The notes under the pieces were generated by a model. It was given only the letters and a program-made list of their open reading frames with translations, searched no databases and was not told the DNA's origin. A stretch of DNA of 35,107 nucleotides, counting the filler, from an uncultured Methanosarcinales archaeon (lineage in GTDB: Archaea > Nanobdellota > Nanobdellia > Woesearchaeales > CAYNLP01), in the NCBI GenBank assembly GCA_964398115.1. It is 17 parts of 17 records of this genome, joined end to end, with 100 filler letters (N's around TTAATTAATTAA, not from the genome) between each part and the next. Parts side by side here need not be neighbours in the genome. Positions count along the whole stretch, not along the records: positions 12,339 to 14,540 come from CAYNLP010000056.1; 16 more parts are not named here. One strand, given 5' to 3'. A program made the translations under genes and the position numbers. Each line of letters starts with the position of its first letter. Positions within the stretch are counted from its first letter, which is position 1. This document shows, in pieces, positions 1-35,107 of the stretch.

Positions 1-38
1 GCAAATATTTTTAAGAAAGATTGTTTTTCCAGTCAGAT

Positions 39-986
39 ATGGAGAAAGTTGAAGATTTCACTTGGAAACCTGGGATGACTGTTGAAGAATTAGCTGATGA
101 TCTCGGTAATGTTGGTTTTCAAAGTGTGGAGATTAGGAAAGCGGTCGACACCGTTTTGAAAATGAAGCGTAGCGGTTCTAAAATTTTTTTGACTTTTACA
201 AGTAATATGGTCACGAGTGGTTTGAGAGGTTTCTTCGCTCAGTTAATAAAATTAGGAATTCCAGACGTTATAGTCACCACCGTGGGTGGTTTGGAAGAGG
301 ATATCATGAAATCACATGGGGAAGAATTCATCCTTGGTGATTTCAGCCCTGATGATGTTGAACTGTATGAGAAAGGAACGAATCGGGTGGGTAATATTTT
401 CATCAATAATGAAAGTTATGAGCGTTTTGAAGATATAATAAATCCGATGATTGAAAGCTTGTATGAGGAAAAGAATCGGTGGCCGGTTAGTGAAATGCTA
501 GAAAAATTTGGTGATATGTTAGATGATGAGAGTAGTATATTATATCAAGCATCAGAGCATGGCGTCCCCATTTTTTGTCCGGGTATTACAGATGGCGCGT
601 TTGGATTCCACTTGTACATGTTCCAAGAGAAACACGACGACTTTGTTGTAGACGTGGTTAAAGATTTCAAGAACGTCTTGTTTTCAGTGAGTCATGATGA
701 CCGTAAAGGTCTTATTGCTCTTGGCGGTGGTATTAGCAAACACCATGCTATACTTGCAGGGTTGCTAAGTGGCGGTTTGGATTACGCTGTTTATATGACT
801 ACTTCTAGGCATACGAGTGGTAGTATGAGTGGTGCTACAACGGATGAGGCTAAGAGTTGGGGGAAAGTAAAAGACAGTACTGATGTCGTTACGGTTATCG
901 GCGATGTGACGTTCACTTTTACTTTGATGATGAGTAGCGTGTTGGAAAAGTTAAGGGATGAGGGGGTTCTTAATGGCGAGGTTTGA
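39..986 (+). CDS. dys: Deoxyhypusine synthase (DHS) family protein
   Basis: Motifs FTSNMVTSGLR, TTVGGLEEDIMK, NRVGNIF, GGGISKHH and GSMSGA..DEAKSWGK (catalytic Lys); ATG at 39 preferred over TTG at 21. Confidence 0.93.
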   Translation: MEKVEDFTWKPGMTVEELADDLGNVGFQSVEIRKAVDTVLKMKRSGSKIFLTFTSNMVTSGLRGFFAQLIKLGIPDVIVTTVGGLEEDIMKSHGEEFILGDFSPDDVELYEKGTNRVGNIFINNESYERFEDIINPMIESLYEEKNRWPVSEMLEKFGDMLDDESSILYQASEHGVPIFCPGITDGAFGFHLYMFQEKHDDFVVDVVKDFKNVLFSVSHDDRKGLIALGGGISKHHAILAGLLSGGLDYAVYMTTSRHTSGSMSGATTDEAKSWGKVKDSTDVVTVIGDVTFTFTLMMSSVLEKLRDEGVLNGEV

Positions 987-1995
987 ACTCAGCCGTAAGG
1001 TTGTGAACAAGCAGTATGAGAAGTTGTTGCCTTTGGCGGACTCTGTTAGTTATAGTTTGAAAACAAATCCTGAAGTTGGAAAAGTTTTGGAGGAAGATAC
1101 GGATTGTTATTTCAGCGTTCATTCTCTAAGAGCTTTGGAAAGATTGAGGGACGCTGGTAGAGTTTGGTATTTTGCTCAAGGTTGGAGTGTTGAAGAGGTT
1201 GAGGAAGTTTTGGAAAAAGGAGCCGATAAGTTTGTCGTAGATAACGAGCAAGACCTTGATATCTTCATGGATTATTTGGAGGATACTAATTTAGAAGTGT
1301 CTTTGTTGTTGCGTAAGCGTTTGAAGGAATACACTGTTCAGACAGGTAAGAGATTTGTATACGGTTTCTTTAGTAAGGAAGTAAACGATTTAATTCCTCA
1401 GCTGAAAGATCATCCTAACATTGACAGGTTAGGTATTCACATGCATCGGAAGACGCAGAATGTTAGCGAGTGGGGTTTGAAGAAACAATTGCGGAATAGT
1501 TTGGAAGGTGAAACTTTAGAAGCGATTGATGTGGTTAACATTGGGGGTGGTTTGCCCAGCGTTTATAAGAATTACAGTGTGAAGAACATGGAGAATATTA
1601 AGAATCGTATTAGAAACGTTCGTAAATGGTTGGATGAGAAAAGTGTTGAAATGGTTGTAGAGCCGGGTCGTTACATCGCAGCTCCCGCAGTTAATTTAAT
1701 TTGTAATGTAAAAGCTGTATACAAAGATAACATAATCGTGGATTGTAGCATTTTCAACGCAGCTCTTGACACATTCTTGGAAAACATTCGCTTAGAAGTG
1801 GAAGGTGAGAAAGAAGAGAGTGAACAAGCTTATACCATCAAAGGTTGTACTCCTGACAGTAAGGATATTTTCCGTTACAAAGTTTTCTTGGAAGACCCTG
1901 ACGTTGGTGATGAGATTGTTTTCAAAAACGCTGGTGCTTATAACTTCCATACAGACTTTTGCTTCTTGCCAGAGTTAGAAACTGAAATTGTTTAA
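973..1995 (+). CDS. Fold-type III PLP-dependent decarboxylase (ornithine/arginine/diaminopimelate decarboxylase family)
   Basis: YSLKTN (PLP Lys), NIGGG, EPGR and GAY motifs; overlaps the DHS stop; GAGGGGGT SD-like sequence before ATG 973. Confidence 0.85.
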   Translation: MARFELSRKVVNKQYEKLLPLADSVSYSLKTNPEVGKVLEEDTDCYFSVHSLRALERLRDAGRVWYFAQGWSVEEVEEVLEKGADKFVVDNEQDLDIFMDYLEDTNLEVSLLLRKRLKEYTVQTGKRFVYGFFSKEVNDLIPQLKDHPNIDRLGIHMHRKTQNVSEWGLKKQLRNSLEGETLEAIDVVNIGGGLPSVYKNYSVKNMENIKNRIRNVRKWLDEKSVEMVVEPGRYIAAPAVNLICNVKAVYKDNIIVDCSIFNAALDTFLENIRLEVEGEKEESEQAYTIKGCTPDSKDIFRYKVFLEDPDVGDEIVFKNAGAYNFHTDFCFLPELETEIV

Positions 1996-2444
1996 AGAAA
2001 TCTGCTCATCATTACCAAGTCTTCTCCTTCTTTGAAATGATCTTTCAAAACACCTTCTTGTTCGAACTCTAATTCCCTAAATGTTTGTAGCCTGTCAAAA
2101 GGTGTTAGACAGTATATCTTTCTTGCATCCATAGCAGTTGCTTCGCTGATAAGTTGCATTAATAGCATGGTCATTGTCTGCTCATCTTTAAAACCTGGTA
2201 GAAGTCCTTCATCTCTTATTTCAACTACTCCGTTCACATCTTTTACGAGTGAGGCGAATGCTTTTTTCTCTCCGTTTTCTTCGTATACGTAGAAATGTTC
2301 TTCTTCAATTTCTTTACTATGACCATTTTTTAAGTAATCAGTTGCCCACTCTTTGTCATAATCCAAGTTTCTTCTCTGCCAGTCTTTCACTAAAACTTCC
2401 GCTATTTCTTCAACCTCGTTTTCTTCTAATTCTCTTAAACTCAC
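1992..2444 (-). CDS. GNAT family N-acetyltransferase
   Basis: 150 aa with GNAT layout (FYVYEENG..AFASL, F..LEFEQEGVLKDHF..GEDLVMMSRFL); GAGGT SD upstream of the GTG. Confidence 0.75.
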   Translation of the reverse strand: MSLRELEENEVEEIAEVLVKDWQRRNLDYDKEWATDYLKNGHSKEIEEEHFYVYEENGEKKAFASLVKDVNGVVEIRDEGLLPGFKDEQTMTMLLMQLISEATAMDARKIYCLTPFDRLQTFRELEFEQEGVLKDHFKEGEDLVMMSRFL

Positions 2445-2492
2445 GTTGTTACCTCAGCGATTTCCTCAACCTGGGTTTCATTCAACGCTTTT

Positions 2493-2592
2493 NNNNNNNN
2501 NNNNNNNNNNNNNNNNNNNNNNNNNNNNNNNNNNNNTTAATTAATTAANNNNNNNNNNNNNNNNNNNNNNNNNNNNNNNNNNNNNNNNNNNN
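2493..2592. other. Artificial contig linker (44 N + TTAATTAATTAA + 44 N). Identical linkers at 5049-5148, 7579-7678, 9924-10023, 12239-12338, 14541-14640, 16759-16858, 18837-18936, 20875-20974, 22883-22982, 24772-24871, 26645-26744, 28408-28507, 30165-30264, 31842-31941, 33504-33603
   Basis: Exactly 100 nt each, with a 12-mer giving stops in all six frames; the intervening contigs decrease monotonically in length (2456, 2430, 2245 ... 1562 nt). Confidence 0.99.
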
Positions 2593-2919
2593 GATAAAAG
2601 CATCTGTAACATCGGAATCATTTTCAATAGGACATATGCTTAAGAATAGATCTTCTCCTTCGTCTCCAAATGTTTCTTTATAAGAATTTCCGCCCGCATG
2701 ACTCGTTGGTTTTTCAAAAGCTGCTTTTCTAAATTTGTTTAATCGAGATTTCAATTTCCTTGTAGTCCTTCCGATATAAACGATATTTGGGTCTGTGATA
2801 TTAACTGTTTCAGGTACATCATTTGAGAACTTGGCCAAAATATAAACTCCGGCTTTCTCCAAACTCTCTAAGTTAAATCTATCACTAAACTTAACCCACG
2901 CACTGAAAGTCTCTTTCAT
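2593..2919 (-). CDS. GIY-YIG nuclease family protein (3'-truncated)
   Basis: AGVYIL...IVYIGRT.RKLKSRL motif pair; TATA-like TATTTAA about 25-30 nt upstream. Confidence 0.75.
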
Positions 2920-2953
2920 AAATAACTTCAAAAAAATATTAAATTAAATATTT

Positions 2954-3011
2954 GTCGCTTGCGACCTATCTTTCGCGAATCTTTGATTCGCAACCACCAG
3001 CCTCTGGCTGG
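2954..3011. repeat. Cluster of three short perfect hairpins
   Basis: GTCGC-TT-GCGAC (2954-2965), GCGAATC-TTT-GATTCGC (2975-2991), CCAGCC-TCT-GGCTGG (2997-3011). Confidence 0.8.
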
Positions 3012-3246
3012 CTTCTTTCCAAAAACATAGAAAATCTTTACAAGCTGGCGTAAGGTTTCATCAGGGAACTCCTCAATTTTATCAACAAGAAACTCTGCAA
3101 CAATACGAAATCCCTTCCAATTTAGAAATGATGGAAAGATCTGAAGCAATCTGTTCTTCCAACCTGGAAAGCTTCGAATACTGAAAAAGACCAAACTGCC
3201 AAGCCCCCCGCCCGGACTTTTTCCCTTTAAACATAAATCCAAAAAT

Positions 3247-3302
3247 TGAGAATCTTTCGATTCTCACTATATTTCCAAAACAACTATCGCCTCCGGCGAT
3301 AG
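3247..3302. repeat. Second hairpin pair related to 2975-3011
   Basis: TGAGAATC-TTTC-GATTCTCA (3247-3266), CTATCGCC-TCC-GGCGATAG (3284-3302). Confidence 0.8.
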
Positions 3303-3586
3303 CTTCTAAAAACCCTCTTTTCTTGTTAATATTGAAATTAATTATTTCTGAAAAACCTGAAAATCTCGAAAATCTTACGAAAAACGTCTGTATCTCGAAA
3401 ATTTTATGATAAAAATTTATATACAACCCTTGTTTTCTAGAAAAAACACAATGACAAAAACAACCCTAAGCGAAGCCGGCACAGATTGCGCTGAGAAAGA
3501 GACATCTTATGATCATGATCAGGCGTCTTCTGTCATCATCGGCTCGTCTTTTGATTATACGGTTCTGGGCTCTCCGGTGATTCACG

Positions 3587-3874
3587 ATGAAGAAAGTCAT
3601 AACTTACGGATTGTACCCTACGCGATGGGATGACCTCTTGTTAGAAGATGGAACGTTTCTCGCCACCATCTACACTCTTGAAGAAGCTCGCCAAGACGAA
3701 CACGTTGACTTTAACGAACCCAGGATTTACGAGAAGGAAGACGGTTGGGATATAGTGGTAGATGCTCTCCAACTAACTCCTGAGAAAGTACAAGCAAGTT
3801 TAGATGATTTATCGGAGAAGACGGGGGAAGAATACCGATTTGATCCTTGCTATGACGACCTGAACGATGCTTAG
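3587..3874 (+). CDS. Hypothetical acidic protein
   Basis: 95-aa ORF with GGTGA SD upstream and host-like acidic composition. Confidence 0.65.
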   Translation: MKKVITYGLYPTRWDDLLLEDGTFLATIYTLEEARQDEHVDFNEPRIYEKEDGWDIVVDALQLTPEKVQASLDDLSEKTGEEYRFDPCYDDLNDA

Positions 3875-3888
3875 GGCTAACCACAACC

Positions 3889-3921
3889 TTTATATATTTA
3901 CTAATATCAAATATATTTGAT
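3889..3921 (+). promoter_or_regulatory. TATA box plus perfect 16-bp palindromic operator of the DUF6516/HTH operon
   Basis: TTTATATA at 3889-3896; ATCAAATATATTTGAT at 3906-3921 is its own reverse complement. Confidence 0.65.
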
Positions 3922-3935
3922 GAAAGAAATACATA

Positions 3936-4241
3936 ATGGCGAAGGAACTCATAAAAAGGAACAGACTCCTCTTGGACGAAGAAAGATTTGTGGAACTAGT
4001 AGCCTGGAAAGTACCCAAGGACAAAGACCATCAGGAAGGAATAAAGTACTCCTTCACCTACGTAAAAGAAGGAAAAAGAATCCTCGGAATAGACAACTAC
4101 AACAGGGAAGGACATCACAAACACATCCAAGACCGCAAAAAACCATACAACTTTACAACCCTGAAAAAAGCAGAAGAAGACTTTTACAAAATGATAGAGG
4201 AATTCGAAAATGAAAACCAACGAGATAAACATAAAGATTGA
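3936..4241 (+). CDS. DUF6516 (TumE-like) putative toxin
   Basis: WKVP...GIKYS..YV..GKRILGIDN...GHHKH signature; overlaps the downstream HTH gene. Confidence 0.8.
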   Translation: MAKELIKRNRLLLDEERFVELVAWKVPKDKDHQEGIKYSFTYVKEGKRILGIDNYNREGHHKHIQDRKKPYNFTTLKKAEEDFYKMIEEFENENQRDKHKD

Positions 4242-4587
4242 AACATTGGAAGAGTTCAGACAAAGAACCAGAGAAGAACTAGAAGATATAGAGGAAGGAG
4301 AGCAACAAACCTTCAAGGAAGAAATCCTCAGCTTCCAAAGCATAGAGCAGATGAGAGAATTCCTCACACCAAAGAGGATAGAACTTCTCAAAACAATACG
4401 GCATGAACAACCGGAAAGTATCTACGAACTCGCCAAGATGGTAGACAGGACTCCTGCAAACGTGAACCAAGACGTGAATCGCCTCGCCAACCTCGGACTG
4501 ATAGAACTGGAAAAGACCGACACCGCCAGGAAAAAAGTAAGACCTAAAGTCCGATACGACAAGATCAAGATGGAAATGGCAGTCTGA
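4210..4587 (+). CDS. HVO_A0114-like wHTH protein, putative (TumA-like) antitoxin
   Basis: LTPKRIELL..I....PESIYELAKMVDR...NV..DV..L..LGLIEL...RPKV.YD.I pattern. Confidence 0.8.
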   Translation: MKTNEINIKIETLEEFRQRTREELEDIEEGEQQTFKEEILSFQSIEQMREFLTPKRIELLKTIRHEQPESIYELAKMVDRTPANVNQDVNRLANLGLIELEKTDTARKKVRPKVRYDKIKMEMAV

Positions 4588-4619
4588 AAATGACCCTTCC
4601 TTCTCACAAAAGAAAAAAG

Positions 4620-5000
4620 TTACACTGTGCAGATGACTCTAGAATCTTTCAAGTTCGTCTTTGAATTTTCTCTTATTATGTTCTGCCCTGCCTTGACCGG
4701 TTTGTTCCTCTTCTTGGCATCAAAGCTTAGTTTTATCGTCAGAACGTTTTCTTTCACTTCCACGTCGAACTTGAAATTTTCTATGTTGTTCAGAGCTTTC
4801 TTAGAAACGTCCAATAATTCAGAAGCGTCGAAAATCTGCAAGCCGGTTATGAAACCCTCCTCGTCGATGTCCACAACTACCCTATCAAACTCTTCCGACC
4901 TGTCATAAAATCTTTCCTTAATTTTGAACATTAAAACATCGTGCTTGTAATCGTAAGAATGCACGCCTTCACCTTCTGCTTTCAAAGTTTCTCCTCCCAT
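4620..5000 (-). CDS. DUF2283 domain protein
   Basis: YDYKHDVLMF...VVVDIDEEGFITGLQIFDAS. Confidence 0.8.
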   Translation of the reverse strand: MGGETLKAEGEGVHSYDYKHDVLMFKIKERFYDRSEEFDRVVVDIDEEGFITGLQIFDASELLDVSKKALNNIENFKFDVEVKENVLTIKLSFDAKKRNKPVKAGQNIIRENSKTNLKDSRVICTV

Positions 5001-5004
5001 TTTT

Positions 5005-5048
5005 TCACAATCTTGGTAAGCTCTCCTTGTTCATAAAAGTTACTACTT
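5005..5048 (-). CDS. 3' fragment of upstream partner gene (possibly DUF4258-like)
   Basis: Reads ..VVTFMNKESLPRL*; a C-terminal VVT strand directly upstream of DUF2283 fits the known pairing; very short fragment. Confidence 0.4.
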
Positions 5049-5155
5049 NNNNNNNNNNNNNNNNNNNNNNNNNNNNNNNNNNNNNNNNNNNNTTAATTAA
5101 TTAANNNNNNNNNNNNNNNNNNNNNNNNNNNNNNNNNNNNNNNNNNNNAAGAAAA

Positions 5156-5206
5156 ATGACATAAATATACTAGCATGACATAAATATACCAGAATGACAT
5201 AAATAT
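5156..5206 (+). repeat. Three direct repeats of ATGACATAAATAT with 19-bp period (iteron/operator-like)
   Basis: Exact 13-mers at 5156, 5175 and 5194. Confidence 0.9.
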
Positions 5207-5252
5207 GTTACATGTTTAACAAATACACCAAAATAACTTTTTAAGACCAAAA

Positions 5253-6134
5253 ATGACAGATCAACGCCTGAAGAAACCGATCAGCAAATTCGCAGGATTC
5301 CACGTAGACGAAAGACTCAAGACCATACTAGAACAACTACTCAGCGAAATAAACGCCGACTGGGACAACATCATCATCATAGACGGCGAAGAAGGAGCAG
5401 GTAAAAGCACAATCGCAATGCAGATCGCTCACGTCATGAGCAAAAAACTAGACAAAGAATTCACAGTAGATAATGTCATATTCAATCCAGAAAAAGTAGT
5501 AAAGAAACTAAGCGGTGGAAACAAAGAAGTATATGTATGGGACGAAGCATTCAAAGGAGCCAACAGCGCCAGAGCCATGAGCAACCTAAACCAAAGACTT
5601 ATGGAAGTATTCATGGAAGCAAGAAGCAACAATCACACGCTAATCATGGTGATGCCATGGTTCTACTTACTGGATAAATACTATATACTACAGAGAGCAA
5701 AATTCCTATTGCACGTAGTGGCGCACCAGAATAGCGAAAACGAGAGGGAAAGAGGATACGCATACATCTATCCAAGGAGTTACATGAGAAAACTATACAT
5801 AGAAGGAAAGAAAGCGGGAGACTATCAATATCAGAAGCATGTCAGGAGCCCGCACAACCCAGTACAATTCGGGCCAAAGTTCCCTATAGATAGAGAAGAA
5901 TATGAAAAGAAAAAACACCAATACAGGAAGAGGCAAGCTAGGGATCAGAACGTGAGTTGGAAGAAATATCAAAAAATACTAAAAGAACACAAAAAGATGT
6001 TCCATAAACTTTTGAATGATTACACACAAGAGGAGGTTGCGAATATAATGGGTATAAATTCTAGGGCGACTGTGGCTCAAAGAAAGCAGAGGGATTTTTA
6101 CAAAGATATTGAAGAGGATGAAGATGATGAATAA
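5253..6134 (+). CDS. P-loop ATPase (Zot/tailless-virus morphogenesis-like) with C-terminal HTH
   Basis: Walker A IIIDGEEGAGKST, Walker B VYVWDE, ARS.NHTLIMVMP.F..LD; C-terminal YTQEEVANIMGINSRATV. Confidence 0.75.
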   Translation: MTDQRLKKPISKFAGFHVDERLKTILEQLLSEINADWDNIIIIDGEEGAGKSTIAMQIAHVMSKKLDKEFTVDNVIFNPEKVVKKLSGGNKEVYVWDEAFKGANSARAMSNLNQRLMEVFMEARSNNHTLIMVMPWFYLLDKYYILQRAKFLLHVVAHQNSENERERGYAYIYPRSYMRKLYIEGKKAGDYQYQKHVRSPHNPVQFGPKFPIDREEYEKKKHQYRKRQARDQNVSWKKYQKILKEHKKMFHKLLNDYTQEEVANIMGINSRATVAQRKQRDFYKDIEEDEDDE

Positions 6135-6142
6135 AGTATGTT

Positions 6143-6331
6143 TTGCAGAGAGGCACGGGGGTTTTGACCAGGGCTGATTTCTTTGCTGAGATCGCCTCTT
6201 TTTCCCAAACAGCACCCTTTGGGTGTCCGTGTCCTGCAATAACCTGACTGTGGGTGCTCCCGGTTTTACGCATTCTAACCTCTAAACTAGGGATGCTCCA
6301 GGCAGACTCCAAACGGAGTACCCACGGCAGG
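6143..6331 (+). ncRNA. Candidate two-domain structured RNA or ssDNA element
   Basis: GC-rich intergenic region with two long closing stems (6143-6158/6227-6239 and 6243-6266/6311-6331) and inner hairpins; wobble pairs are G-U on the + strand. Confidence 0.55.
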
Positions 6332-6361
6332 AAATAAAACCACAATATTTAAATAATAGCG

Positions 6362-6413
6362 TGTCGTAGAAGTATAGTAATACGACAAATAAACCTTATT
6401 ATAGGTTTTATTT
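6362..6413. other. Inverted repeats, candidate recombinase (att/dif-like) site
   Basis: TGTCGTA-N12-TACGACA (6362-6387); CAAATAAACCT-TATTAT-AGGTTTTATTT (6386-6413, 11-6-11 layout). Confidence 0.5.
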
Positions 6414-6451
6414 AAAAAACAACACAAACAAAATGTCGGGATATTTAGAAA

Positions 6452-6949
6452 ATGGCTCGTGATATACCCAAAGCACTAACAGAAGAAGAATACAAAAAAC
6501 TAATCAAAAACACAAACAAACCCAAACACAAACTCAGTTTTATGCTCGGATACGAATCAGGCCTAAGAGTCAGCGAAGTCACCAGCCTAAAACCCGAAGA
6601 TATAGACCAAAAAAGAAACCAAATCAGCATACACAACAGCAAAAGAGACAAAAGCCGCACAGTACCAATACCCAAAAACTTCAAACCCAAACACCTAAAA
6701 AGACTACCAATCAACCGCAGCGAAAGAACACTACAACGATGGTTCAACAAAGCACTAAAAAAAGCCAGCCTACCCCAGAAGTACACTTTCCACAGTTTAA
6801 GGCACGGTTTTGCCTTCCGACTCGCCGACAAAGGAATGAACATAAACTTCATACAACAACTAATGGGGCATGAAGCAGCAGAAACAACAATGATCTACAT
6901 GAAAGCCCGGCCAAAACAAGCAATAGACAAATACGAGGAAATGTTCTAA
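6452..6949 (+). CDS. Minimal tyrosine recombinase/integrase (catalytic domain only)
   Basis: GLRVSE (R), KRDKSR (K), HSLRH (H-x-x-R), LMGH, TTMIY (Y); only 165 aa. Confidence 0.92.
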   Translation: MARDIPKALTEEEYKKLIKNTNKPKHKLSFMLGYESGLRVSEVTSLKPEDIDQKRNQISIHNSKRDKSRTVPIPKNFKPKHLKRLPINRSERTLQRWFNKALKKASLPQKYTFHSLRHGFAFRLADKGMNINFIQQLMGHEAAETTMIYMKARPKQAIDKYEEMF

Positions 6950-7155
6950 TGAAAGAAGATTACCACTTCAAACTAACCAATAACGGTTACGAATTACTCC
7001 AAAACACATACATAACCAACAGCGACTACGCAGGACTGCGCTGGAACAAAGGCAGTATAAGCCAAGAAGAATTCACCAACATACTCAAATACAGAATGGC
7101 AGGAATAGCATGTTTTGAAAGCGAACTAGAAAAAAAGGTGAAAAACTTTGACTAG
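6949..7155 (+). CDS. Hypothetical protein (element-encoded)
   Basis: TAATG coupling to the integrase stop. Confidence 0.6.
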   Translation: MKEDYHFKLTNNGYELLQNTYITNSDYAGLRWNKGSISQEEFTNILKYRMAGIACFESELEKKVKNFD

Positions 7156-7381
7156 AAAACTCCTCGCAGCACACATAATCATCGCTGCTAGTATTTCAAC
7201 ACTCGGGTTATGGCTAAACTGGTGGAGTTTGCAGAACAATCTTTTAGTTCTCATACTATTGTATGTTTTGCAGACTCGTTGGAAACAAGCAAAACCAAAC
7301 CGTAAAGGATCTAAGAACTCGCCATTAGAGATGGCAGAACAGATGAATAACGAAGATAATGAAGACGGTGGTGGTGGATAG
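7148..7381 (+). CDS. Small membrane protein
   Basis: Two hydrophobic segments then a charged tail; overlaps the upstream ORF; GGTGA SD. Confidence 0.6.
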   Translation: MTRKLLAAHIIIAASISTLGLWLNWWSLQNNLLVLILLYVLQTRWKQAKPNRKGSKNSPLEMAEQMNNEDNEDGGGG

Positions 7382-7491
7382 TGGTTATCGGCCCAGATCC
7401 ATTCACATTCGAGGGACTAGCAATGACAGTAGCGATAATAGTGGTTTTAGGTAGTGTCTTTTGGGGTATAGGCAAAGCACTCATAATGTAA
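7381..7491 (+). CDS. 36-aa single-TM protein (absent from ORF track)
   Basis: GTG overlapping the TAG, GGTGGTGG SD; MVIGPDPFTFEGLAMTVAIIVVLGSVFWGIGKALIM*. Confidence 0.55.
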   Translation: MVIGPDPFTFEGLAMTVAIIVVLGSVFWGIGKALIM

Positions 7492-7718
7492 AACCCTGTT
7501 TCTTTTGGAGATTATCACAAAAAACCAACACATTCACAAAATATATAAACATAATCTCATCTAAATGAGATATGGAAGNNNNNNNNNNNNNNNNNNNNNN
7601 NNNNNNNNNNNNNNNNNNNNNNTTAATTAATTAANNNNNNNNNNNNNNNNNNNNNNNNNNNNNNNNNNNNNNNNNNNNTATCGAGGAATCAAAATGAAGT
7701 TAAGAAGGATGTTAATAC

Positions 7719-8636
7719 TCAGAGTATATAGATTATAGCGAATCCTAGGAAGCACCCGGTGGTTATGAATGGCATTGCAGGGTAGTATTTTCCTTTTTCT
7801 GACATCATGAATAATGTGAATAATGCCATTGCTGAAGTTAAGGTTATTATCAGGCTTTGGAAAAACGCAGGTGTTTTTGGCACTCCTTGTGTTATTAGCC
7901 ATTGCATTGCTGCGCCGGTGAATATCATTGGGATGGCTATGTCTCCTCCTCCAAGTATAGCGTTTTTAACAGCGCTTTCTTCACCTTGTTCTTTTTGTGG
8001 TTTCATTTTTTTGATGTCTGTTTGTACTTGTTCATCTTCCGTGTTGTAGGGTAGGCTTATACCGGCGAATAATTTGGTTTCTGATTGGAATTCTGCCATT
8101 TTTATCATGTGTTTGCTTCCCCAGACCGCTATTGCGTCGTATATTGAAAACGCGATTAGTAGTATAGATGCCCATGTGATGTCGAGCATAGGGGTGAAGA
8201 AAACGGCGATTCCTGAATACATTAGTATTTCTGTCGTGTTGTGTATGAAAACGTTTGACTTGAATACTTTTAGTAGGGCTCCTATACCTGCTATGGCTAG
8301 GGCTATCATGGTGGGCATTATGGCTCCGAGGGCTAAGCTCATGGCGAGGAAGCTGGCTAGTAAGAACCAGAATTTCCAGAGGTTTGTTTTTTCGAACTTG
8401 GCTATTATTAGTATTAGTATGGTTCCGATGGCTACTCCTACCAAGAGGTATATGAAAGTTCCTAATCCTTCAAATCCGGGTCTTGGTCCGAGGCTGGTGT
8501 CTGAATAATTGGCTTTTGTTTCTCCCGTTGTTGTTTTTTCGATGTTTATATCTTGGTTTAATAGGTATAGCCCTGTTACTTGGGCGACTATGAAGAATGT
8601 TATTAGGAATAATGTGATTTTCAGTCCATGTTTCAT
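7719..8636 (-). CDS. Presenilin-family intramembrane aspartyl protease (PSH)
   Basis: Multi-TM protein; YD (SIYDAIAV), GxGD (LGGGDI) and PAL-like (PAMPF) motifs. Confidence 0.9.
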   Translation of the reverse strand: MKHGLKITLFLITFFIVAQVTGLYLLNQDINIEKTTTGETKANYSDTSLGPRPGFEGLGTFIYLLVGVAIGTILILIIAKFEKTNLWKFWFLLASFLAMSLALGAIMPTMIALAIAGIGALLKVFKSNVFIHNTTEILMYSGIAVFFTPMLDITWASILLIAFSIYDAIAVWGSKHMIKMAEFQSETKLFAGISLPYNTEDEQVQTDIKKMKPQKEQGEESAVKNAILGGGDIAIPMIFTGAAMQWLITQGVPKTPAFFQSLIITLTSAMALFTLFMMSEKGKYYPAMPFITTGCFLGFAIIYIL

Positions 8637-8754
8637 AGTAATTTGTAGTCGGTTAGAAAGTTTATTAATTATTTGGTTTAGATTTGATGATAGTTTTTTG
8701 TCTTTTAGTGTTTTTCAGTTAACTTTATTAAAAATGTTTTTGTAATGAGTGGGT

Positions 8755-9843
8755 ATGGCAAAGACTATAGACCCTTACGGTTCAAAATTGGTTGAAGATT
8801 ATCAGAATTTGATAGAAGATTTTGGATTGGACACTTTTGACAAAAGTTCTTTTCCAAATCCTAATCGTCTTATGAGACGAGGGGTTGTTTTTGGAGGAAG
8901 AGACTTAAAGCGGATAGCGGATTGTATTAAGAATGATAAGCCTTACTACGCTTTGTCAGGGATAATGCCGACTGGTGATGAGATTCATCTCGGTAACAAG
9001 ATGGTAGTGGAGAATTTGAAGTACTTTCAGGATCATGGTGCTGAGACGATAATATTAATTGCTGATTTGGAGGCGCAAGCGGCTCGAGGCGTTTCGTTAG
9101 AGGAAGGGAGGAAGAGAGCGTTGAACTTTCACATTCCTGCTTACATCGCCCTTGGTTTAGATCCGGAGAAGACCAAGTTTTATTTCCAGTCTGACAATAA
9201 AGAGGTTATTCACAAAGCTTATGAATTTTCTCAAAAAGTCACGTTGAATGAGTTCAAAGCGGTTTACGGTAATGCGGATCCAGGAAGAATAATGAGTGCT
9301 GTGACGCAGATAGCTGATATATTGTATCCACAGTTTGAGGAGAGGATGCCTGGCGTGATTCCTGTCGGACCGGATCAAGATCCTCACATTCGATTAACGA
9401 GAGATGTGGTAGGAAAGATGAAAAAGGAAGGTTATGTTCCGCCTTCAGGTATTTATCATAAGTATACTCCGAGTTTAGATGGTGATATAAAGATGAGTAA
9501 GTCCAAGCCGATGTCTTGCATTACTTTACCGACGAGTCCGGAAGAAGCGTGTGAGAAGATAAAGCGTGCCGTGACAGGAGGTAGGGATACTTTGGAAGAG
9601 CAAAAGGAGAAAGGGGCGGTGATTGAGGAGGACATGGTTTTTGAGTTGTTGAAGCAGCACTTGGTGGAAGACGATGATGAATTAGAGAGGATTTATGAAA
9701 GGTATAGTTCTGGTGATATGCTTTCAGGTGAGATTAAGGAATTGGCTTGTGAGAAGATGACAGAGTTTTTGAAAAATTTTGAGGAAAGGTTTGAGAAGGC
9801 GAAAAGGATGACGGATGATCTCGATTTTGTAGAGTTCGAATAA
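8755..9843 (+). CDS. trpS: Tryptophanyl-tRNA synthetase (archaeal type)
   Basis: HLGN (HIGH), PVGPDQDPHIRLTRD, KMSKS, AVTGGR and GDMLSGEIK motifs. Confidence 0.95.
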   Translation: MAKTIDPYGSKLVEDYQNLIEDFGLDTFDKSSFPNPNRLMRRGVVFGGRDLKRIADCIKNDKPYYALSGIMPTGDEIHLGNKMVVENLKYFQDHGAETIILIADLEAQAARGVSLEEGRKRALNFHIPAYIALGLDPEKTKFYFQSDNKEVIHKAYEFSQKVTLNEFKAVYGNADPGRIMSAVTQIADILYPQFEERMPGVIPVGPDQDPHIRLTRDVVGKMKKEGYVPPSGIYHKYTPSLDGDIKMSKSKPMSCITLPTSPEEACEKIKRAVTGGRDTLEEQKEKGAVIEEDMVFELLKQHLVEDDDELERIYERYSSGDMLSGEIKELACEKMTEFLKNFEERFEKAKRMTDDLDFVEFE

Positions 9844-10023
9844 TTAGGTAGGGTTTTTCAGTAAAGTATTTATAACACCGTTGGTATAAAGGGTTTTAAT
9901 ATGAGGGAGGTTGCGCCTTTACCNNNNNNNNNNNNNNNNNNNNNNNNNNNNNNNNNNNNNNNNNNNNTTAATTAATTAANNNNNNNNNNNNNNNNNNNNN
10001 NNNNNNNNNNNNNNNNNNNNNNN

Positions 10024-10111
10024 CTTTCTCATTAATATCCTCCGGGTCGCTAATAGCTTTCTTAACAGCCTCGTACCTTATCTTATTAGCGTGTAAAGAC
10101 AATATTCTCAT
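10024..10111 (-). CDS. thrS: Archaeal threonyl-tRNA synthetase editing-domain N-terminus (truncated; absent from ORF track)
   Basis: MRILSLHANKIRYEAVKKAISDPEDINEK matches the archaeal ThrRS start pattern M-R-I-L-x-x-H-x-D/N-x-I-x-Y-E-x-x-K-K-A. Confidence 0.7.
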
Positions 10112-10144
10112 AAGACCAAGAGAAAGATAATGTGTATAAAAAAG

Positions 10145-10336
10145 TTACGACCTAGCCGTGTAAATGTATTTATTCTTCCTACCCTGATTTTTGAAATCAA
10201 CCATGTCCGCTTCACGAAGCTTTTTCAAACTCGCCGTGACACTCCCAATAGAAATATCTAAAGCTTTACTAATCTCCGTACTAGTAAACCAACCAGTGTG
10301 TTTTTTCAAAAATTCTAAAACTTCATGCTGGCCCAT
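10145..10336 (-). CDS. Small winged-HTH DNA-binding protein
   Basis: FTSTEISKALDISIGSVTASLKKL HTH followed by a beta wing. Confidence 0.85.
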   Translation of the reverse strand: MGQHEVLEFLKKHTGWFTSTEISKALDISIGSVTASLKKLREADMVDFKNQGRKNKYIYTARS

Positions 10337-10339
10337 TTT

Positions 10340-10495
10340 TCACATCAAAATTATGCCAAGTATTGTGAATAGAAATCCTAAGCCGATTGCCGAAACAGCA
10401 ACTAACTCATCCGTCTGTAAATTATTGAAAAACTCGGTAACCTGGTCAACTAGTTGAGCGAAATCTTCCTTAGAGATAGTGATGGTCTTGCTCAA
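10340..10495 (-). CDS. 51-aa protein with C-terminal TM helix (absent from ORF track)
   Basis: TTG start with GAGGTGAG SD; MSKTITISKEDFAQLVDQVTEFFNNLQTDELVAVSAIGLGFLFTILGIILM*. Confidence 0.65.
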   Translation of the reverse strand: MSKTITISKEDFAQLVDQVTEFFNNLQTDELVAVSAIGLGFLFTILGIILM

Positions 10496-10543
10496 AAGGT
10501 CTCACCTCTAACACTCTTGTTATGGAAGAACTAGTTTATAAAC

Positions 10544-11644
10544 TTATCGAAGGTGCAATTCCAACACATCCTCATCCATCAATTCATGGTCCAAGCTGAC
10601 TTTCTGCTCAGGAAACTTGCTACTAGGCCCTGTGACTCGAGCAAACTTAAACTTCTCCGTGAAAGTACGATGCAAATCATTACACGCATCCCTAATGGTA
10701 GAGCCCTCATCCAGTACGAGAGGCTCATCCATGTCAGGCTCTTCACCAGGTTCCTTCATATAAACTCTAATCAAATCCAAATCGTCCCAGACGAGTTGCT
10801 TCAAACTATCCAAGTTAGTACTTTCCTTCGCACTAATAACCAAATCAGCATCCAAACTTTCCTTCACCCGCTCTGCTTCTTCATCACTTACCAAGTCTTT
10901 CTTATTCAAAACCACCAAGCTATCCATATACGCTTTGTTACTCTCCAAACCATCGATAAACCTATCCACAGTTATGTCTTCATGAATGATAATATCAGCA
11001 TTTAACAAATCCATCTCTCTCGCGATTTCTTTCAAGGTTTCCCTGTCAGTATGGGTTTGCTCCTTCCTAAAAGTAATGTCCAAACCACCTTTTTCCCGCT
11101 TGTGAACTTTCATACGAGGAGGACTGGAATCAAGCCTTATACCCGCGTCGTGAGCTTCTTCCTTCAAAACCTCTAACTGTTCAGGTTGTGTAACGTCAAC
11201 CATTAAAATACAAAGGTCTCCATTCCTAACCACTGACAACACCTCCTTACCACGACCTTTACCACTACTAGCACCCTCGACAATGCCAGGCACGTCAAGA
11301 ATTTGAACTTTCGCACCCTTAACCGGCATCATACCAGGAACCACCTCCAAAGTAGTGAAATCATAACCACCAACCTCACTCTCCGCATTAGTCAAACTAT
11401 TCAACAAAGTACTCTTACCCACGCTAGGAAAGCCAAGCATGATAACCGTAGCATCCCCTTGTTTGCGAACCGCATAACCACCACCGCCACGCTGCTTCGA
11501 CTTCTTCTCCTCCTTCCTCTTTTGTTCACGCAACTTAGCAATCTTAGCTTTCAAAATACCAATATGGCGTTCCGTAGCCTTGTTATACCTCGTATTAGCC
11601 AACTCTTCCTGCAACTCCTCAATTTGCTTGTCGTAATCCGTCAT
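10544..11644 (-). CDS. DRG/Rbg-family OBG GTPase with TGS domain
   Basis: YNKATERHIGILKAK, GFPSVGKS, YDFTT, DVPG, NKKD; C-terminal TGS (DHELMDEDVLEL). Confidence 0.93.
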   Translation of the reverse strand: MTDYDKQIEELQEELANTRYNKATERHIGILKAKIAKLREQKRKEEKKSKQRGGGGYAVRKQGDATVIMLGFPSVGKSTLLNSLTNAESEVGGYDFTTLEVVPGMMPVKGAKVQILDVPGIVEGASSGKGRGKEVLSVVRNGDLCILMVDVTQPEQLEVLKEEAHDAGIRLDSSPPRMKVHKREKGGLDITFRKEQTHTDRETLKEIAREMDLLNADIIIHEDITVDRFIDGLESNKAYMDSLVVLNKKDLVSDEEAERVKESLDADLVISAKESTNLDSLKQLVWDDLDLIRVYMKEPGEEPDMDEPLVLDEGSTIRDACNDLHRTFTEKFKFARVTGPSSKFPEQKVSLDHELMDEDVLELHLR

Positions 11645-11745
11645 CTACTAAACTCTCTAATAGGTCTTGTTTAAATAAATTAAGCAGAGAAACCTTTTTA
11701 TAACACCTCTTTCATACACTTATAAAAACTAACGACTTACAAACA

Positions 11746-12238
11746 GTGACAATCGGTGATACAGTGAATCCTGAACAAGTTCTAAAAAATGTAGATACCA
11801 GCATTTTCGAAAACATTCTCAACTACAACCTAAACGTAGAAGACGAAAAAGTACTGATAATAGGAGATGAAGGACTAGACGGAAACATCATAGCACCCAC
11901 CCTTTCTAACGGTTTCAAAAATGCAGCAGAAAGTATGAATTTAAATCATGAAATGATACTGCAAAAACCCCGGAAGAAAGGAGAAAAAGCAGATGACAAA
12001 GTAGTTGAGAAATTGAAAGATTTACCAGAAGGAAGCATCATCGTATTAAACGTTTCTAACAAAATAGGAAAGTTAGAAAGCGTAGGACAAAGCTTCAGAA
12101 AATACTGCAGGAAACAAAACCACAGATTCACCAGCGCGTCAAGCCTTGGCGTGATTAAAAACGAGCAAATAAACGAAATAATAAACGCATACGACGTCGA
12201 CTATGAAAAACTCAGCGAACAAGCACAAGAACTAAAAG
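11746..12238 (+). CDS. Probable M29-type aminopeptidase, N-terminal part (truncated)
   Basis: L..NLNVEDEKVLIIGD start and A..VDYE.L...A..LK linker typical of M29 N-domains; catalytic part not present. Confidence 0.5.
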
Positions 12239-12338
12239 NNNNNNNNNNNNNNNNNNNNNNNNNNNNNNNNNNNNNNNNNNNNTTAATTAATTAANNNNNN
12301 NNNNNNNNNNNNNNNNNNNNNNNNNNNNNNNNNNNNNN

Positions 12339-12924
12339 CCCATGCAAAATCTTCAATATAAGGATGGAATAATATCTTGTTATCATTTTCTATTTTTACG
12401 GTGGCTTGGCTTGCGAAGAAGAATTTTCTTTCGCCGTACATGTTGTTTGTTTTCGCCACCGTGCTGTTAGGCCCGTCCGCTCCTATTAGGTAGTCGGTTT
12501 TAAACCATTTCTTCCTTCCTGTTTCTACGTCTTTCACTTTTATTTTAGAAACTTTTCCATCTTGTCTTTTGCAGTCTAGGTATTTGTGTCCCGTCTTTAA
12601 TTCCGCGCCGTCATCCAGGGCTCTTTCTACAAGGTATTGGTCGTAACGTGTCCTGTTGACTATAAGGTTTGGTTCGTGAAAGTTTACTTCGACAAATTCT
12701 TTATCAGGGCTGTATATCCTAGCTGTTTCTATCTCTGTATCTATGAATTTCTCGTCAAAATCTATTAGGTTGTGGCTTACGTGTGTTAAGATTCCGGTGC
12801 ATCGTATGGGTTTGCCGCATTCGTAATGGTCTTCAAAGATTATAACGTCGTGACCCTTCTTGGTTAGTTCTCTTGCGGCGTAGCTTCCTGCTGGCCCTGC
12901 GCCTATAATTGTTACTCTTGCCAT
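12339..12924 (-). CDS. Geranylgeranyl reductase family FAD oxidoreductase (truncated)
   Basis: IIGAGPAG, KPIRCTG, R..YDQYL...A...GA and LIGADG.NS.VAK motifs. Confidence 0.88.
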
Positions 12925-13010
12925 TATGTTTTTTTCTCAATTCTTCTTGGGTTTATATTATTAACCAAAAAAACTATATTGACTATTTTATAGTAGTTAA
13001 AAAGCTAAGT

Positions 13011-13018
13011 TTTATATA
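13011..13018 (+). promoter_or_regulatory. Archaeal TATA box for the 13043 gene
   Basis: TTTATATA 25-32 nt upstream of the ATG, preceded by a purine-rich BRE-like AAAAG. Confidence 0.55.
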
Positions 13019-13042
13019 TCTCTTTCATTTTCCCAGCCTTAT

Positions 13043-14540
13043 ATGGGTTTAGAAAACAAAGTTGAAGATGTAAAAGGAAGCATTATAAATGGTTTAAGCA
13101 CTGCCGCAGCTTTAGGAGCGCTAATGATACCAAGCGAACAAGCATTAGCTCAACAACAAGTTCCTCAGCCTATAGAAATGCCTGAAGAATTCAGCATCTA
13201 CCTCGGAGGAAACGAACAAAGAGGATTAAAAGACGTTTCTGTAACGGAACAAAACCCACTAAGGCTATGCGTGGAAGAAAACACGCCCTACCTCATAACA
13301 TGGGAAGGAGAAAACACACAATTCATGTACGACGCCAATCAAGAAAACATGGACCTAGAACTAAGACTACTACAATCTGGAAACGTACACGACCATCCTT
13401 TATATGGTGGAAGTCTACACCACGAAGGAAACTTTGGCATTGCAGAACAGCACGGTCAAGAACAACTCGCAATAGATAATACTATAAACGTGACTTTCAG
13501 ACCGGAATGTTCCGAGGATCAAATGCCTCGGGGAGCAAATGTTCAAATGGTAAGACCTGATGAAAGATTCTTTGAAGAAGATGAAGACGGATACATGTCC
13601 AAAGCTGAAATAATAGAACACTATGATATAGACGGTGACGCTTTAGATGCGATGGCGAGACTCGGCATGGGTGTGCCTCGAGATGTGACAAGAACGCCAA
13701 GACCAGAAGAAGATGAGATAGAACGAGCAGAAGAATTTGATGTTGAAGAACTGGATGATACTGCACACCGACTTTACTTCGGCCTCCTAGCTGGTCCTGA
13801 CGCAAGGGTTGCACCAGACACTGTCTTTAGACAAGGAAGAGATCCAGAATACGCAATGGACGGATTTCAAATTTCTTACGAAGGAGAAACAAAAGAGTGG
13901 GACTTAAACGCAAGGTTTAGATCATGGAACATGGATATGGATGAAAGCACTCGGGAAAACACGTTTGGCCCTAGAAGAGCTTCCATGCCTGAATTCTTCG
14001 AAATTGAATCATTGTTCGCTGAAGCAGACAATCACTTACTAGGTGACTGGCTGATGGCAGGTCTAAGCGGGGAACTAACGTGGATAAGTACGCCTGGCAG
14101 GCAAACGACAAAAGTCTATAGACTCGGTGCAGGTCCTAGTCTTGAAATTGGAACGGCGGATAACAATTTGAAAGCTGGTTTGGAAGCTGTCATGGAAAAC
14201 TATACTAATGGCTTTGTTTCAAACTGGAGTTATGGGCCTCGGCTTGAGGCTAGCACGGAATTTGAAATATCGGATGATTTGAGTTTCCACGCCTCTGCTT
14301 ACTACCTCTCCATGCTGGAATCAGGTGATCAATTTGCAGTAGAAAGTGTTTTGAGGGATGAGGATAGCAGTATGTTGGATTGGGAAGGTCATTTGACTGC
14401 GAACTTGTTCAATGGTGAAAACTGGAAAGCTGGTTTGAATATTGGGGCTTTCTATCATGACGCTATTCGTAACAGGTCTAGGTTGTATGAAGATGGTGAT
14501 GTTTCTCAGGATCAAATGTTTGCTAGGTATGGGCCTGGTT
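13043..14540 (+). CDS. Secreted protein with putative C-terminal transmembrane beta-barrel (truncated)
   Basis: Signal-like TAAALGALMIPSEQALA-Q; from residue ~243 about 12 amphipathic strands with alternating short turns and long loops. Confidence 0.6.
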
Positions 14541-14640
14541 NNNNNNNNNNNNNNNNNNNNNNNNNNNNNNNNNNNNNNNNNNNNTTAATTAATTAANNNN
14601 NNNNNNNNNNNNNNNNNNNNNNNNNNNNNNNNNNNNNNNN

Positions 14641-14942
14641 TTGTTTTTCATTTCAAGAGCTAGTTTTTTTGCTCCACGTCTGACTTGTGCCATGTGATAA
14701 AGTTTTTCGTTATTCTTGATTTTCTTTTTTTCTAAGTCTTCATGAGTTACTCCTTCTGTACCCTTGCCATTTTCGCGTATCCAATTTGTTACTGCAGTTG
14801 ATCCTTTACCTACAAAGTCATGGTATTTTTCTTTAGAAATGTTCAAACCGTACTCTTGAGCTATCAGGTTCCATGCTTTCCAATGCATAGGTTCGCTGTC
14901 TATGAAGAGTCCGTCCATGTCGAAGATTATTGCTTCAACCAT
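14641..14942 (-). CDS. HAD-superfamily phosphatase (beta-PGM-like; truncated)
   Basis: AIIFDMDGLFIDSEPMH..AW (DxD motif I). Confidence 0.88.
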
Positions 14943-15240
14943 TACTGCTCGGATCACCATCTGTCATCCTATCATCATATTTCTCCAGAGCTTTAGAAAG
15001 TGATTCTTCTAAATCAATGTTGAAATGGTTGGCAAGTGCTATAAGTGAGAAAAAGACGTCTCCTAATTCGTGTTTTATTTCTTCGCTGTATTCTAATTTT
15101 TTCTTTCCGTAGTTGGTCATTTTCAATATTTCTTTACTTGCCTCTCCCAATTCACTTACGAGGTCTAACATGCGGTGTTCTGGATTTGTTTCTAAGTTGT
15201 TTTCTTCTATGTAATTAGATACTTTTTGTTGGAAGTTCAT
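14935..15240 (-). CDS. MazG-like NTP pyrophosphohydrolase
   Basis: LVSELGE..KE...ELGDVFFSLIALAN..NIDLE. Confidence 0.88.
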   Translation of the reverse strand: MNFQQKVSNYIEENNLETNPEHRMLDLVSELGEASKEILKMTNYGKKKLEYSEEIKHELGDVFFSLIALANHFNIDLEESLSKALEKYDDRMTDGDPSSNG

Positions 15241-15908
15241 CCTTGTACCTCTTTTATGCCTTCACCGGTTATTTTAAATTCGAAGCTTTTTCCTTCTGGT
15301 ATTGCTCTGTGTTTCTTTACGATGAGTTTTCGGTGATTGTTTTCTTTTCTTAGTTCAAGGAGGCATTTGCTCATGTTTTGAACTATTGTTCCTCCAACCA
15401 CGTTCAATTGTTCAGGGTCTTCAAAGTCTTGATATACTTGTCCGGTTACTATTATTGGAATGTTTTTGTTCCTTGCTAGTTCAACGAGGTCGTGTAGTTG
15501 TTTAGCGAGTCTCTTGTTCAGGTCGTAGTTGTCTTCACTGTTCATTTCTACTCGGTAAAGGCTTGTTAAGGTGTCGACTAGTACCATGCTCACGTTGGTG
15601 TTGATTAATTCTTTTAACTTGTTGAACGCTTCTTCTTGTTCGTCGAAGTTTGTGGGGTTGAGAAAAGTGGTTCGGTTCATTATTTCTTCATGGTTTCTGC
15701 TTATTTGTTTGAGTCTTTCAACACTGAAACCTCCTTCTGTGTCGATATATATGATTTTTTCGTCTTCACTCGTGTTTTGCATGGCTAGCATTAAAAGTAG
15801 TGTTTTTCCGCTGCCTCCGGGGCCGTAGATTGTGGTGACGACTTCTTTTTCGTAGCCGCCTTGTAAGAATTTGTTAAGGCCTTTTTCACCTGCACTTATC
15901 TTATCCAT
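15237..15908 (-). CDS. radB: DNA repair protein RadB
   Basis: 223-aa RecA-like core; GPGGSGKT, YIDTEGGFSVER, RadB-specific KHR motif. Confidence 0.92.
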   Translation of the reverse strand: MDKISAGEKGLNKFLQGGYEKEVVTTIYGPGGSGKTLLLMLAMQNTSEDEKIIYIDTEGGFSVERLKQISRNHEEIMNRTTFLNPTNFDEQEEAFNKLKELINTNVSMVLVDTLTSLYRVEMNSEDNYDLNKRLAKQLHDLVELARNKNIPIIVTGQVYQDFEDPEQLNVVGGTIVQNMSKCLLELRKENNHRKLIVKKHRAIPEGKSFEFKITGEGIKEVQG

Positions 15909-15941
15909 ATTTTTTTGAGAAGCGTGATTGATTTATATTAT

Positions 15942-16334
15942 TTATTCTTTGCTCTGTTCGAACATGGTTTGAAGCCCTTCTTCTAAGTGTTCGTTGTCAG
16001 CGACTCGATCGTGTACGTGTGGTTGTATAATCCATTTGTTGTTAGACTCGGGGTTGACGAAGATAACGGTGTATTCGTGTCTTGTGAATTCTTTCCAATT
16101 TTGCATCATGAAATCCACGTTTTCTTCTTCGTTACGGCAAACAATAGTGGTTCTTTCTGTGTCTTCTTCAATGTCGAAGACTTTTTTTGACAACTTGGGT
16201 TGGATATAGTAGTCGTGGTCCATGTGTTCAAAGTTGAATCTTATTTTATCTTCTTGTTTTTCATAGTTTTCGAGCATGTTGTCCAGTAAGTCTTTGTGTT
16301 TAACGTATTGTATTGTCCATTCTTCTAAATCCAT
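15942..16334 (-). CDS. Hypothetical protein
   Basis: 130-aa ORF in an overlapping operon with radB. Confidence 0.75.
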   Translation of the reverse strand: MDLEEWTIQYVKHKDLLDNMLENYEKQEDKIRFNFEHMDHDYYIQPKLSKKVFDIEEDTERTTIVCRNEEENVDFMMQNWKEFTRHEYTVIFVNPESNNKWIIQPHVHDRVADNEHLEEGLQTMFEQSKE

Positions 16335-16758
16335 GGTTTGTCACTCCTTCTGTATAGTATGAGGTAGGGTAGGAAGAATGCGGCTAGATATACTCCGGCG
16401 AGGATGAAACTGTTGTGTGTGATTCCTATTCCGAGTGCTTCTACTGTTTGGTTTGCTTGGTTGGCTATCACGGTGAAGTTGACTATCCCGGTTAAGGGTA
16501 TGATTATGCTGTATATGACGTGGTGTTTGACGTCTATAACGTCTATTTGTTTGAGTAAGGTGGTGCATAATGTGCCGAAGATTAACCCGGTGAATCCTAG
16601 TATCACGTAGAGGACTGGGTCTGTCACGGTTATTATAATTGGTATTAAAGCTATGCTGAAAGCTAGGTTTCCTACGATGGCTAAGAAGAGAAAGAGCCAG
16701 TAAAGGTTTTCATCTAATAATTTTATGTGCGGGTGTTTTTGTTCTTCCGCTTCTTTTA
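16325..16758 (-). CDS. Multi-pass membrane protein (5'-truncated)
   Basis: Frame open to the contig edge (..NLYWLFLFLAIVGNLAFSIALIPIII..); several TM segments. Confidence 0.7.
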
Positions 16759-16858
16759 NNNNNNNNNNNNNNNNNNNNNNNNNNNNNNNNNNNNNNNNNN
16801 NNTTAATTAATTAANNNNNNNNNNNNNNNNNNNNNNNNNNNNNNNNNNNNNNNNNNNN

Positions 16859-16884
16859 TATAAATAGTGTAAGATTAATCTTAC
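16859..16884 (+). promoter_or_regulatory. TATA box and perfect 16-bp palindromic operator of the AbrB-RelE operon
   Basis: TATAAATA at 16859-16866; GTAAGATTAATCTTAC at 16869-16884. Confidence 0.65.
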
Positions 16885-16896
16885 TTGGTGATTTTG

Positions 16897-17163
16897 ATGG
16901 ATGTTGAGATTACAAAATTGAGTTCGAAAGGGCAGATAGTCATACCCTCAGACATGAGAGAAGGGATGAAGCCGGGCGAAAAGATTTTCCTATTGAAGAA
17001 CGACGACCAAATAATTCTAAAAAAGGCCAGCGACCTGGAAGAGAACGTGCGAGAAGACCTGGAGTTCGCCAAACAGACAGAAGAAGCCCTGAAGAAGTAT
17101 GAACAAGGATTATTCGAGGAAAAGAGCAGAGAAGAATTCTTGGAAGATCTTGAAGGATGGTAA
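16897..17163 (+). CDS. AbrB/MazE-domain antitoxin
   Basis: TKLSSKGQIVIP.DMR.....GEK; acidic C-terminus; GGTGA SD. Confidence 0.88.
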   Translation: MDVEITKLSSKGQIVIPSDMREGMKPGEKIFLLKNDDQIILKKASDLEENVREDLEFAKQTEEALKKYEQGLFEEKSREEFLEDLEGW

Positions 17164-17402
17164 CCGTCTCCTACGACCCACGCTTTAAGAAGAAAGTAAA
17201 GAAACTGGACGGCGACAGGAAATCCAGAGTAAAGAAGCAGATAAGGAAAATCGTTGATAACCCCGAAGCAGGGAAGCCGATGAGGTACGCCCGGAAAGGA
17301 ACGAGAGAAGTCTACATAGGCAGCTACCGGCTTTCCTACATCTATTTTGAAAAGAAAGAAGAGATAGTCCTATTAGACGTTTATCACAAAGACGAGCAAT
17401 AG
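17157..17402 (+). CDS. RelE/ParE family toxin
   Basis: F.K.VKKLD....RVKK.I..I..NP..GKPMR.....REVYIGSYRL.Y......VYHKDE. Confidence 0.88.
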   Translation: MVTVSYDPRFKKKVKKLDGDRKSRVKKQIRKIVDNPEAGKPMRYARKGTREVYIGSYRLSYIYFEKKEEIVLLDVYHKDEQ

Positions 17403-17408
17403 AAGACA

Positions 17409-17705
17409 TCATTCCGTTCCTTGCAATACAATCCCTTCGTCGAAGCCACCTCGTTTTTCCTTCTTCACTTTTCTTAAATGCTCTAATTGTTCAAAACTTT
17501 TACCCTTATATTCGAGTATGGCTCTGATGACCTCTTGAATGTCTGCTAATTCTTCAATGTCATTGCTTTCTCTAAACTCATTCACTTCCTCAATCAACTT
17601 ATCTTTCAAACGAGAAAAGTATTCTTCTTTATCTGCAACGTGTATTTTAGGAGTTTCGTCATCGCTTTCTATAATTTCAGGAATTTCGTCACGAACAAGC
17701 TTCAT
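17409..17705 (-). CDS. Phosphoribosyl-ATP pyrophosphohydrolase-like (MazG superfamily) protein
   Basis: KLVRDEIP.II...KLIEEV.EF....EELADI.EV...K..KRGGF. Confidence 0.88.
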   Translation of the reverse strand: MKLVRDEIPEIIESDDETPKIHVADKEEYFSRLKDKLIEEVNEFRESNDIEELADIQEVIRAILEYKGKSFEQLEHLRKVKKEKRGGFDEGIVLQGTE

Positions 17706-17748
17706 AACTAAAAGCTAAGGATATAGAATAAATAAATTTTATGGAAAA

Positions 17749-17767
17749 CCAGAATCAAGGATTCTGG
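17749..17767. repeat. Intergenic hairpin with GAATC/GATTC core
   Basis: CCAGAATC-AAG-GATTCTGG. Confidence 0.7.
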
Positions 17768-17775
17768 AAAAGCTT

Positions 17776-18177
17776 TTATTCTGAAAAGTAGCTATCTCTT
17801 TCTTCTCTCATATCATCCCAGACTTGAATTGCCTCTCTACTATAATCGGATAATCTCCATCCTGGCACTCTTTCGAACCTGACAGCTTCAAACCTTAACG
17901 AATCTGACTGTGATCGTTCAAATTCGAATCCGGAACCTGAAGCCATACTTACCTGTCCTTCTAGCCCTACACCTTTAAGTTCGGCCGAACCATCTTCTTT
18001 ACTTCCTTGTAAGCTTCCAACGCTTTCTCTACGACTAGCAGTGTAACTCAACCTGTAGTTATGATTCGCAGCAAAACTCGCTAAGAAACTTTTGGCTTCC
18101 TCCAAAACTATATTTCTAGGGAATTCTATTAACGTCCTCTGAGCGACGTCATCCAAACTCTCTTCAGCTTGCCTCAT
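17776..18177 (-). CDS. Hypothetical protein
   Basis: 133-aa ORF with a TTTAAAA box upstream. Confidence 0.65.
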   Translation of the reverse strand: MRQAEESLDDVAQRTLIEFPRNIVLEEAKSFLASFAANHNYRLSYTASRRESVGSLQGSKEDGSAELKGVGLEGQVSMASGSGFEFERSQSDSLRFEAVRFERVPGWRLSDYSREAIQVWDDMREERDSYFSE

Positions 18178-18696
18178 ACAAGTTATCTAAGAATTTTTGA
18201 TTTTAAACATTTATGATACCACAACCCAGAAACAAAAAAATCGTAGAAGCCAGCAACAAAGTTGTAGGGGTTGACGAGGGAAGCTCGCAACAGTTAATCT
18301 TCATCAATATATTTCTGTATTTCTTCCATCGTTACCTTAATCTGAAGAGATTCTACAATAAGAATATAAATAAGTACAGACTGAGCTAAAAAGAACAAAA
18401 GAAAAACATCACTTCTAACCCTTCCAAATCTTCATCCCATTCATCTAAATCCTGCAGTCTNNNNNNNNNNTTACTTACAAAATCCGGTAAATCTCCATTA
18501 ACCATTATACAACCTTACTGGATAGCTAGAAAGTGTTCCTGAAACTCCTTTACCCTCCATAATCTAAACTTAATACAAGATGGTATTTTAAATTTTCTCT
18601 CGTAATATTGATTAAAGACTATTTATTTTCTATATTAACAATAATTATTTCATAACGGCGGAAATTTAATATAAAGAAAAACGTCATAACAACCAT

Positions 18697-18836
18697 ATGC
18701 TTGGAGATTCAGTGGATTTTAATCGGGTTGTGAGGTTAGTAAAGGAATGGTCTCCTTCTGAGGAGTATGATCATGAAAGGAAATTTCAGAAAGAGTTACA
18801 GGAGTACTTGGATGAAAAGCTTAACAGTTCGCAAGG
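18697..18836 (+). CDS. Hypothetical protein, possibly a PD-(D/E)XK nuclease N-terminus (truncated)
   Basis: E..FQ..L..YL helix typical of restriction-endonuclease-like folds; catalytic residues not in the contig. Confidence 0.4.
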
Positions 18837-18936
18837 NNNNNNNNNNNNNNNNNNNNNNNNNNNNNNNNNNNNNNNNNNNNTTAATTAATTAANNNNNNNN
18901 NNNNNNNNNNNNNNNNNNNNNNNNNNNNNNNNNNNN

Positions 18937-18998
18937 AGTACGGATTAAACCTTGCCAGCCTAGTTTTAGGTTTTATCGCAGGAGCAATACTAACATGA
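18937..18998 (+). CDS. C-terminal TM segment of a membrane protein (5'-truncated)
   Basis: ..YGLNLASLVLGFIAGAILT* overlapping the next ATG. Confidence 0.55.
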
Positions 18999-19369
18999 GC
19001 AACGAAGAAGAGAGCTACAAAAAATACGACCACGCCAGCTCACTATCAAGGCAGATAGAAAGAGTAAACGAACAAATAGTCAGAGGATTATCTGGCAGCG
19101 AATACAGCGATAAAGACGACTACCTAGACAGTATAATCCTAGGTTTAATGACGATAGAAAATTTTTACCTGCACACATTTACAGACGAAAACTATAACAG
19201 AATCTCCAACAACAAAGTTTTTGGCTACAATACTAGAAAGAAACTTGAATTCATAAATAAAGCACAAAGACATCTTTCTAAATTAATGGATGAAGAAGAA
19301 CTATTCTTTACAACATACAAAAAGGAAAAACTCGGAAGCAAAGACAAAAAAAACAGGGATAACAAATGA
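18995..19369 (+). CDS. Hypothetical viral protein
   Basis: ATGA overlaps at both ends. Confidence 0.7.
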   Translation: MSNEEESYKKYDHASSLSRQIERVNEQIVRGLSGSEYSDKDDYLDSIILGLMTIENFYLHTFTDENYNRISNNKVFGYNTRKKLEFINKAQRHLSKLMDEEELFFTTYKKEKLGSKDKKNRDNK

Positions 19370-20391
19370 AACCGCTTAATGAATACATTAAAAATCCTAA
19401 CCTTGATACAGGCGGAGCCCTTGTAACTATTACAGGTCCGCCAGGCTGCGGTAAAACCAACTCTTTAACGCAATTGGCAATAGAACGTTTCGAGGAAGAT
19501 CATAAAGTTCTGTGGAGAGCTACGGAGCAAAGCCAGTGGGCTAATTTTTTGGCGAATGATATTCCGGTAGTGGTTTGGAAAGATGAAAACATTGAATCTG
19601 TTGATGCATGGGTAAGTAAGCAGAATGGAACTGAAAACCATGTTGATCTTGAGGAAAAAGTTGAAGCGGTAAAAAGTTTTTCAAGTGCTGATGAACTGGT
19701 GGGAAATGCTTGGAAAGATGCTGTGAATATTGTAATGGTTCCTGGTTTGCTTGGTGATACGAACGAAAAATATTATTTCAGGAAAACATGGATTAATTTA
19801 TTGCAGGGTCTTGTTGAGAGAAGGAATGTGGCCGAGCCCTACAGTTTTTTCACGGACGAAGGAGGCGATATTTGGCCTTGTCAACAGCAGCTTCGGAAAC
19901 CGTTTTACAAATTGGTGGTTGAAGATACGCCGCCTCTTTTAGCGCAGCTTCGGAAGCAAATGGTTTTCATGTATGTTGCTGCTCACAGCACTCATGATTT
20001 GCATTATTTTCTGTGGAAGATTAAAGGGAATACTATTGGTTATATGAGTAATTCTAATGTTAAGCAGCAGATTCATTCGGAGGTTATGCAGTCTAAGGTT
20101 AACCAGTTAAGTCGAGGTGAGATGGTTGTACCGCCTAAAGACCGGGCTGAATGGCTTTTGGCTTATGAGGCTGAGGATTTAAATTGGGTGGGTAAGGGTA
20201 GTAAGTTCCGTATGGAGTGGACGGGTGATATACCGGATGTTCTTGGTGAGGATGAAAGTGATGAGGGACAGGATGATGGTCGTTTGAATAAGGCTGAGGC
20301 TGCTAAAACAGCTTGGGAGAACAGTGATGAGTCGCAAGAGTTTTGGGCGGAAAAGTTTGGTGTTACGCAGTCTGCTGTAGCTCAAAGTTAG
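19366..20391 (+). CDS. P-loop NTPase, pleolipovirus ORF8-like, with C-terminal HTH
   Basis: GG....TGPPGCGKT, VLWR....SQW, Walker B FTDEGGDIWP, RK......AHS..D.H; C-terminal SQEFWAEKFGVTQSAV. Confidence 0.7.
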   Translation: MKPLNEYIKNPNLDTGGALVTITGPPGCGKTNSLTQLAIERFEEDHKVLWRATEQSQWANFLANDIPVVVWKDENIESVDAWVSKQNGTENHVDLEEKVEAVKSFSSADELVGNAWKDAVNIVMVPGLLGDTNEKYYFRKTWINLLQGLVERRNVAEPYSFFTDEGGDIWPCQQQLRKPFYKLVVEDTPPLLAQLRKQMVFMYVAAHSTHDLHYFLWKIKGNTIGYMSNSNVKQQIHSEVMQSKVNQLSRGEMVVPPKDRAEWLLAYEAEDLNWVGKGSKFRMEWTGDIPDVLGEDESDEGQDDGRLNKAEAAKTAWENSDESQEFWAEKFGVTQSAVAQS

Positions 20392-20431
20392 TTTTTCGTA
20401 AATTATTTTCGATATTAATGAATTAGAATAT

Positions 20432-20486
20432 TATAACAATGTTATACACACGTACACGCGCACGGGGAATATAACGATGTTATATT
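20432..20486. promoter_or_regulatory. Two copies of the palindrome TATAAC-RAT-GTTATA
   Basis: Copies at 20432-20446 and 20470-20484 (the second extends to 20468-20486). Confidence 0.7.
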
Positions 20487-20539
20487 TCTGCGGTGTATCC
20501 TTTGCTTTTTTGAATAGGGGTAGAATAGTACAATAAGTA

Positions 20540-20797
20540 ATGAGTTCAAGACGTAAATTAAAGAGCGAAATACTGGATACGAAAAGAAAGCTGCAAAAGG
20601 CTCGGAATGGAGACTCTCGGATAAATGTAGGAAGACAACAAGAGAAACTTGGGGAGCTAGCCGAAGAATGGGAAGAAGAAACAGGTTCAGTACGGACTCC
20701 TTCACTTGAAGAGGATTCAAATGAAATGGGTTTAACTCTAGGCTCAGGGCAGAATAATAAAGACGAAGAAGATCTTTTAGGTGGTGGATTGTTTTAA
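20540..20797 (+). CDS. Hypothetical viral protein
   Basis: 85-aa ORF; the next ORF starts immediately after. Confidence 0.6.
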   Translation: MSSRRKLKSEILDTKRKLQKARNGDSRINVGRQQEKLGELAEEWEEETGSVRTPSLEEDSNEMGLTLGSGQNNKDEEDLLGGGLF

Positions 20798-20874
20798 ATG
20801 ACAGAAGTTGAGCAAACCCAGGAAGAACAGTTTTTGATGGAGAAACTAAGGCAGCAGTGCCGAAACCACGGCTT
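20798..20874 (+). CDS. Hypothetical protein (truncated)
   Basis: GGTGG SD; MTEVEQTQEEQFLMEKLRQQCRNHG.. Confidence 0.5.
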
Positions 20875-20974
20875 NNNNNNNNNNNNNNNNNNNNNNNNNN
20901 NNNNNNNNNNNNNNNNNNTTAATTAATTAANNNNNNNNNNNNNNNNNNNNNNNNNNNNNNNNNNNNNNNNNNNN

Positions 20975-22097
20975 GCTTATCTGTAGTTTGGATGTGAATT
21001 TGATAGCGTATAGGGTTCCGAAGCACAAGAGTATTAATTGTAAGGGGAACCGTAGTGCGCCGAATACCCTGTCTGGTGCGAAGTGCGTTCCTAGTATAGG
21101 AATTGTTAAGAGGTAGTGCCAACCTCCTATATATGCTGCTAGTAATAATAGTTTGAGGTAGGTGTGTAGTTTTTCTCTTTTACTGTCTCTTACGAAGAAG
21201 ATGCNNNNNNNNNNAAAAGGTTATTGTTAGTAATGCTTGGCTTAGGTTGAAGAAGTTAAACCAGTCCAGTATAGGTTTGACTAAGTTATCCATTGCTATG
21301 GAAAGTTGTGTGTAGTCAGGCCAGTCATATGTTGTAACGTGATTTTTGATTTGAAGTTTTTCTACAAAAATCACTCTGTAGAGGTATGGCATTGAAATGG
21401 CTATAAATGTAGAGTAAAATATTGCGCCTTGTTTTAAAACGTGTAAGTATTGTTTTTCCTGCCCGTATTCTTTCCAAAGGTAGTGAGTGAATATCAGGGC
21501 TGAGAATATACCTATGGCTATGAGCGCGTTTAGATTTGTGAGTGCTGTTAAACCTGCTATAAAACCACTTAAGATAAGGGTTTTTTGATCTTTGTTCTGG
21601 AAGTATTGGTAGAAGGTTAATATGAATATGGTCATCATCACGATTTGTGCGAAGGGTTTATTCTTGTGTATAGGAAATTGGGCCGTAAAAAATATGGCTC
21701 CTAATAGACTGATGTGTTTTGGAAAGTTTTTTTTGAGAAAGTAATATATTAGGGGAGTTAAAGTTGCTATGAGGAGGATGTTGAAATAAGAGGAGCTTAG
21801 TATGAGGGGTGTTCCCGTTATAGTGCTGAACGCTACTACTAGGATATGGTAGAACCAAGGCGCTTGTGGTGTTTCCCCCGGAATGTTGGCGTCATTGAAA
21901 TTCAGATTTTCAATATTTTTCATAATGCCGTGGTGCATATAATAGTCGCCGCCTAAGATAGGACTGGGTAGTTGTTGGAAGTCTGAGAATAGTGTGGTGA
22001 AACTAATTATTTGTGCAATTATAACTGTCCAGAGGATTATTTCCTGCCAGCTTATTTGAGAGAGTATTCTTTTCAAGTAGTTAAGAGGTGTTTTCAT
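20975..22097 (-). CDS. GT-C/PMT-like multi-pass membrane glycosyltransferase (internal N gap, 3'-truncated)
   Basis: TM1 then GGDYYMH loop, P..YHIL and many TMs; resumes after the gap as ..IFFVRDSKREKLHTYLKLLLLAAYIGGWHYLL..; coupled to aglB. Confidence 0.6.
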
Positions 22098-22882
22098 CCC
22101 AGTCCACTTTCCATATTATTATTCTTTGACCGTTGAAAGCGGTTCGGTCTGAGAACTTGTTGAAGTGTTCCATGTATCTTCCGTTGAGGAAGAATAGTTT
22201 GGTGAACGTGCTGTTTGCTAGTGGTTCGTTCATTATCATTATCCTGTTCTGTTGTGTGTCTATCAGCATGGCGTATGGGAATTGTGAACTGTTTGTTTGA
22301 TACATTTCTATGCTTTCATTTCCTGCTATCGCCCACGCTCCTGGATTTCCTTGTTGTCCTCCTAGTTTCTGTCCGGTTTGTCTGTCGTAAACTCCAAAGC
22401 TTACCGTGCTGTTTTGGATGTTCTCGAGGTCTATCGTGGCTTTTTCTATCACGCTGGCTTGTCCTCCTTGGTTTCCTAAGCTCATACCCAAGTTGCAAAC
22501 CATGGTTTCGTTTTGTCGGTTGCAAGAGTTCCAATTGTTTGTAACGTATTGCGGCCACGGACTTATCCACGCGTTTACTTCATCGCTAGAAGTCAATGAG
22601 TTCGCTTTTTGGTATAATCGGTTGGCTTTGCTTTGGCTGTATCCAAACTCTTCCGTCATGTGGTCGATTGCTTGCTGTGTTGGTTGGTGTCTGAGTTCTT
22701 CGTAGATATACGCTCTTTCAAAGCTCCAACTTCCGAAGTGTCCCCAAACGCCTCCTTTTCCAACCATGTCTCCGCTGGTTATGAAGTAGTTCTCAGGAGG
22801 TTTGCAATGACTCCATTTCAACACGCTGTTAACTTCTTCTGTGGTTAGTCCTTTGTCTCCTAGTATTTGCTTGGCTGTTTCT
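22081..22882 (-). CDS. aglB: Oligosaccharyltransferase AglB/STT3, C-terminal domain (5'-truncated)
   Basis: ITSGDMVGK (DK motif) GGVWGHFGSW, STFTKLFF and terminal IIIWKVDW. Confidence 0.75.
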
Positions 22883-22982
22883 NNNNNNNNNNNNNNNNNN
22901 NNNNNNNNNNNNNNNNNNNNNNNNNNTTAATTAATTAANNNNNNNNNNNNNNNNNNNNNNNNNNNNNNNNNNNNNNNNNNNN

Positions 22983-23441
22983 GTTTAAATCTATCTCAGT
23001 CTGCGATGGTAAAGGTGATTCTTTGTAGAATACTTCACTTTCATTCATAAAAATCCAATAACCCTTCTCGCGACTGAAATACTTTAAATCATTGATAACC
23101 CATGAGGGTAGATTCGGATTGTATACTTTCCAAGCATTTGTGGAATCCTGGTTGTAGGTGAAAACAGAGCTGAGATTAGTGATTTTGTTAAGCACATATT
23201 TTTTCTCTTCAAATGTTCCCACGCAGAAGAATGACACTAGGTTTTTCCCTTTTCTCAAGGTGAAATTACATGCGTTTTCCGGGGCTTCTGTGATGTTTAC
23301 AGTTGTTCCTGTTGTGGCCATACCGGTTATTTGATTGTATATTCCGGGGCTTATTTTTTGTAGTGTTAATATTCCTCCGATTGCTAGTGTAATGAACATT
23401 ACTGATAGCATTATGACTTGGTGATGGTGGTCAACTTTCAT
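22983..23441 (-). CDS. Secreted/surface protein (truncated)
   Basis: N-terminal TM followed by ITGMAT (motif frequent in DPANN surface proteins); L..G.NLVS, W..YNP and GYWI surface-domain motifs. Confidence 0.65.
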
Positions 23442-23607
23442 CTTCTCCTCCTAGTTTTTCAAAGTCTATGTACCAACGGTCTTTTTCTTCATCGTATTCG
23501 AATATGACTTCGTGTTTGTCTTCTAGGTCTAGTGAGAAGAGTATTGGTTTGGGTATTGTTGTTTCGTAAGAACTGCCTCTGGTGTAGAGTTTGCGTCGGA
23601 ATTCCAT
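23431..23607 (-). CDS. 58-aa AbrB-like (swapped-hairpin) regulator (absent from ORF track)
   Basis: MEFRRKLYTRGSSYETTIPKPILFSLDLEDKHEVIFEYDEEKDRWYIDFEK..; overlaps the start of the surface-protein gene. Confidence 0.7.
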   Translation of the reverse strand: MEFRRKLYTRGSSYETTIPKPILFSLDLEDKHEVIFEYDEEKDRWYIDFEKLGGEDES

Positions 23608-23641
23608 CTTTTTTCTTTTCTTTTTTTGTGTTTATTTAAAC

Positions 23642-23674
23642 TTTACTTATAAGTTTACTTATTTTTTTACTTAT
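23642..23674. repeat. Three TTTACTTAT repeats, 12-bp period
   Basis: Copies at 23642, 23654 and 23666 in a divergent promoter region. Confidence 0.7.
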
Positions 23675-23771
23675 ATTTAGATTTAAGGGTATAATTTATT
23701 ACTATTAGTATACAAAATACTATATCAAGGGAAATATTTATATACTAGTTATTATACAAACTTGGTTTAAC

Positions 23772-24200
23772 ATGACAATACTGTTCGACCAGTTCAACCT
23801 ACCAGACAGTATATACGATATAGTATTCGCCACTAAACAACAAGTAATCGTGGCAAAACTCCTGGTCGAACAAATGAAACAACACGACGGCGAAATAGGA
23901 AAAACAGAAATGAGCATGTTCGCCACCGCACTACACGAAGGAACACTAGTAGAAGGAAACGACGAAAGCAAAATACCAATAGAAAAAGGAGAAGAAGTCA
24001 GCTACAACAAAAGACAATTTTACGACAGAATACTAACACCGATGAAAACAATGGGTATGATAGACTACGACATGTATAAGAAAACTTACAAACTCAGTGA
24101 AAAATTCAACAAGAACATGATGAAAATCGGGCTTATGTGGCTCCAAGAACTAAGGAGCGCCCCGATGAACTTCGACATTGTTAACAAAGATGACAAGTGA
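23772..24200 (+). CDS. Hypothetical protein, probable winged-helix fold
   Basis: KRQFYDRILTPMKTMGMIDYD..KKTYKLS resembles a recognition helix plus wing. Confidence 0.7.
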   Translation: MTILFDQFNLPDSIYDIVFATKQQVIVAKLLVEQMKQHDGEIGKTEMSMFATALHEGTLVEGNDESKIPIEKGEEVSYNKRQFYDRILTPMKTMGMIDYDMYKKTYKLSEKFNKNMMKIGLMWLQELRSAPMNFDIVNKDDK

Positions 24201-24332
24201 GGGAAACGAAGAGAAGGCAGTGGTGACTTTATCAAGTTCACACTGATCGAGCTCTCCTGCCGCCTACTTCTCTTCTCAAACCAACCCTCCCTCCCTAACC
24301 CACCACCCCAAAAGCGGCAGGGGGCTTAATCA
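24199..24332 (+). ncRNA. Candidate structured leader or ncRNA
   Basis: GAAGAGAAG/CTTCTCTTC stem, inner hairpin, and a crossing ~19-bp helix 24244-24263/24314-24332 with G-U pairs. Confidence 0.45.
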
Positions 24333-24340
24333 CTTTCACA

Positions 24341-24544
24341 ATGAAACCACCAACACCCCCAAAGGAATTACAAAGAACGAAACAGCAACAGCAGAGAGAC
24401 GAAGACACGATAGAAGTAGAAAGAAGTGAAACCGTCGAAGTAGTCTTACTAGAATACGAAGACGAAGATGTAAGCTTCACGGTAAGCTTCGAATTCGTGT
24501 ACACATACACTCAGACTTTCGACAAAGAACAAGTACTAGCATAG
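24341..24544 (+). CDS. Hypothetical protein
   Basis: 67-aa ORF with codon style like the upstream gene; acidic beta-rich C-terminal half. Confidence 0.5.
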   Translation: MKPPTPPKELQRTKQQQQRDEDTIEVERSETVEVVLLEYEDEDVSFTVSFEFVYTYTQTFDKEQVLA

Positions 24545-24578
24545 AAAAAACTAAGATAGAGAAAGTCTGAAACTCTTG

Positions 24579-24771
24579 CTAATCTTTTCTAACATCACAT
24601 AATATTTCACTAACTTTTTTACAACCCTGAGTCAACCTCGGCCCAGGACGATTCAACAATGAATCGTTAACTGAATAAACCCTATCTTCCTTAACGGCCT
24701 TCAAATCATCCCACCCCTCGCGCTCTGCAATCCTATCTGTATTATCACCAGCGCCAAAACCACACCAATGC
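24579..24771 (-). CDS. BtuF-like cobalamin/iron ABC substrate-binding protein C-terminus (absent from ORF track)
   Basis: ..HWCG....RIAEREGWDDLKAVKEDRVY.....LLNRPGPRL..G. Confidence 0.75.
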
Positions 24772-24871
24772 NNNNNNNNNNNNNNNNNNNNNNNNNNNNN
24801 NNNNNNNNNNNNNNNTTAATTAATTAANNNNNNNNNNNNNNNNNNNNNNNNNNNNNNNNNNNNNNNNNNNN

Positions 24872-25114
24872 TTGTTTGGTTTGTCTTTAGCTGTAACTTT
24901 GGATATTTTGGCTTTGATTTGTTTTAGCTCTTTTTCTTTTAACATGGGTTGGTTTGGTTTGTCTTGTTATATTTTCATATCTAGTGGTGAGTGGTTGAAT
25001 CAGTTGTTGTTTAACTCGGATTATTTCATAGTTCCATTATTGTTGAATTGCGTTGTAGGGATTTTGGTAGGTGCCTTTGTTGGTTATTTCATTCAGAAAG
25101 TTAGAGGTAAATGA
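24872..25114 (+). CDS. Membrane protein (5'-truncated)
   Basis: Hydrophobic ORF ending with a basic tail. Confidence 0.5.
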   Translation: MFGLSLAVTLDILALICFSSFSFNMGWFGLSCYIFISSGEWLNQLLFNSDYFIVPLLLNCVVGILVGAFVGYFIQKVRGK

Positions 25115-25167
25115 TATTTTTTTTACAAATCAAACAATATTTAAACATAATAGATATCCTTACGTTT

Positions 25168-25440
25168 ATGGATGCAGATACTTTAGGACAGCTCGTTGAA
25201 GCTGCAACGGTAACAGATTTCGACTCCGTAAAGGAGACAACAACATACCTTTCTCAAATACTGCCAAGTAAAGACTCAGTAAAAGAACACCTAACCGCAG
25301 CAGGTATAGGATTAGGAATGGCAGCCAGTGCAGCTATCACACCTTTAATAAAGAGTAAATGGTTGGACAGAAACTACGAAAGTGAAGGCATACAAGGAAG
25401 TTACTTCAGCCGAAGAGATCCAGTAAGTGAAAATTATTAA
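25168..25440 (+). CDS. Hypothetical protein with one TM-like segment
   Basis: ATG 25168 downstream of a TTTAAA box. Confidence 0.6.
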   Translation: MDADTLGQLVEAATVTDFDSVKETTTYLSQILPSKDSVKEHLTAAGIGLGMAASAAITPLIKSKWLDRNYESEGIQGSYFSRRDPVSENY

Positions 25441-25467
25441 ATACTTCTAAAAACACGTTAGTAATCT

Positions 25468-25782
25468 ATGGGATCGGTTGAAGACTTGATGGAAGCTGTT
25501 ATGCAACAAGCTAGAGAGAAAGATTTCGGTACGGAACCTGAAGAAGTTAATGTCGGCGAAAAAATGGCCTTACTACATTCTGAAGTGAGCGAAGCATTCG
25601 AAGCTTACAGACATGACAACATTGAAGGAAAGGACGGGTTCAAAGAAGAACTTGGAGACGTACTACAAAGAACTCTCCACATCTGCGGAATTTTCAACAT
25701 AGACATAGAAAAAGAAATCTATGACAAAATCGAGAAGAATAAAGACCGCGAGTGGGACTGGGACAAGCTCAACGAGGAATAA
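25468..25782 (+). CDS. MazG-like NTP pyrophosphohydrolase
   Basis: ALLHSEVSEAFEA.R.....EELGDV. Confidence 0.85.
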   Translation: MGSVEDLMEAVMQQAREKDFGTEPEEVNVGEKMALLHSEVSEAFEAYRHDNIEGKDGFKEELGDVLQRTLHICGIFNIDIEKEIYDKIEKNKDREWDWDKLNEE

Positions 25783-25785
25783 AAA

Positions 25786-26220
25786 GGGGAGAAAGGAAAA
25801 GACTTTGTTGGAGTAACCATAGCATTTCTATGCCATGATGGAAATGGCAACATAATCCTAGCAAAGCGTTCTGAAAACGCTAGAGACGAACACGGCAGGT
25901 GGGATATAGGAAGTGGAGCTCTAGATTTTGGAGAAACGATAAAAGAAACTCTCAAAAGAGAAATTAAAGAAGAATACTGCACTGACGTTTTAAACCAGGA
26001 ATTTCTGGGATACCGAGACGTTCACAGAAAACATGAAGGAGAAAGCACGCATTGGCTTGCATTAGACTTTAAAGTAAGAGTAGATGAAAGTCAAGTAGAT
26101 AACGGCGAACCTCACAAATTCGAACAAGTAAAATGGTTTAGCATAGATGAATTACCAAGTCCTTTACATAGTCAACTACCTAATTTTTTAGAAAAATATG
26201 AAGAAGAACTACAATTTTGA
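25786..26220 (+). CDS. NUDIX hydrolase lacking a canonical start codon (absent from ORF track)
   Basis: Open frame EKGKDFVGV..CHDG..KRS..RDE.G.WD..SGALDFGETIKETLKREIKEE (Nudix box)..W..LP.PL; GGG where a start is expected. Confidence 0.8.
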   Translation, partial: GEKGKDFVGVTIAFLCHDGNGNIILAKRSENARDEHGRWDIGSGALDFGETIKETLKREIKEEYCTDVLNQEFLGYRDVHRKHEGESTHWLALDFKVRVDESQVDNGEPHKFEQVKWFSIDELPSPLHSQLPNFLEKYEEELQF

Positions 26221-26282
26221 ATAAAAACTTGTTTTAAACCCTATACTACACATTTAAATTCAAGTAAGTCTTTATTTAAAGT

Positions 26283-26644
26283 ATGAAAAAAGCGATTCTA
26301 GTCGCCGTGTTGCTATTGGTTGCTGGATGCGGAGGTGGAGCGAGTAAGATGAAACAAGAAATACCTGAAAGTGCAAAAATTGCAACATTCGCAGGAGGAT
26401 GCTTCTGGTGTATGGAAGCACCATTTGAAGATAAAGAAGGAGTTTACGAAGTAAAGAGTGGATTTAGCGGAGGCGACATCGAAAACCCTAGTTATAAGCA
26501 GGTTAGCAGTGGAGAAACAGACCATAGGGAAAGCGTGCAAATATATTACAATCCGGAAAAGATTAGTTATGAAGAATTATTAGATATTTATTGGCAGCAG
26601 ATAGACCCGACAGATGAAGGAGGACAATTCGCCGATCGAGGACA
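26283..26644 (+). CDS. msrA: Peptide-methionine (S)-S-oxide reductase with lipoprotein signal (truncated)
   Basis: FAGGCFWCME, P.Y.QV.SG.T.H.E.VQ, DPTD..GQF.DRG; N-terminal MKK..LVAGC lipobox. Confidence 0.93.
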
Positions 26645-26744
26645 NNNNNNNNNNNNNNNNNNNNNNNNNNNNNNNNNNNNNNNNNNNNTTAATTAATTAA
26701 NNNNNNNNNNNNNNNNNNNNNNNNNNNNNNNNNNNNNNNNNNNN

Positions 26745-27464
26745 GTATTCCTTGAATTTTTGCTCTATGAAGTCTAGGTCGAAGTCTATCACGTTCCAGC
26801 CCGTTATGATATCGGGGTCGAGTTCCAGGATTAGTTCTTTGAAGCGTCGTAGGAGTGATAGTTCGTTTTGGAATGTTTCTGCATCTTCGTAGTCTCCTTC
26901 TTTGTTGACGAGGGTTTTCTGGAAGTCTTCTGTGTAGATGCTTATGGCGTAGAGCTTGTCGTTGTCCTTGTCGGTTTCGATGTCGAAGCTCAGTGTTTTG
27001 AGATTTGGAGTCCACGTAGTTGGTTCGAGTTCGGGTTCTTTGTAGAGTCGGTCTACTCCGTAGTCGCTTCCGTCTTCATGGTCTCCTTCGATCTCCATAC
27101 TTCCCCTTATCTCTTCGTCTATGAGGAAACGGTAGACGAATCGGATGTCTGCTTCGTAGGTGGTGAGTTCTTCGTCGTGTAGGGCGTCTCTGATGTCCGT
27201 CACGTTCCTCGGGTTTTTCAGGACTGCTTTAGTCACTGGTTCGTGGTCGAAGTTCTTGAAATCTGTTTCTTCGAAGTTTATTTCGAAGTCGAGATTGTTC
27301 GCTATCTCTTTCGCTTCTTCCAGTTCGTCTTCTTTTACGAAGAAGTACGGCTTGTTCTTCTTTATTGCCAGGAAGGTTTCTCCGTTTTCCAGACGTCCGT
27401 AGAGGTGGATGTACGCCTCTCCCTCTCTTACCTTGTACGTTGGGTATACTATGAAGGCTTTCAT
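26745..27464 (-). CDS. polB: Family B DNA polymerase, N-terminal and exonuclease domains (truncated)
   Basis: LYGR, KPYFF, YEADI, ExoI LSFDIET, ExoII ITGWNVIDFD. Confidence 0.92.
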
Positions 27465-27624
27465 CGAATAGTTTGAATGCTTGTGTGTATAAAAAGTTAA
27501 TCGAGATAATTATTTTCAATATAGAAAAGAAATAAGTTTCTTTTTGCTTACTTTTTGTTAGCAGCAATCGCTTTGCGATTGTATTCCAAGACAAGCTCGA
27601 TAAGAGTAGAAAATGAATTTATAT

Positions 27625-28296
27625 TTAGGGGGATAGTAGTTGAAAAGATTCTGGATCAAAGCCTTCAACTCCTTTTATGGATATACCTTCAACAGTTTCT
27701 TCTATGGTTAGCTTGTTATCCAGAAAATCCTCCTTGTCTGTCGTGTAAAAGTTCATTTTCTCATCTTTATTATCTATAAAATCCTTTATCAAAGCTAAAA
27801 TCCGTTTATCAGCTTCTTTTCCTAAGTAGTCTAGGCTTTCCATGAAATTCTGCAAGTCAACACGAGTTATCTTTTCTTCGTAAATCTCCTCCTTTTCAGG
27901 ATAAAGATAATCCCTATCATTAATCAGGGAGAGTATTTGACGTATTTCAACGAGCAGAAAATTCAAGTAATCGGTAAAGTTATCATTTTCACCAGTATCA
28001 AAATAACCTTCTTCAACAGTAGTTTTTAGACTCTTATAGTGTTGAGGAAAGTCTTTCTTCAGTTCCTCATAACTATCAGACTCAAGTAAGTTTAGAATCT
28101 TCTGCTCTTTATTGTATTCGTTCAGCATACTAGTAATAATAGAATTTAGTTTCAATAGCTTATTTTTGCTCTCCTTGAATACCTCGTATAGGATTAGAAG
28201 AGAATATCTTTCTCCCACGTAATCATTAATTAAATCTGAACACGACTCCGATACTGGCCCGTATATAAAAACATTACTGTCAAAACTAGTTCTCAT
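27625..28296 (-). CDS. PIN-domain-like protein with large helical insertion
   Basis: FDSNVFI, V.KE, ADKRIL and FYTTDKEDF supply the acidic tetrad. Confidence 0.65.
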   Translation of the reverse strand: MRTSFDSNVFIYGPVSESCSDLINDYVGERYSLLILYEVFKESKNKLLKLNSIITSMLNEYNKEQKILNLLESDSYEELKKDFPQHYKSLKTTVEEGYFDTGENDNFTDYLNFLLVEIRQILSLINDRDYLYPEKEEIYEEKITRVDLQNFMESLDYLGKEADKRILALIKDFIDNKDEKMNFYTTDKEDFLDNKLTIEETVEGISIKGVEGFDPESFQLLSP

Positions 28297-28298
28297 TT

Positions 28299-28407
28299 TT
28301 AAGCCATTATCTTACGTCCAGGATCCAGCTTAACCCTGTCATTGTCATAAATTGCTATAGTAGAATTGTAGATTTCATCAACCTTGTTGAAGTCGCCAGT
28401 CGCCAGC
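28299..28407 (-). CDS. 3' fragment of a gene coupled to the PIN gene
   Basis: ..RFDEIYNSTIAIYDNDRVKLDPGRKIMA* ends 2 nt before the PIN ATG. Confidence 0.45.
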
Positions 28408-28507
28408 NNNNNNNNNNNNNNNNNNNNNNNNNNNNNNNNNNNNNNNNNNNNTTAATTAATTAANNNNNNNNNNNNNNNNNNNNNNNNNNNNNNNNNNNNN
28501 NNNNNNN

Positions 28508-28756
28508 CTCCTCGTCGTCCATTACATGCGCCTCGAAAAAGGTTGCTACCTCATTGAGTGCCGATGGTTTTACAGCGGTAAGGGAGCAATTATAGCTGTA
28601 AAACATACGATGATCTCTTTGGAATCTCTGTACCTGTCTGGCTGCCCCCGTGGAGGTGACACGTCTGGAATTCTGACTGAACTCATCTATACGGACACCG
28701 GAACGGGTAATCGACTCGAACGGAAGTGGAACGTAATTTAATAGTGTATCAGCCAT
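28508..28756 (-). CDS. Putative distal tail protein (truncated)
   Basis: TAATG-coupled directly after the tape-measure gene; call based on position. Confidence 0.5.
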
Positions 28757-30164
28757 TATCCACCCTCAAGCATACGCTTAATCTCTTTAGCCGTCTTTCC
28801 TCGTTTCGCAAGAGCAGCAGCAACCTGCTCATCGAGCGGTTTCTCGGCGTTGAAATTGAGGTTGATGTCCAGACGTTTTGCATCCTCCTTCAACTCTGAC
28901 CGGCTCTGGCTGGAAGCAGCCTGATTAATCGTAGAGCGTCTCTGCCCCTTTGCCTTTTCAAACTCTTTCTGTGCATTGGATTTTGCTCGCTCTCGGACTA
29001 CATCGGCAAAGCCTGAATTAAATGTGTCCGTCTCCGCAAACCCAAGTGTCACTGTCTCTGTTATCATATCAAATACTCGACTGAAAGCACTACCGATCCC
29101 CCTTAGAATTTCCATTGCAATATCAAAAAGGGCTTGCCATGAATTGTTCCACAGCTCAACTAATGTGTTCATTGCCCCAGCAAAATCACCTGTTATTATT
29201 TGTTTTAAAAAGCTTAAAATCCTTCCTATCTGCTGAAAGACAGTGGATACCACCTTTCCTACTACCTTACCAAATGTTCTAACAACATCTCCGAGCAACT
29301 GCCACAAGCTAATAAACCCTGTTTCGAGAGGGTCTGAAAAACCCGTCTTTATATTTTCCCATGCCTGCTCAAAGAATCCAGTGATATCAGACAAACTTAA
29401 ATTAAAAACTTTCCTCATACCTTTTGCAGCACCCTTAGCTGCCCCCGCAATGAAATTAAACACATCCATAACATCTATTTTGAAGCCCAAGAATAAATTA
29501 CTTAATTTCCTCAACATACCATTGGAGAAGTCAAGTATAGCCTTACCAGTGTCCGTCCAGAATCTCTTCATCGGCTTTATAATTTTGTTATTATACCAGG
29601 ATAACCACTCAAAAAACCGATTCTCCAACTTGTTAAGCATTTTATTTACTCTTTTTTCGGCTTTATCCAACATTTCACCCCAAAGCTCCAGCACCTTCTT
29701 TTTGATTTTCTCCCATATACGATTTGTGGTCCCCCTAAAGTCTGTCGTGAGGTTCTTCAGGAATAGCATTGTTTTTTCCCATGCCGTAATCAACTTACTT
29801 GACAACGAGTCCCAGCTTGTCCCAAGCGGGTTAAAAATGTTCTTATCCAGAAAGTTTTTAAGCGTAAGCCAGACTGCTTCTAAGGCCCCCGTACCTTTTT
29901 TCATCTTACTTACAACGCGGCTTACAAAGTCAATAACAAAATTCAATGAAGGTTTTAACACGTTACTCCAGAACCAGCCAGCAACAGTTGTAAATATACC
30001 TTTTACAAGATCCCATAGAGCACTAAACGCACTTCCAATTCTACTTAGCGTTGTCAGAAAGGACTTTTTCAACCAGTCCCAATTCTTATGGATGAACTGA
30101 ACAGCACTAATAAACTTATCCAAAATAAATCCAGCCCAGAACGCAACCGTCGTTTTGATCGTTT
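28756..30164 (-). CDS. Phage tail tape-measure protein, C-terminal part
   Basis: Amphipathic helical repeats with regularly spaced W/F; NWD.LK and ITGDFAGA motifs; C-terminal ININF-like strand. Confidence 0.8.
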
Positions 30165-30264
30165 NNNNNNNNNNNNNNNNNNNNNNNNNNNNNNNNNNNN
30201 NNNNNNNNTTAATTAATTAANNNNNNNNNNNNNNNNNNNNNNNNNNNNNNNNNNNNNNNNNNNN

Positions 30265-31712
30265 AAGAAGCTGTTGTGCTTGTTTGGACTTCTTCCTTCT
30301 GTCTGAGAGGATTCTTTTGAAACTGTTTCTCTATAAACGATAATAGGGGGAGAAGTCTTGACTTCAAGCCCTTTTTCGTTTTTTATTCTGTCTTCTAAAA
30401 TTTCTAAATGTAGCTCTCCCATACCCGAAATAAGACTCTCTCCTGTGTCTTCATCTATTTGAACTTTTATTGAAGGGTCTTCTTTATTGACTTGTTTTAG
30501 TACATCTACTAGTTTTGGTAGGTCTGCAGACTTGGTCGGTTCTATCGATTTTGTTACAACAGGGTCGAATATGTGAGTAATTGCTTCAAAGGGTTCTATT
30601 TGGTTTTTACTTATTGTTTCTCCGGCAAACACATCCTTCAAGCCTACAACTCCAACTATATTTCCAGCGCCAACTTCATTTACAACCATTCTTTGTGAAC
30701 CTTTGTAAATGGAAACTTGCTGGACTGTTGCAGGTTTGTTACTTACATTCATATAAACTTTGTCTCCTTGCTTGAGGCTACCCGAGAATAACCTGCCTGC
30801 AGCCACTTCTCCTGCATTTTTGTCCACTACAATTTTTGTGGGTACAAATACTGGCTCTCCTTTAGGGTCACAATTCTTAAGGTCGTGCCCTACTTGGGAT
30901 TCCGAATCACCATGCCAGATTCTTGGCACTCTGTATTTTTGAGCTTGTAAAGGGCTAGGATGGTGGTTTACAACCATGTCTAAAACAACCTCGTGTAGGG
31001 GGGCCTTTTTCGCTAGTTCTTTATAGTTGTCTCCTTCATAGGCATCAATTATCTCCTTAAATGTCATGTTGTTTTGCTTCATATAAGGGAAGCTTAAGGC
31101 CCAATTGTGGAAAGCGCTTCCAAATGCTACAGAACCTTCGCTAACGCTAACTTGCCATTTTTCTTTATATCCTTCAGGAGCGATTTGCTTTATAAGTTTG
31201 TTAACATTATTTATTATGTCAATGAATTTTTTCTGCATTTCCTCAGGAGTAAGTTTTACTTCTTTAATCAGCCTGTCAGCTTTATTTATGAAAAGGACAG
31301 GCTTCACTAATTCTCTTAACGATTGTCTTAGAACTGTTTCAGTTTGAGGCATAACTCCTTCTACTGCGTCACAAAGAACCACTCCTCCGTCTACAGCTCT
31401 CATAGCCCTTGTAACGTCGCCCCCGAAATCTACATGGCCCGGGGTGTCTATTAGATTTACAAGGTAGTCTTGACCATTGAATTGATGCGGCATACTTACT
31501 GCAGCAGAGTCTATTGTAATTCCTCTTGAAGACTCGTCTTCATGGAAGTCGAGAGCCCTTTGTTTTCCAGCATTTTCTTCAGAAAGCATTCCCGCTCCAG
31601 CTAAAAGATTGTCCGAGAAAGTAGTTTTTCCGTGATCTATATGAGCTGCAATAGCAATGTTTCTAATTCTTTCTTGATTCTTCATTAATTTTGAAAAGTC
31701 CGGATTTGCCAT
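30265..31712 (-). CDS. fusA: Archaeal elongation factor 2 (3'-truncated)
   Basis: [40 protein letters not shown]; archaeal length without the eukaryotic insert. Confidence 0.97.
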
Positions 31713-31971
31713 TTTGGTTTTTTCTTTTTTAATTCGACAATTCCTAGTTGATAGAACTATTTATAAAACTATTGTCTTTTTGTTCGAAAATTTACTCTCT
31801 TTTTAGGTATTTGTCATGTATTAGATTTACTGCCTTTGGGCNNNNNNNNNNNNNNNNNNNNNNNNNNNNNNNNNNNNNNNNNNNNTTAATTAATTAANNN
31901 NNNNNNNNNNNNNNNNNNNNNNNNNNNNNNNNNNNNNNNNNCGAAACACGTCGCTAAAGAGATATTGGAAA

Positions 31972-32835
31972 ATGAATAAACAGGAACTAAAAAAAGGTGA
32001 AACGAGAGTTACCACCTCATACAACAGGAAGGTAGCCGATGACAACTACGGCAACGAGGAAGTATTCTTCGGATTTTCGGAGGTAGTAGAAACGGAGGAA
32101 GCAGAAGAAAGGATTGAGGAGTTATATAATCAAGCTAAGTCCAAAACCCTAGACAAGCTTGGACTTTCTGACAGCAATTTTAATGAGATAAAAACCTTCA
32201 CGGGTGAAACAATACTTATAGACGAACAAAACCATTCTTACGCCGACTTAGACGGTAATAAACTGCTTTCAGGCTCTGAATACAAGAAAAAACTGGAGGA
32301 AGAGTTCGATTTAGAGGGTATAAGCAAGAATGTAGCCAAAAAATACGGAGTTGAGCAGCAAGTCATAAAGGATATGTGGTCGCACAACTCACAGACATCA
32401 AGGTTTATAGGTAACGCCTTACACAACGCATTGGAGCAATACTTCAAGTTCAATGGAATGGTTGAAGAAAAAGAATATCACCTACCGAACAACAAATATT
32501 TAAGAGAAGCCGTTGAAACATTCCCCAAGAAAGACTCTGATATTCTGCCAGAGGTATTGGTGTCGGATGTAGAAAACAAGAGGGCGGGAAGGATTGACGG
32601 AATAGAAAAGTTAGATGACAAAGTTTGTAGGGTTATAGACTTCAAATCAGACAGTAAGATTGAAAAGAAAAGAAACGGACAAAGAAAGGTTGACGGACAC
32701 TTTAATCAGTTGAGCTTTTATGCCCACGTACTGATGGCTCACGGTTGGGAGGTAGAAGGATTGGAGGTTTGGAACTATACGAACGAGTGGCAGGACTTTC
32801 AGTCGGAAGTCCNNNNNNNNNNGTCCTTGAGTTAA
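31972..32835 (+). CDS. Phage PD-(D/E)XK (RecB/Cas4-like) exonuclease
   Basis: G.ALH..LE, E, AGRIDG, IDFKS and QL.FY motifs; N gap near the end. Confidence 0.8.
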   Translation: MNKQELKKGETRVTTSYNRKVADDNYGNEEVFFGFSEVVETEEAEERIEELYNQAKSKTLDKLGLSDSNFNEIKTFTGETILIDEQNHSYADLDGNKLLSGSEYKKKLEEEFDLEGISKNVAKKYGVEQQVIKDMWSHNSQTSRFIGNALHNALEQYFKFNGMVEEKEYHLPNNKYLREAVETFPKKDSDILPEVLVSDVENKRAGRIDGIEKLDDKVCRVIDFKSDSKIEKKRNGQRKVDGHFNQLSFYAHVLMAHGWEVEGLEVWNYTNEWQDFQSEVXXXXSLS

Positions 32836-32851
32836 AAGAAATTTAATTAAA

Positions 32852-33256
32852 ATGTATTACTCAAAAGCAATACTTACGGGACGTATAGCGGATGATTTAG
32901 AGGTTAAATCAACTAACAAAGGAACGTCAGTAGTCAATATGACTGTTGCTGTCAACTACAATGATGACGTTGACTTCTGGGATGTTGTAGTCTTCGGACA
33001 GCAAGCAGAACATTGTTCTTCTTATCTAGGAAAAGGAGACATAGTTTTGGTGGATGGACGGCTTACCAAAGACTCTTGGGAAGACTCGGACGGCAACACG
33101 AGAACAAAAGCAGAGATAGTCGCCAGCAATGTAGTATTCGGACCTAACAGGAATGAAGTGGACGAGGTTGATGAGTTTGTGGAAGAAAACCAAGTTGTAA
33201 ACCAAGGTGAAGGTAACGAAGATGAAGAAATTGACCCTGAAGAAATTTCATTTTAA
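32852..33256 (+). CDS. ssb: Bacterial/phage-type single-stranded DNA-binding protein
   Basis: ILTGRI..D.E, VAVN, VVFG.QAE....YL.KG..V.V.GRL...WED.DG..R...EIVA; acidic tail ending DPEEISF. Confidence 0.93.
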   Translation: MYYSKAILTGRIADDLEVKSTNKGTSVVNMTVAVNYNDDVDFWDVVVFGQQAEHCSSYLGKGDIVLVDGRLTKDSWEDSDGNTRTKAEIVASNVVFGPNRNEVDEVDEFVEENQVVNQGEGNEDEEIDPEEISF

Positions 33257-33269
33257 CTGACAGCAACCA

Positions 33270-33503
33270 ATGAAAGTAACATACAAAAACAAAACAATAG
33301 GATTTATTATCGAGGGCTGTCTTGTTAAGGACTTAGAAAGTGACAAGCATCTATGTTTCAAGCATGGGGAAACTCCTGGATTTCAAAAGACGATAGACAA
33401 GCATCTGGATGAGTTCAACTATATAAGAGTTACGACCGACGACGGCAGAGTGTTTTCTACCAGCAAAGAAAACTTTCTAAAGCATAGATTTGTAGACGAC
33501 TTG
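33270..33503 (+). CDS. Hypothetical phage protein (truncated)
   Basis: Co-oriented ORF 13 nt after ssb. Confidence 0.6.
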
Positions 33504-33603
33504 NNNNNNNNNNNNNNNNNNNNNNNNNNNNNNNNNNNNNNNNNNNNTTAATTAATTAANNNNNNNNNNNNNNNNNNNNNNNNNNNNNNNNNNNNNNNNN
33601 NNN

Positions 33604-33679
33604 CTGTTGGGAAGAATCCTTCGCGATGGCAGAAATCGTTTTGTACGTCAATTACTGTAAGTACTGGTTTTTCTGTCAT
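33604..33679 (-). CDS. Isochorismatase/nicotinamidase-family cysteine hydrolase N-terminus (absent from ORF track; truncated)
   Basis: MTEKPVLTVIDVQNDFCH..G; ATGA overlap with the radical SAM stop; GAGGTGA SD. Confidence 0.8.
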
Positions 33680-34686
33680 TCTGACTCACCTCTATATTCA
33701 CGTGCTGTTTTTACTTTGTTTTCGCTATAGTTATTGGTAGTTTTATCCAGGACTTTGTCTTTTAATGATTCTATCTTGTGTTCTTCACTCATCCATGTTG
33801 AGTAAAGGTTTCCGTCCGGTTTTACTATTAGATAGGGTAGTTCTTCTGGGTTTTCGTTTCCTATTTCCAGTTTTGNNNNNNNNNNGTAGAATGGGAAACC
33901 GTTTGGTGTTCTAAGTTCAAGTTCTTCTTTTTCTCTGCCTTGGAATGTTTTTTTACCTACTATTCTCATACCGTAATCTTCTACAAGATCTTCAAGTATT
34001 GGATCTACTGATACAAAGTTTTCATCGATGTATCCTTGTTCTTCTTCTCCTCTGCCATCTATCCCTTCTACTATATCAAACAATTCTCTTACATATACGT
34101 CTTTTGCCCCGTATTGCCTAGCGACATCCAAATACCTGGCTAAGTCGTAAGCGTTGTCTATCCCTTCTTTTTGTAGTGTGAGGTTGAATCTGAAAGGTAT
34201 TCCTATGTCTTTTAGGTGGTCTGAGATTTCTCTTGTATCTCCTATGCTTCTTTGTCCTTTTACTTCGAATATGTGTTCGTTTACTTTGTCGTCGTAGTGG
34301 TGTCTGCTTAGATCGATGTCTGTAAGTGCTGTTTCTTTTAGTTTTTCTGCTAGTGTTTTGGTTCCTTCTTTGTCTGGTTCTGTATGTGGTTTTAATAGTT
34401 GCGATCCGTTTGTTATCAGAGCTACTAGGTTCATATTGTTGTATTCATCGATTTCGTTCAGGAGTGAGATTAATCTTTCTTCTCTCAAGGTTGGTTCACC
34501 TCCTGTTATTATAGCTTTCCTGCCTCCAAGTTCGTAGAAGTCTTTCATGTGTTTTTTTGCTCCTTGTAGGAACTCTTCGTCATGGGCGAATGTTGGATTT
34601 AGGTCTGTCTCTGCTATGCAGAATTCGCAACTGGCGTTGCATTCCTTGTTTATTTCGAATTCGATTTGTTCTGGAATCGTTTTCAT
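33676..34686 (-). CDS. Radical SAM enzyme without SPASM cysteines
   Basis: CNASCEFC, ITGGEP and TNGS motifs; internal N gap at 33876-33885. Confidence 0.92.
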   Translation of the reverse strand: MKTIPEQIEFEINKECNASCEFCIAETDLNPTFAHDEEFLQGAKKHMKDFYELGGRKAIITGGEPTLREERLISLLNEIDEYNNMNLVALITNGSQLLKPHTEPDKEGTKTLAEKLKETALTDIDLSRHHYDDKVNEHIFEVKGQRSIGDTREISDHLKDIGIPFRFNLTLQKEGIDNAYDLARYLDVARQYGAKDVYVRELFDIVEGIDGRGEEEQGYIDENFVSVDPILEDLVEDYGMRIVGKKTFQGREKEELELRTPNGFPFYXXXXKLEIGNENPEELPYLIVKPDGNLYSTWMSEEHKIESLKDKVLDKTTNNYSENKVKTAREYRGESE

Positions 34687-34707
34687 GGTTATGGGCCTCT
34701 ATTTTGC

Positions 34708-34800
34708 TTATAGTTGTTCGAATGGATAGGGATGAGGGAACGATTTGTCCTTCTCGTCTTTCCTATTGTGTTCTTTCTTTTTTCGTAGTGTCAGCTTCAT
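34708..34800 (-). CDS. 30-aa peptide upstream of the radical SAM gene (absent from ORF track)
   Basis: GGTGG SD 6 nt before the ATG; MKLTLRKKKEHNRKDEKDKSFPHPYPFEQL*; ends 21 nt before the rSAM ATG. Confidence 0.5.
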   Translation of the reverse strand: MKLTLRKKKEHNRKDEKDKSFPHPYPFEQL

Positions 34801-34892
34801 GAAAAACCACCAAATTAAAAACCAAATACTTTGTAACTATTTAGTAGTAATAATAACTTTTAAATATATCCCCACCACTTATGTTGGGTAAT

Positions 34893-35107
34893 ATGGAAAT
34901 GACATCGGATGTGTTGGAAAATATAGGATTATCCCCTAATGAAAGCAAGATCTACCTTGCACTACTTAGACTTGGAACCGCAAAAGCAAGCGAAGTATTA
35001 GATGAAGCCAATCTGAATAGCGGGAGAATATACGATACACTAAACAATTTAGAGGATAAAGGACTGGTGAGTGAGTCTATCGTAACCAATGTAAAACACT
35101 TCACTGC
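34893..35107 (+). CDS. TrmB-family HTH regulator (truncated by window end)
   Basis: LENIGLSPNESKIYLALL.LG..A.E......SGRIYD.L..L..KGLV. Confidence 0.88.
   Translation, partial: MEMTSDVLENIGLSPNESKIYLALLRLGTAKASEVLDEANLNSGRIYDTLNNLEDKGLVSESIVTNVKHFT

Follow-up and report, generated by a model that had tools for sequence, protein, structure and literature searches.

A GC-rich, strand-biased folding island between an ATPase gene and a short tyrosine recombinase gene of an archaeal element: a candidate structured RNA beside the recombinase family's 24-bp palindromic site

What is the role of a GC-rich island of strong secondary structure that lies upstream of a tyrosine recombinase whose N-terminal part, the core-binding domain, is missing? 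The island in question occupies positions 6143-6331 (+ strand) of the window, by which we mean the whole stretch of 35,107 nucleotides that was analysed, a chain of small contigs with runs of N at the joins. It is located on contig C53 of the assembly G000 (2430 bp; window coordinate = contig coordinate + 5148), which represents a host genome of about 1.0 Mb in 67 contigs and is 91% complete. All genes of this contig are encoded on the + strand. The contig starts with three 19-bp direct repeats (ATGACATAAATATAC...; 5156-5212, +) with a spacing of 19 nt, found by a repeat search; these iterons could serve as an origin or an operator. They lie upstream of a gene for a P-loop ATPase of 293 aa with a C-terminal helical or HTH-like tail (5253-6134, +; Pfam nSTAND3, 4.5e-9). 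The initial annotation had described the island as directly upstream of the recombinase gene. In fact 120 nt separate its end from the recombinase start, and only 8 nt its beginning from the ATPase stop. Within the 317-nt spacer between the two genes its immediate neighbour is the ATPase gene. Beyond the island end by 31 nt, and 89 nt before the recombinase start, there is a 24-bp palindromic site, GTCG-N16-CGAC (6363-6386), which is conserved in the family of short recombinases. It is followed at 6391-6414 (+) by a small AU-rich hairpin, a T-rich run and an A/T-rich TATA-like stretch. The region 6355-6420 around this hairpin folds with -12.3 kcal/mol (z -2.6) and has a sub-threshold Rfam match to the terminator part of SpF51 (26.2 bits against a gathering score of 50). 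The recombinase of 165 aa, consisting of the catalytic domain only, is encoded at 6452-6949 (+; PF00589, 9.6e-32). An ORF of 68 aa (6949-7155, +), the start of which overlaps the recombinase stop by 1 nt, gave no family match in profile searches with Pfam, PHROG and NCBIfam, and a doubtful + strand ORF of 77 aa is listed after it among the contig genes.

Every helix listed in the initial annotation was found in the sequence of the island. Domain 1 (6143-6239, +) is closed by TTGCAG-aga-GGCACGG / CCGTGTC-CTGCAA, that is, by outer stems of 6 bp and 7 bp with an AGA bulge between them, and contains a three-way junction with the hairpins GGC-t-GATTTC/GAGATC-GCC and GCACCC-TTT-GGGTGT. This domain is well defined, with pair probabilities mostly of at least 0.9. 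After a linker of 3 nt (TAA), domain 2 (6243-6331, +) is closed by CCTG-a-CTGTGGGTGCTCC / GGAGTACCCACGG-CAGG, an outer stem of 17 bp with one bulged A, which surrounds a poorly defined interior of about 55 nt. The hairpin GCATTC/GGATGC that had been assigned to this interior is possible, though not as a fixed feature: in the suboptimal folds it appears only as a near-optimal alternative, 0.4-0.7 kcal above the minimum, and the GCAUUCU/GGGAUGC hairpin is one of several such options. The motif GGTTTT...CCAAAC, said to be common to both domains, is indeed present in each. A 4-bp GUUU:AAAC helix formed from the shared motifs costs 0.5 kcal in domain 2 and 3.1 kcal in domain 1, and a plan of outer stem, short GUUU:AAAC helix, internal loop and apical hairpin is possible for both domains. 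An alignment of domain 1 with domain 2 by MAFFT was structurally not sensible, and for this reason no domain model was built. Domain 1 also contains a T5 run (CTCTTTTTCCC); runs of this type are the kind of signal where archaeal transcription can stop.

The GC content of the island is 0.54, whereas the contig as a whole has 0.395 and the genome 0.394, in agreement with its description as a GC-rich island. Several G-U pairs had been taken to point to the + strand, and folding of both strands against shuffled sequences supported this assignment for the whole island and for each domain. Folded as RNA, the + strand of the whole island gave -77.1 kcal/mol and z -4.11, with 1 of 200 shuffles as good, against -61.5 kcal/mol and z -0.84 for the minus strand, with 37 of 200 as good; the island coordinates were picked by eye, a caveat on these z-scores. 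Domain 1 gave -39.4 kcal/mol and z -2.80 on the + strand and z -1.04 on the minus strand. For domain 2 the values were -36.7 kcal/mol and z -4.05 on the + strand, with none of 200 shuffles as good, and z -1.57 on the minus strand. The contrast between the strands was smaller with DNA parameters (whole island, z -2.67 for the + and z -1.74 for the minus strand). Counting along the sequence, we find 8 G-U pairs among the 56 of the model; on the opposite strand these become A-C mismatches. A background fold scan covered the first 16.4 kb of the window as 236 window-strands with 20 shuffles each, and z was below -3 in six of these and below -4 in one. The z-score of the island lies in the tail of this distribution, yet it is not unique; its absolute energy is by far the lowest in the scan.

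The island was then compared with coding sequences and known RNA families. None of the + strand ORFs crossing it is longer than 34 aa. The antisense ORFs over the island showed no Pfam match, and the one of 94 aa is without a homologue. A scan of the whole window with Rfam 15 gave no match at the gathering score. When the region alone was searched at E up to 10, only far-sub-threshold matches were obtained, to mir-3547 (19.8 bits against a gathering score of 77), sR19 (12.6 against 45), sR52 (16.7 against 50) and sR35 (12 against 60). The earlier description of the island as ncRNA-like is consistent with these results, as it is non-coding and has a two-domain fold, specific to the + strand, outside any Rfam family. 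Several particular identities were rejected. No tRNA was found, and the RNase P RNA sits elsewhere in the assembly (C7:15035-15374). There was no SRP family match on the island; the archaeal SRP RNA model RF01857 gave no match in the 91%-complete assembly either. A mimic of CRISPR repeats had nothing to be compared with, since a simple 20-mer scan revealed no array and the assembly contains no Cas1. An H/ACA guide RNA was rejected by the structure rules of that class, as the lower stem, read from the sequence, is too long and no ACA box stands directly at the stem base. No promoter for the island was seen and no processing signal was identified.

The initial annotation had pointed out that the recombinase has no N-terminal core-binding domain, and the profile matches are in accord with this. 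PF00589 covers residues 8-153 with profile positions 2-169 of 172, and the best NCBIfam match, XerA_Arch (1.7e-34), aligns to positions 91-257 of 263 only. The score against the XerA equivalog was 119.6 bits, with a cut-off of 220, and that against the integron-integrase profile 103 bits, with a cut-off of 265. In an alignment of 40 sequences, R39, K64, H114, R117, H140 and Y149 are invariant, and in our reading these columns probably represent the tyrosine recombinase catalytic residues R-K-H-R-H/W-Y. Homology searches gave 322 matches at E up to 1e-5, the best of them with 45-53% identity. The family members are mostly 163-200 aa long, and several relatives come from Woesearchaeota, Pacearchaeota or Nanoarchaeia MAGs, which suggests a DPANN-type host. 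Judged by these matches, the 165-aa recombinase is a member of a large Xer-like family whose proteins consist of the catalytic domain only. Recombinase loci were collected from genomes (43), metagenomes (80) and viral contigs (80); single-protein scans of viral contigs gave no close relatives. A Pfam search of the 25 ORFs directly upstream of relatives found no core-binding-type domain.

A palindrome of the form KTCG-N16-CGAM was found to be common to the upstream regions of the recombinase relatives. A spacing of N = 16 occurred in 23 of 79 non-redundant upstream windows, compared with 14 of 1280 control windows, and the other spacings from 8 to 25 accounted for one window in total. In 89 distinct loci (294 kb) there were 54 sites, against 7 in the reversed sequences. 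The palindromes lie beside the recombinase genes (loci L003-L125): 24 of the 54 are located 20-150 nt before the start and 14 at most 200 nt after the gene, making 38 gene-adjacent sites. An adjacent site was present in 36 of the 89 loci, or in 32 of the 72 with both flanks present. A TATA-like box directly after the upstream site was seen in 15 of 79 windows and in 5 of 1280 controls. The relatives usually have the 24-bp site close behind the preceding gene, and the site of the window lies at a distance from the recombinase start that is within the usual range of the family. The site travels with the gene on either side of it, as expected of a core site that perhaps doubles as an operator, and we consider it probably to be the core recombination site of the enzyme and/or its operator. 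The recombinase without a core-binding domain would then have an ordinary DNA target. Archaeal XerA/dif and other simple Xer-type systems are similar in that the catalytic domain is most XerA-like and a single palindromic site lies beside the gene. They differ in that XerA has an N-terminal core-binding domain and dif has other arms and another spacer, whereas here the protein has 165 aa, the site is KTCG-N16-CGAM and the genes are on viral or plasmid contigs. Thus a large family of tyrosine recombinases without the DNA-clamping domain carries a sharply defined 24-bp site beside the gene. This offers a direct, testable answer to the question of how minimal recombinases find their DNA, and it argues against an RNA guide as the solution. 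Although a by-product of the analysis, this finding is a more solid gain than the island RNA.

Relatives of the island itself were sought in 134 related loci, in its own genome and in 300 related genomes by blastn, a covariance model and a descriptor. Nothing beyond chance was found by blastn in 125 related loci, in 100 genomes of relatives (where one match of 23 nt had E 0.009) or in collections of phages and plasmids, and there was no match elsewhere in the host genome. The covariance model R1 was built from the single island sequence and is weak for diverged relatives; it found only the island itself in the window together with 95 metagenome and genome loci (the distant genome matches L018-L045 being left out), nothing in 39 viral loci, and only the island in its own genome. 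With stricter filters, it again found only the island in 150 genomes of the same order and 150 of the same phylum. The descriptor, a stem plus GGTTT...CAAAC, gave only chance-level matches over 1.94 Mb. The island is so far one of a kind. Having no homologues, it offers neither covariation nor conservation, and a z-score of about -4 in one sequence can be fortuitous. The upstream regions of the recombinase homologues showed no conserved structure, a result that tells against an RNA partner of the recombinase. Measured upstream from the recombinase start, the first ORF of at least 50 aa lies at a median distance of 44 nt in 74 loci, a measure that takes in spurious ORFs and so underestimates the spacers. 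Among the 15 largest upstream spacers, only those of L064 and L056 fold well, and they do so equally on both strands.

A partnership with the recombinase, in which an RNA acting as guide or as architectural element, or else a folded substrate of single-stranded DNA, would compensate for the missing core-binding domain, appears very improbable; its guide-like form had been the most speculative proposal for the island. The bridge (seek) RNAs of IS110/IS1111 elements are like the island in their size of about 180-190 nt, in their two looped stem-loop domains and in their position beside the recombinase gene of a mobile element; they work with DEDD/serine-type recombinases, keep a conserved structure throughout the family, and have loops that match both the target and the ends of the element. 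The layout of the island resembles that of IS110, with a two-domain RNA of about 190 nt that has internal loops and is encoded upstream of the recombinase gene (PMC11208158). The absence of a core-binding domain, with no split core-binding protein among the 25 upstream ORFs of relatives, also speaks for a partner of this kind. Unlike the case of IS110, the neighbour of the island is a tyrosine recombinase with PF00589 only. No such RNA was found beside the orthologous recombinases, and in most of them the space upstream is too small to hold one. A palindromic DNA site of the protein-recognized type accompanies the enzyme family and is present in this element too. Nor was complementarity above chance detected: in either sense, the island shares no exact match longer than 8 nt with the remainder of the 2.4-kb contig, against a mean of 9.4 for shuffled sequences, in a comparison on this contig only, with the element ends lying outside it, and blastn found nothing elsewhere in the host genome. 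A substrate role would have parallels in the attC hairpins of integrons and the folded attP of CTX phage, where folded single strands of 60-150 nt are substrates of tyrosine recombinases. The attC consensus places RYYYAAC at the 5' and GTTRRRY at the 3' base of the hairpin, and goes with extrahelical bases, a cassette array and an integron integrase with an extra domain. In contrast, the outer stems of the island, read from the sequence, are TTGCAG/CTGCAA and CCTG/CAGG, with GTT and AAC in the opposite order and inside the fold, and there are no R boxes, no integron-integrase insertion, no cassette array and no dif-like half-sites within the fold. No RNA-guided tyrosine recombinase is reported among the literature matches listed, and a 2026 review of RNA-guided recombination treats tyrosine recombinases, in the part of its text available, as conventional site-specific enzymes (PMC13604230). 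As no link of the fold to the recombinase emerged and the RNA is absent from the relatives' loci searched, neither the guide-like partner nor the folded substrate of the initial annotation is upheld; the lack of co-occurrence has already largely refuted a recombinase partner. An equally improbable variant is that the twin-module RNA is a scaffold joining two copies of an element protein. In its boldest form, these would be two recombinase monomers at the 24-bp site 31 nt away, and one viral lineage would then have evolved an RNA-assisted module for tyrosine recombination; in a less bold form, the island would be a structured regulatory or anti-host RNA, the first from DPANN viruses or plasmids.

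The ATPase gene, as the immediate neighbour of the island, gives indications of the nature of the element. The protein matches PHROG 5484, 'DnaA-like replication initiation protein', at 1.6e-7, a weak family match like that to nSTAND3. Its confident structural model (pLDDT 88.7) resembles only generic ATPase folds of the RecA/KaiC/Zot type, with TM of about 0.3, and no primase-polymerase or clear helicase domain was found in it by Pfam, PHROG or fold search. Among its 2127 relatives, some lie beside a short recombinase, as seen in 19 of 124 other loci, and IMG/VR viral contigs of 20-41 kb carry relatives of the ATPase together with short recombinases. The most likely origin of the contig is for this reason a virus, provirus or plasmid, of which it would be a fragment. 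No comparable GC island is contained in the 400 nt after the ATPase gene in 17 related loci (L005 and L089, in which the gene is cut by the locus end, were dropped from this comparison). Compared with its relatives, the island is thus an extra piece of one element.

The explanation we prefer, with a probability of only about 0.4, is a structured RNA that is specific to this element, forms the tail of the ATPase transcript, is composed of two similar protein-binding modules and does not belong to the recombination machinery. The island lies between the ATPase gene and the site-promoter module of the recombinase, on what would be a fragment of an element, virus- or plasmid-like, from a DPANN-type archaeon with a small genome. 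Because it begins 8 nt past the ATPase stop and is on the coding strand, we infer that transcription of the ATPase gene runs on into it and gives the transcript a 3' tail, which may be trimmed later. It would fold into two independent modules of one plan, which suggests that two copies of one protein, or a dimer, may bind the twin modules; alternatively, the RNA might protect or process the transcript end. An RNA is favoured by the significance of the fold on the + strand only and by the G-U pairs, by the + strand location of all contig genes with no ORF that accounts for the island, by the common plan that both domains can take, and by the island being an extra piece in comparison with relatives. 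There is also a precedent in the sgm-sRNA of Salmonella Genomic Island 1 (SGI1), a functional, structured sRNA cut from a 3' UTR beside a gene for a tyrosine-recombinase-like protein without a core-binding domain (PMC9299015). Of the published cases in which an RNA is encoded next to an enzyme of this kind, it comes closest to the island. It differs in being bacterial; its enzyme, MpsA, acts as a relaxase at an oriT, and its RNA region is conserved in 159 SGI1-family elements and has a genetic phenotype (PMC9299015). The RNA explanation is weakened by the lack of homologues in all searches, by the T5 run in domain 1, by the failure to see a promoter or identify a processing signal, and by the junction of ATPase gene and island lying outside the independently assembled contigs. 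If it is a working RNA, it would represent an RNA family missing from the catalogues, carried by mobile elements of ultra-small archaea that have hardly been explored, and the pairing of two like modules would indicate a specific protein partner.

The strongest competitor of the structured RNA, though itself doubtful, is a fortuitous or decaying insert, that is, a functionless GC-rich piece such as a relic of unrelated sequence between gene modules. The orphan status of the island in all searches would fit an insert, as would the empty place in the relatives, the z-scores of like size elsewhere in the window and the low coverage of the contig. It is less easily reconciled with two adjacent domains that are each significant on the same strand, follow one plan and share GGTTTT/CCAAAC, or with -77 kcal/mol in 189 nt, far below the rest of the scan; the enrichment of GC in an AT-rich element likewise argues for maintenance of the island. 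Somewhat less probable still is a replication element acting at the level of DNA or ssDNA, a stem-loop origin or priming site downstream of a replication-type ATPase. The Sulfolobus plasmid pRN1 requires for its replication a stem-loop of 100 nt, located in the 166 bp downstream of the replication gene and proposed as the origin (PMC4234260). The island has the corresponding place on a small archaeal extrachromosomal element, as a strong stem-loop 8 nt past the stop of a replication-associated gene. The iterons upstream of the ATPase gene and the PHROG match are in line with an origin, and the + strand still folds with DNA parameters. In pRN1 the replication protein is a fusion of primase-polymerase and SF3 helicase, and other pRN plasmids have stem-loops of a similar kind, whereas the ATPase here is a generic P-loop protein without a primase-polymerase or clear helicase domain, the fold is strand-biased with G-U pairs, and the 17 related ATPase loci have no island downstream. 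Moreover, the eight G-U pairs and the strand bias in RNA folding fit an RNA better than a cruciform derived from duplex DNA, and the iterons at the contig start would be an alternative origin. Hardly to be expected is a C/D-box small RNA that would take in the 3' end of the ATPase gene and domain 1 up to its middle (about 6118-6180). The sequence has AUGAUGA, a perfect C box, at 6122-6128 and CUGA as D box at 6173-6176, with a fitting spacing; a possible 4-bp terminal stem GAAG/UUUC flanks them, and sR52, sR35 and sR19 are among the weak Rfam matches. These matches are far below their gathering scores, however, and internal C'/D' boxes are absent; the C box consists merely of Asp/Glu codons of the acidic ATPase tail, and such an RNA would clash with the far more stable fold of domain 1.

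The sequence of the island could be compared with other assemblies. Parts of the contig were found in two DNA sequencing runs of one study, as short contigs with a depth of about 3-4x; no RNA runs holding the contig are listed. One independent contig covers the island and the 24-bp site (contig positions 994-1240), and a second joins the 3' part of the island to the recombinase start (contig positions 1157-1349). Neither of these contigs reaches the 8 nt that separate the island from the ATPase gene (6134-6141). No joints bearing on circularity were seen in the short contigs of the two runs. The sole variant that the Logan contigs show inside the island is a C>T change at RNA position 32 (L001:1026, window 6174) in run X1. 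It converts the domain 1 pair C32-G52 to U-G, so that the pair is kept on the + strand only; as support for a + strand RNA this variant is weak, coming from a single contig with a depth of 2.7.

A 14-nt exact direct repeat, GTATGTTTTGCAGA, is present at 6136-6149 and 7261-7274, 1125 bp apart, and encloses the island, the 24-bp site, the recombinase gene and the 68-aa ORF. A repeat of at least 14 nt arises in 3% of shuffled contigs and is therefore nominally unusual. Its copies were rejected as ends of a cassette and are probably due to chance, because recombinase half-sites are absent beside both of them. Some features near related recombinases were also recorded. The spacer L064:1020-1332 is palindromic and folds strongly, with z of about -5 on both strands, and the spacer of L065, which was not folded, has an identical length. 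A reverse-transcriptase ORF adjoins a related recombinase at L046:3-716, and GC-rich short tandem repeats lie by related recombinases in L086 (about 370-510) and L101 (about 240-430). In a neighbouring contig of the window, an ORF-poor region at about 2930-3440 shows strong local folding, with z -5.7 at 3277 on the + strand and z -3.9 at 3151 on the minus strand, from 20 shuffles only. At 3936-4587 of the window, a TumE-type toxin ORF (PF20126) is followed by an ORF for an HVO_A0114-type winged-helix protein (PF25212), and the two likely form a toxin-antitoxin pair.

Follow-up and report, generated by a model that had tools for sequence, protein, structure and literature searches.

Transmembrane beta-barrels are a hallmark of diderm bacteria and of their organelle descendants, in which they are assembled by Omp85 machines. 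In type Va autotransporters a signal, a passenger and a helix precede a 12-stranded C-terminal barrel, and the OmpM, SlpA and Omp-alpha tethers of deep-branching diderm bacteria combine an N-terminal wall-binding domain, a coiled coil and a C-terminal barrel. We know of no barrel-assembly machinery in archaea, and to our knowledge an outer membrane is absent in most of them. Ignicoccus, ARMAN and Altiarchaeum are the few archaea for which a review lists a double membrane. A hint of porin-like barrels in a DPANN lineage comes from a relative of the PopA superfamily reported in Altiarchaeales (PMC12228718); it differs from the protein described here both in family (PopA-like oligomeric chambers of 8 strands) and in lineage. 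No description of outer-membrane-type barrels in Woese- or Nanoarchaeota was found in the literature searched. A porin-like barrel protein is unexpected for archaea.

The protein in question, P0001, resembles several of these systems in parts of its build. With the OmpG and DUF481 (YdiY) barrels of Proteobacteria (PF09381, PF04338) it shares the size of the barrel part (at least about 255 aa), the amphipathic strands, and the tight turns on one side with long loops on the other; DUF481 is its only Pfam match, and several of its ESM look-alike clusters belong here. It differs from them in that its profile similarity is sub-threshold, and pairwise comparison with E. coli OmpG and YdiY does not rise above noise. 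Moreover, P0001 has about 200 aa of additional N-terminal domain, sits in an archaeal context and is very acidic, with a pI of 4.3. The 8-stranded OmpA/OmpX-like anchors of OMP_b-brl (PF13505) are the best profile match of a protein encoded at the corresponding position in a related locus, L034, in which 8 strands were counted by eye, whereas P0001 has 12 strands and no match to that family. To the OmpM, SlpA and Omp-alpha tethers the likeness lies in a non-barrel N-terminus followed by a linker or coiled coil and a C-terminal barrel; the proteins considered here lack an SLH domain and do not resemble the tethers in sequence. Whether the C-terminal half of P0001 is indeed a transmembrane barrel of the bacterial outer-membrane type is, in our judgement, evenly balanced.

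The contig and its archaeal neighbour

The window, which is the whole stretch of DNA that was analysed (35,107 nucleotides), is a concatenation of pieces of 1.2-2.5 kb joined by N-linkers, 21 sequence pieces being counted in the analysis. Therefore only the contig listed first in Table 1 is the physical context of P0001, and the fragment of a geranylgeranyl reductase (GGR) family gene, P0002, is the sole gene physically linked to it. The last codon of P0001 before the linker is no stop codon, and since a window-wide comparison found no overlap between the contig ends and other pieces, the C-terminus is not recoverable from the window. The reading frame, which an earlier note on this DNA had delimited, is open throughout, at a GC content of 0.437, and its RSCU correlates with that of the rest of the window at r=0.80, the second rank among 27 genes. 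P0001 is thus a real gene: in DNA with a GC content of about 0.43 its frame stays open for 499 codons, and its codon usage matches the bin. Scanned for Rfam families and for tRNAs, the window gave no matches.

Table 1. Positions of the features discussed (window coordinates, or coordinates in the named locus)
Feature	Position	Strand	Remarks
Physical contig, 2202 bp	12339..14540	.	linkers on both flanks
GGR-family flavoprotein (P0002), N-terminal 195 codons	12340..12924	-	cut by contig end
Divergent promoter region, 118 bp	12925..13042	.	TATA-like box, leaderless layout
P0001, orphan ORF, 499 open codons	13043..14540	+	3' end cut by contig end
Signal-like N-terminus, residues 1-36	13043..13150	+	by eye: n-region polar, h-region at 14-29, Q37 preceded by A-L-A
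N-domain, Cys 76 and 156, then very acidic, probably helical linker (about 165-242)	13151..13744	+	
Putative barrel domain, twelve amphipathic beta-strand-like segments, residues 243-497	13769..14533	+	
Artificial linker (44 N, TTAATTAATTAA, 44 N)	14541..14640	.	non-biological, terminates contig
Slot candidates in related loci	L034:4687-5820; L029:4215-5849; L073:3556-5889		barrel-like, divergent from GGR
Slot candidates in related loci	L052:3285-5861; L061:3190-5862		barrel-like, divergent from GGR

The GGR-family gene starts at 12924 and runs away from P0001. Its product has an FAD_binding_3 match and an IIGAGPAG motif, and it matches TIGR02032 with E=5.6e-34 and 118.2 bits, under the cut-off of 158.8 because the fragment covers 195 aa out of the roughly 365 aa of the full protein. 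It is 60-64% identical to its closest relatives, the full-length proteins P0003-5, of which one is named as GGR family and P0005 as Nanoarchaeota archaeon. All 8 organism-bearing names among the matches of P0002 are Woese- or Nanoarchaeota, and all 80 genome loci retrieved have archaeal titles. In the GGR tree the window sequence and P0003-5 form a clade (100/99) that is sister to the GGR of locus L073 (99/94), and the whole group is placed within rows labelled Woese- or Nanoarchaeota. In the spacer between the two genes a TATA-like TTTTATATAT lies at 13010-13019, about 28 nt 5' of the P0001 ATG, and no Shine-Dalgarno sequence was found upstream of the start; several starts of other window genes have similar TATA-like boxes 25-36 nt upstream. 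Judged by the identity and the tree of the GGR, the promoter layout and the fit of codon usage, the contig is archaeal, of the Woese/Nanoarchaeota type of DPANN. The archaeal context, the archaeal TATA box and the divergent GGR gene, all claimed in the earlier note, are thus borne out, and the bacterial contig that it had named as a refuter was not found.

The bin itself calls for caution here, for the window is made of short pieces of the size at which mis-binning is common, the codon usage of these pieces is uneven (RSCU r from 0.17 to 0.83) and the ESM look-alikes of P0001 are all bacterial. P0001 might then be bacterial or phage DNA that entered the genome by mis-binning or chimeric assembly, and there would be no archaeal barrel to explain. 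We regard this as very improbable: a GGR of a well-supported DPANN clade is physically joined to P0001 at a distance of 118 bp, P0001, like other window genes, has a TATA-like box and no Shine-Dalgarno sequence, its codon usage is among those nearest to the bin, and in the collections searched it has no match to bacterial, phage or plasmid sequence.

Domain layout and strand pattern of P0001

No relative of P0001 was found by a word-indexed search, either for the whole protein or, with E allowed up to 10, for residues 235-499, by exhaustive phmmer over 1.84 billion representatives, or by a scan of GTDB genomes. Searches with tblastn gave no homologue in 80 DPANN loci (best E=4.7) and no paralogue within the window (best E=1.2), and phage, plasmid and PHROG collections gave no match. 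A single PDB sequence match (E=1.5) was noise. As far as these searches reach, P0001 is a sequence orphan, therefore neither conservation nor covariation is usable; the taxonomic spread of homologues, a check proposed in the earlier note, came to nothing as the searches returned no homologue.

The domain layout was described by that note correctly. A signal-like N-terminus can be read by eye, with an n-region whose net charge of -1 is atypical for a signal peptide, and the N-domain, which has no Pfam or PHROG match, contains the two cysteines ascribed to it; they are the only ones of the protein. Of the approximately 12 amphipathic strands claimed from 13769 onwards, all twelve quoted peptides were found in their order. 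The strands span 7-13 residues and have aromatics at their ends. Where the register is clean, as it is in 11 strands, the hydrophobic face comprises 59 residues (1 charged, 16 aromatic, 50 from the set LIVMAFWY) and the opposite face 62 residues, of which 19 are charged. Soluble beta-sandwiches and meanders also yield an alternating amphipathic pattern. The claimed alternation of tight turns and long loops is equally real: connections 2, 4, 6, 8 and 10 measure 3, 6, 4, 5 and 4 aa, while connections 1, 3, 5, 7, 9 and 11 measure 22, 23, 10, 7, 22 and 17 aa. Given the strand calls, a complete separation in this direction has a probability of 1/462. In residues 243-497 the period-2 hydrophobicity is higher than in shuffles on both scales (KD z=2.7, reached by 13 of 2000; WW z=2.2, reached by 43 of 2000).

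Two strand-count scores, a Kyte-Doolittle dyad count and a residue-class score, were tested on E. coli outer-membrane proteins against negatives and reached an AUC of 0.80-0.93, with overlap, so that neither soluble beta proteins nor helical membrane proteins are cleanly separated from outer-membrane proteins. At one setting P0001 scores 11 (outer-membrane range 7-12), a value reached by 3/64 and 7/394 negatives; at stricter settings it scores 6, reached by 16/64 and 101/394. This overlap, which includes soluble beta proteins such as fimbrial subunits, argues for another reading of the C-terminal half, namely a beta-rich domain of a secreted surface protein, soluble or associated with an S-layer and built as a sandwich, jelly-roll or open meander. 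Such a domain would cross no membrane, and its porin likeness would be generic mimicry by amphipathic strands. AlphaFold2 without alignment also returned no barrel: the pLDDT was 30.6 for the whole protein and 30.7 for the C-domain, with partly helical junk, and the structure prediction suggested in the earlier note thus gave no usable fold. Additionally, every profile match lies under the curated thresholds. The DUF481 (PF04338) match of P0001 has 14.8 bits and E=0.029 for the whole protein, and 16.4 bits and E=0.0095 for the C-domain alone (residues 375-435), against a gathering threshold of 21.1.

The features of the strands themselves speak against a soluble domain, since there are 12 of them of the length given above, with terminal aromatics and a strict long/short alternation, in a C-domain without cysteine. 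The language-model comparison speaks against it as well. With ESM-Atlas features the whole protein has 30 matches at 0.91-0.92, and the C-domain alone reaches 0.95 at the top, scores to be read against the fact that 4-10% of shuffled proteins reach 0.9 or more and about 1% reach 0.95 or more, and that the score is uncalibrated for protein parts. All clusters of the whole protein with a Pfam family are bacterial outer-membrane barrels (Phage_OMP, TonB_dep_Rec_b-barrel, CymA, OMP_b-brl, OmpG, OmpA_membrane and DUF481). Those of the C-domain are mostly barrel families, namely OpcA/Autotransporter (0.94), CymA, Porin_O_P, OmpG, OMP_b-brl and Phage_OMP, the others being DUF6850 and clusters unnamed or named DUF3943. 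No Ig, jelly-roll or lectin family was among the ESM matches of either. Direct comparison with E. coli barrels added nothing: BLASTP of P0001 against YdiY gave no match, and a likeness to OmpG (E=0.004, a score reached by 2 of 300 shuffles) was dismissed as noise because RlmL, which is no barrel, scored higher among 89 E. coli controls.

The order of signal, N-domain, helix-prone acidic linker and exactly 12 visible C-terminal strands is also the order of type Va autotransporters, a likeness of architecture only. P0001 could then be an autotransporter-like display module, in which the acidic helix would thread the 12-stranded barrel and the N-domain would lie on the far side. The OpcA/Autotransporter cluster among the ESM matches agrees with this. 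The contig end ...MFARYGPG also resembles the end of L034, where the last strand ...MVGLRYAP is followed by a short basic tail, so strand 12 may be the last in P0001. However, the autotransporter beta-domain (PF03797) has no match in P0001 at E up to 10, the passenger would be small, no outer membrane is known from this organism, and further strands may follow past the contig end. We therefore judge the proposal improbable; it is in any case a sub-case of the barrel explanation and would still need a membrane.

Barrel-like genes at the same slot in related genomes

The gene divergent from the GGR is also barrel-like in 5 of 75 related DPANN loci (L029, L034, L073, L052 and L061). The crude strand count flagged 7 of 394 DPANN ORFs, and three of the seven were the gene in this position (L029, L034, L073); L052 and L061 were added by eye. 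Look-alikes of the putative P0001 barrel thus recur at this slot. The C-domain of L034 matches OMP_b-brl with E=5.7e-6 and 27.0 bits, 1.7 bits short of the gathering threshold of 28.7, which together with its 8 strands is consistent with a barrel that would serve as a membrane anchor for another domain. The C-domains of L052 and L061 match DUF481 with E=0.066 and E=0.16. Barrel-family Pfam matches were found in 3 of 6 C-domains; among 100 C-terminal pieces drawn at random from these loci there was 1 such match (Fisher p=4e-4). The one control match, OprD with E=0.011 in L053:7287-8066, is a false positive in an alpha/alpha-toroid-like protein.

All five slot proteins have signal-like N-termini, and their N-domains are variable. 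In BAM-dependent outer-membrane proteins the C-terminal beta-signal ends in an aromatic residue; L052 and L061 end in ...RFLLQAEF, with a terminal Phe. In both, about 200 aa of coiled coil (weak SMC matches) precede the barrel-like end. Pairwise Smith-Waterman comparison with shuffles found no similarity of the barrel-like slot domains to P0001 or to one another except between L052 and L061, and phmmer against the PDB with the C-domains of L034, L073 and L029 gave nothing meaningful. The next gene on the same strand encodes a protein of 958-1200 aa with Big_9, cadherin, He_PIG or PKD domains in four of the five slots (not in L073), and each of the five has the GGR on its opposite flank.

The same loci bear on both alternatives raised above. 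The recurrence of barrel-like genes in this slot on contigs of 10-29 kb argues against mis-binning, all the more as at least four of the five contigs have archaea-typical genes: STT3/AglB beyond the GGR in L029, L052 and L061, and ScpB in L073. For the soluble domain the loci weigh on both sides. The slot by the GGR is chiefly a surface-protein slot, and in 13 of 75 loci it holds secreted proteins of the CARDB, TSP3 or Ig type; however, the weak Pfam matches of four independent sequences are all to barrel families, against the single match in the controls. Taken together, we consider a soluble or S-layer-associated domain a doubtful explanation, yet one to be reckoned with.

A possible envelope barrel and its implications

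The explanation that we propose, and in which we have middling confidence, is that P0001 is an exported DPANN envelope protein with a signal-like N-terminus, an N-domain with linker and a C-terminal barrel. After the N-domain of about 130 aa with its two cysteines would come about 75 aa of highly acidic linker, and the C-terminus would fold into an up-and-down antiparallel beta-barrel like those of bacterial outer membranes, with twelve strands before the contig end. A lipid layer would then separate the N-domain and the five tight turns from the six long acidic loops, a topology that is the same in bacterial barrels with N-terminal periplasmic or passenger domains, and the barrel may anchor the N-domain in the membrane and/or form a water-filled pore for it. 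The barrel fold of P0001 is what we infer from this evidence, as are its insertion into a membrane, its topology and its role. The DPANN barrel of the earlier note stands in part: the DPANN contig, the barrel-like ESM and DUF481 signals and the recurrence at the slot agree with it, while the fold itself found no support from AlphaFold2.

The gene occupies a hypervariable surface-protein slot, divergent from a lipid-saturating GGR gene. In relatives S-layer-like Ig/CARDB proteins, a prepilin peptidase, or barrel-like proteins followed by giant Ig-repeat adhesins are found in this slot, and AglB/STT3 lies beyond the GGR. We tentatively suggest, with less than even confidence, that some Woese/Nanoarchaeota-type DPANN archaea possess true transmembrane beta-barrels of the kind known from bacterial outer membranes. 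These would be encoded in a hypervariable envelope locus, divergent from GGR and AglB and often accompanied by a giant Ig-repeat adhesin, and would evolve too fast for mutual recognition by sequence. No Omp85 or POTRA was seen among the 17 + 23 window ORFs scanned. Because neither BamA nor an outer membrane is known there, such barrels would insert unaided into the cytoplasmic membrane of the cell that makes them, be the sign of an outer lipid layer not yet recognised, or enter the membrane of a host. If planted in a host membrane, the barrel would be the symbiont's anchor or conduit; a pore in a host envelope or in a second membrane is pure conjecture.

If the explanation is true, recurrent DPANN barrels could either mean that more archaea than assumed have a second lipid layer, or be a molecular candidate for the attachment of these symbionts to their hosts and the tapping of them, a question that is now addressed chiefly by tomography (PMC11329633). 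The finding would also bear on barrel assembly without BAM. P0001, L034, L029, L073, L052 and L061 are short candidates by which these possibilities would be directly testable.

The contig and its archaeal origin

The window (35,107 bases) is a composite and not a single molecule: 21 sequence pieces, each 0.2-2.5 kb long, make up 17 blocks, between which stands an artificial linker (44 N, TTAATTAATTAA, 44 N), and there are four further gaps of 10 N. The pieces are arranged in roughly descending size, and gene neighbourhoods that span the linkers are not real. The true contig bearing P0001, the ORF under study, holds only two genes, each cut by a contig end: P0001 itself and, divergent from it as the earlier note had stated, the 5' fragment of a geranylgeranyl-reductase-family gene (GGR). 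Comparison of the contig ends with all window pieces gave no overlap at either end, and the rest of the window is tied to this contig by binning only. Archaeal markers are found on the other pieces (aEF-2, RadB, deoxyhypusine synthase, presenilin-type PSH protease, archaeal-type TrpRS and a PolB fragment).

Coordinates of the features in the window and in related DPANN loci
Feature	Location	Strand	Size or content	Remarks
Artificial linkers (examples)	window 2493-2592, 12239-12338, 14541-14640		44 N + TTAATTAATTAA + 44 N	
True contig bearing P0001	window 12339-14540		2202 bp	two genes
GGR-family gene, 5' fragment	window 12340-12924	-		cut by contig end
TATA-like element	window 13010-13019		TTTTATATAT	
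P0001 ORF	window 13043-14540	+		cut by contig end
nSTAND3 / nSTAND_NTPase5 ORFs	window 5253-6134, 19366-20391	+		on different pieces
Phage-integrase-family ORF	window 6452-6949	+		
PD-(D/E)XK nuclease	window 31972-32812	+		
SSB	window 32852-33256	+		adjoins the nuclease
Giant secreted repeat proteins	L029:805-4215, L034:1072-4671, L052:369-3242, L061:271-3147	-		directly downstream of barrel-like gene, opposite GGR
Collagen-repeat protein	L009:4147-5823	-		GGR-divergent, Woesearchaeota locus
MATCAP-family proteins	L066:9577-10356, L065:7236-8015	-		DPANN loci

Two other ORFs match nSTAND3 / nSTAND_NTPase5, families of conflict-system-type STAND NTPases. A phage-integrase-family ORF and, on another piece, a PD-(D/E)XK nuclease with an adjoining SSB may stem from mobile elements or viruses within the bin.

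The contig is archaeal, as the earlier note had it, as far as 2.2 kb can show. The GGR fragment matches TIGR02032 (E=5.6e-34), and its closest relatives, P0003-5, are 64, 63 and 60% identical to it, the last being named 'geranylgeranyl reductase family protein [Nanoarchaeota archaeon]'. All eight organism-bearing names among the GGR matches are Woesearchaeota, Nanoarchaeota or Nanoarchaeia, and each of the 80 loci recovered by a profile-guided scan of species-representative genomes has an archaeal title. A maximum-likelihood tree of 81 GGR N-termini unites the window GGR with P0003-5 (support 100/99) and places the genome locus L073 as sister to this clade (99/94). In codon usage P0001 agrees with the remainder of the window at r=0.80, a value exceeded by only one of the 27 genes compared, and its GC (0.437) and pI (4.3) lie inside the range of the other window genes. 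Across the 27 genes the RSCU correlation to the rest is heterogeneous between pieces (r=0.17-0.83), which may reflect a mixed bin or genes too short for stable estimates.

Going through the titles of the 80 GGR loci, we count 26 (e.g. L001, L034 and L073) that are labelled 'uncultured Methanosarcinales archaeon'. The label on these MAGs is probably a placeholder or an error, since labelled rows interleave with Woesearchaeota and Nanoarchaeota in the GGR tree; the gene order is common to both.

Sequence features of P0001 and resemblance to known barrels

The description of P0001 in the earlier note was confirmed. The reading frame is open over 499 codons, and all 12 peptide strings called as amphipathic strands are present in the order claimed at residues 243-497, starting at DNA position 13769. 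Eleven of the 12 strands keep a two-residue register, in which the hydrophobic face (59 residues) has 50 LIVMAFWY, 16 aromatic and 1 charged residue and the opposite face (62 residues) has 19 charged ones. Long loops (22, 23, 10, 7, 22 and 17 residues) alternate perfectly with tight turns (3, 6, 4, 5 and 4) across the 11 connections, which has a probability of 1/462 given the strand calls. The period-2 hydrophobicity is modestly above shuffles, with z=2.7 on the KD scale (equalled by 13 of 2000 shuffles) and z=2.2 on the WW scale (43 of 2000). Cysteines 76 and 156 of the N-domain are the only ones in the protein. The N-terminus carries a putative signal, in which a net negative n-region and a 16-residue hydrophobic stretch are followed by A-L-A ahead of Q37. 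The proposed archaeal TATA box corresponds to TATA-like TTTTATATAT about 28 nt 5' of the ATG; a Shine-Dalgarno sequence is absent, a layout common to several other window genes.

P0001 is a sequence orphan. No homologue was found by a word-indexed search of 5.8 billion clusters with the whole protein or with residues 235-499 (E up to 10), by exhaustive phmmer over 1.84 billion representatives (E up to 1e-3), or among GTDB genomes, phages, plasmids, PHROGs and PDB sequences. The sole Pfam match is to DUF481, an outer-membrane barrel family; it covers residues 375-435 and stays under the gathering score (E=0.029 for the whole protein, 0.0095 for the C-terminal domain alone). Protein-language-model features of the whole protein retrieve 30 clusters at 0.91-0.92, and those with a Pfam family are all bacterial outer-membrane barrels (Phage_OMP, TonB_dep_Rec_b-barrel, CymA, OMP_b-brl, OmpG, OmpA_membrane, DUF481). 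The C-terminal domain alone scores up to 0.95, a value that about 1 in 100 shuffled proteins attain in a calibration made on whole proteins, not parts; its look-alikes are OpcA/Autotransporter, CymA, Porin_O_P, OmpG, OMP_b-brl and Phage_OMP, together with DUF6850 (barrel status unchecked), unnamed and DUF3943-named clusters. Three weak but independent signals, from DUF481 and from the features of the whole protein and of the C-terminal domain, concur in suggesting an outer-membrane barrel.

AlphaFold2 without an alignment gave partly helical junk (pLDDT 30.6 for the whole protein, 30.7 for the C-terminal domain). A BLASTP match to E. coli OmpG (E=0.004, spanning three strands) was treated as noise, because among 89 E. 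coli controls the methyltransferase RlmL gave a higher score than OmpG did.

Two simple strand detectors were calibrated with 11 outer-membrane barrels of E. coli as positives; 394 DPANN ORFs and 64 further non-helical proteins of E. coli served as negatives. The detectors discriminate with an AUC of only 0.80-0.93. P0001 falls within the barrel range at every setting; its score of 11 at one setting is equalled by 3 of 64 E. coli and 7 of 394 DPANN negatives, and its score of 6 at stricter settings by 16 of 64 and 101 of 394. Therefore, the sequence pattern alone cannot tell a transmembrane barrel from soluble amphipathic beta structure. The main rival reading, that the C-terminal domain is a soluble or S-layer-associated beta domain, is possible but seems to us less likely than the barrel.

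Proposed placement of P0001 in a lipid layer

The evidence for a barrel in P0001 is suggestive, not decisive. We see roughly even chances that P0001 is exported and acts as an anchor and/or pore through a C-terminal outer-membrane-type beta-barrel; export, fold, insertion and topology are all what we infer. The barrel would have 12 strands, or more past the contig end, and would be embedded in a lipid layer with the tight turns and the N-domain on the insertion side and the long acidic loops on the far side. This layer could be the membrane of the cell itself, an outer layer so far unrecognised or a host membrane at a contact site. Two-membrane archaea, including ARMAN and Altiarchaeum, are listed in PMC8871954, and DPANN-host bridges are covered by the review PMC11329633. 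On purely architectural grounds an autotransporter-like variant is attractive, in which the acidic helix would pass through a barrel of 12 strands and the far side would display the N-domain.

Such a barrel would work like DUF481/OmpG, OMP_b-brl and autotransporter proteins; however, P0001 is not assignable to any of them, because its scores against their profiles are all either sub-threshold or missing. Our full-text literature search found no published description of outer-membrane-type barrel proteins in Woesearchaeota or Nanoarchaeota; the only printed hint found of DPANN porin-like barrels is one sentence in PMC12228718, according to which Altiarchaeales may have a distal relative of PopA.

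Barrel-like proteins beside other DPANN GGR genes

The crude strand detector picked seven DPANN ORFs, and three of them (L029, L034, L073) lie immediately upstream of GGR and point away from it, as P0001 does. All 80 GGR loci were surveyed, and 75 have an ORF of at least 90 aa in the position equivalent to P0001: A24 prepilin peptidases (16), secreted CARDB/TSP3/MopE-type surface proteins (13), ABC1 kinases (5), proteins that are barrel-like by eye (5) and unclustered ORFs (36). The GGR-divergent gene is highly variable between DPANN genomes, and the slot classes follow the GGR tree only loosely; one such gene encodes collagen triple-helix repeats (E=5.9e-9). Two DPANN loci also contain strong matches (E ~1e-42) to MATCAP, the microtubule-associated tyrosine carboxypeptidase family.

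The five barrel-like proteins (L029, 545 aa; L034, 378 aa; L073, 778 aa; the homologous pair L052 and L061, 859 and 891 aa) have the same plan as P0001: a polar N-extension, a signal-like hydrophobic stretch with an A-x-A-like end, an N-domain that varies and resembles a coiled coil in L052 and L061, and amphipathic strands over the C-terminal 190-255 aa. The final residues of both L052 and L061 are ...RFLLQAEF. In L034 a basic tail follows ...YMVGLRYAP, an ending reminiscent of the ...MFARYGPG with which P0001 reaches the end of its contig. In a Pfam scan of lone C-terminal domains, that of L034 reached 27.0 bits with OMP_b-brl (E=5.7e-6; gathering score 28.7), those of L052 and L061 matched DUF481 (E=0.066 and 0.16), and those of L029 and L073 matched nothing. 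As controls, 100 non-helical ORFs were drawn at random from these loci; the same scan of their last 260 aa gave one barrel-family match (OprD, 0.011), which is false, the protein being an alpha/alpha-toroid-like enzyme. Of the 36 unclustered slot proteins, 34 gave none (28 in a separate scan and six as part of the control scan; two were omitted for N runs). With hits counted at E up to 0.1 (P0001, L034, L052), a Fisher test of 3/6 against 1/100 gives p=4e-4, and p=0.005 when P0001 is left out (2/5).

Except for L052 with L061, the barrel-like domains have no pairwise similarity to each other or to P0001, so homology among them is not shown; what links them to P0001 is their place in the slot, their architecture and the GGR tree, where L073, one of the five, is the genome locus nearest to the window. 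The contigs of the analogues span 10-29 kb, and other typically archaeal genes are present on at least four of them (STT3/AglB in L029, L052 and L061; ScpB in L073). This disfavours contamination as a general explanation, and we consider it very improbable that the short P0001 contig is itself contamination or a chimera.

In four loci (L029, L034, L052 and L061) the next gene downstream, in the same orientation as the barrel-like gene, encodes a secreted protein of 958-1200 aa made up of Big_9, cadherin-like, He_PIG and PKD repeats. GGR lies on the opposite flank, and beyond it, in three of these loci (L029, L052 and L061), comes the oligosaccharyltransferase STT3/AglB. The analogue neighbourhood is an envelope locus that combines lipid saturation, N-glycosylation and surface proteins, and the arrangement of barrel-like gene, giant repeat protein and GGR looks like a recurrent envelope locus of DPANN archaea.
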